Virus record (IMG/VR): IMGVR_UViG_3300030397_000543
Location: 1 to 43,860 of that record
From: a virus
Lineage: Duplodnaviria > Caudoviricetes
Strand: one strand, 5' to 3'
Length of the DNA stretch: 43,860 bases
In this document: in pieces, positions 1-43,860 of the stretch
Layout: each line of letters starts with the position of its first letter
How positions within the stretch are numbered: the stretch's first letter is position 1
Made by a program: the position numbers and the translations under genes
Notes under the pieces: model-generated
Told to the model about the DNA's origin: nothing
The model's database searches: none
What the model saw: the letters and a program-made list of their open reading frames with translations, nothing else

Positions 1-2
1 CA

Positions 3-137
3 AAGGCTCAGAAATACCGACTTATTGAGGATTCTATCCATCGCGCACTCTTACGCAGATTAGACGACAAACGTCGTAAGGCGCAACGTAAGGCTATTCG
101 GATGGCAATCACACCCTATCAGCCAAAAGCAAGTTAA
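3..137 (+). CDS. 3' end of a basic protein truncated by the window start
   Basis: Open frame KAQKYRLIEDSIHRALLRRLDD...PKAS ends in TAA at 135-137, followed by a terminator-like hairpin. Confidence 0.55.
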   Translation, partial: KAQKYRLIEDSIHRALLRRLDDKRRKAQRKAIRMAITPYQPKAS

Positions 138-142
138 ACAAA

Positions 143-170
143 AAACGGGTGTTTCGCGCACCCGTTTGTT
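143..170. terminator. Probable bidirectional intrinsic terminator
   Basis: AAACGGGTG-tttcgcg-CACCCGTTT stem with an A-run before and a T-rich tail after. Confidence 0.6.
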
Positions 171-291
171 GACATGGTTTGCATAGCCGCATCCATGCCA
201 ACAATTTTACCAATAAACGCGAACAATACAAGGCACATTTTATAGTTTGTAAAAGGTAATATTATGAAGTCAAAAACTAGGGAGGAATGCA

Positions 292-1239
292 ATGTCGGTA
301 TTTGAAGGCTTTATACATCCTCAAGAGAACTGGTCGAAATTGCCACATCAATTAGTCAATTCGCTTGACAAATTTACATCTCTATCAGAATTAAAGATTG
401 TTCTATACGTATTGCGCCATACGTGGGGTTTTAAAGACGACGCTAAAACAATAACACTTGATGAATTTCAGTTCGGGCGCAAGCGAAATGATGGTACACG
501 CTTAGATAGCGGCATAGGAATGACAAAACCGACTATTATTAGCGGTATCAAACGAGCAATTGAACACGGTTTTATTTGCGTAGAATCGTCAGGCGAAAAC
601 GGTCAAGTCCAAAAATCGTACTCGCTTAATCAGGGGGGGTTAAAAAGTTTAACAGGGGGGGTTAAAAAGTTTAACAGGGGGGGTAAAGAAGTTTTACCCC
701 TAACAGGCTCTAAAGCCGCGTCTACAGAAGGTTCTACGAGTCCTAAAGAAACTAAGAAAGAAACTAAGAAAGAAACTAAAGATTTCGCGCCCGATAAATC
801 GGACACGAACACGGTCAAAGAGGCTGACAAAAAATCCGACAAAAAATCTCCCGAACGCGACATTATTTTTGAACTTATTTTGTATATGGGATGGGGGATT
901 AATTATTCAACCTTATCGGACGCTGATAAAAAAGCAATCGAGTCAGGGCGTGTTGCAAGCGTCAAAAAAGCCTTGATGCAATTAGACCCTCAACCTGTAG
1001 AACAAGATTTACGCGGCTTTTTTCGGTGGTATAAGCGCAAATACACTGATACAGCCTACCCGAAACGACCTGAAAAGTTCGTTGAGCATTTTCTTGAATA
1101 TCGTCAATCGCAAAACGGGGCAAGCAAAAAAACCGACAAACCGAACGCCGCTTATTTAGAGATGATGGCAGAGCAAAAACGCCTTGCCGAATTACGCGAC
1201 AAAATAAAGGACAAAACCGATGGCAAAACCGACGAATAA
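292..1239 (+). CDS. Phage replication initiator (lambda O-like, N-terminal winged HTH)
   Basis: LSELKIVLYVLRHTWGF...GIGMTKPTIISGIKRAIEHGFI is typical of phage Rep N-termini; GGAGG RBS; internal iterons; lies upstream of a DnaB helicase. Confidence 0.8.
   Translation: MSVFEGFIHPQENWSKLPHQLVNSLDKFTSLSELKIVLYVLRHTWGFKDDAKTITLDEFQFGRKRNDGTRLDSGIGMTKPTIISGIKRAIEHGFICVESSGENGQVQKSYSLNQGGLKSLTGGVKKFNRGGKEVLPLTGSKAASTEGSTSPKETKKETKKETKDFAPDKSDTNTVKEADKKSDKKSPERDIIFELILYMGWGINYSTLSDADKKAIESGRVASVKKALMQLDPQPVEQDLRGFFRWYKRKYTDTAYPKRPEKFVEHFLEYRQSQNGASKKTDKPNAAYLEMMAEQKRLAELRDKIKDKTDGKTDE
631..700. repeat. Iteron-like 22-bp direct repeats, probable replication origin
   Basis: CAGGGGGGGTTAAAAAGTTTAA at 631-652 and 653-674, plus a third variant containing the palindrome GGGGTAAA-n5-TTTACCCC. 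Confidence 0.75.
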
Positions 1240-1453
1240 TATGCCAAATCCAGAAGATTATATCGGGAACGAGTACATCATCTACAATAAGCCTGTACTC
1301 GCCCGTTTCCAGACCTCATTCGTAAAGGTACGAGTCGAACAATATTGGCGCGGCATTGATACCTTTCGCCTGTCAGTGGTTATTCCCCGTGAACATGATG
1401 GAGAATTTATTATGTGTCCGACAAGAGCAATTATAGAAAGTGACGATTTATGA
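1220..1453 (+). CDS. Hypothetical protein
   Basis: Fills the gap between rep and helicase; ATGA overlap with the helicase start. Confidence 0.6.
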   Translation: MAKPTNNMPNPEDYIGNEYIIYNKPVLARFQTSFVKVRVEQYWRGIDTFRLSVVIPREHDGEFIMCPTRAIIESDDL

Positions 1454-2955
1454 GCATCCCCCCAAACACGAATATAGATGTTGGAGCGCCGTTCTCTCAG
1501 GAAGCTGAGGAGGCGACATTAGGCTCTTGCCTTATTGATTGGTCTGCTTTCCCTCAATTACGGGCGTTTTTGAAAGCAGATGATTTTTTCTTGTTGCGTC
1601 ACCAGTATATTTGGCAAGCGTTGTGTCATCTTGACGATAACAGCGAACCAATTGATTTAATCACGGTAGCTGAACGCCTAGAGAACATGGGCGTATTAGA
1701 GAACATAGGCGGACGCGCCTATTTAGTGTCGCTTCTGAACAATACAGGCACATCTATTTATGCAGAAGTATACGCCCGTTTGGTGCAACGGACAGGGATT
1801 CGGCGCAAGGCGATGGTAGCGGCTGATGAACTCAAAAAAGGGATACAAGACGAAACGACTAAGATTGACGAGGTTTTGACACAGCATCAAGCAAAAATGA
1901 TGGATTTACAACTCGAAGGGGACGGCATGGAGTTTGTTACCATTGCTGATGCCGTTTCACAGCATATGGACAGATTCGAGCTACGGCGGCAAAACCCGAA
2001 TCATGTTGTCGGCTTGCCAACAAAATACAGTCTCTTTGACCATATCACACAAGGGCTAGAAAACGGGCGCTTGTATGTTATAGGTGGCGTTACAGGGATG
2101 GGCAAATCTGCCTTTATGATGAATATTGCTTTGCGTATTGCCAAACAAAAGCGGAAAGTCGAAAAAAAAAACTATAGACTTTCTTTTTTGAATACTACCG
2201 AATCGAAAGAAACCTGTCATGTCGCTTGGTTTAGCTACGAAAATATGGTTGATGAAACCACCACGCGGCTTGTCGCAAATATGGCAACCATTGACACCAA
2301 ACGTATCAAGGCAGCGACAACCGACAACGAATCAGGCGAAACACAACGTTATTTCACGGAAGCTGGTCATTTAGCCAATTTGAATCTGTATATCACCGAA
2401 AATGCCGAACTGAATATCATGCAATTACGGGCTATGTGCCGTAAGCTACGCTATGCTGGACAGTTGGATATTGTCTTTGCAGATTATCTGCAAATCATCC
2501 CTTCGGGCGGTAACTTCCAAAAACGCCATGAAGAAATAGGCTTTATTTCGGGAGAATTAAAAAAGATGGCAAAAGAACTAGCCGTGCCAGTTGTCACAGC
2601 CGTGCAATTGAACCGTGACAGCTTCAAAACCTCCCGAATGCCGATGCTGTCTGATATTCGGGAATCGGGAAAAATTGAGCAGGATAGCGACGGTGTTATC
2701 TTACTCCATAGCGAAGATTACCCTTGGGGTGGGGACTGGTCCGAAGTTACCGAAACCGATTGGGACATGAAAGCCCATATCGCCAAGAGTCGGGGAACAG
2801 ATACAGGGGTTTGCGACTTCAAATTTAGACGACCTTACATGCAATTCGTTGAGATTGTTCCTGAGCCAAACGACCCATTTATCAATAGTTCCGATACGCC
2901 CGAACAAGTCAAAGAAAAACAAGCGGCTAGACCGCATTATGCAGACGATATTTAG
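1450..2955 (+). CDS. dnaB: Replicative DNA helicase, DnaB family
   Basis: N-terminal PFSQEAEEATLG; Walker A GGVTGMGKS; VFADYLQ; QLNR; LSDIRESGKIEQDSD. Confidence 0.95.
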   Translation: MSIPPNTNIDVGAPFSQEAEEATLGSCLIDWSAFPQLRAFLKADDFFLLRHQYIWQALCHLDDNSEPIDLITVAERLENMGVLENIGGRAYLVSLLNNTGTSIYAEVYARLVQRTGIRRKAMVAADELKKGIQDETTKIDEVLTQHQAKMMDLQLEGDGMEFVTIADAVSQHMDRFELRRQNPNHVVGLPTKYSLFDHITQGLENGRLYVIGGVTGMGKSAFMMNIALRIAKQKRKVEKKNYRLSFLNTTESKETCHVAWFSYENMVDETTTRLVANMATIDTKRIKAATTDNESGETQRYFTEAGHLANLNLYITENAELNIMQLRAMCRKLRYAGQLDIVFADYLQIIPSGGNFQKRHEEIGFISGELKKMAKELAVPVVTAVQLNRDSFKTSRMPMLSDIRESGKIEQDSDGVILLHSEDYPWGGDWSEVTETDWDMKAHIAKSRGTDTGVCDFKFRRPYMQFVEIVPEPNDPFINSSDTPEQVKEKQAARPHYADDI

Positions 2956-2964
2956 GAGTCGATT

Positions 2965-3300
2965 ATGGCATTCACAAAATGGGGTTTTGTTGTATCGCAA
3001 CACGGGTATCATTACCAAGATGCGAATACCTACAATTGTTCGATTACACTAGAAACAAACGAAACGGTTGAGGATGAAGTAAGCGTAGCACGCGAATTAG
3101 ACATTTTGCTCCGTGAAGGGATTATTCAACATTTCGGCAAGATGGTTCACATGATTAAAAGTGTCCAATTTCACTGGCAAGAAAAAATAATCGGCAACGA
3201 AAGCCGTTTGACAACCCAAGTGACCATCACATATACCACCAAAATTGAGCCAATCAATGCCGAAGAAATTCAGGCAATTTTAGCGCCCTACACATTTTAG
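2965..3300 (+). CDS. Hypothetical protein
   Basis: AGGAG RBS, directly downstream of dnaB. Confidence 0.7.
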   Translation: MAFTKWGFVVSQHGYHYQDANTYNCSITLETNETVEDEVSVARELDILLREGIIQHFGKMVHMIKSVQFHWQEKIIGNESRLTTQVTITYTTKIEPINAEEIQAILAPYTF

Positions 3301-3303
3301 TTA

Positions 3304-3331
3304 TTTACTTTACGCAAATTTTAGTTATAGT
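3304..3331 (+). promoter_or_regulatory. sigma70-like promoter
   Basis: TTTACT-16 bp-TATAGT in an AT-rich intergenic gap, followed by an AAAGGAG RBS. Confidence 0.45.
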
Positions 3332-3354
3332 AAATAATAGAGAAAGGAGATGCT

Positions 3355-3696
3355 ATGTCGGTTGCACCTAAACTTACGCAAGAACAAGTTGCTATTATCC
3401 GAACACAATTGAATGACCATAACGCCGTTGAGTTTGCCGAACGTTTTGGCGTGACCAAGGTCACGATACAATCTGCGGCACAAGGGCGTGGTTCGTACCA
3501 GATTTACAAAAAACCGCCTCCGATAGACTGGATTCGGCAAAAACGCCGCGATTCCATCAGTGAAGACGAGAAGAAGCAGATTAAGAATCTGGTTGCCAAA
3601 AAAGACCAGCTTAACTTAACCTTTGAACAAATTGGAAAGATGTTCGACAAATCAGGCGGATACATCCATCAGATAGCGAGTGGCTTACATGACTAA
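3355..3696 (+). CDS. Tandem HTH DNA-binding protein
   Basis: KLTQEQVAIIR...EFAERFGVTKVTIQ and LTFEQIGKMFDKSGGYIHQIASG. Confidence 0.7.
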   Translation: MSVAPKLTQEQVAIIRTQLNDHNAVEFAERFGVTKVTIQSAAQGRGSYQIYKKPPPIDWIRQKRRDSISEDEKKQIKNLVAKKDQLNLTFEQIGKMFDKSGGYIHQIASGLHD

Positions 3697-4318
3697 TTAT
3701 GTTCAAATTTTACGCGACAACACAACCGTCTTGGTAGGGAAGGGCAAAAAGAAAAAACCCCTTGTCAAACAGTCAGGCGATTGGGTTCAAGTCGATATGC
3801 ACGAGGCAAGGCGACTTGTCGCTAATAATCAAGCTGCGCTGCGTAATACGCCTTTGCCGTTTGATAGTCAGGGTATTCAAGTATTTTGGATGCACCCTAG
3901 CGATACGCCTTTGGTTTTGCCTTTTGACAACGTAACTGTCGGTATGGGGTATCCCCCTACAATCGAGGGAAATGACGATAAGCTATTTTTAGTTTTGGGA
4001 GATAGCAAGCCTGTCGAGTTGCTACAAAATCCAGCAAAATTTGCCCTATTCTTTGAATTGCTACAATCGGTAGACGTATTGCTGGTATTGCATTCATTCA
4101 ATATAACCGTACACGATACGCATATGTATTCCGATACGCCGACTCTGCATTTGCCCTATTTTAAAGACTGTATCTTTGGGGTGAATAATACAAAGGGCGG
4201 TCAAGCGTTTTACGAAGAATGGTTCAAAAATAAAGAATTTAACCCTTTTGCGCTAACTGAAGCCTTGCACGCCACAACGCCAACGGTTAATTTCTTGCCC
4301 CCAGATTGGGGGGAATGA
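3689..4318 (+). CDS. Hypothetical protein; probable degenerate GT-A paralogue with a small N-terminal domain
   Basis: C-terminal half aligns by eye with 5323-5985 but lacks DxD; start moved to the ATG at 3689. Confidence 0.55.
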   Translation: MTNYVQILRDNTTVLVGKGKKKKPLVKQSGDWVQVDMHEARRLVANNQAALRNTPLPFDSQGIQVFWMHPSDTPLVLPFDNVTVGMGYPPTIEGNDDKLFLVLGDSKPVELLQNPAKFALFFELLQSVDVLLVLHSFNITVHDTHMYSDTPTLHLPYFKDCIFGVNNTKGGQAFYEEWFKNKEFNPFALTEALHATTPTVNFLPPDWGE

Positions 4319-4989
4319 TGAGCAATTTACAAGAAAACGATAAAAAGCTCAAACAATCCTTGTCTAAAATTCTGGATAGGCAGAGCGATTCGATACGCGC
4401 TTTTGTTGAAGCCATGAGCAAAATTCCAGCACCGCCAATCTGGAATCGTTCGCGTGCTATTATCAACGCGGCGGACGTCGAAAAATTAGAATACGCAATA
4501 GGGGTTGACCCTGCATCTCTTGAAATAGACGGTGATGGACGTATCCTAAATGCCAGAGCGCTATCATTCGGTTTGGATATTCAGACCTCAGAATATGTTG
4601 AGCAAGGAACGGTGTTTTTGGTCAACGAACCCAAAAGCGCGATACACTTCGAGAGCGTGCTTGAGTCGGATAAACTGAATAATATGATTAACAGCTTTGC
4701 TCATAAATATTTCAACACCGATTGGATTTATGGTGAAAACTACACGTCCAATCTTGACCCCGTGACGCAATCAAACCGATGGCAACGGCGCTTGGGCGAG
4801 AATATGTTAGCGTGGGGCAAGCGACTCGAACAAAACGGATGGCTAGATAATCCCCAAATCAGATGGGAGTACCAAAAAGAAGTATTCCGCACCATTAGCG
4901 ATACAGTCCGTGATTTAACCGTTATTTTCATTGACTCCTTCGCACAATTCAAAGATTGGTTTCTTGAGCTAACGAAAGGTGACGAATGA
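4315..4989 (+). CDS. Hypothetical protein
   Basis: Long ORF with overlapping start/stop codons at both ends. Confidence 0.7.
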   Translation: MMSNLQENDKKLKQSLSKILDRQSDSIRAFVEAMSKIPAPPIWNRSRAIINAADVEKLEYAIGVDPASLEIDGDGRILNARALSFGLDIQTSEYVEQGTVFLVNEPKSAIHFESVLESDKLNNMINSFAHKYFNTDWIYGENYTSNLDPVTQSNRWQRRLGENMLAWGKRLEQNGWLDNPQIRWEYQKEVFRTISDTVRDLTVIFIDSFAQFKDWFLELTKGDE

Positions 4990-5330
4990 ACGGTATCGAA
5001 TTAATCAAAAAACTGAATCGGGTTGTTTCTGCTATGCGATTAAAACCCGACAATATCATTATTGCGATTGTTGCCGACAAAGCCAAGATTGTCATCACCG
5101 CCAACGGTCATGAATACCCCTTAATTACAACCACAGTCGAGTATGTTGAGAGAATGGGTATTGAGGCGCAAGCCCGATATTTTGACCATCAACTAGAAAA
5201 ATGGGGTTTTAAGCCGAATCGACTAAAAATCTTGGAAGAATTTGTTGCCGATTCTTTGACGACAGAAGATGCCGAAGGCTACACGCTTTACGGTCAAGAA
5301 TTAGCTAAAAGGTATAACCTCCATGAATAA
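4986..5330 (+). CDS. Hypothetical protein
   Basis: ATGA coupling to the upstream gene. Confidence 0.7.
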   Translation: MNGIELIKKLNRVVSAMRLKPDNIIIAIVADKAKIVITANGHEYPLITTTVEYVERMGIEAQARYFDHQLEKWGFKPNRLKILEEFVADSLTTEDAEGYTLYGQELAKRYNLHE

Positions 5331-5985
5331 AAACGGTATTATTTTCTCCGCTTATGGGCAAGAAGCCCGTAACGAAGCGCTTGCTTGCATCGAGTCGATA
5401 CGACGCGCTATTCAAAATTACAAGCTGGATATTGGTATCGCGGTATCGTCTGACGATATTGCCGCGTTTCGCTTGTATGCTGATTTCTTTGAGGAAAAAT
5501 ACGACTCGCCGTTCGGACGCTTGGCGAAATTAAGTGCTGACCGATGGACTCCCTTCCAAAACACGCTTTATTTAGATGCAGATACGCGAGTAAACGGGGA
5601 CATTTCACCCATTTTTCAGATGTTGGAAACAGGCTTTGAATTTGTGGCAACCTTATCCCCTCAACAGGGAAAGAATTGGCTGTGGCACATCGACAAAACC
5701 GAGCGCTTGGCTACGGAAAGTGCGATAGGCTATTTGCCTATACAACTTCAAGGTGGGGTTTGGGGCTTCCGCAAGACCAATAATACGCGCAAATTTTTCG
5801 CCAACTGGCGCAAGGCGTGGAAAAAATACCCTGACAATTATCCTGACCAAGCAGCGCTGACATGGGCGATTCATCATTCCCCCATGAAAATCGGTTTGTT
5901 AGGGCATACCTATAACGGCGGTGCGGCAATTGCACATCGTTTTGGCGCGGCGCGGCGCACAGATATTGCACAAGATATTCGCTAA
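5323..5985 (+). CDS. GT-A fold glycosyltransferase (GT8-like / nucleotide-diphospho-sugar transferase)
   Basis: TPFQNTLYLDADT (DxD motif), LQGGVWGF, DQAAL. Confidence 0.85.
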   Translation: MNKNGIIFSAYGQEARNEALACIESIRRAIQNYKLDIGIAVSSDDIAAFRLYADFFEEKYDSPFGRLAKLSADRWTPFQNTLYLDADTRVNGDISPIFQMLETGFEFVATLSPQQGKNWLWHIDKTERLATESAIGYLPIQLQGGVWGFRKTNNTRKFFANWRKAWKKYPDNYPDQAALTWAIHHSPMKIGLLGHTYNGGAAIAHRFGAARRTDIAQDIR

Positions 5986-5996
5986 GGGAGACAATC

Positions 5997-7211
5997 GTGA
6001 GCGAAGAAAAAACGCCCGAAGAATTGTTGAACGGAACACAAGATGTTACCCCTGTAACACCAACATCCGATATGATATTTGGTATCGAAACCATAGAAGA
6101 CATTTTCGATATTCTTGCCCAATATCCCGAATTTGACGAATGGGAGCAATTCGGGAATGTTACGGTTAAATCGGAAGGCAATTACCTTTTGTTTAACTAC
6201 AATGCCCAAGCGACTTATCAAGGGGATTGGAACGCCTTCGAGCGCATGAGTCGCGGCTTGATTATCGACAAATACAATTTAGAAATTCGGGCGCGTCCGT
6301 TTGATAAGTTTTTTAATTGGGGTGAACACGGCTGGACCAGTGATGCCAGAGTCGATTACGCAATGCAGAAAATGGACGGTAGTTTAGGCGTATGCTGGTA
6401 CGACCCTGAAAAAGAAACGTGGCGCATTACAACACGCGGCAGCTTCGATAGCGAACAAGCAAAGTGGGCAACGGTCTATTTGCATCGTCAATATGGCATG
6501 TTCATAGATGACAATTTTTCACTTGACCACACATTTTTATTTGAAATAATCTACCCTCAAAATCGTGTGGTGGTTAATTACGGTGGTTTTCAGGGCTTAG
6601 TTCTCATTGGCGCACGCATCAATAACACGGGCGACTATTACGATGATGCAATGCTTGAAGCCTTTGCTGGAACGATACTTTGTCCTACGCCGCGCATCTT
6701 AGATTTTTTGAGCATCGACAATATCTTAGATGCTTTAAAGCATATTCAAGGTGTTAAAACCGAAGGATTCGTAACAGTACATGGTGATGGTACGCGCTGG
6801 AAATTCAAGGGCGAAGATTATTTGCGGATTCATAAGGTCGTTTCAACATTTTCCCTAAAGAATGTCGTCAAAGCGTTAGGGGAAGGGACGTTTCGTCAGT
6901 GGCTAACGGGTATCCCCGACGAATTTCTAGGCGAAATTAAAGCGATGGCAAAAGCAATTACCGCAAGAGTAGACGGCATTGAAGCCGATGTTGACCGCGC
7001 TATTGCAATGTTGACTGTACAATTAGACTATCTTCACGCAGAAGCGAAAGATAGGCGTAAAATTTTCGCGCAAAATGTCAAAGCGTATTATCCCGAATTA
7101 GCACCATACCTATTCCGCAAGTTAGACGGTAAACTAGACCGTGAATTCATCTTAAAAAAGCACGATTTTAGCGACTTGGAGAACAAAGACGATGCCAAGA
7201 GCGAGTCTTGA
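5997..7211 (+). CDS. RNA ligase, T4 Rnl1 (RnlA) family
   Basis: SRGLI...ARPFDKFFN; motif I KMDGS; TRGSF; FLFEII; EGFV; KFK. Confidence 0.92.
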   Translation: MSEEKTPEELLNGTQDVTPVTPTSDMIFGIETIEDIFDILAQYPEFDEWEQFGNVTVKSEGNYLLFNYNAQATYQGDWNAFERMSRGLIIDKYNLEIRARPFDKFFNWGEHGWTSDARVDYAMQKMDGSLGVCWYDPEKETWRITTRGSFDSEQAKWATVYLHRQYGMFIDDNFSLDHTFLFEIIYPQNRVVVNYGGFQGLVLIGARINNTGDYYDDAMLEAFAGTILCPTPRILDFLSIDNILDALKHIQGVKTEGFVTVHGDGTRWKFKGEDYLRIHKVVSTFSLKNVVKALGEGTFRQWLTGIPDEFLGEIKAMAKAITARVDGIEADVDRAIAMLTVQLDYLHAEAKDRRKIFAQNVKAYYPELAPYLFRKLDGKLDREFILKKHDFSDLENKDDAKSES

Positions 7212-7401
7212 AGGCGGATTGCATTCCATCGGGCGTTGCCGCTTATGTGGTCGCCCGATGATACATCACCGCTTGTACGGCTACCAATGCAGTAGCCGCG
7301 AACACCAATCTATATTGTTTCGCATGTACGAAAGCAATCGCTTTGACGAGAAAAAAGTTGAAGTTGAGATAAGCAATTGGAGAAAGCGACATGGATACTA
7401 A
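7192..7401 (+). CDS. Small zinc-ribbon-like protein
   Basis: CRLCGRPM...YQCSSREH. Confidence 0.55.
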   Translation: MPRASLEGGLHSIGRCRLCGRPMIHHRLYGYQCSSREHQSILFRMYESNRFDEKKVEVEISNWRKRHGY

Positions 7402-7657
7402 ACGGTATTTAATCAACTACAATCTCACACTGTTATTCGGGCTGATATTTTTATATATTGCATTTATTCTTACAGTGCCTACGTTCAATCAGTATTGTTT
7501 GAGTGCCGCAATCATTGTTGTTGCTTTTATTTTTGGTGACGGTATGAACCGATGGAACGAATTGCGCGAGGATGAACCCGAAGCGGTTGACCTGAAAAAA
7601 ACGGGCGAGTTAGTCAGGCTTGAAGATGACGAAAGTTCACATTGTTTATCCCAATGA
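7391..7657 (+). CDS. Small membrane protein with two TM segments
   Basis: Two hydrophobic stretches and an acidic tail. Confidence 0.6.
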   Translation: MDTKRYLINYNLTLLFGLIFLYIAFILTVPTFNQYCLSAAIIVVAFIFGDGMNRWNELREDEPEAVDLKKTGELVRLEDDESSHCLSQ

Positions 7658-8450
7658 CGAGCGCGATATAATCTCGCGTATGATGGTTTGTCTTGCGCGT
7701 GGCGCAGGATGGACAATCGAAAATAAAGCAAAACCGAGTGCTGATATTAATTATTTCGGTTTGTACCTATTCGCACTAGGGCGCGACAAGCATCTGGATT
7801 ACAAAGGCAAAACGGCGGCATGGTTCAGCCACTACGAAATTGAAACCCCTCACAAAATGGAAATGTGGCAACAAGCGGCGGAATGGGTTGATATTCGCTT
7901 AACATCTGCGCCACAATATCTTGAGATGCTTAAACCCTACGGTGAAACCCATCTAGTTATCCCTCCTGTACACGAACAATTTGAATTGGCAGGACCACGT
8001 AGCGCGACGATAGGCGTTTCGGGTTTTGTATACCCTCACGGGCGCAAAGGGGAGCATCTGGTCAGTCAATTATCCGAATACTGCAAGGGACGTGGTTGGC
8101 ATATCAAAGCGTCTGGCAAAGGATGGGATGTTGAGGACATTCAAGAATACGATTGGTTAGATATGCCTGATTTTTACCGTTCGCTTGACGTGTTGCTGGT
8201 CACGTCTTACACGGAAGGGATTCCGATGCCGCCCTTAGAAGCCCTTGCGTGCGGAACGCCCGTTGTTGCACCTTATGGCGTAGGCTTATTAGACGAATTA
8301 GATTCGCCTCACATTTTCCACTACAAAAAAGGCTCTTTCGAGGGGATGATTGAAGCCCTCAAAGATGCTCTCTATCCCGATAGAGCCGTTCGGAAATTTA
8401 GCCAATGGAATTGGGTTCATTCACATAAAAAAGCCTTTGGTCTAACTTAA
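7626..8450 (+). CDS. GT-B fold glycosyltransferase, family 4
   Basis: FYRSLDVLLVTSYTEGIPMPPLEALACGTPVV (EX7E motif); GRKGE. Confidence 0.88.
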   Translation: MTKVHIVYPNDERDIISRMMVCLARGAGWTIENKAKPSADINYFGLYLFALGRDKHLDYKGKTAAWFSHYEIETPHKMEMWQQAAEWVDIRLTSAPQYLEMLKPYGETHLVIPPVHEQFELAGPRSATIGVSGFVYPHGRKGEHLVSQLSEYCKGRGWHIKASGKGWDVEDIQEYDWLDMPDFYRSLDVLLVTSYTEGIPMPPLEALACGTPVVAPYGVGLLDELDSPHIFHYKKGSFEGMIEALKDALYPDRAVRKFSQWNWVHSHKKAFGLT

Positions 8451-8453
8451 CCC

Positions 8454-8482
8454 TTTACTGTATCTAAAATATCATTTACAGT
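8454..8482 (+). promoter_or_regulatory. Conserved phage promoter copy
   Basis: CCC-TTTACT-17 bp-TACAGT; shares AAAATATCAT with the 40136-40164 copy. Confidence 0.5.
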
Positions 8483-8506
8483 ATTTAAAAACAAAAGGTG
8501 GGTTCA

Positions 8507-9172
8507 ATGGGAAAAACTACGATAGAGTGGGCAGACCATAGCTTAAATTGGTATACGTGGAAGTGCAAAAAAGTTTCTGCCGAGTGCAAAAATTGCTATA
8601 TGTACGATATGGCTAAACGCATGGGCAAAGACCCCAATGGTATCCCTGAGTGGCGTGCAAACGCTGTAAAAGATTATAACAAACTAAAAGCTGGTGACGT
8701 GGCATTCGTCAATAGCATGTCTGACTCCTACATTGAGGGCGTGCCGTTTGAATGGATTAAGCACATGCACCAATACGCCGTACTCAAGCCCGAAGTAATC
8801 TTCTTATTCCTCACCAAACGCCCTGAGCGTGTATTAGAACTCGCCCCTGACCTCGATTTTCCCGATAACCTTTGGGTCGGGACTAGTGTTGGTGTGCGTT
8901 CTTCAATGCACCGTATTGAGACCTTACTAAAAGTCCCAAGCGCAGGGCATTTTGTGTCGGCTGAACCGTTGCTTGAGGATATTTCGGGAACATATTTCGG
9001 GAATAGTATCACCCCGTTTCTCCCTGCTTTGGGATGGGTGATTGTCGGTGCGGAAAGTGGCAATAAGCGTCGTGATTACGATGAGCAATGGGCGCGGAAT
9101 ATTCGGGATGCGTGCCTCGCAGTTGATACACCGTTTTTATACAAACAAGGTAGAGCGCGAACAAGCGCGTGA
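8507..9172 (+). CDS. DUF5131 / phage Gp37-Gp68 family protein (radical-SAM-like), C-terminus possibly truncated
   Basis: TTIEWADH; CKKVSAECKNCY; FVNSMSD; LTKRPER; NLWVGTSV; SAEPLL; WVIVGAESG. Confidence 0.88.
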   Translation: MGKTTIEWADHSLNWYTWKCKKVSAECKNCYMYDMAKRMGKDPNGIPEWRANAVKDYNKLKAGDVAFVNSMSDSYIEGVPFEWIKHMHQYAVLKPEVIFLFLTKRPERVLELAPDLDFPDNLWVGTSVGVRSSMHRIETLLKVPSAGHFVSAEPLLEDISGTYFGNSITPFLPALGWVIVGAESGNKRRDYDEQWARNIRDACLAVDTPFLYKQGRARTSA

Positions 9173-9347
9173 AAGAGCGAAAGATTATCGGCAACGGTCT
9201 CAAGCGGCATTTGATATTCTCGTGAATTTAGGGCTAGTCCCTGATGAGGATTTTGTTAGCACTCGTGCTATTACTTATCTCAAGAAAAATGCCCTCAAAG
9301 TGGGCGACGACTATGTATTAATCGACAAGGAAGTGCCAATCGTATGA
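9150..9347 (+). pseudogene. Start-less gene fragment coupled to the ASCH gene
   Basis: +1 frame VEREQARERAKDY...KEVPIV ends in an ATGA overlap; no independent start or RBS visible. Confidence 0.4.
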
Positions 9348-9715
9348 TTTTTCAACATACCTTAGACAAGGTTCTCTCAGGACAAAAAACCCAAACCTCG
9401 CGTCTATGGCAAGACCATTGGGGCGGAGTCTTGGAAGCCAATAATAGCGTGACCGTTTTTAATGGCAATACAGGGCGTAGGCTTTACTATGCTGGGCAAA
9501 TACGGTCTGTTCAGGCAGGGCGCGGCGTAAAAGGGGTTGCCGAAATTGAGATATTGCGTGTGCGAAAATTGCAAGTGCTGAACTTTGAGCAGCGCGATAT
9601 TGAATTGGAAGGCTTCAATAATCGCCATGAATTTCTAGGCTTATGGCGTGAAATGCACCCTCACTTTATGGCGGTTGTTTTGAACTTTCGTTTAATAACC
9701 CTTTACAAAAAATAA
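9344..9715 (+). CDS. ASCH/PUA-like domain protein
   Basis: MIF...KVLSGQKTQTSR...DIELEGF...EFLGLW...VLNFRL. Confidence 0.8.
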   Translation: MIFQHTLDKVLSGQKTQTSRLWQDHWGGVLEANNSVTVFNGNTGRRLYYAGQIRSVQAGRGVKGVAEIEILRVRKLQVLNFEQRDIELEGFNNRHEFLGLWREMHPHFMAVVLNFRLITLYKK

Positions 9716-9730
9716 AAAGTAAAGTATCCT
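9702..9730 (+). promoter_or_regulatory. Conserved phage promoter copy
   Basis: CCC-TTTACA-17 bp-TATCCT, followed by an AATTCTAAGGAT RBS. Confidence 0.7.
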
Positions 9731-9762
9731 TCTGGTATTGTTAAATTCTAAGGATTAACCCG

Positions 9763-9966
9763 ATGACCGCACAAGAATATGTTCATCTTCATCAGTATTT
9801 ACAAAATGTTATTCGCCAACATTATCGGCTAAATTTTCCGCTTATGGCGCGGTGTGATAATTGCAACGCCATAGTGCCAAAAGGGGAATTGCGAACACGC
9901 TTCATGATTACTCGTTCAGCAAGCACTTGTGCGGCTTGTGACCGCGAATTAGAAAATTACGATTAA
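9763..9966 (+). CDS. Small zinc-finger protein
   Basis: CDNC...CAAC; TAAGGA RBS. Confidence 0.65.
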   Translation: MTAQEYVHLHQYLQNVIRQHYRLNFPLMARCDNCNAIVPKGELRTRFMITRSASTCAACDRELENYD

Positions 9967-9970
9967 CAAC

Positions 9971-10060
9971 GGGGATGAACGGATATGCTACCTGAACACC
10001 TTGATTGTCCCTTAACACAAGCATTCAGGTAAAACGGCGGTTCGATTCCGCCCATCTCCA
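9971..10060 (+). ncRNA. Minimal tmRNA-like RNA (tRNA-like domain only)
   Basis: GGGGATG/CATCTCC-A acceptor with G3:U70 and A73; GGCGG-TTCGATT-CCGCC T-arm; no D-stem; TACCTGAA/TTCAGGTA stem closes a short hairpin. Confidence 0.75.
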
Positions 10061-10090
10061 CTTATGTATATTTAACTAAGGATTAACCAA

Positions 10091-11080
10091 ATGAGCGATA
10101 AAACCCAAAAAATCATTGACGACCTGAAAGCGGTTATCAAAACTGAGGAAGCCCTAGAAATTGTCGATACAGACAAACTTGAAGCCCTCAAAGCCCAAGT
10201 TCGGGAATTGGAAGCATTATCGGATGACGGTATTCCGTTTGAACGTTCCGAAGTTGATGAATACATCACAGAAGCTAGAACAGGGAATAACAATCATCCT
10301 GGTATCGAAGGGCTTGCGCCTAATCTTGAAACGCCTGACGAAGAACAGGAAACGCCCGATGAAGGCAAGCTGATTATGGTCAGTAAGCTAAAAGGTCGCC
10401 CATTGGAAGAAATTTACGGCTATGTCGATACATTCAAAGAGACCGCAGAGAAATTAGGCGCTGATGAACTTGACCTTGTTCAACTGATGAACCAAGCGAT
10501 TGACCAATATAAACTCGCCCAGAAAGAATATGATACCTTCGTTGCTGGTAACAAAGACTTGTTCGATTTAAAAAGCACAATGTCTTTTGAACGTACAAAA
10601 ATGGAGCGTACTATTGCAGGTCTAGCCGCACGGTTTGCAGAACGCAATGTACGTATTCACGAAGGTGAAAAAGAGGGACTTTGGGATATTACGGTCAAAG
10701 ATGCCGATACTGTTCCAGACGGTGTAGGCTTCCAAATCAGCTATCAAATTAGTCCTGCGGCGCAGAATAAAAAAATCGAGGTCATTAACGACCCTGATTT
10801 AACTCAGTGGGCGGTGCGTTGGAATCAAACACTACTCGCAATCGACAAAAAGGTGATGGAACAACTTGTCAAAGACCCGATGGTTGCCCAAACGCTGAAT
10901 CTCATTCAAAGCGCCGTGACCTTAGATGCCAATAAGGTTGAAGATTACATGAAGCATTTGCGCGAATTATCGCTTGGCGACCAAACCCAAGAATTACTCC
11001 CCGTTGACATGCCCCCTGCAAGCATCAAGCCGTATATTCAACCAACTGTCGGCAAAATCTCCTATGAATTAGATTCCTAA
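10091..11080 (+). CDS. Hypothetical acidic coiled-coil protein; C-terminus weakly Gam/Gp157-like
   Basis: Strong CTAAGGAT RBS and 329-aa ORF; family resemblance is by eye only. Confidence 0.7.
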   Translation: MSDKTQKIIDDLKAVIKTEEALEIVDTDKLEALKAQVRELEALSDDGIPFERSEVDEYITEARTGNNNHPGIEGLAPNLETPDEEQETPDEGKLIMVSKLKGRPLEEIYGYVDTFKETAEKLGADELDLVQLMNQAIDQYKLAQKEYDTFVAGNKDLFDLKSTMSFERTKMERTIAGLAARFAERNVRIHEGEKEGLWDITVKDADTVPDGVGFQISYQISPAAQNKKIEVINDPDLTQWAVRWNQTLLAIDKKVMEQLVKDPMVAQTLNLIQSAVTLDANKVEDYMKHLRELSLGDQTQELLPVDMPPASIKPYIQPTVGKISYELDS

Positions 11081-11089
11081 TGGTTATTC

Positions 11090-11117
11090 GGGCGGTTATT
11101 TAACCGCCTTTATTTTT
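11090..11117 (+). terminator. Intrinsic terminator
   Basis: GGCGGTTA-tt-TAACCGCC followed by TTTATTTTT. Confidence 0.75.
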
Positions 11118-11138
11118 CAATCAAGAAAGGACAATGCA

Positions 11139-11798
11139 ATGTCAGACGTAAAAACGGAAACTGAAATTTGCGAATATTGCGGTTCGTTGGTTCGTGCCAA
11201 TGAGCTACCCGAAGATGAACAAGTTTATGATGACTGGTGTTTGTTTCGAGGGCATTGTGACGAATGCAAAAAAGTAGTCAATTTAGCCGTGCCTGATAAC
11301 CCGAACAACGAAAACGAATATTCCATCTTTTGCGGCACTTGCGAGAATACGTATCGTTTGTTGCAAGAATATCGGGTTGATGAACCTACATCAATCGGTG
11401 GACATTGCCCATATTGCCAGTCCTACAACGAAACTGAAATTAGCGATGAAACGCCCTACGTTAAAACCTTGCCGTCTAATTTTGTCCAAAAAGCGACCTA
11501 TGGCACGGACGCAAGCATTCTCTTTGAGAAAAATCACGCCAAATTAGGCTTGTTATTGAGCAAAGCGGCGCAACTCAAGCAAGATTTCAAGGTTCACTTT
11601 CATACTGATTTAGACCGTATTACCATTACGGTTGATTTTGATATACCGATTCGCAACGAAATGGTGACGTATATCGCAGAATTAGATTTACAGTGGTCAG
11701 TAACAGGAAGTGTTGTTGTGTTTATCGGTAAGGACGTGCCAAGCTATTTGCGCGTAACCATTGAATACCACGAGGATTCAACCGTAGTTTCGGACTAA
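11139..11798 (+). CDS. Multi-zinc-ribbon protein
   Basis: CEYC, CDEC, CGTC and CPYC motifs in the N-terminal half; AAAGGA RBS. Confidence 0.7.
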   Translation: MSDVKTETEICEYCGSLVRANELPEDEQVYDDWCLFRGHCDECKKVVNLAVPDNPNNENEYSIFCGTCENTYRLLQEYRVDEPTSIGGHCPYCQSYNETEISDETPYVKTLPSNFVQKATYGTDASILFEKNHAKLGLLLSKAAQLKQDFKVHFHTDLDRITITVDFDIPIRNEMVTYIAELDLQWSVTGSVVVFIGKDVPSYLRVTIEYHEDSTVVSD

Positions 11799-12083
11799 GA
11801 TTTCGATAAACCCTTCAAAGATACTCCCATCGTCAGTTGTGATGGTGTTGACTAAGGTATATTTGACACCATCATCTCCGCCTGAAACTTTCACAACCGC
11901 ACGAGTATTGTTATTGTCCACGCTCTCTTGCGTTAAGGTCAAGCCTGACGGACTAGAAGCCCACGCACTGGTATTAATTTCATCCCCATCCCCATCGTCT
12001 TCGGACGCGAGTAAATCTGCCCAATTGATGAAATAAGGAAATTCCTCAGCTACGGTTTTTTCAAAATACTGATTGTCACTCAT
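11778..12083 (-). CDS. Small tail / fibre adaptor protein
   Basis: YFINWADLL...AVVKVSGG..G.KYTLVNTITT.DG pattern typical of small beta-sandwich proteins after fibre genes. Confidence 0.7.
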   Translation of the reverse strand: MSDNQYFEKTVAEEFPYFINWADLLASEDDGDGDEINTSAWASSPSGLTLTQESVDNNNTRAVVKVSGGDDGVKYTLVNTITTDDGSIFEGFIEILVRNYG

Positions 12084-14899
12084 CGGTCATCCCTTACTGT
12101 ATAAATTCGATTTCGCGCACTTGGAGTATGGGTGCGTTTGCGTATGCGCGGCGTGTAAGTACGCACACTGACAGGCACAGTGTAGCCTCTATCATCGTCA
12201 GGTTTTAGACCTTGAAAGATGGTCAAGCCATACACAACGGACGCACTACTAATAAAGCCTAGCGATACATTCAATTCTAGCACAAGCGGATAGAGCGTAT
12301 TGCTTGAGGCAATATGCCCAAGGGAAACGGTCATTGCTGCATCAGGACCATATAGCGTCGTTGTCGTTGCAATAAACCCAAGCGCAATACTTTGTTCAAC
12401 ACCAACCGTTAAGGGGTACAAAACCGTTTCGCTTGCAATATGCCCGATGGAAATAGTCTGCTTTGGTAAAACAGTCGGGCTATAGAGTGCCGTGTCGTCT
12501 GTAATAAAGCCTAAGCTAACCGTCGATTCACTATCCAAGCTATGAATCGCACTCGCTGAGGGAATATGCGTCAAATTAATTTGCGGTTCTTCGGCAGCCG
12601 TTAAACTATAGACTGTTGACGCATCGGCAATAAAGCCAAGTGCGACATTCAAATCGTCGGATACGATAGGCGCATAAACAACCGTTTCGGAAGCAATAAA
12701 GCCGAGATTGATTTCTAATACAAATTCGGGCGCGTATAGGACACTATCGGAAGCAATAAAGCCCAAATCAATTTGTGGCTCAACCGTTGCACTCAAACTA
12801 TAACTTTGGCTATTACTGCTAATATGCCCTAAACGAACTTCTAGTTCACTGTCTAAACTATGAATCGCCGTTTCGGAAGCAATAAAGCCTAAGTTAATTT
12901 GCGGTTCTTCGGCAGCAGACAGACTGTAGACAAGCGTATCGCTATCAATATGACCCAATACAGCCTCAGATAGTGTTGCGACGCTAAAAAGGGTAGTTTC
13001 GCTTGAAATGTGTGTCAGATTAATTTGCGGTTCTTCGGTAGCTGCCAAACTGTACAACGCCGTATTTGACGCGATATGTCCTAGTGCGATTCCTAAGTCG
13101 CTACTCGCTTCAAGTGCGTAAACAGTCGTATCACTCGCAATATGCCCTAATACAACGTTAGATACAACATCGGGCGCGTGATTAACCGATTCGGACGTAA
13201 TATGCCCTAATGCGATGGTTAAGGCAGGGCTAGGGCTATAGAGTGCTGTTGTCGAGGGGATATGCCCCAAATTAACTTGCGGTTCAACACTAGCCGTTAC
13301 AGCGTGTAACGCTGTTTCGGAAGCAATAAAGCCTAAATCGACTTGAACATCAACATCCGCCGTCACACTATGAACAGCCGTATCGGATGCAATATGCCCT
13401 AAATTAATCTCTAATGCCGCTTCTAGCCCGTGAATCGCAGTATCGGACGCGATAAACCCAAGATTAACTTGCGGTTCTTCGGCAACTGTCGGACTGTGCA
13501 ACGCCGTATTTGAGGCAATAAGCCCCAAAATCGCCTCTAAATTCAATTTCGGACTGTATAGGGCTGAGGATTGGGCGATAAAACCCAAATTAACCCCTAA
13601 ATCGGGCGTTACGGTCAAACTATAGACGTTTGTAGATGCGGAAATGAAGCCTAAATTGACTTGTGGCTCAACACTCGCATCTAAACTATGGATACTTGTC
13701 CCTGACGTGACAAACCCAAGATTGACTTCCGATTCTGCCTTGACTGCATGACTCGACGTGGACGATGCAATAAAGCCTATGTTTATCGTCTGGTCACTTG
13801 CTGGTGGGTCTCCGATGATATGCTCATCGTATTCTTCTGTTCCGCCTTGTGTATACAAGTACGCCAACACAACCTTTGGCGTATCGTTTACAAAGATGTT
13901 TGCCCCTGCAATGTTGTCGATATAGACACTGTTATAGACTTCGGTAACTGTACCCGTTGAGCCTTGTACAACATTCAAATCGTCTTGCGCGTCTGAAAAC
14001 ACACACCAAAAATCCGCATTATAGGTGTCTGCGGCAATCTCAAATTCGCCATCGTAATTGTTGGTTTCGCCCGAAACATCGTACTCCGCACCAGGAGTAC
14101 CGTCATTTACGATATTGGAGGCATAAATATAGTCGTTTGAATTTTTTTGCCACGCGCAGACAATGGTTTCATCACCGCCATCATCATAGTAGCAAATCGC
14201 TGTGGAAGGCGTAAAATCGACCACTGTATCGTTGACCTGTTGGGCGCTAGATAGGGTGTCCGAACTATTCAGGGATTTATGCTGTAAATCGTAATAGCCT
14301 GTTTCGTCCAAATAGAAGAAATGTACCTTGTCGCTTTCGCCAAGCACACAACGAGGGTTATTCCAATAGCCCCAACTACCGTCATCAACCGTATTTCCTG
14401 TTGTCCAAGTCCCACCTGTAGACCGTTTGGCGTAAGATACACCGTCTGTTCCTGAATTATCCTCCACATAAAGAACAATTACTGTGCCATCTGAACGCAC
14501 GGCAATATCAGCGCCTTCAACATCAACATTATTGGCGTTGAGAATTAATTCAGCGTCAATATCCCATGTGTCCGTATCCATGTCAAAGGTATGGTAATAG
14601 ATACCGCCGTTTGCGCTCCCAGCAGACTCCGACGCGGTGACGATATGCAATACATCATCGACCTGAACAACATTGACGCAAACAATCGCGTGGGGAACAG
14701 TCGGGCGGTTGCTTGAATCGTTCTCAGACCATGTATTATCGCCATTATCCGCACTGAGACAAACTAAGGTCGTATTGTCGGATGACAACAAGGCAACCGC
14801 GTAATGGTCGCCATTAGAAGCCCGCACGGGACCATATCGTTGCGTGTTACTCGCTTGTCCGTTAAATTGAACTCCCGAAAGCGCTCTTGGTAAAGCCAT
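12080..14899 (-). CDS. Fibre-like protein: N-terminal beta-propeller-like domain plus 25 LG[FH]IAS repeats
   Basis: Asp-box-like SADNGDNTWSE; 25 counted repeats of about 19-24 aa; basic C-terminus; located in the distal tail module. Confidence 0.7.
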   Translation of the reverse strand: MALPRALSGVQFNGQASNTQRYGPVRASNGDHYAVALLSSDNTTLVCLSADNGDNTWSENDSSNRPTVPHAIVCVNVVQVDDVLHIVTASESAGSANGGIYYHTFDMDTDTWDIDAELILNANNVDVEGADIAVRSDGTVIVLYVEDNSGTDGVSYAKRSTGGTWTTGNTVDDGSWGYWNNPRCVLGESDKVHFFYLDETGYYDLQHKSLNSSDTLSSAQQVNDTVVDFTPSTAICYYDDGGDETIVCAWQKNSNDYIYASNIVNDGTPGAEYDVSGETNNYDGEFEIAADTYNADFWCVFSDAQDDLNVVQGSTGTVTEVYNSVYIDNIAGANIFVNDTPKVVLAYLYTQGGTEEYDEHIIGDPPASDQTINIGFIASSTSSHAVKAESEVNLGFVTSGTSIHSLDASVEPQVNLGFISASTNVYSLTVTPDLGVNLGFIAQSSALYSPKLNLEAILGLIASNTALHSPTVAEEPQVNLGFIASDTAIHGLEAALEINLGHIASDTAVHSVTADVDVQVDLGFIASETALHAVTASVEPQVNLGHIPSTTALYSPSPALTIALGHITSESVNHAPDVVSNVVLGHIASDTTVYALEASSDLGIALGHIASNTALYSLAATEEPQINLTHISSETTLFSVATLSEAVLGHIDSDTLVYSLSAAEEPQINLGFIASETAIHSLDSELEVRLGHISSNSQSYSLSATVEPQIDLGFIASDSVLYAPEFVLEINLGFIASETVVYAPIVSDDLNVALGFIADASTVYSLTAAEEPQINLTHIPSASAIHSLDSESTVSLGFITDDTALYSPTVLPKQTISIGHIASETVLYPLTVGVEQSIALGFIATTTTLYGPDAAMTVSLGHIASSNTLYPLVLELNVSLGFISSASVVYGLTIFQGLKPDDDRGYTVPVSVRTYTPRIRKRTHTPSARNRIYTVRDDR

Positions 14900-15622
14900 T
14901 TACGCGCCTCCGAACACTCGCAGCGATAAGTTGTCAATCCAATAGTGAGATGAATTTTCGTTAAGCCATTCTGCAAGGGTTTTTGCCGCCCATCCTCGTT
15001 CGATTAGCGGCTGAATCCGTTTGTCCCGAATTTGATTAAATTTCGGCATATCTCTTGGATTCATATTGTCTGGTGGGGAAGGGGTAACATTCACAAAATG
15101 AACAATGCGCGTATTTCGTGTTACGAACGGCGCTAAATTTGTTCTTGCAAGTGACCGTTCGGTTGCACTCATGCTAATCATCACACCGTCATCAATCACC
15201 AAATCAAATTTACTGAGGGACGTTGTGTTGATTATTTTTGTTCCCAATGCTGCATCGAGTACGGACACATTATAGATTTTGTCTGCTATTTCGGGGTATA
15301 GCGGCACAACCTGTTTGGCTTTATTGGCATGGATATACGGACTATTGTCTATGCCCCAAAGGTTTGCGATTGGCGACCCATTGAAACGCATCGCAGCCAT
15401 AAGGTAGCCAAAACCAGCACCAACAATTAAGACAGTTGCGGTATCGCGCCACAGATTATTATCTGCAAGCGTTTTAACCTTGTCCAACCATGGTTTATAG
15501 GGTGTACGCGATACATATCGCGCATATTGTCTACCATAGTACAAGGTCGCATCTCTGTTTGTGGGTGCGAAGCGTGCTTTACACTGATATAAATCGTCAA
15601 AATCTTGTTTTGTCCAAGGCAT
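14900..15622 (-). CDS. Class I SAM-dependent methyltransferase-like protein
   Basis: VLIVGAGFGYL (motif I), WGIDNS (motif II), KFDLVI. Confidence 0.7.
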   Translation of the reverse strand: MPWTKQDFDDLYQCKARFAPTNRDATLYYGRQYARYVSRTPYKPWLDKVKTLADNNLWRDTATVLIVGAGFGYLMAAMRFNGSPIANLWGIDNSPYIHANKAKQVVPLYPEIADKIYNVSVLDAALGTKIINTTSLSKFDLVIDDGVMISMSATERSLARTNLAPFVTRNTRIVHFVNVTPSPPDNMNPRDMPKFNQIRDKRIQPLIERGWAAKTLAEWLNENSSHYWIDNLSLRVFGGA

Positions 15623-16027
15623 TTAGCCTCCCAAAAGCATTTTCCCTGTGCTTTTGATATGCCCCAACTGCACAGCGAGAGTCGGGCGTTCAATTTCGGC
15701 AATGAGTTCAAACCCTTTGGTCGTCAGGCTTTGATTTACGTCAATATAACCTAAGCCAAGCAAAAATTGTGCGTGGCGAAAGTCAATCCCTTTATGATTC
15801 GACAAGCGTTTTAAGCATTCAAACATCATCAATTTTTCAACCTGTAACCAGTTGAAAATGACCTGCCGTTTTAGGTCAATTGCCTGTAAGCGAATGCTTG
15901 CCAATTCCTGCTTCATAGACGGCGCATAATACCAATAGGCGGACGTAAGAGTCGGGTGCAAATTTAAGGGCTGTATTCGCACCCTATCGCCATCTGCGAA
16001 TGCTTCTATGACTTGATAGCGTAGCAT
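15623..16027 (-). CDS. Hypothetical protein
   Basis: Tightly coupled ORF; winged-helix-like LGLGYID...LTTKG; ends in LGHIKST. Confidence 0.6.
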   Translation of the reverse strand: MLRYQVIEAFADGDRVRIQPLNLHPTLTSAYWYYAPSMKQELASIRLQAIDLKRQVIFNWLQVEKLMMFECLKRLSNHKGIDFRHAQFLLGLGYIDVNQSLTTKGFELIAEIERPTLAVQLGHIKSTGKMLLGG

Positions 16028-16422
16028 TATAAATCGAACAATCCGCTTGCATTGACGGTGACGTTAATATCGTTCCCGTTAGGCGTAACGCTAATATCAT
16101 ACTTCAACATCACGCGAGAAGTTGTATCTGTGCCTGTGTCGCCCCAAATGACCAGCAAGTCGATTGCCGCGCCCGAAGGCACATTTGTGAATACGAAGTC
16201 ATCAGCATCGACATTGTTGCCTGATACAGTCGGATTCAAAAATGCAGAGGCTTCCTGCACAGGCGTTGTCACGTCATTATAAAAGTCGTCATTCGCCTGA
16301 CTTGGCGTGTAGGTTGAGCTACGAACAAGGCTTGCGCTAATATTGGTGGTATCCCAATCAACAAAATTTGCCCCGTTGGTCAGCAGCGAATTTTTATACG
16401 GTGTATAAACAAAATCTGCCAT
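16027..16422 (-). CDS. Minor tail protein
   Basis: VDWDTTNISASLV...DADDFVF...TPNGNDINVTVNASGLFDL is a common phage tail-associated family; start reassigned to ATG 16422 with a GGAG RBS. Confidence 0.75.
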   Translation of the reverse strand: MADFVYTPYKNSLLTNGANFVDWDTTNISASLVRSSTYTPSQANDDFYNDVTTPVQEASAFLNPTVSGNNVDADDFVFTNVPSGAAIDLLVIWGDTGTDTTSRVMLKYDISVTPNGNDINVTVNASGLFDL

Positions 16423-16450
16423 GATATATTCTCCATTTATTGACAAGCAA

Positions 16451-16459
16451 ATTATAGCA
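16451..16459 (-). promoter_or_regulatory. Extended -10 promoter
   Basis: TGCTATAAT just downstream of a terminator and upstream of the RBS. Confidence 0.55.
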
Positions 16460-16464
16460 CACAA

Positions 16465-16495
16465 CAAAAAAAGGGCGCACGTATGCACCCTTTTG
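16465..16495 (-). terminator. Intrinsic terminator
   Basis: AAGGGTGC-atacgt-GCGCCCTT plus T-run on the minus strand. Confidence 0.7.
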
Positions 16496-16511
16496 ACGGT
16501 CTCTATAGCAG

Positions 16512-17045
16512 CTATATTGGCGGCAATTCCCGTGTATTGGGGTCATTGTCCGACAAGTTCTTGAGAAATTCCAACAGATTCTTCGGATAATCGTGTTCGC
16601 TCCGTTCTACCGCATCATCAAACCAGTCCAGTGTATCGTTGAAAATATGACGATGCTTTGCTGGCACGACCTTAAATAGACGTTCTGAGAAGTCAAAAAA
16701 CTCAGCACTACGTGTTAGTTGCTCTGTGGAACGGTTTAAGCCCGACTCAAACGCTGAACGCCACGTCTTGTTATTCTGCCATCCTGTAACTGAACCATAA
16801 ATAAATAAGCCAAGTGCAATCACAATGACCATGAACACCGATTCAGACAATCCGAACACTTTAGGCGTTTCGGGTGTTGGTACGACAACCGTTGTCCCAT
16901 CATCGGTTTCAATAATCTCAACCGTTGAAACAGGTTCAGGCGTGGTTTCTTGCGCGAAAATAGCAGCAACGCCAACTTGGAATACAATTATTCCGATAAG
17001 TAGCACGTACAAGATAGGGCGTAACGTTAGCCATAGTTTAAGCAT
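16512..17045 (-). CDS. Exported / membrane-anchored protein, possibly lysis-related
   Basis: Signal-peptide-like N-terminus ending ...IFA-QETTPEP, then a second TM segment. Confidence 0.65.
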   Translation of the reverse strand: MLKLWLTLRPILYVLLIGIIVFQVGVAAIFAQETTPEPVSTVEIIETDDGTTVVVPTPETPKVFGLSESVFMVIVIALGLFIYGSVTGWQNNKTWRSAFESGLNRSTEQLTRSAEFFDFSERLFKVVPAKHRHIFNDTLDWFDDAVERSEHDYPKNLLEFLKNLSDNDPNTRELPPI

Positions 17046-17085
17046 GGAAGATTCCTCACTAATTTTTGAACAATTGAACAGCGCT

Positions 17086-17094
17086 ATTATAACA
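17086..17094 (-). promoter_or_regulatory. Extended -10 promoter
   Basis: TGTTATAAT in the intergenic gap. Confidence 0.5.
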
Positions 17095-17096
17095 CA

Positions 17097-17591
17097 CTAG
17101 GGCTTGTCCGATTCTTGCTCATCTTCTTCGGGCAATTCGGCAACGAGTCGGGTTAATTCGTCTGTCGTGACCTTATACCCTTGTTTGGTTAGCAGGTTTT
17201 TTAGCACGCGCACTTCTTTTTGAAGCCGTTTTATTTTGCGTGTTTTTTCGTTATTTTGTTCCGTTAGGAAACTAATTTTCTCTGCCATTTTATCCACTTT
17301 TTCAGCAATTGCGCTTTCGGCTTTTTCGCGCTTTTGCTGCTCATCTTCTTGGTTTTTTTCGATTTTATCCAGACGGTCTAATAAGCGTTCGGATACTTGC
17401 GCCGTTGCCAAGACAGCCTCAACCGATTGGCGAATATCGTCATTGCCAAGACCGTTCGTTTCTGTATGGCGTGCGCGGCGATTCCGCTTGGCACGATTGA
17501 TAATCGGTTTGTCATCATCTCTAGGGCGGATTGTGAGAAAAAACCACCCAATTGACACCCCGATAAGAGTTGCTATGGCTTCGAGTGTCAT
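17097..17591 (-). CDS. Membrane-anchored coiled-coil protein, lysis-cassette-like
   Basis: N-terminal TM segment and long heptad region. Confidence 0.65.
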   Translation of the reverse strand: MTLEAIATLIGVSIGWFFLTIRPRDDDKPIINRAKRNRRARHTETNGLGNDDIRQSVEAVLATAQVSERLLDRLDKIEKNQEDEQQKREKAESAIAEKVDKMAEKISFLTEQNNEKTRKIKRLQKEVRVLKNLLTKQGYKVTTDELTRLVAELPEEDEQESDKP

Positions 17592-18079
17592 TATTCACCA
17601 TCAGGCTTGTTAGAGTCGATTAGTAAACTAGCTTCATATAAAACTTGGTTTTCCGCTTCCAGTACATTCAAGCGCCGCAATAAACGGAATATAAAAACGA
17701 GAAGCCCGATAACAAAGGATGCTGTAACCAAGTGCATCAATGGCGCAGTAGGGCTTTCGGCAATTTGTTTAAGCAACGATAAAAACCATAAAAATGCAGG
17801 TAAACAACAGATTGCAACCAAATTCGTATTCCCCGTTAAACGGTATACCAAGATGGTAAAAATACCTGATACAAATAAGGCAAAAGAAACGAAACTCGGT
17901 TGTACACCAAACTCGCGGATAATGTGATTCGCAACGGGGTTATCAGGGCGCACTAAAATGGCGAATGACGAAATAAACATCAGCGCCGCAATGATACCGA
18001 CAAATTGCGCCAAATAGGTAATATCTTCTAATTCTTCTCGGATTGTCGGCTTGGGGTTAGCCGCTATGTTTTCTGCCAT
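17591..18079 (-). CDS. Four-TM membrane protein, holin candidate
   Basis: Four hydrophobic helices and a charged C-terminus; GAGG RBS. Confidence 0.6.
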   Translation of the reverse strand: MAENIAANPKPTIREELEDITYLAQFVGIIAALMFISSFAILVRPDNPVANHIIREFGVQPSFVSFALFVSGIFTILVYRLTGNTNLVAICCLPAFLWFLSLLKQIAESPTAPLMHLVTASFVIGLLVFIFRLLRRLNVLEAENQVLYEASLLIDSNKPDGE

Positions 18080-18104
18080 GTTAGCCTCACATTTTGTTTT
18101 CGGT

Positions 18105-18113
18105 ATTATACCA
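18105..18113 (-). promoter_or_regulatory. Extended -10 promoter
   Basis: TGGTATAAT between the hub gene and the membrane-protein genes. Confidence 0.55.
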
Positions 18114-18126
18114 TAATTGGCTTAAT

Positions 18127-20016
18127 CTAAGCTGAGTACAAGGCTTGTGCTACACCTTGAACAACAATCGTCATTTCAACCATGCCGTGCGATACTTCGT
18201 GTGCTGGTGTTCCCGAAGGGATGAAAGAAAATGGTGTTCGCGCATTCCCCGTGCGCGTCAAGCACGTTAATTCGATTTCGTGGTCTTGATATATTCCCCC
18301 TGCATCAGCAAGGAATACATCGGTTATGTCCATAATAATATCAAGCGCCGCATTGGGTGTACCACCTGAGTTCCAAACGCCAGCACCGCCAAGTAAATAG
18401 GTCACATCAACGTGATTGGTTATGTCCGTACCATTGTAAGAAATACTTACATCAGTCGGATAATCATCATCTTCTGCTACAACAAAGACTTGTTCCGCAT
18501 TGAGGTTAAATAAGGTATGGGTATGCGCTGCACTTCCTGGACTCCCACTAGATACTGAACCCGTAATATTGCTTGGGCTTCCTGGTATCGCCACGCGCAT
18601 ATTTGAGGACAAGGGAAATGTGCGCCAACGCAGCAAAACCCGTGTTACATCAGTAACGGTGTCATCAATCCGTAGCAAAAAGCGTGCTGGTTTTTCGACA
18701 TACGTTCCACCAGCTTGAAGGGTATCATAATAGGTATAGCTTTGACGAAAGGCTGTTGGGTCAATCCAAAGGCGTTTTGACTTGATGGACTTAACCGCTT
18801 TTGCCATGATGTCTACATCGTTCATTTCTTCACGGTCTACATTGACGAGTTTCAGGGTTGAGACAAAATTCCCTTGTGCGCTGCGCGTGGTCGATTTCTC
18901 CATCACCCAAAAATCGTCGTCAATATCCACATAAAAATTGCCTTCTGTGTTTAAGCCCTTGTAGCGCACATTCACCTTGTCGCCACAACGCAATTCGGCT
19001 GTTAGACCGTAAACTTGTACATTATCGAGGGTGACACGTCTATCTTTGTGACGCTTCAACCATTCTTCCCCGTTTTGCAGTAGGGTAGTTTGCCCCTGTG
19101 TTTTACCTGTTGCGGTATTGCTTACAGGGCGTACTTGGTCGAAAACGACAACCGCTTCCCGAACACCGTTTGCGGCAATACTCGCAGTATCTTCAATGTA
19201 ATATTCATCAACCCCATTGAGGCGTGTCCGTGATTGCACCGTATAGGTAGACCCCACTTCACCGTCATTTAGTGTAAGTTGGGCTGCGCCTTGTCCTGCG
19301 CCAAGCACGATAACACGGTTATAGGTTTCGTCCAGACTATAACGGACGTTAATCCGTTTTAGGATAGCAACATCTTCGCGCTCATGAAATTTAGAGTCAG
19401 TTGTCTGTAAATTCGTCAGGCGCACGTTTGTATTTACTACCCCAAATGAACCAATCTCTAATTGCCTCAGTGTGTCATTGAGGCGAAAGTGAACGCCGTT
19501 TCGCCCTGTTACATCTGCAATCCCACTAAAATGACTTTGTCCTTGAAAGGTCGAATTTAGGAATACCGTATTCGGAGTCGAGTCGTAATTACTTCGCGTC
19601 CACGCAGGAGTCGCAGTCGTTAGCAAATCTAAAACGATGCTTCCTACATTGAAATTATTATAATCTCGCGCAAAACCAGCAACGAGTAATTCCAATTCTT
19701 TGAGCATATCCCAACATTGAACGGTCAAGGTCGCCTTGCCGTTGTCGTCTGAAATGGAGTGTTTGCGGTACATATACCGCCCGATATATCCCTCTTGTTC
19801 GGTATATACATCAAAGAAAACAGCATTATCCACGTCAAGGGCTTTAGGGTCAGATGCTGGCATAACAAAATCCAACATGCCCATGCGTGAGAGCCGTTCC
19901 TGAGTATTAATTTGTGAGACATTACGTAATGACCCAAGCGTGCCAGATAATTTATTGCCCGAACTATCGAGAACATCTATCCGAAACGGGCTATCGGGCG
20001 CTGAATTTAAGACCAT
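18127..20016 (-). CDS. Tail tip / baseplate hub protein (Tal-like)
   Basis: Follows Dit; ETYNRVIVLGAG, SIAANGVRE and LRCGDKVNV hub motifs. Confidence 0.75.
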   Translation of the reverse strand: MVLNSAPDSPFRIDVLDSSGNKLSGTLGSLRNVSQINTQERLSRMGMLDFVMPASDPKALDVDNAVFFDVYTEQEGYIGRYMYRKHSISDDNGKATLTVQCWDMLKELELLVAGFARDYNNFNVGSIVLDLLTTATPAWTRSNYDSTPNTVFLNSTFQGQSHFSGIADVTGRNGVHFRLNDTLRQLEIGSFGVVNTNVRLTNLQTTDSKFHEREDVAILKRINVRYSLDETYNRVIVLGAGQGAAQLTLNDGEVGSTYTVQSRTRLNGVDEYYIEDTASIAANGVREAVVVFDQVRPVSNTATGKTQGQTTLLQNGEEWLKRHKDRRVTLDNVQVYGLTAELRCGDKVNVRYKGLNTEGNFYVDIDDDFWVMEKSTTRSAQGNFVSTLKLVNVDREEMNDVDIMAKAVKSIKSKRLWIDPTAFRQSYTYYDTLQAGGTYVEKPARFLLRIDDTVTDVTRVLLRWRTFPLSSNMRVAIPGSPSNITGSVSSGSPGSAAHTHTLFNLNAEQVFVVAEDDDYPTDVSISYNGTDITNHVDVTYLLGGAGVWNSGGTPNAALDIIMDITDVFLADAGGIYQDHEIELTCLTRTGNARTPFSFIPSGTPAHEVSHGMVEMTIVVQGVAQALYSA

Positions 20017-20019
20017 AAT

Positions 20020-20886
20020 TTACCTTACGTAGTGTGTTTGCCATTTAATTGAAATGTCAGGGTTGCCAGTAACCGATGTTGCGGAAATTTGAAATTGATT
20101 CGTTCCGTTTACAAAATCCCACCAGTGAATTTGGGTATCAGGAACATCTAAATTTTCATAAACCCCTGTACCGTCTAAATCTATATGTTGCGGCAAGCCC
20201 TTCAAGGTCAACACTTCATTTGCGGCAACCGTCCCTGTATAAGTTACTTCGGTGCTGGTTGTCGCATTCCGAATTAAAATATCGGTACACGACTCGCCCG
20301 TTCCTGGATTAATCGTGATGGTTAAATCCTTGTGCGGAATACCTGCATTGAAGCAATTTAAAGTGCTGGTCGTGCCACTAATAAGAATGTGATTTATTTC
20401 GTTTCCGCTATCCCATCCGTAGCCTGAACTCCAAACCCATTCACCGCCTGTATAGCTTAAAAATGTTTCGGCAACTTGTCGCCAGTAGGGATAAACCATC
20501 TCAAACGAGACATTCATCGGTTCATATCCCTCTAAATCAGAGATGCTATCAGGCACATACACATTGGCACGCGGTTTTGTGATACCTTGTACCAATTTTA
20601 CTTGTGCTTGGCGTAGGCTATCGTCGCGCATTTTTGCCGTGAGTATTTGTCTGCCTGAATAGGCTTCGGTATAGATGTCGTCTAAAAATTGGTCAATATC
20701 GGAAACATCTTGACTGGATACCCAAAAGGTCGCAGATAAGATTTTACGCTCTAAATAGGTATTTGCGCCGTCCATATCAAACGCGCCATTGCGTAAGTCA
20801 ACCGTATTTGACCGAAACGGCACAGGGAGTTGATGTTGGGCTTGTAGTTGCGGCAAGATAATATTGCCAAAGCTATATAGTCGCAT
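20020..20886 (-). CDS. Distal tail protein (Dit-like)
   Basis: Follows the tape measure gene; FEMVYPYW and GTNQFQI motifs. Confidence 0.75.
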   Translation of the reverse strand: MRLYSFGNIILPQLQAQHQLPVPFRSNTVDLRNGAFDMDGANTYLERKILSATFWVSSQDVSDIDQFLDDIYTEAYSGRQILTAKMRDDSLRQAQVKLVQGITKPRANVYVPDSISDLEGYEPMNVSFEMVYPYWRQVAETFLSYTGGEWVWSSGYGWDSGNEINHILISGTTSTLNCFNAGIPHKDLTITINPGTGESCTDILIRNATTSTEVTYTGTVAANEVLTLKGLPQHIDLDGTGVYENLDVPDTQIHWWDFVNGTNQFQISATSVTGNPDISIKWQTHYVR

Positions 20887-20889
20887 AGG

Positions 20890-23715
20890 TTATGTTCCGA
20901 TTCTTACGCCTTCGGCTTGCAAGGTATTTTTCAACATAGACGCTGAACTTCGTGCATCTGATTCCGTAATCGGATGGTGGAAGTTGAAATAAATATTGAT
21001 AGGAGAGCCATTTCCGCCGCTTTGCAATATGTCTTCGGTTTGGGCGTTCGGCACGACTGTACCATCTGTTTTCGGGATGAATAACTCTCTTGAGTTCGGA
21101 CTACCACCATCACCAACGATAATGGGGTCTCCTGCGCGAGTATCACCACCAAATTGAAAACCGAATTGTCTACCAAATGCGCCCACAACATCGCCAAAAC
21201 TAACTTGACCACTTGTGACCAAACCAGAAATTTGCCCTAATTGATTAGCGGATTGCCCTGCGGTATTAATTGCACTCATCGGGTCAAAGTTCGCTAGGGA
21301 ATTGCGAACGGGCGTAATAATGTTAGTCGTTACCCATTCAACGATATTCGGTAGGGCATTTGCAATCGCACTAAAGATACTGGTCCCGACACCTGCCCAA
21401 TCGACACCTGCAATCGCAGAAGCTGCGCCATTGACTAAGGGCATGAAAACATTGGTCGATAGCCAAACAACAAAATCGAATGCGGCAATAAGGGCAGAGC
21501 CAATCGCGTTGAGGAAGGTTTCTCCCATGCCAAGCCAGTCTATGCCTTCAATTGCGCCGTCTGCATTTTCTGTCACGGGGTTGAAGATGCTATCAACAAT
21601 CCACGATACAAAGTCAAATGCGGCGGTTAAGGCAGAGCCAATTGCGTTAATTATCCCTTCACCGACTGAAAACCAATCAATCGAATCAAGTGCGGCTTGA
21701 GCATTATTGAGCATCGGGATATAGACATTGGTCGAAAACCACTCAACAAAATTAACCGCCGTTGTCAGGACAGAGCCAATTGCGTTCAAGATACCTGAAC
21801 CGACAGCGCTCCAATCTATGCTTTCCCAAGCGGCTTGCGCGTTGTTAATCAAGGGCGTTCCGATATTATCTGCAATCCATGTTGCCCACGATACGGCGGT
21901 ATTGAATGCCGCGCCCAAAGCGTTAAGGATATTCGTTGGAACAGCACCCCAATCTATATTATCCCAAGCGGTTGTTAGGCTATTAACGATGGGATTTATC
22001 AGATTATCTTGAACAAAGGTTGCCGCGCCCGATAATCCGCCACCTTGAAAGGCATCTACTAGTCCTGAGAAGAAATTCCCTATGCCCTCAAAGGCAGGTT
22101 GCAAATAATTCACCCACGCATCGTTGACAATATCGCGTATGCCTAAGAAATTTTCTTCCCATGCTGTTCTGAGGGCGGCAACCGCTACGATTAACGCGCC
22201 AAAAATAGCTAATGGGACAGCGATTGCAGCGACAAACGACGCGACGGCAGGGATGATAACCGCCCCAATCGCAATACCAAATGCAACCAATACGTCTTGC
22301 ATCTCAACGAAACTACCAAGCCATTCTACGATAGGACGCGCCGTATTGATTATTGTTTCTGCGAAAGTACGAATATGAAACGTCATTATGGCTAATGTAT
22401 TTGTAATTCTAGGGTCAAATACTTGACCTAGCATTAACCAGAATGCATACCCTGAATCTACGCCGTTTTCGATATTTGTAAAAAACTCGCTAATTGCATT
22501 AGAAGCGGTAAATAAAAACGCCCCGAAACGACCTACCATGTCCCCCAATGGTCGTAAGAAACGGGGCAAATGCCCTAACCAATCGCTAAGGGTTTCGCCA
22601 TTCGATACGCCGTTTTCAAAAATCGCAAATAAGACACCAAATACGTCAATAAGCGGCTGTACAAAGGGAGCGATGACGCGCCCTGTACTCACCATCGCAG
22701 ACTCGAATCGCGCCCGAAATAGGTTGAGGCTATTTTGGATACCATTTGCCATCTGATTATATGCCGCTTCGGTTGCCCCTGCGGAGTCTGCCATCGCTTC
22801 GGTATTGTTGGCAAAGGTCTCCATGTTCGCGCCCGTAAGGGCGAGTGCTGCTTGTCCAGCTTCGATACTGCCAAACATCTGATTAAGCGGAATACCAGCT
22901 TCGTTAGCGGCTTGTTCCATCAAGCGCAAGGCATCAGCCGTTGAACCGCCTTCCTCAATGAATGAGCCAAAACTTTGCCCAGCAACTTCTTCAAATATTT
23001 GACCAACTTCTGTACCCGTGTCACCTAATTCCACAAATAATTGACGCAGTTGGGTTGTCGCAACGCTTGTTGGTACACCTTGCGCGGTAATGGTAGCGAG
23101 ACCTGCCGTAATATCTTGGAATCCAACACCCATTGCCGCCGCAACAGGGACAACGTTAAACAAAGAACTAGAGAGTTGTTCAAAGTCGGTTTTACCAAGT
23201 CTCACGGCGGTAAACATCAAATCAGAGGCTTGTGTTGCGCCTAACACGTCCGTTCCGTAAGCATTGATGACAGACGATATACCATCGACTGCGGTTTCGA
23301 GGTTTGTCACCCCACCCATAGCGGCTTGATGGGCAGTTTGCATAAATTCAAAGACATTATCGCGTGGCACGCCAGCAGATAGGGATTGATAGAGTGCTGG
23401 CAAGGTTTCTTCACTCAGGCGACCAGTGGTGTTCATGAAGCGTTGCACTTCACTTTCCATGCCGCCCATTGCTTCGGCAGTGATACCAGGAAGCAAGGTA
23501 AATACTTCATTCATGCCATTCTGAAAATCAGTAAAGGCGTTGAAGCTACTAACACCAAACGCGGTAACGGCTGCGCTTGCGGCTGCAATGCCAGCACCTC
23601 CAATGGTGAGGGCTGCGCTTCCGATACCTTGAATATTATCAGCAACGCCCCGTAAGGTGTTCGAGGCGTTGTCTCTAGCGTTGATGACAATTTGAATCGT
23701 GTTGCGTGTTGGCAT
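20890..23715 (-). CDS. Tail tape measure protein (TP901 family)
   Basis: ALYQSLSAGV, TAVRLGKTDFEQL, Trp-spaced IDW repeats, ELFIPKTDGTVVPN C-terminus. Confidence 0.95.
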   Translation of the reverse strand: MPTRNTIQIVINARDNASNTLRGVADNIQGIGSAALTIGGAGIAAASAAVTAFGVSSFNAFTDFQNGMNEVFTLLPGITAEAMGGMESEVQRFMNTTGRLSEETLPALYQSLSAGVPRDNVFEFMQTAHQAAMGGVTNLETAVDGISSVINAYGTDVLGATQASDLMFTAVRLGKTDFEQLSSSLFNVVPVAAAMGVGFQDITAGLATITAQGVPTSVATTQLRQLFVELGDTGTEVGQIFEEVAGQSFGSFIEEGGSTADALRLMEQAANEAGIPLNQMFGSIEAGQAALALTGANMETFANNTEAMADSAGATEAAYNQMANGIQNSLNLFRARFESAMVSTGRVIAPFVQPLIDVFGVLFAIFENGVSNGETLSDWLGHLPRFLRPLGDMVGRFGAFLFTASNAISEFFTNIENGVDSGYAFWLMLGQVFDPRITNTLAIMTFHIRTFAETIINTARPIVEWLGSFVEMQDVLVAFGIAIGAVIIPAVASFVAAIAVPLAIFGALIVAVAALRTAWEENFLGIRDIVNDAWVNYLQPAFEGIGNFFSGLVDAFQGGGLSGAATFVQDNLINPIVNSLTTAWDNIDWGAVPTNILNALGAAFNTAVSWATWIADNIGTPLINNAQAAWESIDWSAVGSGILNAIGSVLTTAVNFVEWFSTNVYIPMLNNAQAALDSIDWFSVGEGIINAIGSALTAAFDFVSWIVDSIFNPVTENADGAIEGIDWLGMGETFLNAIGSALIAAFDFVVWLSTNVFMPLVNGAASAIAGVDWAGVGTSIFSAIANALPNIVEWVTTNIITPVRNSLANFDPMSAINTAGQSANQLGQISGLVTSGQVSFGDVVGAFGRQFGFQFGGDTRAGDPIIVGDGGSPNSRELFIPKTDGTVVPNAQTEDILQSGGNGSPINIYFNFHHPITESDARSSASMLKNTLQAEGVRIGT

Positions 23716-24301
23716 TAGCCCTTAGCTCTCTCGTTTGTTGCACGCTTGATTTCGTTATGCACAAGCCAATCCATCGCAACAACATCAGAGGGCTGTTCGT
23801 CAAAGAGGGTAGGCGGCATACCACCATACATTTGACGTTGCAGATACTCTAATACTTCTCTGGGCATTTCGTAGTCAGGGTCACGAATGTAAAAAATTGC
23901 CCAAATCGCTACAATTAGCGCGTCTTTTTTTTCGTGTCAGGATTGAATAACCCTGCTAAAAAGACCATTTCAGGCGTTGTTAAATCGTAAAAGACTTCTT
24001 TGTTTCCCAAAGGTTGCGGCATTGGCACTTCGCCAGCTTCATCAGATACCCAATTCCATTCCGTAATGTATTCCGACATAAAATCAATATTGATTGCTTC
24101 GGATTGTTTGGCGAGGCTGTTAAATTCCTCAGAATTGGTTTGACCGTCTTTGCTTAATTGCTCTAGTCGCTCGTTGATACTACCTATTTTCTGGCGAAAA
24201 TCACGGAAAACTGCAACGGTTGGGACTTTGTATTTTACCCAACTCCCTTTGCCTTGTATTTCGGTACTCATCGCTTTTTTGGTAGTTTGGCGTTTTGGCA
24301 T
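23715..24301 (-). CDS. Tail assembly chaperone -1 frameshift product (gpGT-like)
   Basis: A-AAA-AAG at 23924-23930; the -1 frame (DALIVAIWAIFYIRDPDYEMPREV...NERAKG) stays open to a TAA overlapping the tape measure ATG. Confidence 0.85.
23915..24301 (-). CDS. Tail assembly chaperone (gpG-like)
   Basis: Lies between the major tail and tape measure genes; ITEWNW motif; slippery sequence at the 3' end. Confidence 0.85.
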   Translation of the reverse strand: MPKRQTTKKAMSTEIQGKGSWVKYKVPTVAVFRDFRQKIGSINERLEQLSKDGQTNSEEFNSLAKQSEAINIDFMSEYITEWNWVSDEAGEVPMPQPLGNKEVFYDLTTPEMVFLAGLFNPDTKKKTR

Positions 24302-24320
24302 TGTGTTACGCTCCGTTTAA

Positions 24321-24767
24321 TTAAGTTGTGTAGGTTGCAAATGCGATAGCGCCGTCTGGTTGCAATTTGGCTGCAATCTTCATGGGCGCGGCTTCGCTTG
24401 CACTCAATTGGAGAGGGTCAAAGTCACCTAATTTGAACTCGCCCGAATACATCCGTTCCCCATTGGTCTTGCCATTAGGGTAGATAATAACCGTGCGATT
24501 GCCGCCATTTTCAAACCACGTTTCCAATAAGTCACGGGCTTCATTGCTGGCAGTGGTGTAAATTGCCTCAATATCGAGTGAGCCATTTTTCTTGCATTCC
24601 AGACGAAACGCCCAATCGCCATCAAATGTAAAGCCTTCACCAAGCGCTTTATTGATGGACAAATTAGCGTTATTTGAACTGCCTGAAATGTTTACGGGTG
24701 TTCCGCCATCGTCGTCTATTTCAATGACTGCGTTACAGGCGTTGATAGCAGTTGTAGTTTGAGCCAT
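24321..24767 (-). CDS. Major tail (tube) protein
   Basis: Synteny; TVIIYPNG...MYSGEF motif; GGAGG RBS. Confidence 0.85.
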   Translation of the reverse strand: MAQTTTAINACNAVIEIDDDGGTPVNISGSSNNANLSINKALGEGFTFDGDWAFRLECKKNGSLDIEAIYTTASNEARDLLETWFENGGNRTVIIYPNGKTNGERMYSGEFKLGDFDPLQLSASEAAPMKIAAKLQPDGAIAFATYTT

Positions 24768-24826
24768 TAGATTCCTCCAAGAGATACATTAAGTTCGTGT
24801 CGCTCTTGGCGTTAATCGCTCTGGCG

Positions 24827-25204
24827 TTACGTAGCATATGGAATGCTCGTTTGGGATTCCCCACAGCAATTCTCCAATGTGCTTGGGGTTTCGGGATTGA
24901 GAATATCGAGGGCTTGCTCTTGAAGCGCTACCAATTCGGGCGGTAAGTCGGCAGGGTTTAGACCTGCAAAATCGCCTAGACTTTCAACCCCTAATTCTTC
25001 CATGATTATATCATATTCCGCTAATGCCTCAAAATACGTCCATTCGGGCGTTTCGAGGGCGCGAATTTTGCCTTTTGTAACCAAGTCCTCACGACTCTGT
25101 TCCGAAAGCTCAAATAAGCCCATATATGCCCCTCTGCGGCGCGTTGTCTGTTCCCCTTCGGCATCGGTTACAACAAGGTTATCTAGTAATTTATACAGTG
25201 GCAT
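24827..25204 (-). CDS. Hypothetical structural-module protein
   Basis: Start reassigned to MPLYK at 25204 (TAATG overlap with the upstream stop). Confidence 0.65.
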   Translation of the reverse strand: MPLYKLLDNLVVTDAEGEQTTRRRGAYMGLFELSEQSREDLVTKGKIRALETPEWTYFEALAEYDIIMEELGVESLGDFAGLNPADLPPELVALQEQALDILNPETPSTLENCCGESQTSIPYAT

Positions 25205-25671
25205 TAGAAAATCCTCACAACTATGGTTATACGACATACTAGCCAATCTTCATTTGAGCTATTAATAACGACTCGTTCTCCATCATATTGGAAGCTGCGA
25301 ATCGCTTGACTTCCGAACGGGCTATCTGGGTCCAGCGCGTCTAATTTGTCCATCACGGCTTGCGAAATTTCTGCCCAAGCAACCATCGCTTCACCAAATC
25401 GGCTTTTTTTGCTGATATACACGTCTGCGATATGTGTCCAATCGTGCTGAATAACCCGTGTTACACCGCCACCGCCAAAGGTAATTTGTTGGGTTTCGGA
25501 GTCGGTTGATACGTTCCCCCATCCATCAGGATAAACTTGCACCAATGGAACATCTTGGTCTGGGATGTTCTCGGTTAATTGGTGTAAATCTTGTACGGTC
25601 TCGATTGCAGAAATACTCTTAAACGTGGTTGCAATCGCTGTATTGATAGCCTTTACATCATAGGTCGCCAT
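25204..25671 (-). CDS. Tail terminator protein
   Basis: Synteny after the gp10-like gene; size and DVPLVQVYP pattern. Confidence 0.7.
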   Translation of the reverse strand: MATYDVKAINTAIATTFKSISAIETVQDLHQLTENIPDQDVPLVQVYPDGWGNVSTDSETQQITFGGGGVTRVIQHDWTHIADVYISKKSRFGEAMVAWAEISQAVMDKLDALDPDSPFGSQAIRSFQYDGERVVINSSNEDWLVCRITIVVRIF

Positions 25672-25673
25672 AC

Positions 25674-26150
25674 TTATGCTCCGTTAATTGCGGTTGTAAC
25701 GTGATTGCCTAACATTTGAACGATTTTTGCTTGGTTTTTGTCGGCTGCACGCTTCATAAAGAATTGCCCTTGCAAACCGCCACGCTGCAAAATCCCTTGT
25801 GCGACAACAAAAGCATTCAAGCCGTGTCGCCTTGCCCATCCTTCAAGTGCGGAAACAGGCGGCATCCGATTGTGGTCTGTACCGTATTCTTGATGCGGCG
25901 CATATTTGACAGGCGTTCCAACGACTCCCGTTACTCGTCTAGGAAAACCGACAGGTGAAACGGTCTGCGTCATACTTGCCCGTAATCGCCCTGTATCGAC
26001 AGGGGCAAATCGCTTGGCATCGCGCAAAACAAGATTCGTCGCTCGGTGCATGGTCTGAATCATCTTGCGCCCGTGCATCGCTTCTGCGATTTTTTCCAAG
26101 CGTTCGCGCTGCTCGTTCGCGCCTAACACACTCATTCTTGTCGGCATCAT
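25674..26150 (-). CDS. HK97 gp10-like tail completion protein
   Basis: APVDTGRLRAS, YAPHQEYGT, FFMKRA. Confidence 0.9.
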   Translation of the reverse strand: MMPTRMSVLGANEQRERLEKIAEAMHGRKMIQTMHRATNLVLRDAKRFAPVDTGRLRASMTQTVSPVGFPRRVTGVVGTPVKYAPHQEYGTDHNRMPPVSALEGWARRHGLNAFVVAQGILQRGGLQGQFFMKRAADKNQAKIVQMLGNHVTTAINGA

Positions 26151-26857
26151 TAGCGTCCTATGAATTTAGCCCGTTTTAAGCCTGACATATTGAGCATGAC
26201 CTGAACATCTTTGTCGAGTTTCGACAAGAAACGCGATTGACCAAAATCGCCAGTTAGTAACGCATCAGCCATACCGCCGCCAACACGCTTATACACCCGA
26301 ATCGATTGCATAATCGTTGCCTGTTTAATGGGTTCGGGAACGTCTGTGGCGTAGCCCCATTTAGCGGTCACTTTGAGGGTAGGGTAGAAGGCACTATCAA
26401 ATACATCGTCAGGGTGTACCTGAAAATCACTTAATTCCCCATAGTTCCCTTGTGCAAAAACACGACGCGGCGCATTCGGTAACAGGATAATGCCGTGATA
26501 CGGTGTGCGATTGAAATTGACAAATTTACTTTTGGGACTGCCAGCAAAACCGCGCACATGCGTACCAATCGTTAAGGATACACCGTAGCTGGTATCGGTG
26601 ACTGCATCCTTCATTGCAACGGCGGTTATTTCAGTACACGGGTCAATCCATGCGTAGCGTTCTGACGCGGTTGCATATTCACGCTCGGTAGCTGTGGTTA
26701 AGGCTTTAAAGCCTACTTCCTTGTAGCCCATAAAGCCGTCTATCATGCGCGAAACAGCAAGGATAATGCTTTCGATTATTCCGTTGTCTGCCTTCGACTT
26801 TGCATCCATCTGACGGCGCACATCTTCGGCAGATGCGTACTTAGTTGTCAATACCAT
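26150..26857 (-). CDS. Head-tail connector / adaptor (gp6-like)
   Basis: YASAEDVR, AVSRMID, VTAKWGY..VPEPIKQA. Confidence 0.85.
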   Translation of the reverse strand: MVLTTKYASAEDVRRQMDAKSKADNGIIESIILAVSRMIDGFMGYKEVGFKALTTATEREYATASERYAWIDPCTEITAVAMKDAVTDTSYGVSLTIGTHVRGFAGSPKSKFVNFNRTPYHGIILLPNAPRRVFAQGNYGELSDFQVHPDDVFDSAFYPTLKVTAKWGYATDVPEPIKQATIMQSIRVYKRVGGGMADALLTGDFGQSRFLSKLDKDVQVMLNMSGLKRAKFIGR

Positions 26858-27212
26858 CTAGCACCTGTTCTGGAAATACTAATTTATGCGCTCGATAGGG
26901 AATAGCCGCTTGCCTGTCATACGGCTGAACGAGAACATGATAGCCATAGCGGTTTGAATTTACGTCCCACCAATAGGCTGTAATTAAGCCAATATCGGTA
27001 TATTCGGGCTGTTGTGTTGGAATATCTGGATTGCGGAATCCGATAAATTCCCCAATCGGTAAAAAGCCGTCAACACGCCCTGTATAGATACAACCAATCG
27101 GTTCGGGTGTTCCTGTGTCGCAAACGCCACTTTGGGCATTTGTATTGGGAATAATCTGCGACAACGCGAATAACAGCAATAATGCGCTAAATATGGCTAA
27201 ATCTCTAAACAC
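26841..27212 (-). CDS. Hypothetical protein with a signal peptide
   Basis: GTG start with GGAG RBS; hydrophobic N-terminus ending TNA-Q; upstream TGGTATACT extended -10 at 27234-27242. Confidence 0.6.
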   Translation of the reverse strand: MFRDLAIFSALLLLFALSQIIPNTNAQSGVCDTGTPEPIGCIYTGRVDGFLPIGEFIGFRNPDIPTQQPEYTDIGLITAYWWDVNSNRYGYHVLVQPYDRQAAIPYRAHKLVFPEQVLDGIDN

Positions 27213-27245
27213 GGCACACTCCCTTTTTGAAAAAGTATACCACAA

Positions 27246-27271
27246 CAAAAAACCCCTCAATTCGAGGGGTT
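27246..27271 (-). terminator. Intrinsic terminator
   Basis: AACCCCTC-gaatt-GAGGGGTT plus T-run. Confidence 0.75.
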
Positions 27272-27297
27272 AAGTATTTTGTAGTTGAAATGCGGTT

Positions 27298-27624
27298 CTA
27301 TTCTTCTCTATGCCAATCTCTAGGGTCACTATCCCATAATTCTTGACGTTCAATTTCCTCAATCTTCGCATGGAGGTCTTGAATTGAATTTTCGACAAGG
27401 GCGCGTTTATCGCCTGTCATGCGTTCACTCTCTAGTGATTCTTCAAGGGCTTCAATCGTGTATCGCATCAACCCCTTCGCAAATTCCATTTTTTGCCCTT
27501 GTGTCATTTCGACAGGTCTCTTGCGTAGTCCTAACCACTCAAGGAAACGAAAAATCGGACTGACGATAAAAATGTAAATGAGGGCGCGAATGATGCGGAT
27601 AGCGTCTTTGTCTTCAAACTTCAT
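27298..27624 (-). CDS. Hypothetical accessory protein
   Basis: ORF in the cassette between head and head-tail genes. Confidence 0.65.
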   Translation of the reverse strand: MKFEDKDAIRIIRALIYIFIVSPIFRFLEWLGLRKRPVEMTQGQKMEFAKGLMRYTIEALEESLESERMTGDKRALVENSIQDLHAKIEEIERQELWDSDPRDWHREE

Positions 27625-27863
27625 AACAAGTCCCCTGTAAATTCACCGTCTATTCTCGGCACACCTGCGATGATTAAATCGCGTAAGGCGTAAATGGCTT
27701 CGGAAAATTCCCATTCCGTCATGTGTTGGTCGTGAATTGATTTTGCGTAATTCATAATTCGCCATTCACTCCAACCCGTTTGCTCCATAGTCGTCTTTAA
27801 GGCTTGCCTTGCTTCTCTTAGTTCTTTGTCCGATTCGATTCTGCCCATGTCATAACCTTTCAC
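27621..27863 (-). CDS. Hypothetical accessory protein
   Basis: ATGA overlap with the next gene. Confidence 0.6.
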   Translation of the reverse strand: MKGYDMGRIESDKELREARQALKTTMEQTGWSEWRIMNYAKSIHDQHMTEWEFSEAIYALRDLIIAGVPRIDGEFTGDLL

Positions 27864-27920
27864 TAAGGTTTATTACGGCTCTTTACGTTTCGTATTATCC
27901 GTGAATTACGCAGCGTACAA

Positions 27921-28259
27921 TCACAGGTGGTTTGTCTTGTGATTGTAGGGTACTTTTGGTGGATTCTTCGCGCCTAATAATTGTTCTTCTAAATACGAAA
28001 CTTTCATCGCAAAAACCGATATTGAGTTCATCGGAAGCATATTTGAAATTCTAGCTTTCATCGAAACCCTAACTTCGTGTACGACATAAGTTTCGCCTTC
28101 GTATTCTACACAGTCAAACAACTTGAGGTCGCTATGTCCATAAATCTCAATAATGTAATCAGACAGTAAATCGTCTTCACTGAGACAATCGTGATTGCTA
28201 GCAAATAAAATTGCTCGTGCTGGCGCTGCATCTTGATACTTTTTTAAAACAAGTAGCAT
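27921..28259 (-). CDS. Hypothetical accessory protein
   Basis: TAAGGAT RBS. Confidence 0.65.
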   Translation of the reverse strand: MLLVLKKYQDAAPARAILFASNHDCLSEDDLLSDYIIEIYGHSDLKLFDCVEYEGETYVVHEVRVSMKARISNMLPMNSISVFAMKVSYLEEQLLGAKNPPKVPYNHKTNHL

Positions 28260-28276
28260 TGTACAATCCTTATCTG

Positions 28277-28297
28277 AAAAAGGGGCATTATGCCCCG
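28277..28297 (-). terminator. Intrinsic terminator
   Basis: GGGGCA-taa-TGCCCC-TTTTT. Confidence 0.65.
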
Positions 28298-28301
28298 TTG
28301 A

Positions 28302-28691
28302 TTAACTCTCTAAAAATTTGATACCGTCCGCTTCGTACTGGTCGGCTTGCTTTGCCGCAAGGTGTGGACTGATATACCCTTTTTTGTCACCACAACTGCG
28401 TCTATGTACTGCCCAATCGACTTTGTAAACAACATCAGCAAACCATTTACCTTGAGGCTTAAAGCGGATAACGGTAAACGCATCAGTTTCAGTGCGGTAT
28501 TTATAATAATTGTCGTTTACCTTGACCAATTCGTATTTGAGATTCGGTAAGAATAAACCGATAACGAATTGCCACTTGAGGCAAAGTCTCAGCCAGTTTT
28601 CGGCTTGAATATCACCATCTGAATTCGGGTTAAATTTGCATACTAGGTGTTCAAAATCCAGTTCTTGCCATACGGTGTAGATAATGTTCAT
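28302..28691 (-). CDS. Hypothetical accessory protein
   Basis: TTCTAAGGAT RBS. Confidence 0.7.
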   Translation of the reverse strand: MNIIYTVWQELDFEHLVCKFNPNSDGDIQAENWLRLCLKWQFVIGLFLPNLKYELVKVNDNYYKYRTETDAFTVIRFKPQGKWFADVVYKVDWAVHRRSCGDKKGYISPHLAAKQADQYEADGIKFLES

Positions 28692-28711
28692 TTGGTCATC
28701 CTTAGAATTAA

Positions 28712-28903
28712 TTAGGCGTTTTGCTTAACCCATTCGATAGCTTCTTCGTAGGTATCGAGAAATTCGGACTTATCAGTACCTTTTATCCAAGCATGATAAT
28801 CGTTCTTTAAACGACCATCTGTGCCGCGTGAACCGCCAGCAAATGGAGCGATAATAGCGCGAACTTTTTTGCCTGATTTTTTGGTAACGGTGATAATTTT
28901 CAT
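28712..28903 (-). CDS. Small hypothetical accessory protein
   Basis: Starts exactly at the end of the 70-bp promoter/leader repeat. Confidence 0.7.
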   Translation of the reverse strand: MKIITVTKKSGKKVRAIIAPFAGGSRGTDGRLKNDYHAWIKGTDKSEFLDTYEEAIEWVKQNA

Positions 28904-28970
28904 GTGGTCGTATTCTTAGAATTTATCGAACTTAACTTAATGATATAACACTTTTTAATTTTTGTAAAGG
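28901..28970 (-). promoter_or_regulatory. 70-bp promoter-leader-RBS-ATG cassette, copy A
   Basis: TTTACA-17 bp-TATCAT; 64/70 identical to 33858-33927. Confidence 0.85.
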
Positions 28971-29000
28971 TGTTAAATAGAAAAAAGTCGTAAAGGAATC

Positions 29001-29026
29001 AAAAAACCCCTAAATAATAGGGGTTT
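29001..29026 (-). terminator. Intrinsic terminator after the capsid operon
   Basis: AAACCCCTA-ttatt-TAGGGGTTT-TTT. Confidence 0.75.
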
Positions 29027-29048
29027 GAATGTGTTACAGGGGTAACGT

Positions 29049-29462
29049 TTAGGTTGTGCTTTGGTCGAAGTTATTGGTTGCTGGACGATTCTTGACATGT
29101 CCAAGTACCATAATCCCGAACATACGTGCCGCGCTTGGGGTTGCTTCAATGTTCAACCAGTCGTAGCCATCACTAAATTCGGCAGGGCGAATCTCGATAC
29201 GAAATGAGGTATCGGTATCCCCCATCGACAGGTCTTTATTGCCTGAGTCGAATGATTGCAATGTACCACCAGTCAAGGCATTGGCTTCCTCAACATCCAC
29301 GTCAATTGTATTGCCACTTCCCGATTCCGCCATACCGATAACAACAATGCGGTCATAGTTCGTGACAGGCAAACGTGCTGCGAGGTCTTGAGCAGTTGAA
29401 TGGTCAGCTACAGCGATTTCAGCCGCCAATTCCCAATCTTCACCAAATTCATGTGTGTACAT
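29049..29462 (-). CDS. Probable head decoration / cement protein
   Basis: Small acidic beta-rich protein downstream of the capsid gene; GGAGG RBS before ATG 29462. Confidence 0.6.
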   Translation of the reverse strand: MYTHEFGEDWELAAEIAVADHSTAQDLAARLPVTNYDRIVVIGMAESGSGNTIDVDVEEANALTGGTLQSFDSGNKDLSMGDTDTSFRIEIRPAEFSDGYDWLNIEATPSAARMFGIMVLGHVKNRPATNNFDQSTT

Positions 29463-29485
29463 AATGTTGCCCTCCAAGGGTTTAT

Positions 29486-30196
29486 TTAATCGTCACCAAA
29501 GACGATAATGATTTTACGTTTATTATCTCTAAAAACAACTCGCCAATTAGCAAGTTTCTTCACCGATAAATTCCAAAGGTGTGCCTCTAACATATTGCAA
29601 TGGTGACACAACCACATTAGATTTTCGATTTTTCCGTTATCCGTATTGTGGTCAATGTGATGCACTTGGACATTTTTATTATTGCCGCACCAAGTACATA
29701 TTATCTCTGGACTTTCATTAGTCAGTATATTCTTATGAAAATTACGAGATTTACCACCTCTATAAGCATGATTTTTACTTCCAGACACAAAAAATGAATG
29801 TCGCTCACTATGTGGTTGTTGTAAATCAAGTTCCCTTATCCAACGTGTGATAATTGCTCGACTAACACCATAAAATAAGGCTATTTCATCTTGTGTCATC
29901 CCCTTACCTTCTGGCGGTAACAAATACATTTCGCTTAACTCGTTTTTTGACGGCGCATAAAACTTACGTTTACCTGTATTATGATATGAAACTCGTTCAT
30001 ATCTATCTTGCTCAGGTATCCCTAGTTTTTTTCGCCATCGTTTTACGGTTGCACGATGTACACCATAATAGTTAGCGATTTCTTTTAGCGTCATGCCCTT
30101 ACCTTCTGGTGGCAATAGGTAACGCGATTCAAAATCTTCTTTGGTTGGTAAAGTGCCACGTTTTCGTTTCATAGGTACACTGCAATAAATTAACAA
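29486..30196 (-). CDS. HNH homing endonuclease with tandem HTH domains
   Basis: CTWCG...VHHIDHN...NLMWLCHHCN; duplicated YLLPPEGKGMT HTH unit; AT-rich; own TGATATAAT promoter at 30204-30212. Confidence 0.85.
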   Translation of the reverse strand: MLIYCSVPMKRKRGTLPTKEDFESRYLLPPEGKGMTLKEIANYYGVHRATVKRWRKKLGIPEQDRYERVSYHNTGKRKFYAPSKNELSEMYLLPPEGKGMTQDEIALFYGVSRAIITRWIRELDLQQPHSERHSFFVSGSKNHAYRGGKSRNFHKNILTNESPEIICTWCGNNKNVQVHHIDHNTDNGKIENLMWLCHHCNMLEAHLWNLSVKKLANWRVVFRDNKRKIIIVFGDD

Positions 30197-30229
30197 TGCA
30201 CCTATTATATCAAATCGTTCGCTTAAATA

Positions 30230-31621
30230 CTAGGTACTGTAAGCGGAAAGTGCCACGAAAGGCGAAACTTGCGTTGACCCATCTTGATAGGTAATCGGAG
30301 CGTTTAGCCATGATTTCCCATCGTGACGCATGGTCATACGCCATGATACTTGGTCGTTAGCGAAGCGTTCATGGATACTCATATCCATGGTCATCGCCTG
30401 ACGATCCCCTATCATGTAGTACGAGAAGTCAACCAGCATAATATCGCCTAATGTGCCAAGTGCTGGCAGCTTATCGGTGAAGATAATCGGGCGACCCAAT
30501 AGTGTGTTCGGGATTCCTGCCTGAGCATTTCCCCATAGGTATGACGGATTGCCAGTTGGTCCGTTCATGTTCATCAACACGGTCAAAACCGATTGATTCG
30601 CAATCCAGACCGCATTCGCAGTCGGTAGCATCACGCCAAGCATTTTGGTCAAGTCTTCGTATTGAACATCGTTGTTCGCTACGCGGCTTGTGCCTGAGCT
30701 ATGCCCACCAACGGAAAGCAATGCGCCTGATTTGAGGATACCCTCTGGTTTGCCAACACCGCTACCGTTGAGATAGTCCATATCAGCACGGTGCGCCATC
30801 GCACCAGGGAAGCCCATATCGCCCATGAGAAAATCTTCAAGCGCGATAGCAGAATCGGCAAGCAATTCGTTACTGGTACGGGTTAAACCTGTCAGCTTAT
30901 GGGCTGTCAGGGTAACGTCACGCCAGCTTGGTTGCGATTCGGTCAGGCTTGCAGCTTCGTCAGCATAATACGTCACAATACCGCCATACCAAGACGCGCC
31001 ACCTGCGACTGTCCCTTGTTGGTTCAGCACAGGAATTGTGACCTGACGACGATTCATCCGAATCACTTCGGCTCTAGGGCGAACAATTGTCGCTGTATCC
31101 TGAACCATTTTGACACGGCTTTGGAACTCTTGCGGAACGAGGAAACCACCAGTCGCGCCCGTGTCCTCAGCAAGTGCTTTGGCATCGGTTACGTTTTGCA
31201 CTCGCGCCCGTACACCGTCCGCGTCGCCATCCCAATATTGCAGACTGCCGCTAAGGACGTTATTGGCTTTCAAGTGCCATAGTGATTTTGCCCATTCACC
31301 GATGCTTTTGAAGCCACCGAATTTGGCAAGCTGTTCCTGAATTGCAGGGTCGGAAGGGTTGCCCTCTTGCGAACGATTGTCATCGCTATTCGCAAAGCGT
31401 TTTAAGTCAGCATCTTTCTCTGACTCAAGTTGCTTTAGGCTTTCCCACTTATCGTAATTGTCTTGTGCGAAATTGAACAAGGAATCCGCTTTTTCGCGCA
31501 ATTCGGCAACGCCCTCACCTTTTGCAAAGGCGGCATCAATTTCAAGATGTGTATCAAGAAACATCTGGTGATATTTATCGCCAAGTTCCTTGAACTTATC
31601 AGACTTCATGACCTCGACCAT
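30230..31621 (-). CDS. Major capsid protein, HK97 family
   Basis: GGFLVPQEF, SNELLADS, LNGSGVGKPEGI, LLGRPII; N-terminal delta domain. Confidence 0.97.
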   Translation of the reverse strand: MVEVMKSDKFKELGDKYHQMFLDTHLEIDAAFAKGEGVAELREKADSLFNFAQDNYDKWESLKQLESEKDADLKRFANSDDNRSQEGNPSDPAIQEQLAKFGGFKSIGEWAKSLWHLKANNVLSGSLQYWDGDADGVRARVQNVTDAKALAEDTGATGGFLVPQEFQSRVKMVQDTATIVRPRAEVIRMNRRQVTIPVLNQQGTVAGGASWYGGIVTYYADEAASLTESQPSWRDVTLTAHKLTGLTRTSNELLADSAIALEDFLMGDMGFPGAMAHRADMDYLNGSGVGKPEGILKSGALLSVGGHSSGTSRVANNDVQYEDLTKMLGVMLPTANAVWIANQSVLTVLMNMNGPTGNPSYLWGNAQAGIPNTLLGRPIIFTDKLPALGTLGDIMLVDFSYYMIGDRQAMTMDMSIHERFANDQVSWRMTMRHDGKSWLNAPITYQDGSTQVSPFVALSAYST

Positions 31622-31633
31622 GATAATCCTCCA

Positions 31634-32793
31634 TTATGTGATAGTCGCTATTTGTCGTTGTCGTAAGATTGCCTTTTGCCTCTGTAAATCGCGTAAGATG
31701 TCGGCTGATTCCTCAGCGTCGTCTTCGGAAGTGAGTGAGTCTTCGCTCGGCTCGGCTTCGGATTTACCAGAAGAAGATTTAGGCTTCTCATATTCCGCAT
31801 TCGGCAACTCGCGTCCAAGTACGTCGCTCGGAATAATGTTCATTACGGTGTCAACGAGGGTCGGTAGTAATTCGCCTAACATCTCCATGTCGTCATCTTC
31901 TAAGATTCCAGCACCATGAAAATCGCCAACTTGGTTTTCCAAGAATGCGACCAATGCGCTACGAAGTACAATACCAATGGTGTCAGGGATTTTGAGTTCA
32001 ACATAATCGTCACAGATGAACTTGTCCCCAACAGCCTCTTGATGGGCGAGGCAAAACCCGTTCTTCGCAGTGACAGCTTTATAAAACTCGCAGGATTTAC
32101 AAGCGTCGGCTGCGATAGATTCACGATAGTTCGGAATAGCTTTGCTGTGCGGCATATGCCGTTCAGTCATTTTATTTGCGCCCGATTTCGGGTCGGGAGT
32201 GGGTGTAATTAGCGTTTCGCTATCATTCTTTGCGTCAACCGTCATTGTGGCGGTATTCGCTGCGAAAATAACAGGCGAGAACTCTTTTAAGTCCACTTCG
32301 AGAATGAAGTACAATTCGCGTTGCTCACCACCAACCGTTACTTCACGCCACTCCCCTTTGATAATGCGGAAGCCGATACTGTATTCGTCAATCACGCCAG
32401 CTTTGATACGGCGGAAAATCTTCGCAGATTTATCCGTTGGTTCGTCTAGCATGAATTGAAATTCGACATACAGACCGCCTGTGGCATCGGGATATTCGGC
32501 AATCAGTTCGGGCGGTAACTTGTCTTTGTTGACTTGCTCGATTTTGAGCAATTTAGCGATAGCATCTTCTGTACTGCGGTAGTTGTGGTTATCGAGGACA
32601 CGAATCTTATGAGCAGATTCGGCAATGGTTTTGGTAAATGCCCCAAACTGAATCACTTCCCAATGCTTATCGACATTGCCCATAACCGATACATAGGCTT
32701 TGACGATACCTAAATCGCCTTCCGCCTTAACATCGGAAATAAAAGCAGGGAATGATTTTCTCGATAGTTCTTCTGTTGGGGTTTGTTTAACCA
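31634..32793 (-). CDS. Prohead protease, HK97 family, with C-terminal extension
   Basis: VSVMGNVD, GAFTKTI, VLDNHN (His), EYSIGF (Ser), LKEFSPV; start probably the second Met (TAAGG RBS). Confidence 0.9.
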
Positions 32794-32948
32794 TTTTTAC
32801 GCCCTTAGCATTAACCACAAAGTCTCGCTCTCAGGCGTATAATTATGAGGGTAGTATACTAAAAAACAGGGGAAAACGCAAAACGCCCCACTTAGGGACG
32901 TTTATACGCGGTTTGTGTGAAAACCGAAAGCGCGACGCTTAACTTATT

Positions 32949-33860
32949 TTACCTACTTTCCCACGCTTCTGCAATTGTTAGTGCAGTATTCATCAATGTT
33001 ACGATTTTACGAGTCACACTGATGCTATTATTGGTGCTTGCTTGGCTGATTTCAGCCGTAAATTCGCCTTCGCTTTCTTTGAGTTCAATACGAATTTCAC
33101 GACGACGAAAACTGTTTTCTACTGGAATTTCGAGTTCAAGTGACCACGTATTATCACGGGCAAAAGAATATTGACGGTAACTAATTTTTACGTTGTTAGC
33201 TCGTTTTTTAGCGGTAATTTGTTTGCTCAAGCTAAGGTTACGTAATTCAATAGGCGCACCATTTTTATCAAGCATCAGTAATTCTGTTTCGTCAACATCA
33301 ACTAAATTCAGACCAGAAGTTAAGGCATACAATTGACCGTCACGACTAATTTCGTAAGCCTCAAAAATCCAACGATACATAATCAAGTCTGCAACTGTGC
33401 AAGTAAATTCTTCGCCAAGTGCGTCAAATGTTTCTTCGATTTCCTGTAAATAAAGTTTTAGGGCTGCTTGATATTGTGTGCGACTACCAAAATCTTCCTC
33501 GATTGGGCGGCTTTTACGTTCTGCTATGGTAACGGTTTCTTCGACATTCGCCCAAAATCTATCGCGCAGTGCTTTTTCACGGTTAATTTTTGCTTGGCGT
33601 TCGGCTTGTTTGGCTGCTTGATATTCTTCTTGACGCTGTTCGCGGAGCGCGTCAAATTCACGAACCTTTAAAATCACTACATTGTCAAATGTAGAATTAA
33701 GGTCAGCTTTGGCATCCGTAGCTTTAGGGAAGCTACTATCGCTACCGTGACCATCTGTAGAATTAGGCTTCATAATCGCCCAAATGTATCCTGCTGGTTT
33801 TTTGCTGATGCAAGCAACGAGTTGGTTAGTGTATTGGTCAGAGTAAGTTACGTTAATCAT
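32949..33860 (-). CDS. Hypothetical accessory protein
   Basis: 303-aa ORF starting at the end of promoter cassette copy B. Confidence 0.75.
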   Translation of the reverse strand: MINVTYSDQYTNQLVACISKKPAGYIWAIMKPNSTDGHGSDSSFPKATDAKADLNSTFDNVVILKVREFDALREQRQEEYQAAKQAERQAKINREKALRDRFWANVEETVTIAERKSRPIEEDFGSRTQYQAALKLYLQEIEETFDALGEEFTCTVADLIMYRWIFEAYEISRDGQLYALTSGLNLVDVDETELLMLDKNGAPIELRNLSLSKQITAKKRANNVKISYRQYSFARDNTWSLELEIPVENSFRRREIRIELKESEGEFTAEISQASTNNSISVTRKIVTLMNTALTIAEAWESR

Positions 33861-33927
33861 GTGGTCGTATCCTTAGAATTTATTGAACTTAATAGAATGA
33901 TATAACATTTTTTAATTTTTGTAAAGG
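33858..33927 (-). promoter_or_regulatory. 70-bp promoter-leader-RBS-ATG cassette, copy B
   Basis: TTTACA-17 bp-TATCAT and TAAGGA RBS; near-identical to 28901-28970. Confidence 0.85.
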
Positions 33928-33937
33928 GGTCAATAGT

Positions 33938-33977
33938 AAAAAGAAAATAAAAACCGCCCTTTTCATCAAGCGGTTTC
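33938..33977 (-). terminator. Terminator of the tRNA array
   Basis: AAACCGC...GCGGTTT stem followed by a long T-rich tail. Confidence 0.55.
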
Positions 33978-34017
33978 GTGAGTGGGGATAGGTTCTGCGA
34001 TAAGGGGTATCGCATTG

Positions 34018-34091
34018 TGCGCCTGAGAGGACTTGAACCTCCAACCAACTGTTCCTAAGACAGCCGCATCTACCAATTGTGCTACAGGCGC
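34018..34091 (-). tRNA. tRNA-Leu(TAG), short variable loop
   Basis: GCGCCTG/CAGGCGC-A; loop CT-TAG-GA; GGAGG-TTCAAGT-CCTCT. Confidence 0.85.
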
Positions 34092-34095
34092 TTCA

Positions 34096-34176
34096 TGGGT
34101 GTTGAGAGATTCGAACTCCCTACCCTTCGGACGTGGTTTACAGCCACGCGCAACTCGCCATCTTTGCCGAACACCC
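34096..34176 (-). tRNA. tRNA-Tyr(GTA)
   Basis: GGGTGTT/AACACCC-A; CGTGG-CTGTAAA-CCACG; extended variable arm. Confidence 0.9.
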
Positions 34177-34180
34177 GAAG

Positions 34181-34254
34181 CTGGCTAGGTAGGACTTGAA
34201 CCTACAACCAACGCATTAACAGTGCGTCGCTCTCACCAATTGAGCTACTAACCA
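34181..34254 (-). tRNA. tRNA-Asn(GTT)
   Basis: TGGTTAG/CTAGCCA-G; ACGCA-CTGTTAA-TGCGT; canonical D and T arms. Confidence 0.93.
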
Positions 34255-34257
34255 TTG

Positions 34258-34329
34258 TGGGGAATGCCTTAAACGATTCGGCGACCTCCCGCAGTTCATA
34301 CGGACGCTCTCCCTCTGAGCTAATTCCCC
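34258..34329 (-). tRNA. Atypical or pseudo tRNA, anticodon GAA (Phe), aberrant T-arm
   Basis: Perfect GGGGAAT/ATTCCCC-A acceptor and GCTC/GAGC D-stem; T-arm GCC-GAATCGTTTAA-GGC lacks TTCRA. Confidence 0.6.
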
Positions 34330-34614
34330 GTGAACAAAGCGAATGACTTGCCAAGTTATTCCTTCGTTCGGACTGTTTGCCACTGGCGCAGTCATTCCAG
34401 ATAATCGAATAGCCCGACTATCGGCAATTAGTATTTCGATACACCCTAATTCGGTGCTAGTCACTGGCGCAAGGTGTGACAACCTTCCCAATTTGACGCA
34501 TTGGGATACGGGTGTTTGGGATTGTGGCGCTGATGACACCATTCACCAGCATAGGTTAGGACAGTGAACCTTTCACAGTTCTTGGTGCATCGGACAAGCC
34601 CTAGTAGCCCGATG
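34330..34614 (-). ncRNA. Candidate structured ncRNA (about 285 nt) within the tRNA array
   Basis: Multiple stems: CATCGGGC/GTCCGATG, GCTGGTGA/TCATCAGC, CACCC/GGGTG enclosing TCCCAAT/ATTGGGA and GTCAC/GTGAC, GAATGACT/AGTCATTC. Confidence 0.6.
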
Positions 34615-34690
34615 TGGGACTGGCAGGACTCGAACCTGCAACCCCTTCATTTTGAGTGAAGCGCAAAACTGCCAATTGTGCTACAGTCCC
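34615..34690 (-). tRNA. tRNA-Leu(CAA), short variable loop
   Basis: GGGACTG/CAGTCCC-A; CTTCA-CTCAAAA-TGAAG; GCAGG-TTCGAGT-CCTGC. Confidence 0.85.
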
Positions 34691-34770
34691 GTGCGAGAGA
34701 ATACAGGCTATTATGTGCTATCTCTCGATTCACCTAACGAGTTCACTTGCAGCCCGTTCGTCAGGTCTTG

Positions 34771-34843
34771 ATGGGGAAACAAGGCTCGAACTTGTAACCT
34801 TTGCATCCAAAATGCAACGCTCTCCCGATTGAGCTATTCCCCA
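34771..34843 (-). tRNA. tRNA-Gln(TTG)
   Basis: TGGGGAA/TTCCCCA (U1-A72); TTGCA-TTTTGGA-TGCAA. Confidence 0.88.
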
Positions 34844-34846
34844 ATA

Positions 34847-34920
34847 TAGCAGGGGCGGAAATTGAATCCGCGCTCCTCGAATTGTTAATTCGTCAGAGAT
34901 AACCACCTCTAATCCCTGCA
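34847..34920 (-). tRNA. Atypical or pseudo tRNA, initiator-like body, apparent anticodon AAC
   Basis: 1:72 mismatch; GCAGGG/CCCTGC; GCGGA-TTCAATT-TCCGC T-arm; CGAA-TTAACAA-TTCG anticodon arm. Confidence 0.55.
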
Positions 34921-34922
34921 AG

Positions 34923-34998
34923 TGGGCGTGGTCGGATTTGAACCAACACGTCAATCGTCCCTTAGACGATTAGCTCTGCCATTGAGACTTACACACCC
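34923..34998 (-). tRNA. tRNA-Leu(AAG), A34 anticodon, short variable loop
   Basis: GGGTGTG/CACGCCC-A; ATCGT-CTAAGGG-ACGAT; GTTGG-TTCAAAT-CCGAC; irregular D-stem. Confidence 0.7.
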
Positions 34999-35055
34999 GA
35001 ATGAGGGCGTTTAACGTCTGTCCCTCAAAGACATTCTTTAATTTAATAAAGATTG

Positions 35056-35138
35056 CGGAAAATGGAGGAATCGAACCCCTACGCTCTCACGCACGCCAGT
35101 TTTCAAGGCTGGTTGCCGACCATTCAGCCGCACTTTCC
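35056..35138 (-). tRNA. tRNA-Ser(TGA)
   Basis: GGAAAGT/ATTTTCC-G; loop CT-TGA-AA; long variable arm. Confidence 0.88.
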
Positions 35139-35141
35139 GTA

Positions 35142-35239
35142 TGGTGGCGCTATATTAATCGTTTCTTCGCATCGTGCAAACCGATTTGCGCGCAACCGAT
35201 TTATCGTTTTACGAAGTCTGCATTAATCGGCATACCACC
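35142..35239 (-). ncRNA. Candidate structured RNA (about 98 nt) between tRNA-Trp and tRNA-Ser
   Basis: End-to-end pairing GGTGGT/GCCACC-A, ATTAAT/ATTAAT and CTTCGTA/TGCGAAG, with two apical hairpins. Confidence 0.5.
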
Positions 35240-35241
35240 GT

Positions 35242-35314
35242 CAGGCGTTAAGGGAATTGAACCCCTTGCTACAGTTTTGGAGACTGTCATGTTACACCAT
35301 TACACCAAACGCCT
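35242..35314 (-). tRNA. tRNA-Trp(CCA)
   Basis: AGGCGTT/AACGCCT-G; ACAGT-CTCCAAA-ACTGT; AGGGG-TTCAATT-CCCTT. Confidence 0.9.
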
Positions 35315-35337
35315 TTATTCAGGATTAAAAGTCTACC

Positions 35338-35565
35338 TCATTTTTTGCGGTTTGGGTACTGTGTATTTTGATTGCGTTTTCGCTTGGGCGCTCTGACCTG
35401 CCGATAGCAGATTTGACCGCTCGCATTCGAGGACAGTTCGTAAATCGCTTTACACGAATTACAAGGAATCTCCAATGTAAATTCCTCATCAATCGCTTTA
35501 AATAACTTCTGGGCGCAATTTGGGCAATTTATCCAAGTATAATCTTGTTCTATTCGCTCTGACAT
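35338..35565 (-). CDS. Mu Com-like zinc-ribbon protein
   Basis: INCPNCAQKLFK...LEIPCNSCKAI; TAATG-coupled to the portal gene. Confidence 0.7.
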   Translation of the reverse strand: MSERIEQDYTWINCPNCAQKLFKAIDEEFTLEIPCNSCKAIYELSSNASGQICYRQVRAPKRKRNQNTQYPNRKK

Positions 35566-37985
35566 TATTCACCTTCTGGCTCAGGTATGAATGGAATTTC
35601 CACACAACGACAATTGATAATTTCTTTGAGGGCTGCGCTCTTGTCTCCTGGATGAAGCATTTCAACACCACCAACAACAAATTTATCGTCAATCGGGATA
35701 GCGCCTATTTCACCGCCCTCAGTATAGCGCCGTTCGGCTGCCAAGTGACTTTCGCGTGTACGGTCATCTTGGGTTGCAAGCCACTCTTTTTTTGTTGCCC
35801 CAATCCGACGATAGAGATTGTGATTAGCGGCGCTTGCTGCGCCATGTGTTTCAGTTCGGGCTATCATTTCCAGACGGTATGGCGGCATTCGTTCCTGCAT
35901 AAATGCCCAATCATCAGGTGATTGTCCGCCGTTCATGTATTGGTCGAACAACAAACCCAACTTCTTGCCGATTTCATCTGTTCCCATTTCCGCCTCAAGC
36001 CCATCACGAATGACCGCGTGAATACCCTCAAAGGTCGTTTGGTTAATATCCCTAGCGAATTTGAGAGAGTAATTTGCAAACCATGCTTCGGTTTCGATGC
36101 TGGACCGCATGACAAAAATGGTATCAAAATCGGTAATGGTATCTTCTAAATCGAGGGCTTGTCCCATGAGTGTACGGGTATCGGAAGCGATTGTTAGCAC
36201 CAATGGCGACATTTGCTCTTGTACCTCGAATAATCCGCCCGAAAATAGGTACATACGCGCCCATTGCTCATAGGTCATCCAATCAAAGGTTTTTACCTTT
36301 TTGATTGACTCCCGTTTGAGAACATCAAAGCGTTTTTGCAAAGTCTTTTTCTGGTTACGGAATATCCGCTTCGCGCCTGTTTCAAATGCAGGTTCATGTT
36401 TGGCGATTAGTGCAATCAGGTTATCGCGCAATTTCTCTTTTGCAGCGCGGCTTAATTTGCTTTTTATAATCGGCTTGCTATAGTGGACAACATCCTCACC
36501 GTCATCTATACCATCGTGAATACCGCCGTAAGTCGCACCGTCTAACGGGGCAACATGAACAGGTGTACCATCATCAAGGAATTTTTGCGGTTCATCGTCA
36601 TCCTCATTGTCCGATTCTTCTGCTTCATCTTCCTGCCCTTCTGGTAATTGTGGCGGTTCATCTTCACCAAAGGGCGCTTCGACTGGTTGCGGCGGTTGCA
36701 TTCCGATTGATACAGGGACTAAGCCGACTGGCATAAAGGAAATATCGCCACCTTCAATCTCGCCAATATCTAGCCCTGCAATTCGCGCTGCAACGTGTGG
36801 CGGAACCATGCTGTGTACCAATTCCTTGTAGGTTGCGACTTGGGTTGTCGTGTCATCAGCAAAGGCTTTAATACCACTTGTATCAAAGCGCAAAAATAGC
36901 TTGTCATCTAATGTAACCTTATGCCGCAATTCTTCTTCAAAGAGCAGCAACTCGGTATTCATTGTGTTTTGCCAAAAGTCTTCTTTTGCTTCACTAATGT
37001 TATTGTAGGTACTATTCGCTTCATCCAAGCCGATTAATCGTCCTGGTACACCAAAAACGGTTGTTACGCGGCGCACATTCCGCAAGTCGATTACATCCAA
37101 GCCCATATCTTTGAAACTTGGGACCATGTGCGTAAAGTTACCGCCACCATCAATAACAAGCGGCTTACCCCAATTCCCAGCACCGCCGTAAACTTCTTCG
37201 ATTTGGGAGCGTAGGGCTTCAATGTCTTCTTGGTTACTTTCGTAAGGGAGTTGAATCACGCCTCCTGGCATAATCCCTTGATTCTTGAAGTAACTCGCCA
37301 AGAACTTGGTCATATGGTTGTCAGTATCCGCCGTTCGCGCTCCTGCCGACAAAGGCGATAGACCGTAACCTTGCCCTTCTAATGGGTCGTAGGGATTAGG
37401 GAATTTTATGTGCAACATATTGGAAGGGTGAATCGGTATCATCTTCTGTTCGGACATTCCATCAGGATAATAGGCATATCCGATTACCGCATTCGATTTC
37501 TTACGCCCGTTCTCCATTTCGGGAACAATCGCCACGCGGTCAGGACGTAAGGGGTACATCCCTAATTCCAGACCGTCATTGATACCTGTCACATAAATGA
37601 AGCAATTGCCGTGTAGGTTGAGATAGAGAACACAGTATTGCATAAATTCGACACGCGATTGATAGGCGTTCGGGCGCATGGCGAGTTGATACAAGGGGTG
37701 CGATTCGTTTTCGGACAATTCCGCATTGTCGGGCGTTCCCTCGTATGCGCGTAAGGGTGCTTGAGCAATCGCGTCTAGCTTGTACTTGATTGCCCCATAA
37801 ATCACCGCATTTTGGCTATAGCCCTCTTTGGCATAGCTCTCATAATCAATCATATGCCACTGGTACGCTCCTGGTCGCACCATATGCCACACAATCGGCA
37901 ATGGGAAATTCTTCTCTTGGGGTTTGCTCATAAATGCCCGAATACCGTTGCGAAAACGGTCAACCAGCTTGACTTGTGCAACCAT
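35565..37985 (-). CDS. Portal protein (HK97 family) fused to a MuF / SPP1 gp7-like minor head domain
   Basis: Portal motifs LRPDRV, GLSPLS, FGVPGRLIG; acidic linker; MuF motifs IARTET, KEWLATQDDRTRESH, INCRC; start reassigned to ATG 37985 (GGAAGG RBS). Confidence 0.92.
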   Translation of the reverse strand: MVAQVKLVDRFRNGIRAFMSKPQEKNFPLPIVWHMVRPGAYQWHMIDYESYAKEGYSQNAVIYGAIKYKLDAIAQAPLRAYEGTPDNAELSENESHPLYQLAMRPNAYQSRVEFMQYCVLYLNLHGNCFIYVTGINDGLELGMYPLRPDRVAIVPEMENGRKKSNAVIGYAYYPDGMSEQKMIPIHPSNMLHIKFPNPYDPLEGQGYGLSPLSAGARTADTDNHMTKFLASYFKNQGIMPGGVIQLPYESNQEDIEALRSQIEEVYGGAGNWGKPLVIDGGGNFTHMVPSFKDMGLDVIDLRNVRRVTTVFGVPGRLIGLDEANSTYNNISEAKEDFWQNTMNTELLLFEEELRHKVTLDDKLFLRFDTSGIKAFADDTTTQVATYKELVHSMVPPHVAARIAGLDIGEIEGGDISFMPVGLVPVSIGMQPPQPVEAPFGEDEPPQLPEGQEDEAEESDNEDDDEPQKFLDDGTPVHVAPLDGATYGGIHDGIDDGEDVVHYSKPIIKSKLSRAAKEKLRDNLIALIAKHEPAFETGAKRIFRNQKKTLQKRFDVLKRESIKKVKTFDWMTYEQWARMYLFSGGLFEVQEQMSPLVLTIASDTRTLMGQALDLEDTITDFDTIFVMRSSIETEAWFANYSLKFARDINQTTFEGIHAVIRDGLEAEMGTDEIGKKLGLLFDQYMNGGQSPDDWAFMQERMPPYRLEMIARTETHGAASAANHNLYRRIGATKKEWLATQDDRTRESHLAAERRYTEGGEIGAIPIDDKFVVGGVEMLHPGDKSAALKEIINCRCVEIPFIPEPEGE

Positions 37986-38202
37986 TATTGACCTTCCAGA
38001 TAAGCGTATCGCTTGAAACAAATGATGAAGGGATATATAAGGGCATTTTATCATAAAGGGGTATAGAAACAAAAACGCCCTCGATTGAGAGCGTCTTCGT
38101 GTCGATTAATCTTGTCGAGGAAACGAACAAGGGCGACTATAGTATACAACGTTTTAGGCGAATTATTTATTCCGTATTTGGAACAATTCAGCCGATTTCG
38201 GG

Positions 38203-38496
38203 CTAAACGGTGGCGAAAATAAGCGTGTAAATCCATCCCATACCTAAAAACGCAATCGGATAAACAATCAATTTGGTATAGATAGTAATTACAGCTTCGG
38301 TAGAATCGGACGCTGTATCGTTATCCGTATTCCCTCTAAGATAGCCGATAATCAGCGAGAGACCAGCAGCTTGACCAAGCGCTAACGGCTCAAGTCCGAA
38401 TGTTGGGACAATAAACCACGCCCAAAGTTGGAGCAAGATAAACGCGCTGATAACGATTGATAATGGGAACGCAAGTAAAAGTAAAATTGCTTTCAT
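38203..38496 (-). CDS. Small membrane protein
   Basis: LWAWFIVPTFGLEPL...QAAGL, three hydrophobic segments; CTAAGGAT RBS. Confidence 0.75.
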   Translation of the reverse strand: MKAILLLLAFPLSIVISAFILLQLWAWFIVPTFGLEPLALGQAAGLSLIIGYLRGNTDNDTASDSTEAVITIYTKLIVYPIAFLGMGWIYTLIFATV

Positions 38497-38530
38497 TTGG
38501 CTAATCCTTAGCTTATTTGATAGTTAATTT

Positions 38531-38558
38531 ATTCTACTAACTTTTTTCGATTAGTAAA
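38531..38558 (-). promoter_or_regulatory. Conserved phage promoter copy
   Basis: CCC-TTTACT-16 bp-TAGAAT, then a CTAAGGAT RBS. Confidence 0.65.
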
Positions 38559-38574
38559 GGGTTAATCTAAAAAG

Positions 38575-39201
38575 TCAACTCGAACTTGGCATCTGTATAC
38601 CGTCTACAAAATTCAATGCAAGCGCTTCGTCGGGTGTCATCCAGTAATCGCGCTTGAGCATGTCCCGAATCTGTTCTTCGGCAATGTCGGTATGGCGATG
38701 ATACAGATTGACGATTTGCTTCATGAGCATATCCATGTGTTTCACATCGTCTTGAACTTGTTCGTATGTCCCCCAAGCAATGCCGCTTAATTGATGCACT
38801 AAGTAGGTACTGTTAGGCATAATGACACGATGCGTTCCTGCCTGAGCAATTAGGGTAGCGGCGCTTGCGGCTACCCCTTCAACGATTGTATGAACAGGTG
38901 TTTTGAGAGTGCGGATAATATCGTAAGTCGCCATAGCCGCGCTAACATATCCGCCGTAAGAATGAATGTGTAGGTCAATAACTGGCGATACACCGAACTC
39001 AACAGCATGTAACCGCGCTTCACGGTCTAATCGTATAAGGGTCTGATTGAGTTGTGCGGTTGTATTGTTATCCACACTTGACCAAAAATGAATTTGGAAG
39101 TTCTCAGACTCTATAAAATCAAAGCCGTCATCCCCGTTCCGTTTCGGGTCACTTTCAGGCACGGCTATTTCGATTGTTTTTGCTTGGCGTATCGGTTTCA
39201 T
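38575..39201 (-). CDS. clpP: ClpP-family serine protease
   Basis: IHSYGG; GVAASAAT (catalytic Ser); LVHQ (His); RDYWMTPDEA (Asp). Confidence 0.9.
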   Translation of the reverse strand: MKPIRQAKTIEIAVPESDPKRNGDDGFDFIESENFQIHFWSSVDNNTTAQLNQTLIRLDREARLHAVEFGVSPVIDLHIHSYGGYVSAAMATYDIIRTLKTPVHTIVEGVAASAATLIAQAGTHRVIMPNSTYLVHQLSGIAWGTYEQVQDDVKHMDMLMKQIVNLYHRHTDIAEEQIRDMLKRDYWMTPDEALALNFVDGIQMPSSS

Positions 39202-39218
39202 TACAGACCTTTCAAGTG

Positions 39219-40100
39219 TTATTTGACTGGTTTTGGCGGTTCACCATACCATTGCAAGCCTTCATCGGATAGGTCGAAATGCCCACCGTCAAAAACGTGC
39301 GCCAAACCACGTAAATAGAGCCAAATTAAACCTTCGCGTGCATCAGAAGAATTAAGAAACCAATTGTCTTTGTCAATGTTTTCGCGTGTGGAAAACGGTT
39401 TATGAACAAGGTATCGTGCCACACTACGCGCAAAAGGACATTCATGAGTAAGATACATTTCAAGACGCTTATCTTCTGCCAAAGGAACATTAGGGGGAAC
39501 AATATTGACTTGTACCTCGTGGATACTAACTGATGTTTCGCCCGTTTCGGCATCAGTTGATTTCCCAATTAGCAAATTGCCGTATTCAATTAAGCGCGTA
39601 CTGGCGTGATTGGCTGTATATTCCGATTCGTCATCGTCATATTCGATAACCAAGTCGTCATGCCAAGCGCCCTCGTACAGCGTACTGGTCGTTAGCCCGT
39701 GTCCTTTGACGATAATGTGAAAGATTTCAACGCCATACAGCACGTTCCGAACGAACAATTCATAGGTAAATTCCTCGTCACCGTGTAATTCCCCTTTGAA
39801 GGGAACAATGCCCTCAAACTCAAAAGAGAACTTCACTTCGGCATACACATCCGAACCTGTGAAGCAATGCACTGTCGTATTGTATTTTGAGCTTTGCTTG
39901 CGTTCTCCAAAGAGCAATAAGTCAGACTTGAGAATCGCGTTGACTAGCCGTCCACAATCTTCAATATGCTCGTTTTCGGGAAATAAGTTGGGGCGGAGTG
40001 CTGGTAATACATCGTCGGGATAACCGTCACCCGTGCGATAAACTTGATACGTTACATCGTTGTCCGTATCATGAATCAAAAGTGTTGCTCTTGTACCCAT
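39219..40100 (-). CDS. Hypothetical phage protein (MGTR...DGYP family)
   Basis: MGTRA...YRTGDGYP N-terminus, a pattern recurrent in phage early genes; own promoter and RBS. Confidence 0.75.
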   Translation of the reverse strand: MGTRATLLIHDTDNDVTYQVYRTGDGYPDDVLPALRPNLFPENEHIEDCGRLVNAILKSDLLLFGERKQSSKYNTTVHCFTGSDVYAEVKFSFEFEGIVPFKGELHGDEEFTYELFVRNVLYGVEIFHIIVKGHGLTTSTLYEGAWHDDLVIEYDDDESEYTANHASTRLIEYGNLLIGKSTDAETGETSVSIHEVQVNIVPPNVPLAEDKRLEMYLTHECPFARSVARYLVHKPFSTRENIDKDNWFLNSSDAREGLIWLYLRGLAHVFDGGHFDLSDEGLQWYGEPPKPVK

Positions 40101-40135
40101 TCGATTTAATCCTTAGTTTATTGAACAGTGCCTAA

Positions 40136-40164
40136 ATTTTATATGATATTTTAATTATAGTAAA
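40136..40164 (-). promoter_or_regulatory. Conserved phage promoter copy
   Basis: TTTACT-17 bp-TAAAAT, then GTTCAATAAA-CTAAGGAT as in cassette copy B. Confidence 0.7.
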
Positions 40165-40166
40165 GC

Positions 40167-40478
40167 CTAAATAAATGCACGGCGGATATTCAATTGACGC
40201 TCGACTCTCGCTTTGTCGCGCCTATTGGTTTCTCGTCTGGCATAGGTAAGCGCCTGATTGAAGTTATGAAGCAATTTAGTAAATACGAGGCTGCGCCCTT
40301 CCCCCAAAATAAAGACGCGAACACCGCCCTTTTGTGGCGCAATAACAAAACTATGATAAACACCTGTGCCTAATTCATCCGATTTATAAATCGGAAATTG
40401 CTTAATTTTCACGGGACTACCCCATCTTTTTAGTCTTATATTACAACATATTTCACATTTGGATAACCCTAGCCCCAC
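40167..40478 (-). CDS. Hypothetical basic protein
   Basis: Fills the gap downstream of terL; start uncertain. Confidence 0.5.
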   Translation of the reverse strand: MGLGLSKCEICCNIRLKRWGSPVKIKQFPIYKSDELGTGVYHSFVIAPQKGGVRVFILGEGRSLVFTKLLHNFNQALTYARRETNRRDKARVERQLNIRRAFI

Positions 40479-42021
40479 GCGAACGGGTTTTCATCGACTG
40501 CATCCACCATGCCATCGCAACCGCGTCCCCTCCATCGGGCGAACGGTTGCCTAATTTTTCGCGCAGTTTCTTCTTGTCCTCAGCGAAACGGTATACCCCT
40601 AAATTATCGGTATACTCAGGGATGATTAAATCTTGAAGCAGACGGTCATCGGGCGGCAAGGCGAGTTCGGCATAAGCTGGTGCATTTGGGTCCAGTGCCT
40701 CACGTAATGCCCAATACATACCAATACGCATATTGAGAAACTTCATTGTCCCCGTGCTATCGCGTAGCGGTTGCCCTACCCTATCGACTGCACGCGCTGA
40801 GGCTTTCAGGTTTTTGATTTTGTATCGCATGTTCCGTAAGGTCTGATATGCCCCTGCGCCAACACCGATACCGTCAAAGCCGATTGGGATTCGTTCGTCG
40901 GGCTTGGTATGTTTCTCGATTAGGGGAATGGTCTCCATAACCTCTTTATTGTGATACTCTAGCAAGTCACAATAACGCCCTACGAATCGGGCTATTGCGG
41001 TCATGTCCATCCCTGTATCCGCAGGGTCAATCCCATAGGTGGTAATTTCGCGTATCTCTTTAGGGTCTAGTGACGACAGAATATCCGCCGCTTGGAACTC
41101 GTGCCATCGTTTATTTGCCGCCTCTAACCAAGACAAGCGAATGATACCGAAGTCACTACTATCTGCAAACTCGCCCAAGAAATGGTTTTTGTACAACGGG
41201 CTTTCCTCGCCCCAAAGGTTTTTCATGCTCTCAGCATGTTCAAGGTCGATTGTTCCTGCGGCTAGAGCATCCTCATACGTGACACTAATCGGATACCAAT
41301 TGGTCAAGCCTGTTTTCTTGCGGTGAATATCATAGAAGCGTCCTAGCGGCGCACCAGGAGTAGAGATAGTTAGCACAAAGGCATTTGTTCCCTTCGTGGA
41401 GAATGCGCCCTCGATTGCATCAAAGATAGCATCTGGGATAATCTTGGCTTCATCCAAGACGTAGAGTAGGGTTTCTGCGTGAGCGCCCTCAATCCGTTCG
41501 GGCTTACCAGGACTAGTCGCAAAGGCGGTGCGTTGCCCTCTATCCAATTTAATCCCCATATCCAGTAATTCGCGCCCATCGCGCATCTGAATACCAAGAT
41601 GTTCCCAATCCCCTTTTAACGCCCACTTACGAATTTCAGCCCATAGATAAGACTTCAATTGCTCCCAAACCGACGCGGTGGTAATACATTTTGTTTCACC
41701 AGGAGCGCAAGTAATCAGCCAAAGCAAAACCCAAGATGCGGTTGTCGTTTTGCCGACACCACGTAAGGACTTAACCGCTACACGACGATGCTTTTGAACG
41801 GCTAGTAAAATGCGCTCTTGGTAATCGTGGGGCGTTGCGCCAAGAATGTCTTGTACAAACGCGACAATACCGCCTTCATCTTCCCAATAGTGACGCTTGC
41901 GCTCGGCAAAGGTCGTTTCCATCGGGTCGTAAATAGCGAGGGCGTGGGCTTTTAAGCCCCTACGCATAGCACCTGTTTTACGTAAGGGCGGAAGGGAATC
42001 GTTCTTGAGTAGTGCGACCAT
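40453..42021 (-). CDS. terL: Terminase large subunit
   Basis: Walker A KSLRGVGKTT; Walker B YVLDEA; ISTP; nuclease motifs GIDPA, DGIGVG and RSPDGGDA. Confidence 0.95.
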   Translation of the reverse strand: MVALLKNDSLPPLRKTGAMRRGLKAHALAIYDPMETTFAERKRHYWEDEGGIVAFVQDILGATPHDYQERILLAVQKHRRVAVKSLRGVGKTTTASWVLLWLITCAPGETKCITTASVWEQLKSYLWAEIRKWALKGDWEHLGIQMRDGRELLDMGIKLDRGQRTAFATSPGKPERIEGAHAETLLYVLDEAKIIPDAIFDAIEGAFSTKGTNAFVLTISTPGAPLGRFYDIHRKKTGLTNWYPISVTYEDALAAGTIDLEHAESMKNLWGEESPLYKNHFLGEFADSSDFGIIRLSWLEAANKRWHEFQAADILSSLDPKEIREITTYGIDPADTGMDMTAIARFVGRYCDLLEYHNKEVMETIPLIEKHTKPDERIPIGFDGIGVGAGAYQTLRNMRYKIKNLKASARAVDRVGQPLRDSTGTMKFLNMRIGMYWALREALDPNAPAYAELALPPDDRLLQDLIIPEYTDNLGVYRFAEDKKKLREKLGNRSPDGGDAVAMAWWMQSMKTRSRGARVIQM

Positions 42022-42024
42022 GAG

Positions 42025-42294
42025 TTAGTCTTCGGCTAAACCTAGTGCGTTATTGCGCGTTTCTTTGCCAGCTTCGAGGTCGGACAGGACACGAAAGGCT
42101 TCAATCACATCATAGGCTTTCGCTTTGGCGTTTTCCTCAAATTCGGAATAATAATACAAACGCCATTGGTCTTTGCCGTGCATATTCGGACTACTGAGGG
42201 ACATTTCTAGGGACTGGTAGTCTAAACCCCATTGATAGACAATAACCTCACGGTTTTCTGTGATAATGACATACCATTTTACATCTTCGTTCAT
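42025..42294 (-). CDS. Hypothetical protein
   Basis: Part of a tightly packed small-ORF cluster between terS and terL. Confidence 0.6.
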   Translation of the reverse strand: MNEDVKWYVIITENREVIVYQWGLDYQSLEMSLSSPNMHGKDQWRLYYYSEFEENAKAKAYDVIEAFRVLSDLEAGKETRNNALGLAED

Positions 42295-42540
42295 TTAGTC
42301 CACACTTTCTAAGGCAATTGCCTCGCATTGAATAACAGATAAGCGGTCTCGTTCGATGCACCGATTATACACTTTCTCGAAGCGACACGATTCGTCGCAG
42401 ATAGGCTCTCTTAGCTCAGGAAAAAAGAACATCGCACCCAAAGCAATCAATACAGCTAAAACAGTAATAATCACGTACATAGCATCTGTTTTACTGACAT
42501 GCTCGAAAAAACCTATAGCTGAACGTTTCTTTTTAGCCAT
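42295..42540 (-). CDS. Small single-TM protein
   Basis: One hydrophobic helix and a Cys-containing C-terminus; AGGTGA RBS. Confidence 0.6.
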   Translation of the reverse strand: MAKKKRSAIGFFEHVSKTDAMYVIITVLAVLIALGAMFFFPELREPICDESCRFEKVYNRCIERDRLSVIQCEAIALESVD

Positions 42541-42545
42541 ACGAT

Positions 42546-42800
42546 TCACCTATGGTCGATAAGTTGTAATTTGGCGACGGTAGCGATTTCTTGAGCATCT
42601 AAGGTTACACGCTCTTGATTTTGCGCTTCTTGGAACTCTGGAATGGGATAGTATTTGATGACATAGCCCGTGCGATTGGTCATCATGTTTTGACGCTCGG
42701 TAGGGGTGATATTCTTGATATGCACATTGCCCTCAGCCAAATAGATGCAGGGAAACTCGTTTAGCTCCATCGGCTTAATCGGTTGCGTTTTCATCGTCAT
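42546..42800 (-). CDS. Hypothetical protein
   Basis: TAAGGAG RBS. Confidence 0.6.
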   Translation of the reverse strand: MTMKTQPIKPMELNEFPCIYLAEGNVHIKNITPTERQNMMTNRTGYVIKYYPIPEFQEAQNQERVTLDAQEIATVAKLQLIDHR

Positions 42801-42815
42801 GCGATTGCTCCTTAA

Positions 42816-43019
42816 TTATTCCCAAGAAAACGGTTGTTTTGACCAGTAATCAACTTCGGAAAGTAAATTCTCCCAACGTTGTTTGTTGTTAATCTTATGG
42901 GCTTTCATACGCGCAATAGTTTCGTTTCGTGCCGAAACTTTGATGACCTTACCGCCTTTAAATCGACAAGCCCATATCGGATTATTAGTAAGACGCTTTG
43001 GAGAGTTAGCTATCTTCAT
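42816..43019 (-). CDS. Hypothetical basic protein
   Basis: Overlap-coupled ORF in the cluster. Confidence 0.5.
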   Translation of the reverse strand: MKIANSPKRLTNNPIWACRFKGGKVIKVSARNETIARMKAHKINNKQRWENLLSEVDYWSKQPFSWE

Positions 43020-43395
43020 TTTTAATTTCTGCGGTAGCTTGCAAAATCAATGCAAGCCGCGCTTCTATCTCGTCAGGACGAATCGGGCTAATGATAGCGT
43101 CAACTTCCTCTTTAATCATGGCAATTTCGTTGTCGCTTACTTCGTGAGGGATATTGAGGCTTACCTTGATTTCGGCTTTACGGACTGCCTGAATAGCGGT
43201 TAGCGCCATATATGCGTGCGATTGTGCTAAATCGCGCTCGTTATCCTGATAACTCCCCAGAACGGTAAATTCGCCCTTACCCATAGCATCCTTCATCGCA
43301 TCCATTAATTCGCGCCCGTCATTTTCAGGGTCGTGAACAACTACATACGGAATATGCTGATTCTTTACCAGTACAACGTGAAATGTGCGGTTCAT
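43006..43395 (-). CDS. Hypothetical protein
   Basis: Starts immediately after the upstream stop codon. Confidence 0.65.
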   Translation of the reverse strand: MNRTFHVVLVKNQHIPYVVVHDPENDGRELMDAMKDAMGKGEFTVLGSYQDNERDLAQSHAYMALTAIQAVRKAEIKVSLNIPHEVSDNEIAMIKEEVDAIISPIRPDEIEARLALILQATAEIKNEDS

Positions 43396-43860
43396 CTAGT
43401 TTTCGCTTCCTGCGTAAATTCGCTGTATGCCTTCTGCGTAGGCTTGCTTTCGTTCGGTTGCATCTTCGATACGGTTCACGCGATAGAATAAATCCTCAAG
43501 CATATTCAAGAGCAACATAAATTGTGCTAGGGTTATCGCGTTTTCCCCTTTGTACTCAATATCAGATATGGTTTTGACCAATTGCCGACGCTTATCTGTA
43601 ATCTGCAATATCTCTTGCCGTGCGAGATAATCCGCATTGCCGCGCTGTATCAGGCTACCCATCACAAAGAATGCTCGTAAAAAACGTTGAAATGCGTCTT
43701 TATTCTTACCCGATTGCGACTGACGTAAGTCGGTTTCGGCATCGTTGTATACGTTGCTAATGTCTGTCCACAATTTCCCTAACCCACCTTGCTCTAACTG
43801 GTCTAGGTTCTCATGAATAAAAACATCTAATAAAGCAACGTTTTCGGTAAGGTCTAAAGT
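43396..43860 (-). CDS. Probable terminase small subunit, 5' part outside the window
   Basis: Frame is open to the window end (TLDLTENVALLDVFIHENLDQLEQGG...); helical protein upstream of terL. Confidence 0.55.
   Translation of the reverse strand, partial: TLDLTENVALLDVFIHENLDQLEQGGLGKLWTDISNVYNDAETDLRQSQSGKNKDAFQRFLRAFFVMGSLIQRGNADYLARQEILQITDKRRQLVKTISDIEYKGENAITLAQFMLLLNMLEDLFYRVNRIEDATERKQAYAEGIQRIYAGSEN

Follow-up and report, generated by a model that had tools for sequence, protein, structure and literature searches.

A 90-nt tag-less tmRNA gene in an incomplete phage genome: a further member of the tRNA-like-domain-only type with a divergent elbow at the predicted SmpB-binding site

In this study we describe a small RNA gene on a 43.9-kb phage record, 63% complete, which was analysed as one stretch of 43,860 nt (the window). 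The contig carries genes for an HK97 capsid, tail proteins, DnaB and an Rnl1-like RNA ligase, and at positions 9971-10060 it holds a tmRNA's tRNA-like domain (TLD) with a hairpin in place of the mRNA/pseudoknot part (Table 1). We confirmed this RNA as a real feature. A sequence-only reading of the same DNA had named its stems, the G3:U70 pair, A73, the D region and the T arm, and all of them were found where it had placed them: the minimum free energy structure is identical to the centroid and to the fold drawn in that reading (-30.6 kcal/mol, z -3.6). This energy was matched by 1 of 200 shuffles and, for the 90-nt span, by none of 200. Every one of the 27 predicted pairs is Watson-Crick or the required G:U. 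Past helix 2a the hairpin continues through CUUG/CAAG and then UGU/ACA pairing, with pair probabilities of 0.84-1.0 (0.68-0.81 for the distal 3 bp), and only 3 of 2000 dinucleotide shuffles of the inserted hairpin alone fold equally well. After position 10060 the discriminator A is followed by CUU and not by CCA. A TLD search pattern matched once in the window as against 0 of 100 shuffles. Three contigs, all from a study that may have yielded this DNA, cross the locus at a depth of 128-197 without joints or differences, which makes a misassembly unlikely.

Table 1. Features of the RNA gene and of the putative operon around it (window coordinates).
Feature	Position	Strand	Remarks
Promoter-like site TTTACA-17-TATCCT	9702-9730	+	9/12 sigma-70 match
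67-aa ORF, two CxxC motifs	9763-9966	+	ends 4 nt before the RNA
TLD-only (tag-less) tmRNA gene	9971-10060	+	90 nt up to the discriminator; no encoded CCA
Acceptor stem, 5' strand, holding G3 of G3:U70	9971-9977	+	pairs with 10053-10059; pair probabilities 0.99-1.0
Stemless D loop, unpaired, 11 nt	9978-9988	+	GG at 9981-9982 kept
Helix 2a, 8 bp	9989-9996 with 10024-10031	+	predicted fold
Helix 2a and closing bulged hairpin, in place of pseudoknots and tag frame	9989-10031	+	fold and RF00023 alignment
Connector AAAC	10032-10035	+	4 nt; consensus is the 3-nt GAC
Canonical T arm, 5 bp and 7-nt loop	10036-10052	+	fold and RF00023 alignment
Discriminator A	10060	+	sequence
329-aa ORF, family without Pfam match	10091-11080	+	starts 30 nt after the RNA
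Terminator-like hairpin	11090-11109	+	closes the putative operon

To judge from the motifs around them, the CxxC ORF and the 329-aa ORF would likely share, with the RNA between them, a single transcript driven from the site at 9702, and the RNA would need to be cut out of this longer transcript. The promoter had been called conserved, and it does recur with its downstream leader at 33925 and 28968 on the minus strand; however, it is a mere 9/12 match, and a sigma-70 scan of the window returned 14 sites where 8.7 were expected. The RNA does lie between the two ORFs named in the sequence-only reading. For the first, which had there been called a zinc-finger gene, we found only a weak zinc-finger match in Pfam, and its Atlas neighbours are small phage and bacterial proteins without names. 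A ribosome-binding-like motif at 10077, common to other ORFs of the phage, precedes the 329-aa ORF. Further upstream on the plus strand lie the T4 Rnl1-like RNA ligase gene (5997-7211) and a gene with a weak ASCH-domain match (9344-9715), for both of which tRNA repair or modification functions are possible.

The tRNA array of the phage lies 24 kb from the RNA, which is thus indeed far from it, as had been claimed. All genes of the array mentioned here are on the minus strand. One tRNA-like gene (34258-34329, 33.4 bits, missed by ARAGORN) has a normal acceptor and D arm and an enlarged, non-canonical T arm. Two others, at 34848-34998, carry A at the wobble position: one is called Leu(AAG) by ARAGORN, the other is a probable Val(AAC) that ARAGORN missed (24.8 bits). 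Except for Arg, tRNAs with A34 are rare in bacteria. ARAGORN also missed a probable tRNA-Ser(UGA) at 35057-35137 (19.9 bits). Two further stretches of the array are structured and have no gathering-level Rfam match, a 276-nt spacer at 34335-34610 and a 100-nt hairpin at 35141-35241 (z -2.45, 4 of 200 shuffles).

Neither smpB nor a full ssrA is present on this 63% complete contig. The host assignment to Chloroflexota/Anaerolineae is tentative: the four DnaB homologues that have an organism name are from Chloroflexota or Anaerolineae, and the acceptor stem is identical to that of 26 of the 28 parsed Anaerolineae-class tmRNAs (2 of 30 loci could not be parsed), as against 13 of the 94 viral RNAs described below. 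Of six capsid clusters looked up, just one has an organism name, Marinimicrobia, at 40% identity.

With the Rfam tmRNA model RF00023 the RNA gives a single match over model positions 1-374, at 41.8 bits (E 2.7e-15) and hence below the gathering score of 47 bits. Twenty-five nucleotides stand for 304 model positions in the alignment, which bears out, together with the fold, the earlier description of a 90-nt tRNA-like domain whose mRNA/pseudoknot part has been replaced and which has no tag ORF. Partial matches to the two tmRNA ends had been expected from Infernal and ARAGORN; RF00023 gave the one end-to-end match. The RNA was called neither by ARAGORN nor by the gathering-level Rfam scan of the window, and it is absent among the 13 candidates scored with RF00005. 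The RF00023 score alone is not diagnostic, because tRNA-sized matches in bacterial genomes reach 37-45 bits. We compared the architecture with known types. The RNA has the traits of the TLD-only form of mycobacteriophage DS6A, namely a 7-bp acceptor stem with G3:U70 and a discriminator A, a stemless D loop with GG, a canonical T arm, and a helix 2a under a short hairpin without pseudoknot or tag region, while the tag reading frame and pseudoknots of a standard tmRNA are absent from 9971-10060. The permuted two-piece tmRNA (RF04321) was rejected, the gene being in standard order with a partial match of just 18.2 bits, and an ordinary tRNA-Ala was rejected since D stem, anticodon arm and tRNA-model match are all absent. 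A covariance model that we made from 26 viral TLD-only RNAs, with the window copy left out, scores the window copy at 46.2 bits, DS6A at 56.6 and the phage's own tRNAs at 22.6 or less; the margin is modest because tRNA-Ala controls reach 31-41.5 bits. In 1.17 Mb, comprising the window and 97 phage loci, the window copy is the sole match to this model. By its RF00023 score the copy ranks low within the family: 3 of the 49 matches listed score less.

The 26 RNAs belong to a viral family that we recovered by pattern searches. The TLD pattern with a short insert matched at least 119 viral loci (an estimated 430 stretches or so), a D-loop variant 20 viral loci and a pattern for longer inserts 54. 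From 189 loci we obtained 148 distinct strings, of which 33 were dropped as off-register duplicates, tRNAs or imperfect stems. There remained at least 115 viral examples of 76-116 nt, at least 94 of them non-redundant at 90% identity. Because the pattern prescribed the T loop, G3:U70 and the GG, and only full acceptor and T stems passed the filter, these elements are not independent evidence. Helix 2a was free of constraint, and across the 94 sequences it is paired to 74% in register; a shifted register gave 33-46% and between-sequence controls gave 44%. In an alignment of 26 sequences, two-sided changes occur at 7 of 7 helix 2a pairs. The first helix pair of the window copy is U:A, a two-sided change seen in 16 of the 94. 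A covariation check on homologues in related phages had been proposed earlier; the compensatory changes of helix 2a were seen in the viral family, and close relatives of the window copy were not found. CCA is encoded in 30 of the 94. A tRNA lies no further than 1 kb away in 9 of the 57 family loci with long flanks; at L009, one of the loci kept, ARAGORN calls a tmRNA that overlaps the RNA.

For 50 of the 94 family records, picked for long contigs, we looked for the genes of the trans-translation system. None of the 50 encodes SmpB, including the 17 that are at least 90% complete, and none has a full-length tmRNA; 49 of the 50 have exactly one RF00023 match, which is always the short form. Since no phage SmpB was found, the partner of these RNAs, if there is any, would be the SmpB of the host. 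Phage TLD-only tmRNAs may be a large class (at least 94 non-redundant sequences versus 9 curated standard entries without a coding sequence), mostly unannotated, and their spread has been under-recorded because ARAGORN and the Rfam gathering cut-off miss such copies. A 100-nt TLD-only RNA (L371:2124-2223) has the same acceptor stem as the window copy. It stands at the head of a tRNA cluster (Leu/Leu/Leu/Tyr), and the capsid fragment downstream of this cluster is 41% identical over 51 aa to the capsid of the window phage. In Pseudomonas phage SM1 (L140, NC_041877.1) we noted an unannotated tRNA-like cluster at ~53700-54130 that also has a tmRNA-like 3' end without a matching 5' end nearby.

The window copy had been put forward as an undescribed system, which it is not: the TLD-only type is already published, it is common in uncultured phages, and the window copy is a further member of it. 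DS6A is listed as 'TLD only' in PMC4131195, and we located its gene at L145:979-1058 (tmRNA Website tmID 11587, Phage__Mycobacterium.9). Both are phage genes in standard order with G3:U70, A73, a stemless D loop, a short hairpin closing helix 2 and a canonical T arm, both are without a tag frame and do not fully encode CCA, and the DS6A gene is unannotated in its GenBank record. DS6A differs by its length of 80 nt and by having a D-loop UCGAC with a 3-nt connector, where the window copy has AUGCU and the 4-nt AAAC. According to PMC4131195, citing Mao 2009, a molecule similar to that of DS6A inhibits tmRNA strongly whether chargeable or not, perhaps by titration of SmpB; PMC11915505, citing the same work, reports that the DS6A form itself inhibits endogenous tmRNA in E. 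coli, so that the passages of the two sources disagree on which molecule was tested. Either way the E. coli test concerned the DS6A form or a similar one and not the window copy. The 2025 database described in PMC11915505 holds 9 standard no-CDS, 72 permuted no-CDS and 79 phage entries among 97,179 sequences. Neither a widespread family of phage TLD-only RNAs nor the Poribacteria copy described below was the subject of any paper found in the literature searched, in which subscription journals are thinly covered, and the relevant passages of PMC10690425, which treats tRNA-like viral RNAs, do not include the TLD-only form.

A standard tmRNA (ssrA, RF00023), acting with SmpB, shares the whole tRNA-like domain, but it has ~350-420 nt with pseudoknots, resume codon, tag frame and stop, none of which the 90-nt window copy has, and its elbow consensus is only partly kept here. 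CDS-less tmRNAs of organelles (mitochondrial in jakobids and oomycetes, RF02544; plastid in Mallomonadaceae) are likewise TLDs without an mRNA-like domain; they are mostly permuted and serve the organelle's own machinery, whereas the window copy is a phage gene whose host, unlike the organellar setting, presumably has a full ssrA. PMC11915505 reports the conservation of such tmRNAs both in mitochondria that have SmpB and in some plastids, where CDS-less genes of ~65 bp are described, and tmRNA processing, AlaRS identity and the mitochondrial forms are covered in passages of PMC3968760 and PMC3985003. A tRNA-Ala shares the acceptor identity elements and the T arm, and differs by its D stem and anticodon arm. 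The same architecture, at 82-83 nt, was also found on chromosomes of Ca. Poribacteria, where 18 of 101 genomes have the short TLD-only copy and 17 of these also a full ssrA (L238:5001-5082, L204, L273, L275, L202, L214, L271, L280 and L306). Unlike the window copy, the Poribacteria copy lies on the chromosome in a syntenic position, has an intact UCGAC motif and is preceded by a promoter-like site of its own; at all seven loci with long flanks it is convergent with one gene that reads as decarboxylase-like. Further TLD-only candidates of 83-109 nt were seen in cellular assemblies (L259, L229, L243, L282, L308), among them one amid housekeeping-like genes in a Fibrobacterota MAG (L259:4212-4294) and one in a MAG labelled Caldarchaeales (L229:1726-1829).

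The one trait that sets the window copy apart from the known type is its divergent elbow, read in E. coli numbering with the T stem and the D-loop GG as fixed points. The equivalents of U17-C18-G19-A20-C21 read A-U-G-C-U and those of G332-G333-A334-C335 read A-A-A-C, with one extra base that is either a connector insertion or a helix bulge. The elbow keeps three of seven consensus bases (G19 at position 9987, A334 and C335); U17 is changed to A, C18 to U, A20 to C and G333 to A, while the A15 equivalent at 9983 is kept. The stemless D loop had been taken as a feature of the SmpB-binding domain, but it had been missed that contact bases depart from the consensus. The connector is one base over the consensus, and the D region has no UCGA motif. 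For comparison, TCGAC and GGAC are kept in all 32 parsed full-length tmRNAs, which are the best Rfam scorers and hence consensus-biased. Among the 94 viral family members 34 keep all seven elbow bases, 60 keep six or seven, 14 keep three or fewer, which is the level of the window copy, and 70 keep both G19 and A334. Divergent elbows occur in unrelated contigs as well (L478, L474, L476, L120-L139), one of which, L478, shares the AAAC connector. As described in PMC8363625, A15, U17 and A334 form the pocket for Trp122 of SmpB, and G19, stacked with C18, is essential, its change to C abolishing trans-translation. The altered contact bases weaken an SmpB-based reading for the window copy.

Searches for close relatives covered proteins as well as the RNA. 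The 329-aa protein and the RNA ligase had no match in viral contigs; the 329-aa protein found only itself in the protein collection and no usable match in the Atlas, and capsid and DnaB alignments reach 45% identity at best. DnaB and capsid relatives with 76-77% identity are on record as P0003, P0122 and P0123. No TLD RNA was detected in 97 capsid- or DnaB-related phage loci, nor in any of 50 related records, which are at most 45% identical, mostly incomplete and lack a positive control. The capsid had no match in 401 Anaerolineae-class genomes at E 1e-60 (without positive control), and the family model none in 151 such genomes at E 1e-9, a cut-off so strict that a 46-bit copy would probably have been lost; this search, too, lacked a control. 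BLAST against cultured phages matched T arm and acceptor only, and none of the five matches inspected is TLD-only: one is full-tmRNA-like, one an ssrA fragment by an integrase (L144), one a tRNA and two are ambiguous. A metagenome pattern scan returned 10 loci, seven tRNA-Ala and three TLD-like (two distinct sequences), the latter not closely related to the window copy. The matches of a long-gap scan of genomes, which by design left out the 76-81-nt class, were for the most part either tRNA-Ala or the 3' end of a full tmRNA. Among the sequencing runs listed, no RNA runs hold this locus.

How could such an RNA act? The sequence-only reading had named an SmpB decoy first among its ideas, and this is the best explanation: we see an about even chance that the window RNA is a processed, alanylated competitor for host SmpB that lowers trans-translation and SsrA tagging during infection. 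Judging from the motifs, it would likely be transcribed within the 9702-11109 unit; by analogy with tRNA and tmRNA processing, host RNase P would then likely free it, together with trimming of the 3' end. The host would likely also add the CCA that the gene lacks, and with the identity elements G3:U70 and A73 present, alanylation is likely. Host SmpB is predicted to bind through the kept equivalents of G19, A15 and A334, probably more weakly than it binds the host tmRNA, since the equivalents of U17, C18, A20 and G333 are changed. The RNA has no resume codon or stop, so that normal tagging and release are impossible, and on balance both tagging and proteolysis would fall. In support of this reading stand the structure, the family membership, and the absence of the tag region and of smpB from the contig; the inhibition reported for a DS6A-type RNA, the kept G19 and the two kept bases (A15, A334) of the three in the Trp122 pocket; and, for an Anaerolineae-type host, the acceptor-stem identity and the names of the DnaB homologues. 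Against it count the three of seven elbow bases, the low RF00023 rank and the small margin over tRNA-Ala, and also the tentative host with its Marinimicrobia capsid homologues (40%). From its elbow, the window RNA would perhaps be a weak competitor. Blocking trans-translation is not always good for a phage, because lambda-immP22 requires it, with a 10,000-fold loss of plating in its absence (PMC2862035). The syntenic Poribacteria copy beside a full ssrA is also hard to square with sabotage of a host.

That last copy favours a tag-less form of rescue: together with host SmpB and EF-Tu, the alanylated RNA would move into empty A sites, take over the nascent chain and extend it by at least one alanine without a template, so that stalled ribosomes would be handled without the host tag. 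Shimizu and Ueda 2006 are cited in PMC3929946 for template-free polyalanine synthesis in vitro by a TLD with SmpB, CDS-less tmRNAs persist in mitochondria with SmpB and in some plastids, as noted above from PMC11915505, and perfect acceptor and T arms would suit AlaRS and EF-Tu, where a pure sponge needs no charging; the invariance of G3:U70 is no evidence here, because the search pattern fixed it. Yet without a stop codon release would require another factor, an altered elbow would harm tailing as much as sponging, and the single in vivo effect of the TLD-only form reported in the sources cited is inhibition. We regard alanine tailing as unlikely. Independently of SmpB, the anticodon-less, tRNA/tmRNA-shaped RNA might serve as a sink for those nucleases or sensors of host defence that are directed at tRNA or tmRNA. 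At the elbow the bases are relaxed, with the acceptor, the T arm and the helix intact, such elbows recur in unrelated contigs and in the 14 members that keep three or fewer bases, the phage has an Rnl1-like ligase and many tRNAs, and defence systems, the CoCoNuTs, are predicted to target tmRNA via SmpB-like domains (PMC10542128). However, G19 and A334 are kept here and in most of the family, as expected if SmpB matters, and no experimental precedent was found in the literature searched. This kind of decoy is quite unlikely. Quite unlikely, too, is the broader idea that the window copy marks a recurring, elbow-remodelled subclass, an Ala-charged anticodon-less decoy or tag-less ribosome ligand that would act against RNA-targeting defence or with a partner other than host SmpB.

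The same elbow could also be the mark of a once functional TLD-only gene in decay. Four substitutions and a one-base insertion, the low family scores, the degenerate tRNA-like genes of this phage (34258-34329) and the missing copies in the 50 distant, mostly incomplete records point this way, but all 27 pairs are sound, the changes are limited to unpaired elbow positions, and the first helix pair is a two-sided change; we consider decay improbable. Far less probable still, and largely refuted, are an ordinary tRNA-Ala, an attP fragment of ssrA or a misassembly. A tRNA-Ala would share acceptor and T arm and reach similar RF00023 scores (37-45 bits), and 3' fragments of ssrA do adjoin integrases in some phages, as at L144. 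However, RF00005 does not list the window copy, which has neither an anticodon arm nor a D stem. The gene has its two ends, which pair with each other, and no integrase was found among the 41 ORFs scanned of the 63% complete contig. The sequence-only reading had also named a misassembly as a ground against itself, and the three contigs that span the locus without joints speak against it.

As a single locus without a relative, the window copy adds little beyond the known type. It is nevertheless a natural elbow variant and makes the question of sponge, rescue or decoy testable beside a consensus copy. If such RNAs dampen trans-translation, phages would have a compact, RNA-only means to retune the main bacterial pathway of ribosome rescue and protein degradation, a pathway that is also pursued as an antibiotic target. 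In this context a stand-alone ClpP-like protease gene at 38575-39201 on the minus strand, which the phage has besides its HK97 prohead protease, may be worth noting, as the RNA would have an effect on SsrA tagging.

Follow-up and report, generated by a model that had tools for sequence, protein, structure and literature searches.

The window analysed here (43,860 nt) is a 43.9-kb contig of an uncultured aquatic phage whose head genes are of the HK97 type and whose tail genes are of the siphovirus type. Its minus strand carries the terminase, portal, prohead protease, major capsid, tape measure and Dit genes, and its plus strand the genes for DnaB, an Rnl1-type RNA ligase and a glycosyltransferase. 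Ten tRNA or tRNA-like genes form an array on the minus strand (Table 1), which begins 23 nt past the stop of a small Cys-rich gene, itself situated behind the portal gene, and which is bordered on its other flank by a 303-aa orphan gene for which no relatives were found. Within the array, the minus strand showed no promoter-like site, from which we infer that the array is transcribed together with the late head operon.

Three relatives with 49-50% portal identity (L081, L082 and L283) lack a tRNA array at the corresponding place, so that the array is a lineage-specific insert. Where the array sits here, one of them carries a tandem pair of ~140-nt non-coding repeats with hairpins (L081:7600-7870), and another has a short element related to this pair (L082, near 9880-9925). 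Elsewhere in the window, an 86-nt promoter-like cassette occurs in two copies that are 86% identical, ahead of two orphan genes (33857-33942 and 28900-28985), and part of it recurs, inverted, in the early region (9699-9733). Short tandem repeats at 626-691 and 745-780, within a 315-aa gene ahead of DnaB, resemble a replication origin located in an initiator gene.

Table 1. Features of the tRNA array, the candidate RNA and related sites in the window; nucleotide n of the RNA corresponds to window position 34615 - n.
Feature	RNA nt	Window position	Strand	Basis or details
tRNA array, ten tRNA or tRNA-like genes		34017-35314	-	tRNA searches and Rfam
Upstream tRNA-Leu(CAA), short variable arm, CCA not encoded		34614-34690	-	ARAGORN
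Candidate non-coding RNA, 285 nt		34330-34614	-	
Downstream degenerate tRNA-like gene, GAA anticodon, irregular T arm		about 34256-34329	-	Rfam, 33.4 bits
Intrinsic-terminator-like hairpin at array end		33950-33977	-	
5' hairpin, 8-bp stem, 11-nt loop	1-27	34588-34614	-	probability 0.21 globally
17-nt segment, perfect complement of late-strand 17112-17096	10-26	34589-34605	-	sequence match
Target site: last codons and UAG stop of a 164-aa orphan gene (17591-17097)		17096-17112	-	sequence match
Module A	75-174	34441-34540	-	P1 75-79/158-162, P2 138-144/168-174, 10-mer 144-153, CCGAA 161-165
Module B	200-274	34341-34415	-	P1 200-204/241-245, P2 218-225/267-274, P3 225-227/235-237
Module B motifs	10-mer 225-234, CCGAA 244-248		-	HDV-like topology, non-canonical core
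Strong hairpin, competitor of module B P1	193-215	34400-34422	-	probability 0.98
Strong terminal hairpin, competitor of module B P2	246-283	34332-34369	-	probability 0.99
T4 Rnl1-type RNA ligase gene, context for possible tRNA repair		5997-7211	+	protein family search

Several members of the array are atypical. The three tRNAs with Leu anticodons, UAG, CAA and AAG (34017-34091, 34614-34690 and 34922-34998, all on the minus strand), have short variable arms in every case; short-armed CAA tRNAs are widespread in phages, with about 690 stretches estimated. An A occupies the wobble position of two tRNA-like genes, AAC (34847-34919) and AAG (34922-34998), both on the minus strand, which is unusual in bacteria, and the AAC gene is missed by both ARAGORN and the Rfam tRNA model. 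The GAA tRNA-like gene (34329-34258) is likewise a weak one, recognised at the Rfam score given in Table 1 and missed by ARAGORN.

An earlier reading of the sequence, referred to here as the first-pass annotation, had described most other spacers of the array as only a few nucleotides long. This holds for five of eight, the other three being 56, 79 and 103 nt long and weakly folded (z about -2.4 to -2.5). The 79-nt spacer (34691-34769, minus strand; z -2.4) contains two hairpins whose loops are complementary by eye and might kiss, and one of these loops may also pair over 9 nt with nt 199-207 of the candidate RNA. At 35141-35239 on the same strand lies a ~100-nt rod-like RNA with an acceptor-like closing stem (z -2.5), which has no Rfam match. 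Neither of these two elements has a homologue among 120 tRNA loci.

The stretch of principal interest separates tRNA-Leu(CAA) from the GAA tRNA-like gene. Its position on the minus strand had been given correctly, the true spacer being 284 nt, as 34614 is the final base of tRNA-Leu(CAA) according to ARAGORN. Nor does the stretch hold a credible ORF, as had also been stated; even the longest open frame, of 108 codons (34542-34216), extends across two tRNA genes and matches no PHROG family. Assembly depth is 130-320 across the stretch, with no variant letters listed, in three DNA runs from one aquatic study, which may be the one that the contig itself comes from, and no RNA run is among the listed runs that contain it.

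The first-pass annotation had proposed a comparison with the Rfam covariance models of GOLLD, ROOL, Y RNA, RNase P and group I introns, none of which gave a match in the stretch; indeed, no Rfam match of any kind lies inside 34330-34614 at E<=10. RNase P RNA, group I intron, tmRNA, SRP, T-box and hammerhead identities were rejected on this ground and because their core motifs are absent, and Y RNA for lack of an Rfam match. Readings as a glmS or pistol ribozyme, a cobalamin riboswitch or a CRISPR array had arisen from likeness only and were dropped, with no Rfam match or core motif found for them.

Folding of the stretch beats that of shuffled sequences only modestly. The MFE has a z-score of -2.14, with 9 of 200 shuffles as good, a second run gave -2.5, and a 150-nt span limit gave -2.75; the last 100 nt of the RNA reach -3.6. 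Under the same span limit, the opposite strand outperforms the sense strand, with a z of -4.07, and 4 of 47 other genome windows score below the RNA. The six or more stems described in the first-pass annotation can be drawn, but with only this modest gain over shuffles. A modest z is nevertheless uninformative and no objection to a functional RNA, since a conserved array family from freshwater phages, described below, shows no folding advantage over shuffles (z between -2.6 and +1.4 for 10 members) despite its strong covariation.

Two global folds of almost equal energy, -90.3 and -90.2 kcal/mol, are predicted. The junction closed by CACCC/GGGUG and the 3' domain closed by the GAAUGACU/AGUCAUUC stem, both proposed earlier, have a mean pair probability of 0.00 in the nested ensemble, and enforcing them costs 4.1 and 5.6 kcal/mol, respectively, relative to the MFE; one of the proposed stems does, in fact, fit a pseudoknotted module. 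The robust helices are instead those at 193-201/207-215 (0.98), 246-253/276-283 (0.99) and 23-31/170-178 (0.73). The 5' hairpin is present in the centroid under a 100-nt span limit, its loop is able to pair with nt 53-58 as a pseudoknot, and it is followed by a GCACCA motif.

As reported in the first-pass annotation, the 10-mer UGCGCCAGUG occurs twice, at nt 144 and nt 225, and GCGCCA a third time, at nt 85. A repeat of at least 10 nt arises in 48 of 2000 dinucleotide shuffles, and one accompanied by a separate 8-nt repeat in 11 of 2000. The shorter motif GCRCC is present five times, two of these being the 10-mer copies themselves, and four of the five end in CCA; none of 2000 shuffles reaches five. 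The kissing-loop role that had been suggested for the 10-mer is not supported, as there is no self-complementary 6-mer anywhere in the RNA.

Both copies of the 10-mer are embedded in a similar arrangement of helices. In each, the 5' strand of a helix abuts the motif and closes downstream of it, with 7 bp including one GU pair at one copy and 8 bp without GU at the other, and CCGAA follows the 10-mer at a distance of 7 or 9 nt. Furthermore, the strand ending in the CC of CCGAA can pair with an upstream strand (75-79 or 200-204), crossing the first helix. Among 20000 shuffles that kept the 10-mers fixed, 2 contained both abutting helices together with the shared 5-mer, while 119 of 5000 had a second helix, crossing the first and at least 5 bp long, at both copies, both counts being post hoc, as all of the module statistics were framed after the sequence had been seen. 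The module pattern occurs twice in the window and not at all in 100 shuffles. The two copies align with 26 identical columns over the 41 nt of module A, indicating that a longer unit, with the 10-mer at its core, is duplicated. The copies have different helix sequences, as compensatory change would give, and this is the sole covariation-like signal available.

The modular fold, which has a well-predicted hairpin (94-129) in the linker of module A, is not favoured by nearest-neighbour energies. Its nested part amounts to -67.4 kcal/mol, compared with -90.3 kcal/mol for the MFE, and its three crossing helices contribute about -10 kcal/mol each before loop penalties; it would therefore need tertiary contacts, Mg2+ or a protein.

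Within module B, nt 200-274 fit a nested double-pseudoknot descriptor (P1, P1.1, P2 and P3) with G1, one P1.1 pair, a C-A-A junction and a C after a weak P4. This fit, together with the occurrence of HDV-like (theta) ribozymes beside phage tRNAs (PMC10879173, in part), raises the possibility that module B is a self-cleaving ribozyme that would cut before nt 200 and split the precursor. The descriptor was loosened post hoc, and its loosest form fits 307 of 1500 shuffles; 8 of 1500 fit when G1 and P1.1 are included, 1 of 1500 with a P2 of at least 6 bp, and none of 1500 with all-Watson-Crick P2 and P3. The medium form also fits two further places in the window.

The catalytic core also argues against cleavage. 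An HDV-like core requires a U/G reverse wobble in L3, a conserved C before G, two P1.1 C-G pairs and a J4/2 of CRRA (PMC6326823, in part). In module B, L3 has G at position 1, G at position 5 and U at position 6, such that G and U replace the required U and G, and an inverted L3 pair is described as inactive, with less than 2% activity (PMC3386971, in part). P1.1 consists of only one pair in either register, and J4/2 comprises C265, A266 and A267 followed by a paired G, which at 3 nt is one base short of CRRA. G1 does pair with a pyrimidine at the base of P1 (G200-C245 or G201-C244), but P1 contains an A205-C240 mismatch, whereas that of HDV-like ribozymes is fully paired over about 7 bp; P1 mismatches are uncommon and are linked to loss of activity (PMC3774820, in part).

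The location is also unlike that of tRNA-associated theta ribozymes. Their site lies at most 5 nt from the tRNA end (PMC10879173, in part), whereas the predicted site of module B is 200 nt downstream of it, and the descriptor fits nothing at the tRNA end itself. The 10-mer core is absent from 9 supplement files of the same paper. In addition, module A has neither a P3 nor the catalytic C, and the double pseudoknot of module B has to compete with the two strong hairpins listed in Table 1. As modelled, module B has the topology of the HDV ribozyme but fails in four features of the catalytic core; it is not classed as a ribozyme, and self-cleavage is considered very improbable.

A second feature of the RNA that could carry a function lies at its 5' end. 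Nucleotides 10-26, which comprise the loop and 3' arm of the 5' hairpin, are identical to the plus strand at 17096-17112 and are accordingly antisense to the end of a late-strand gene. No other exact long-range inverted match in the window is as long as this one of 17 nt, and only 5 of 5000 shuffles reach its length. The target gene has a hydrophobic N-terminus, and its only match is to a holin at E 0.34. The site lies just upstream of a TGn-TATAAT element and 52 nt before the next gene, in a cluster that contains membrane-type ORFs; no promoter was detected there by a -35/-10 scan, which requires a -35 box. The predicted duplex (-36.7 kcal/mol) is far more stable than the hairpin (-11.2 kcal/mol), and nt 13-27 have a second antisense site, with 14 of 15 positions matching, within the portal gene (36154-36168).

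These observations would suit a trans-acting antisense RNA whose 5' hairpin loop nucleates on the stop-codon region of 17591-17097 and forms an 18-bp duplex by strand exchange, which we regard as unlikely. The proposed outcome, that the message is cut or that the next gene of the membrane-protein cluster is uncoupled such that lysis timing is tuned, is held to be equally doubtful. Although the complementarity is perfect and falls on the strand that gives antisense, two unrelated 16-nt long-range inverted matches exist elsewhere in the window, showing that such matches arise by chance genome-wide, and this was one among several post hoc tests. Moreover, no other part or hairpin of the RNA has a comparable match, the target is an orphan with no better relative than the holin already mentioned, and the reading accounts for only 26 of 285 nt. 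Lambda OOP RNA is a phage antisense RNA complementary across a stop codon into an intercistronic gap, and in this respect the complementarity seen here is alike; an antisense RNA of the proposed kind would act as OOP does. Unlike OOP, the present RNA is encoded within a tRNA operon, 17.5 kb away from the target, with only 17-18 bp of complementarity.

The two features can also be combined, the RNA then being a natural tRNA-flanked guide, set free by tRNA processing, in which a 5' 17-nt guide is directed at the stop codon and promoter-like site of a late membrane (lysis-type) gene. Its two pseudoknot modules, arranged in tandem and HDV-like in topology but with a novel core, would provide a protein-binding or catalytic scaffold. 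Such a guide RNA is quite improbable; were it real, it would define a novel class of phage RNA, regulatory or catalytic, that couples tRNA maturation to lysis timing. No RNA-guided effector (IscB, TnpB, TIGR-Tas or Cas) was recognised among the ORFs scanned, many of which are orphans, on a contig that may be incomplete. The gene directly behind that of the major capsid protein (29486-30196, minus strand) encodes a double-HTH and HNH endonuclease, which matches the IscB model in its HNH part only, at 24.2 bits against a cut-off of 175.

The homologue search in phage metagenomes advocated in the first-pass annotation returned no relative: the RNA is a singleton in all searches. By blastn, it matched five phage records at E 0.9, all in coding DNA, and no plasmid; each module alone gave only short matches in coding DNA, and the whole array matches other phages through its tRNAs only. 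An exact-word search of viral contigs and genomes was negative. The doubled-motif scan (14 of 64 collection parts) yielded 123 loci, many of them coding repeats and none with an nhmmer match, and a scan of 12 of the 64 parts for short-armed CAA tRNAs gave 120 loci, in which neither the RNA nor its two folded neighbours were matched.

The sequence-only model R2 gave no match on 38 loci and, in 100 record searches, two matches of 12-13 bits that both lie inside ORFs; these searches covered 99 distinct records, the larger ones chosen from about 240 loci. The module pattern was found in none of 50 records and in 4 of 544 loci, all within long open frames. Approaching the locus through its portal gene was no more productive: a single-protein scan gave no loci, an alignment scan gave 159, of which four had one tRNA call and none an array, a clade pattern gave one viral contig without the array and no genome, and the whole records of portal relatives contained a tRNA in none of five cases. 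The closest portal relatives are P0002 (76%), P0003 (57%), P0009, P0010, P0014 and P0019. No published description of the RNA was found in the literature searched. Six short words from it were not found in the portion of the PMC10690425 supplements that was searched, and the RNA may be among the 10,006 candidates of that paper.

Together with the modest z, the better-scoring genome windows and opposite strand, the near-tie between two global folds and the degenerate tRNAs among its neighbours, the singleton status of the RNA would suit an ordinary spacer. Such a spacer, left over from a short duplication within the stretch or from tRNA-like genes that have decayed, would be co-transcribed and degraded, its repeats reflecting duplication rather than selection. 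Yet duplication, if neutral, would not recreate the two flanking helices in unlike sequences, and local alignment shows no significant likeness of the stretch to any of 12 array elements, the best score being reached by 16 of 300 shuffles. In addition, phage genomes seldom keep 284 idle nt within an operon. We consider a neutral duplicated spacer somewhat doubtful, and nearly as likely as the functional reading that we favour below.

As a class, sizeable inserts among phage tRNAs are ordinary, as 56 ORF-poor spacers of 150-500 nt are present in 120 phage tRNA loci. One family of such inserts (alignment A3; L423-L542, for example L430:315-547 on the plus strand) occupies 205-235 nt between tRNAs of large phages. 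Its scan gave 120 loci, with about 140 estimated in IMG/VR, and 117 of the 120 have a same-strand tRNA call in the locus. In an alignment of 59 members with less than 85% identity, 18 of 28 predicted pairs show compensatory changes, and a variable palindrome in 58 of the 59 makes the family, which has no Rfam match, a self-dimer candidate. Further recurring inserts were observed in the course of this survey, namely a 195-nt class between phage tRNAs that is permuted-tmRNA-like by eye (L294, L335, L338, L346 and L347), a 159-nt class, two 162-nt classes and the CyVA-1 RNA (L332 with L362; L316 with L355; L312).

The present RNA is like the A3 family in its size and its place between tRNAs, and one 10-nt and one 9-nt word are common to it and the invariant motifs of the family. 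Unlike A3 members, it has no palindromic loop and no closing helix around the whole RNA, and the two words stand in reversed order; a scan for that order gave 19 loci, none of them alike or beside a tRNA. The A3 HMM scores the RNA at 3.2 bits (E 0.73), and none of the 72 A3 CM matches listed at E<=10 lies inside the stretch. Judged by sequence comparison, the RNA is not an A3 member.

The same comparison bears on whether the RNA could be a GOLLD/ROOL-type oligomer made of RNA alone, or else be related to A3 through permutation. The genomic setting is the same (PMC12286853, in part), and the two words would be a link to A3; the absence of an Rfam match, the A3 model results, the reversed words with their 19 dissimilar loci and the missing palindrome all argue against it, and we hold this identity to be improbable.

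A further possibility is that the stretch gives rise to several small RNAs, in which helices closed by GGUGU and GCRCC, followed by A, mimic acceptor stems that RNase P would cut apart and to which CCA ends would be added. GGUGU does pair with GCGCC at 75-79/145-149 (-90.2 kcal/mol when enforced) and at 170-175/225-230, and the 103-nt neighbour spacer is closed likewise. Forming both closings jointly costs 8 kcal/mol, however, and the stretch contains no D or T arms, no T-loop word and no match to the tRNA model; a division into such pieces is very unlikely.

A non-tRNA RNA released from a tRNA precursor, as envisaged in the first-pass annotation, is the likeliest class for the stretch, in keeping with its internal order beyond that of shuffles and with the commonness of such cargo. 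Taken together, the readings in which the RNA is functional are probable. Among them, we tentatively favour a processed, stable RNA that acts as a multivalent protein-binding decoy. The RNA would be transcribed with the late head operon, and the nucleases that mature the flanking tRNAs, which are those of the host, would free an RNA of about 285 nt with defined ends late in infection. This RNA would fold into two similar pseudoknotted modules that display one motif, and the repeated motif, perhaps with the CCA-ending mimics, may titrate a host RNA-binding protein. The protein partner of the modelled RNA is putative, and the most plausible target of a decoy would be a protein that attacks or handles tRNAs.

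Consistent with a decoy are the course of the array from the portal operon to a single terminator-like hairpin, the duplicated motif, flanked in both copies by matching helices that differ in sequence, and the five GCRCC motifs. The suggestion of a conflict over tRNAs comes from context alone, namely the RNA ligase gene, the atypical tRNAs and published immunity directed against tRNA tails. The CCA tails of tRNAs are targeted by bacterial immunity, in which Cas12a3 cuts the 3' tails (PMC12851939, in part), whereas the CCA motifs of the present RNA are internal. Also against a decoy are the lack of any homologue, and hence of cross-genome covariation, the post hoc nature of the statistics, the strong hairpins that compete with module B, the better folding of the opposite strand and the lineage-specific nature of the array, which relatives with about 50% portal identity do not have.

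It has long been recognised that the tRNA clusters of phages contain stable RNAs to which no role has been assigned, such as T4 RNAC, T4 RNAD, GOLLD and ROOL. The present RNA makes three separable predictions, of a repeated protein-binding module, of an exact antisense target in its own genome and of a near-ribozyme fold, and a positive result on any of them would provide a first concrete mechanism for this class of RNA.

GOLLD (RF02032) and ROOL are non-coding phage RNAs near tRNA islands and without known function (PMC12286853 and PMC12990946, both in part), and the stretch likewise sits near a phage tRNA island. Unlike them, it is a much shorter spacer of 284 nt, as many GOLLD RNAs exceed 800 nt (PMC12286853, in part), and it has no match to an Rfam covariance model, which in the case of GOLLD would be expected for its conserved 3' domain. 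These differences speak against the reduced GOLLD-like RNA that had been considered in the first-pass annotation.

RNAC and RNAD of T4 sit in its tRNA cluster and are released by tRNA processing. They are late RNAs, also called species 1 and 2, whose function is unknown (PMC9697503, in part). The present RNA differs from them in its siphophage host genome, its duplicated motif and its antisense segment, and no sequence match in an annotated phage collection ties it to them. It is of the same kind in being an ORF-free insert between co-oriented tRNA genes, and its accumulation as a discrete RNA is predicted. The RNA would thus be a candidate that belongs to none of the tested families and that, by analogy, resembles the stable non-tRNA cargo of phage tRNA clusters.
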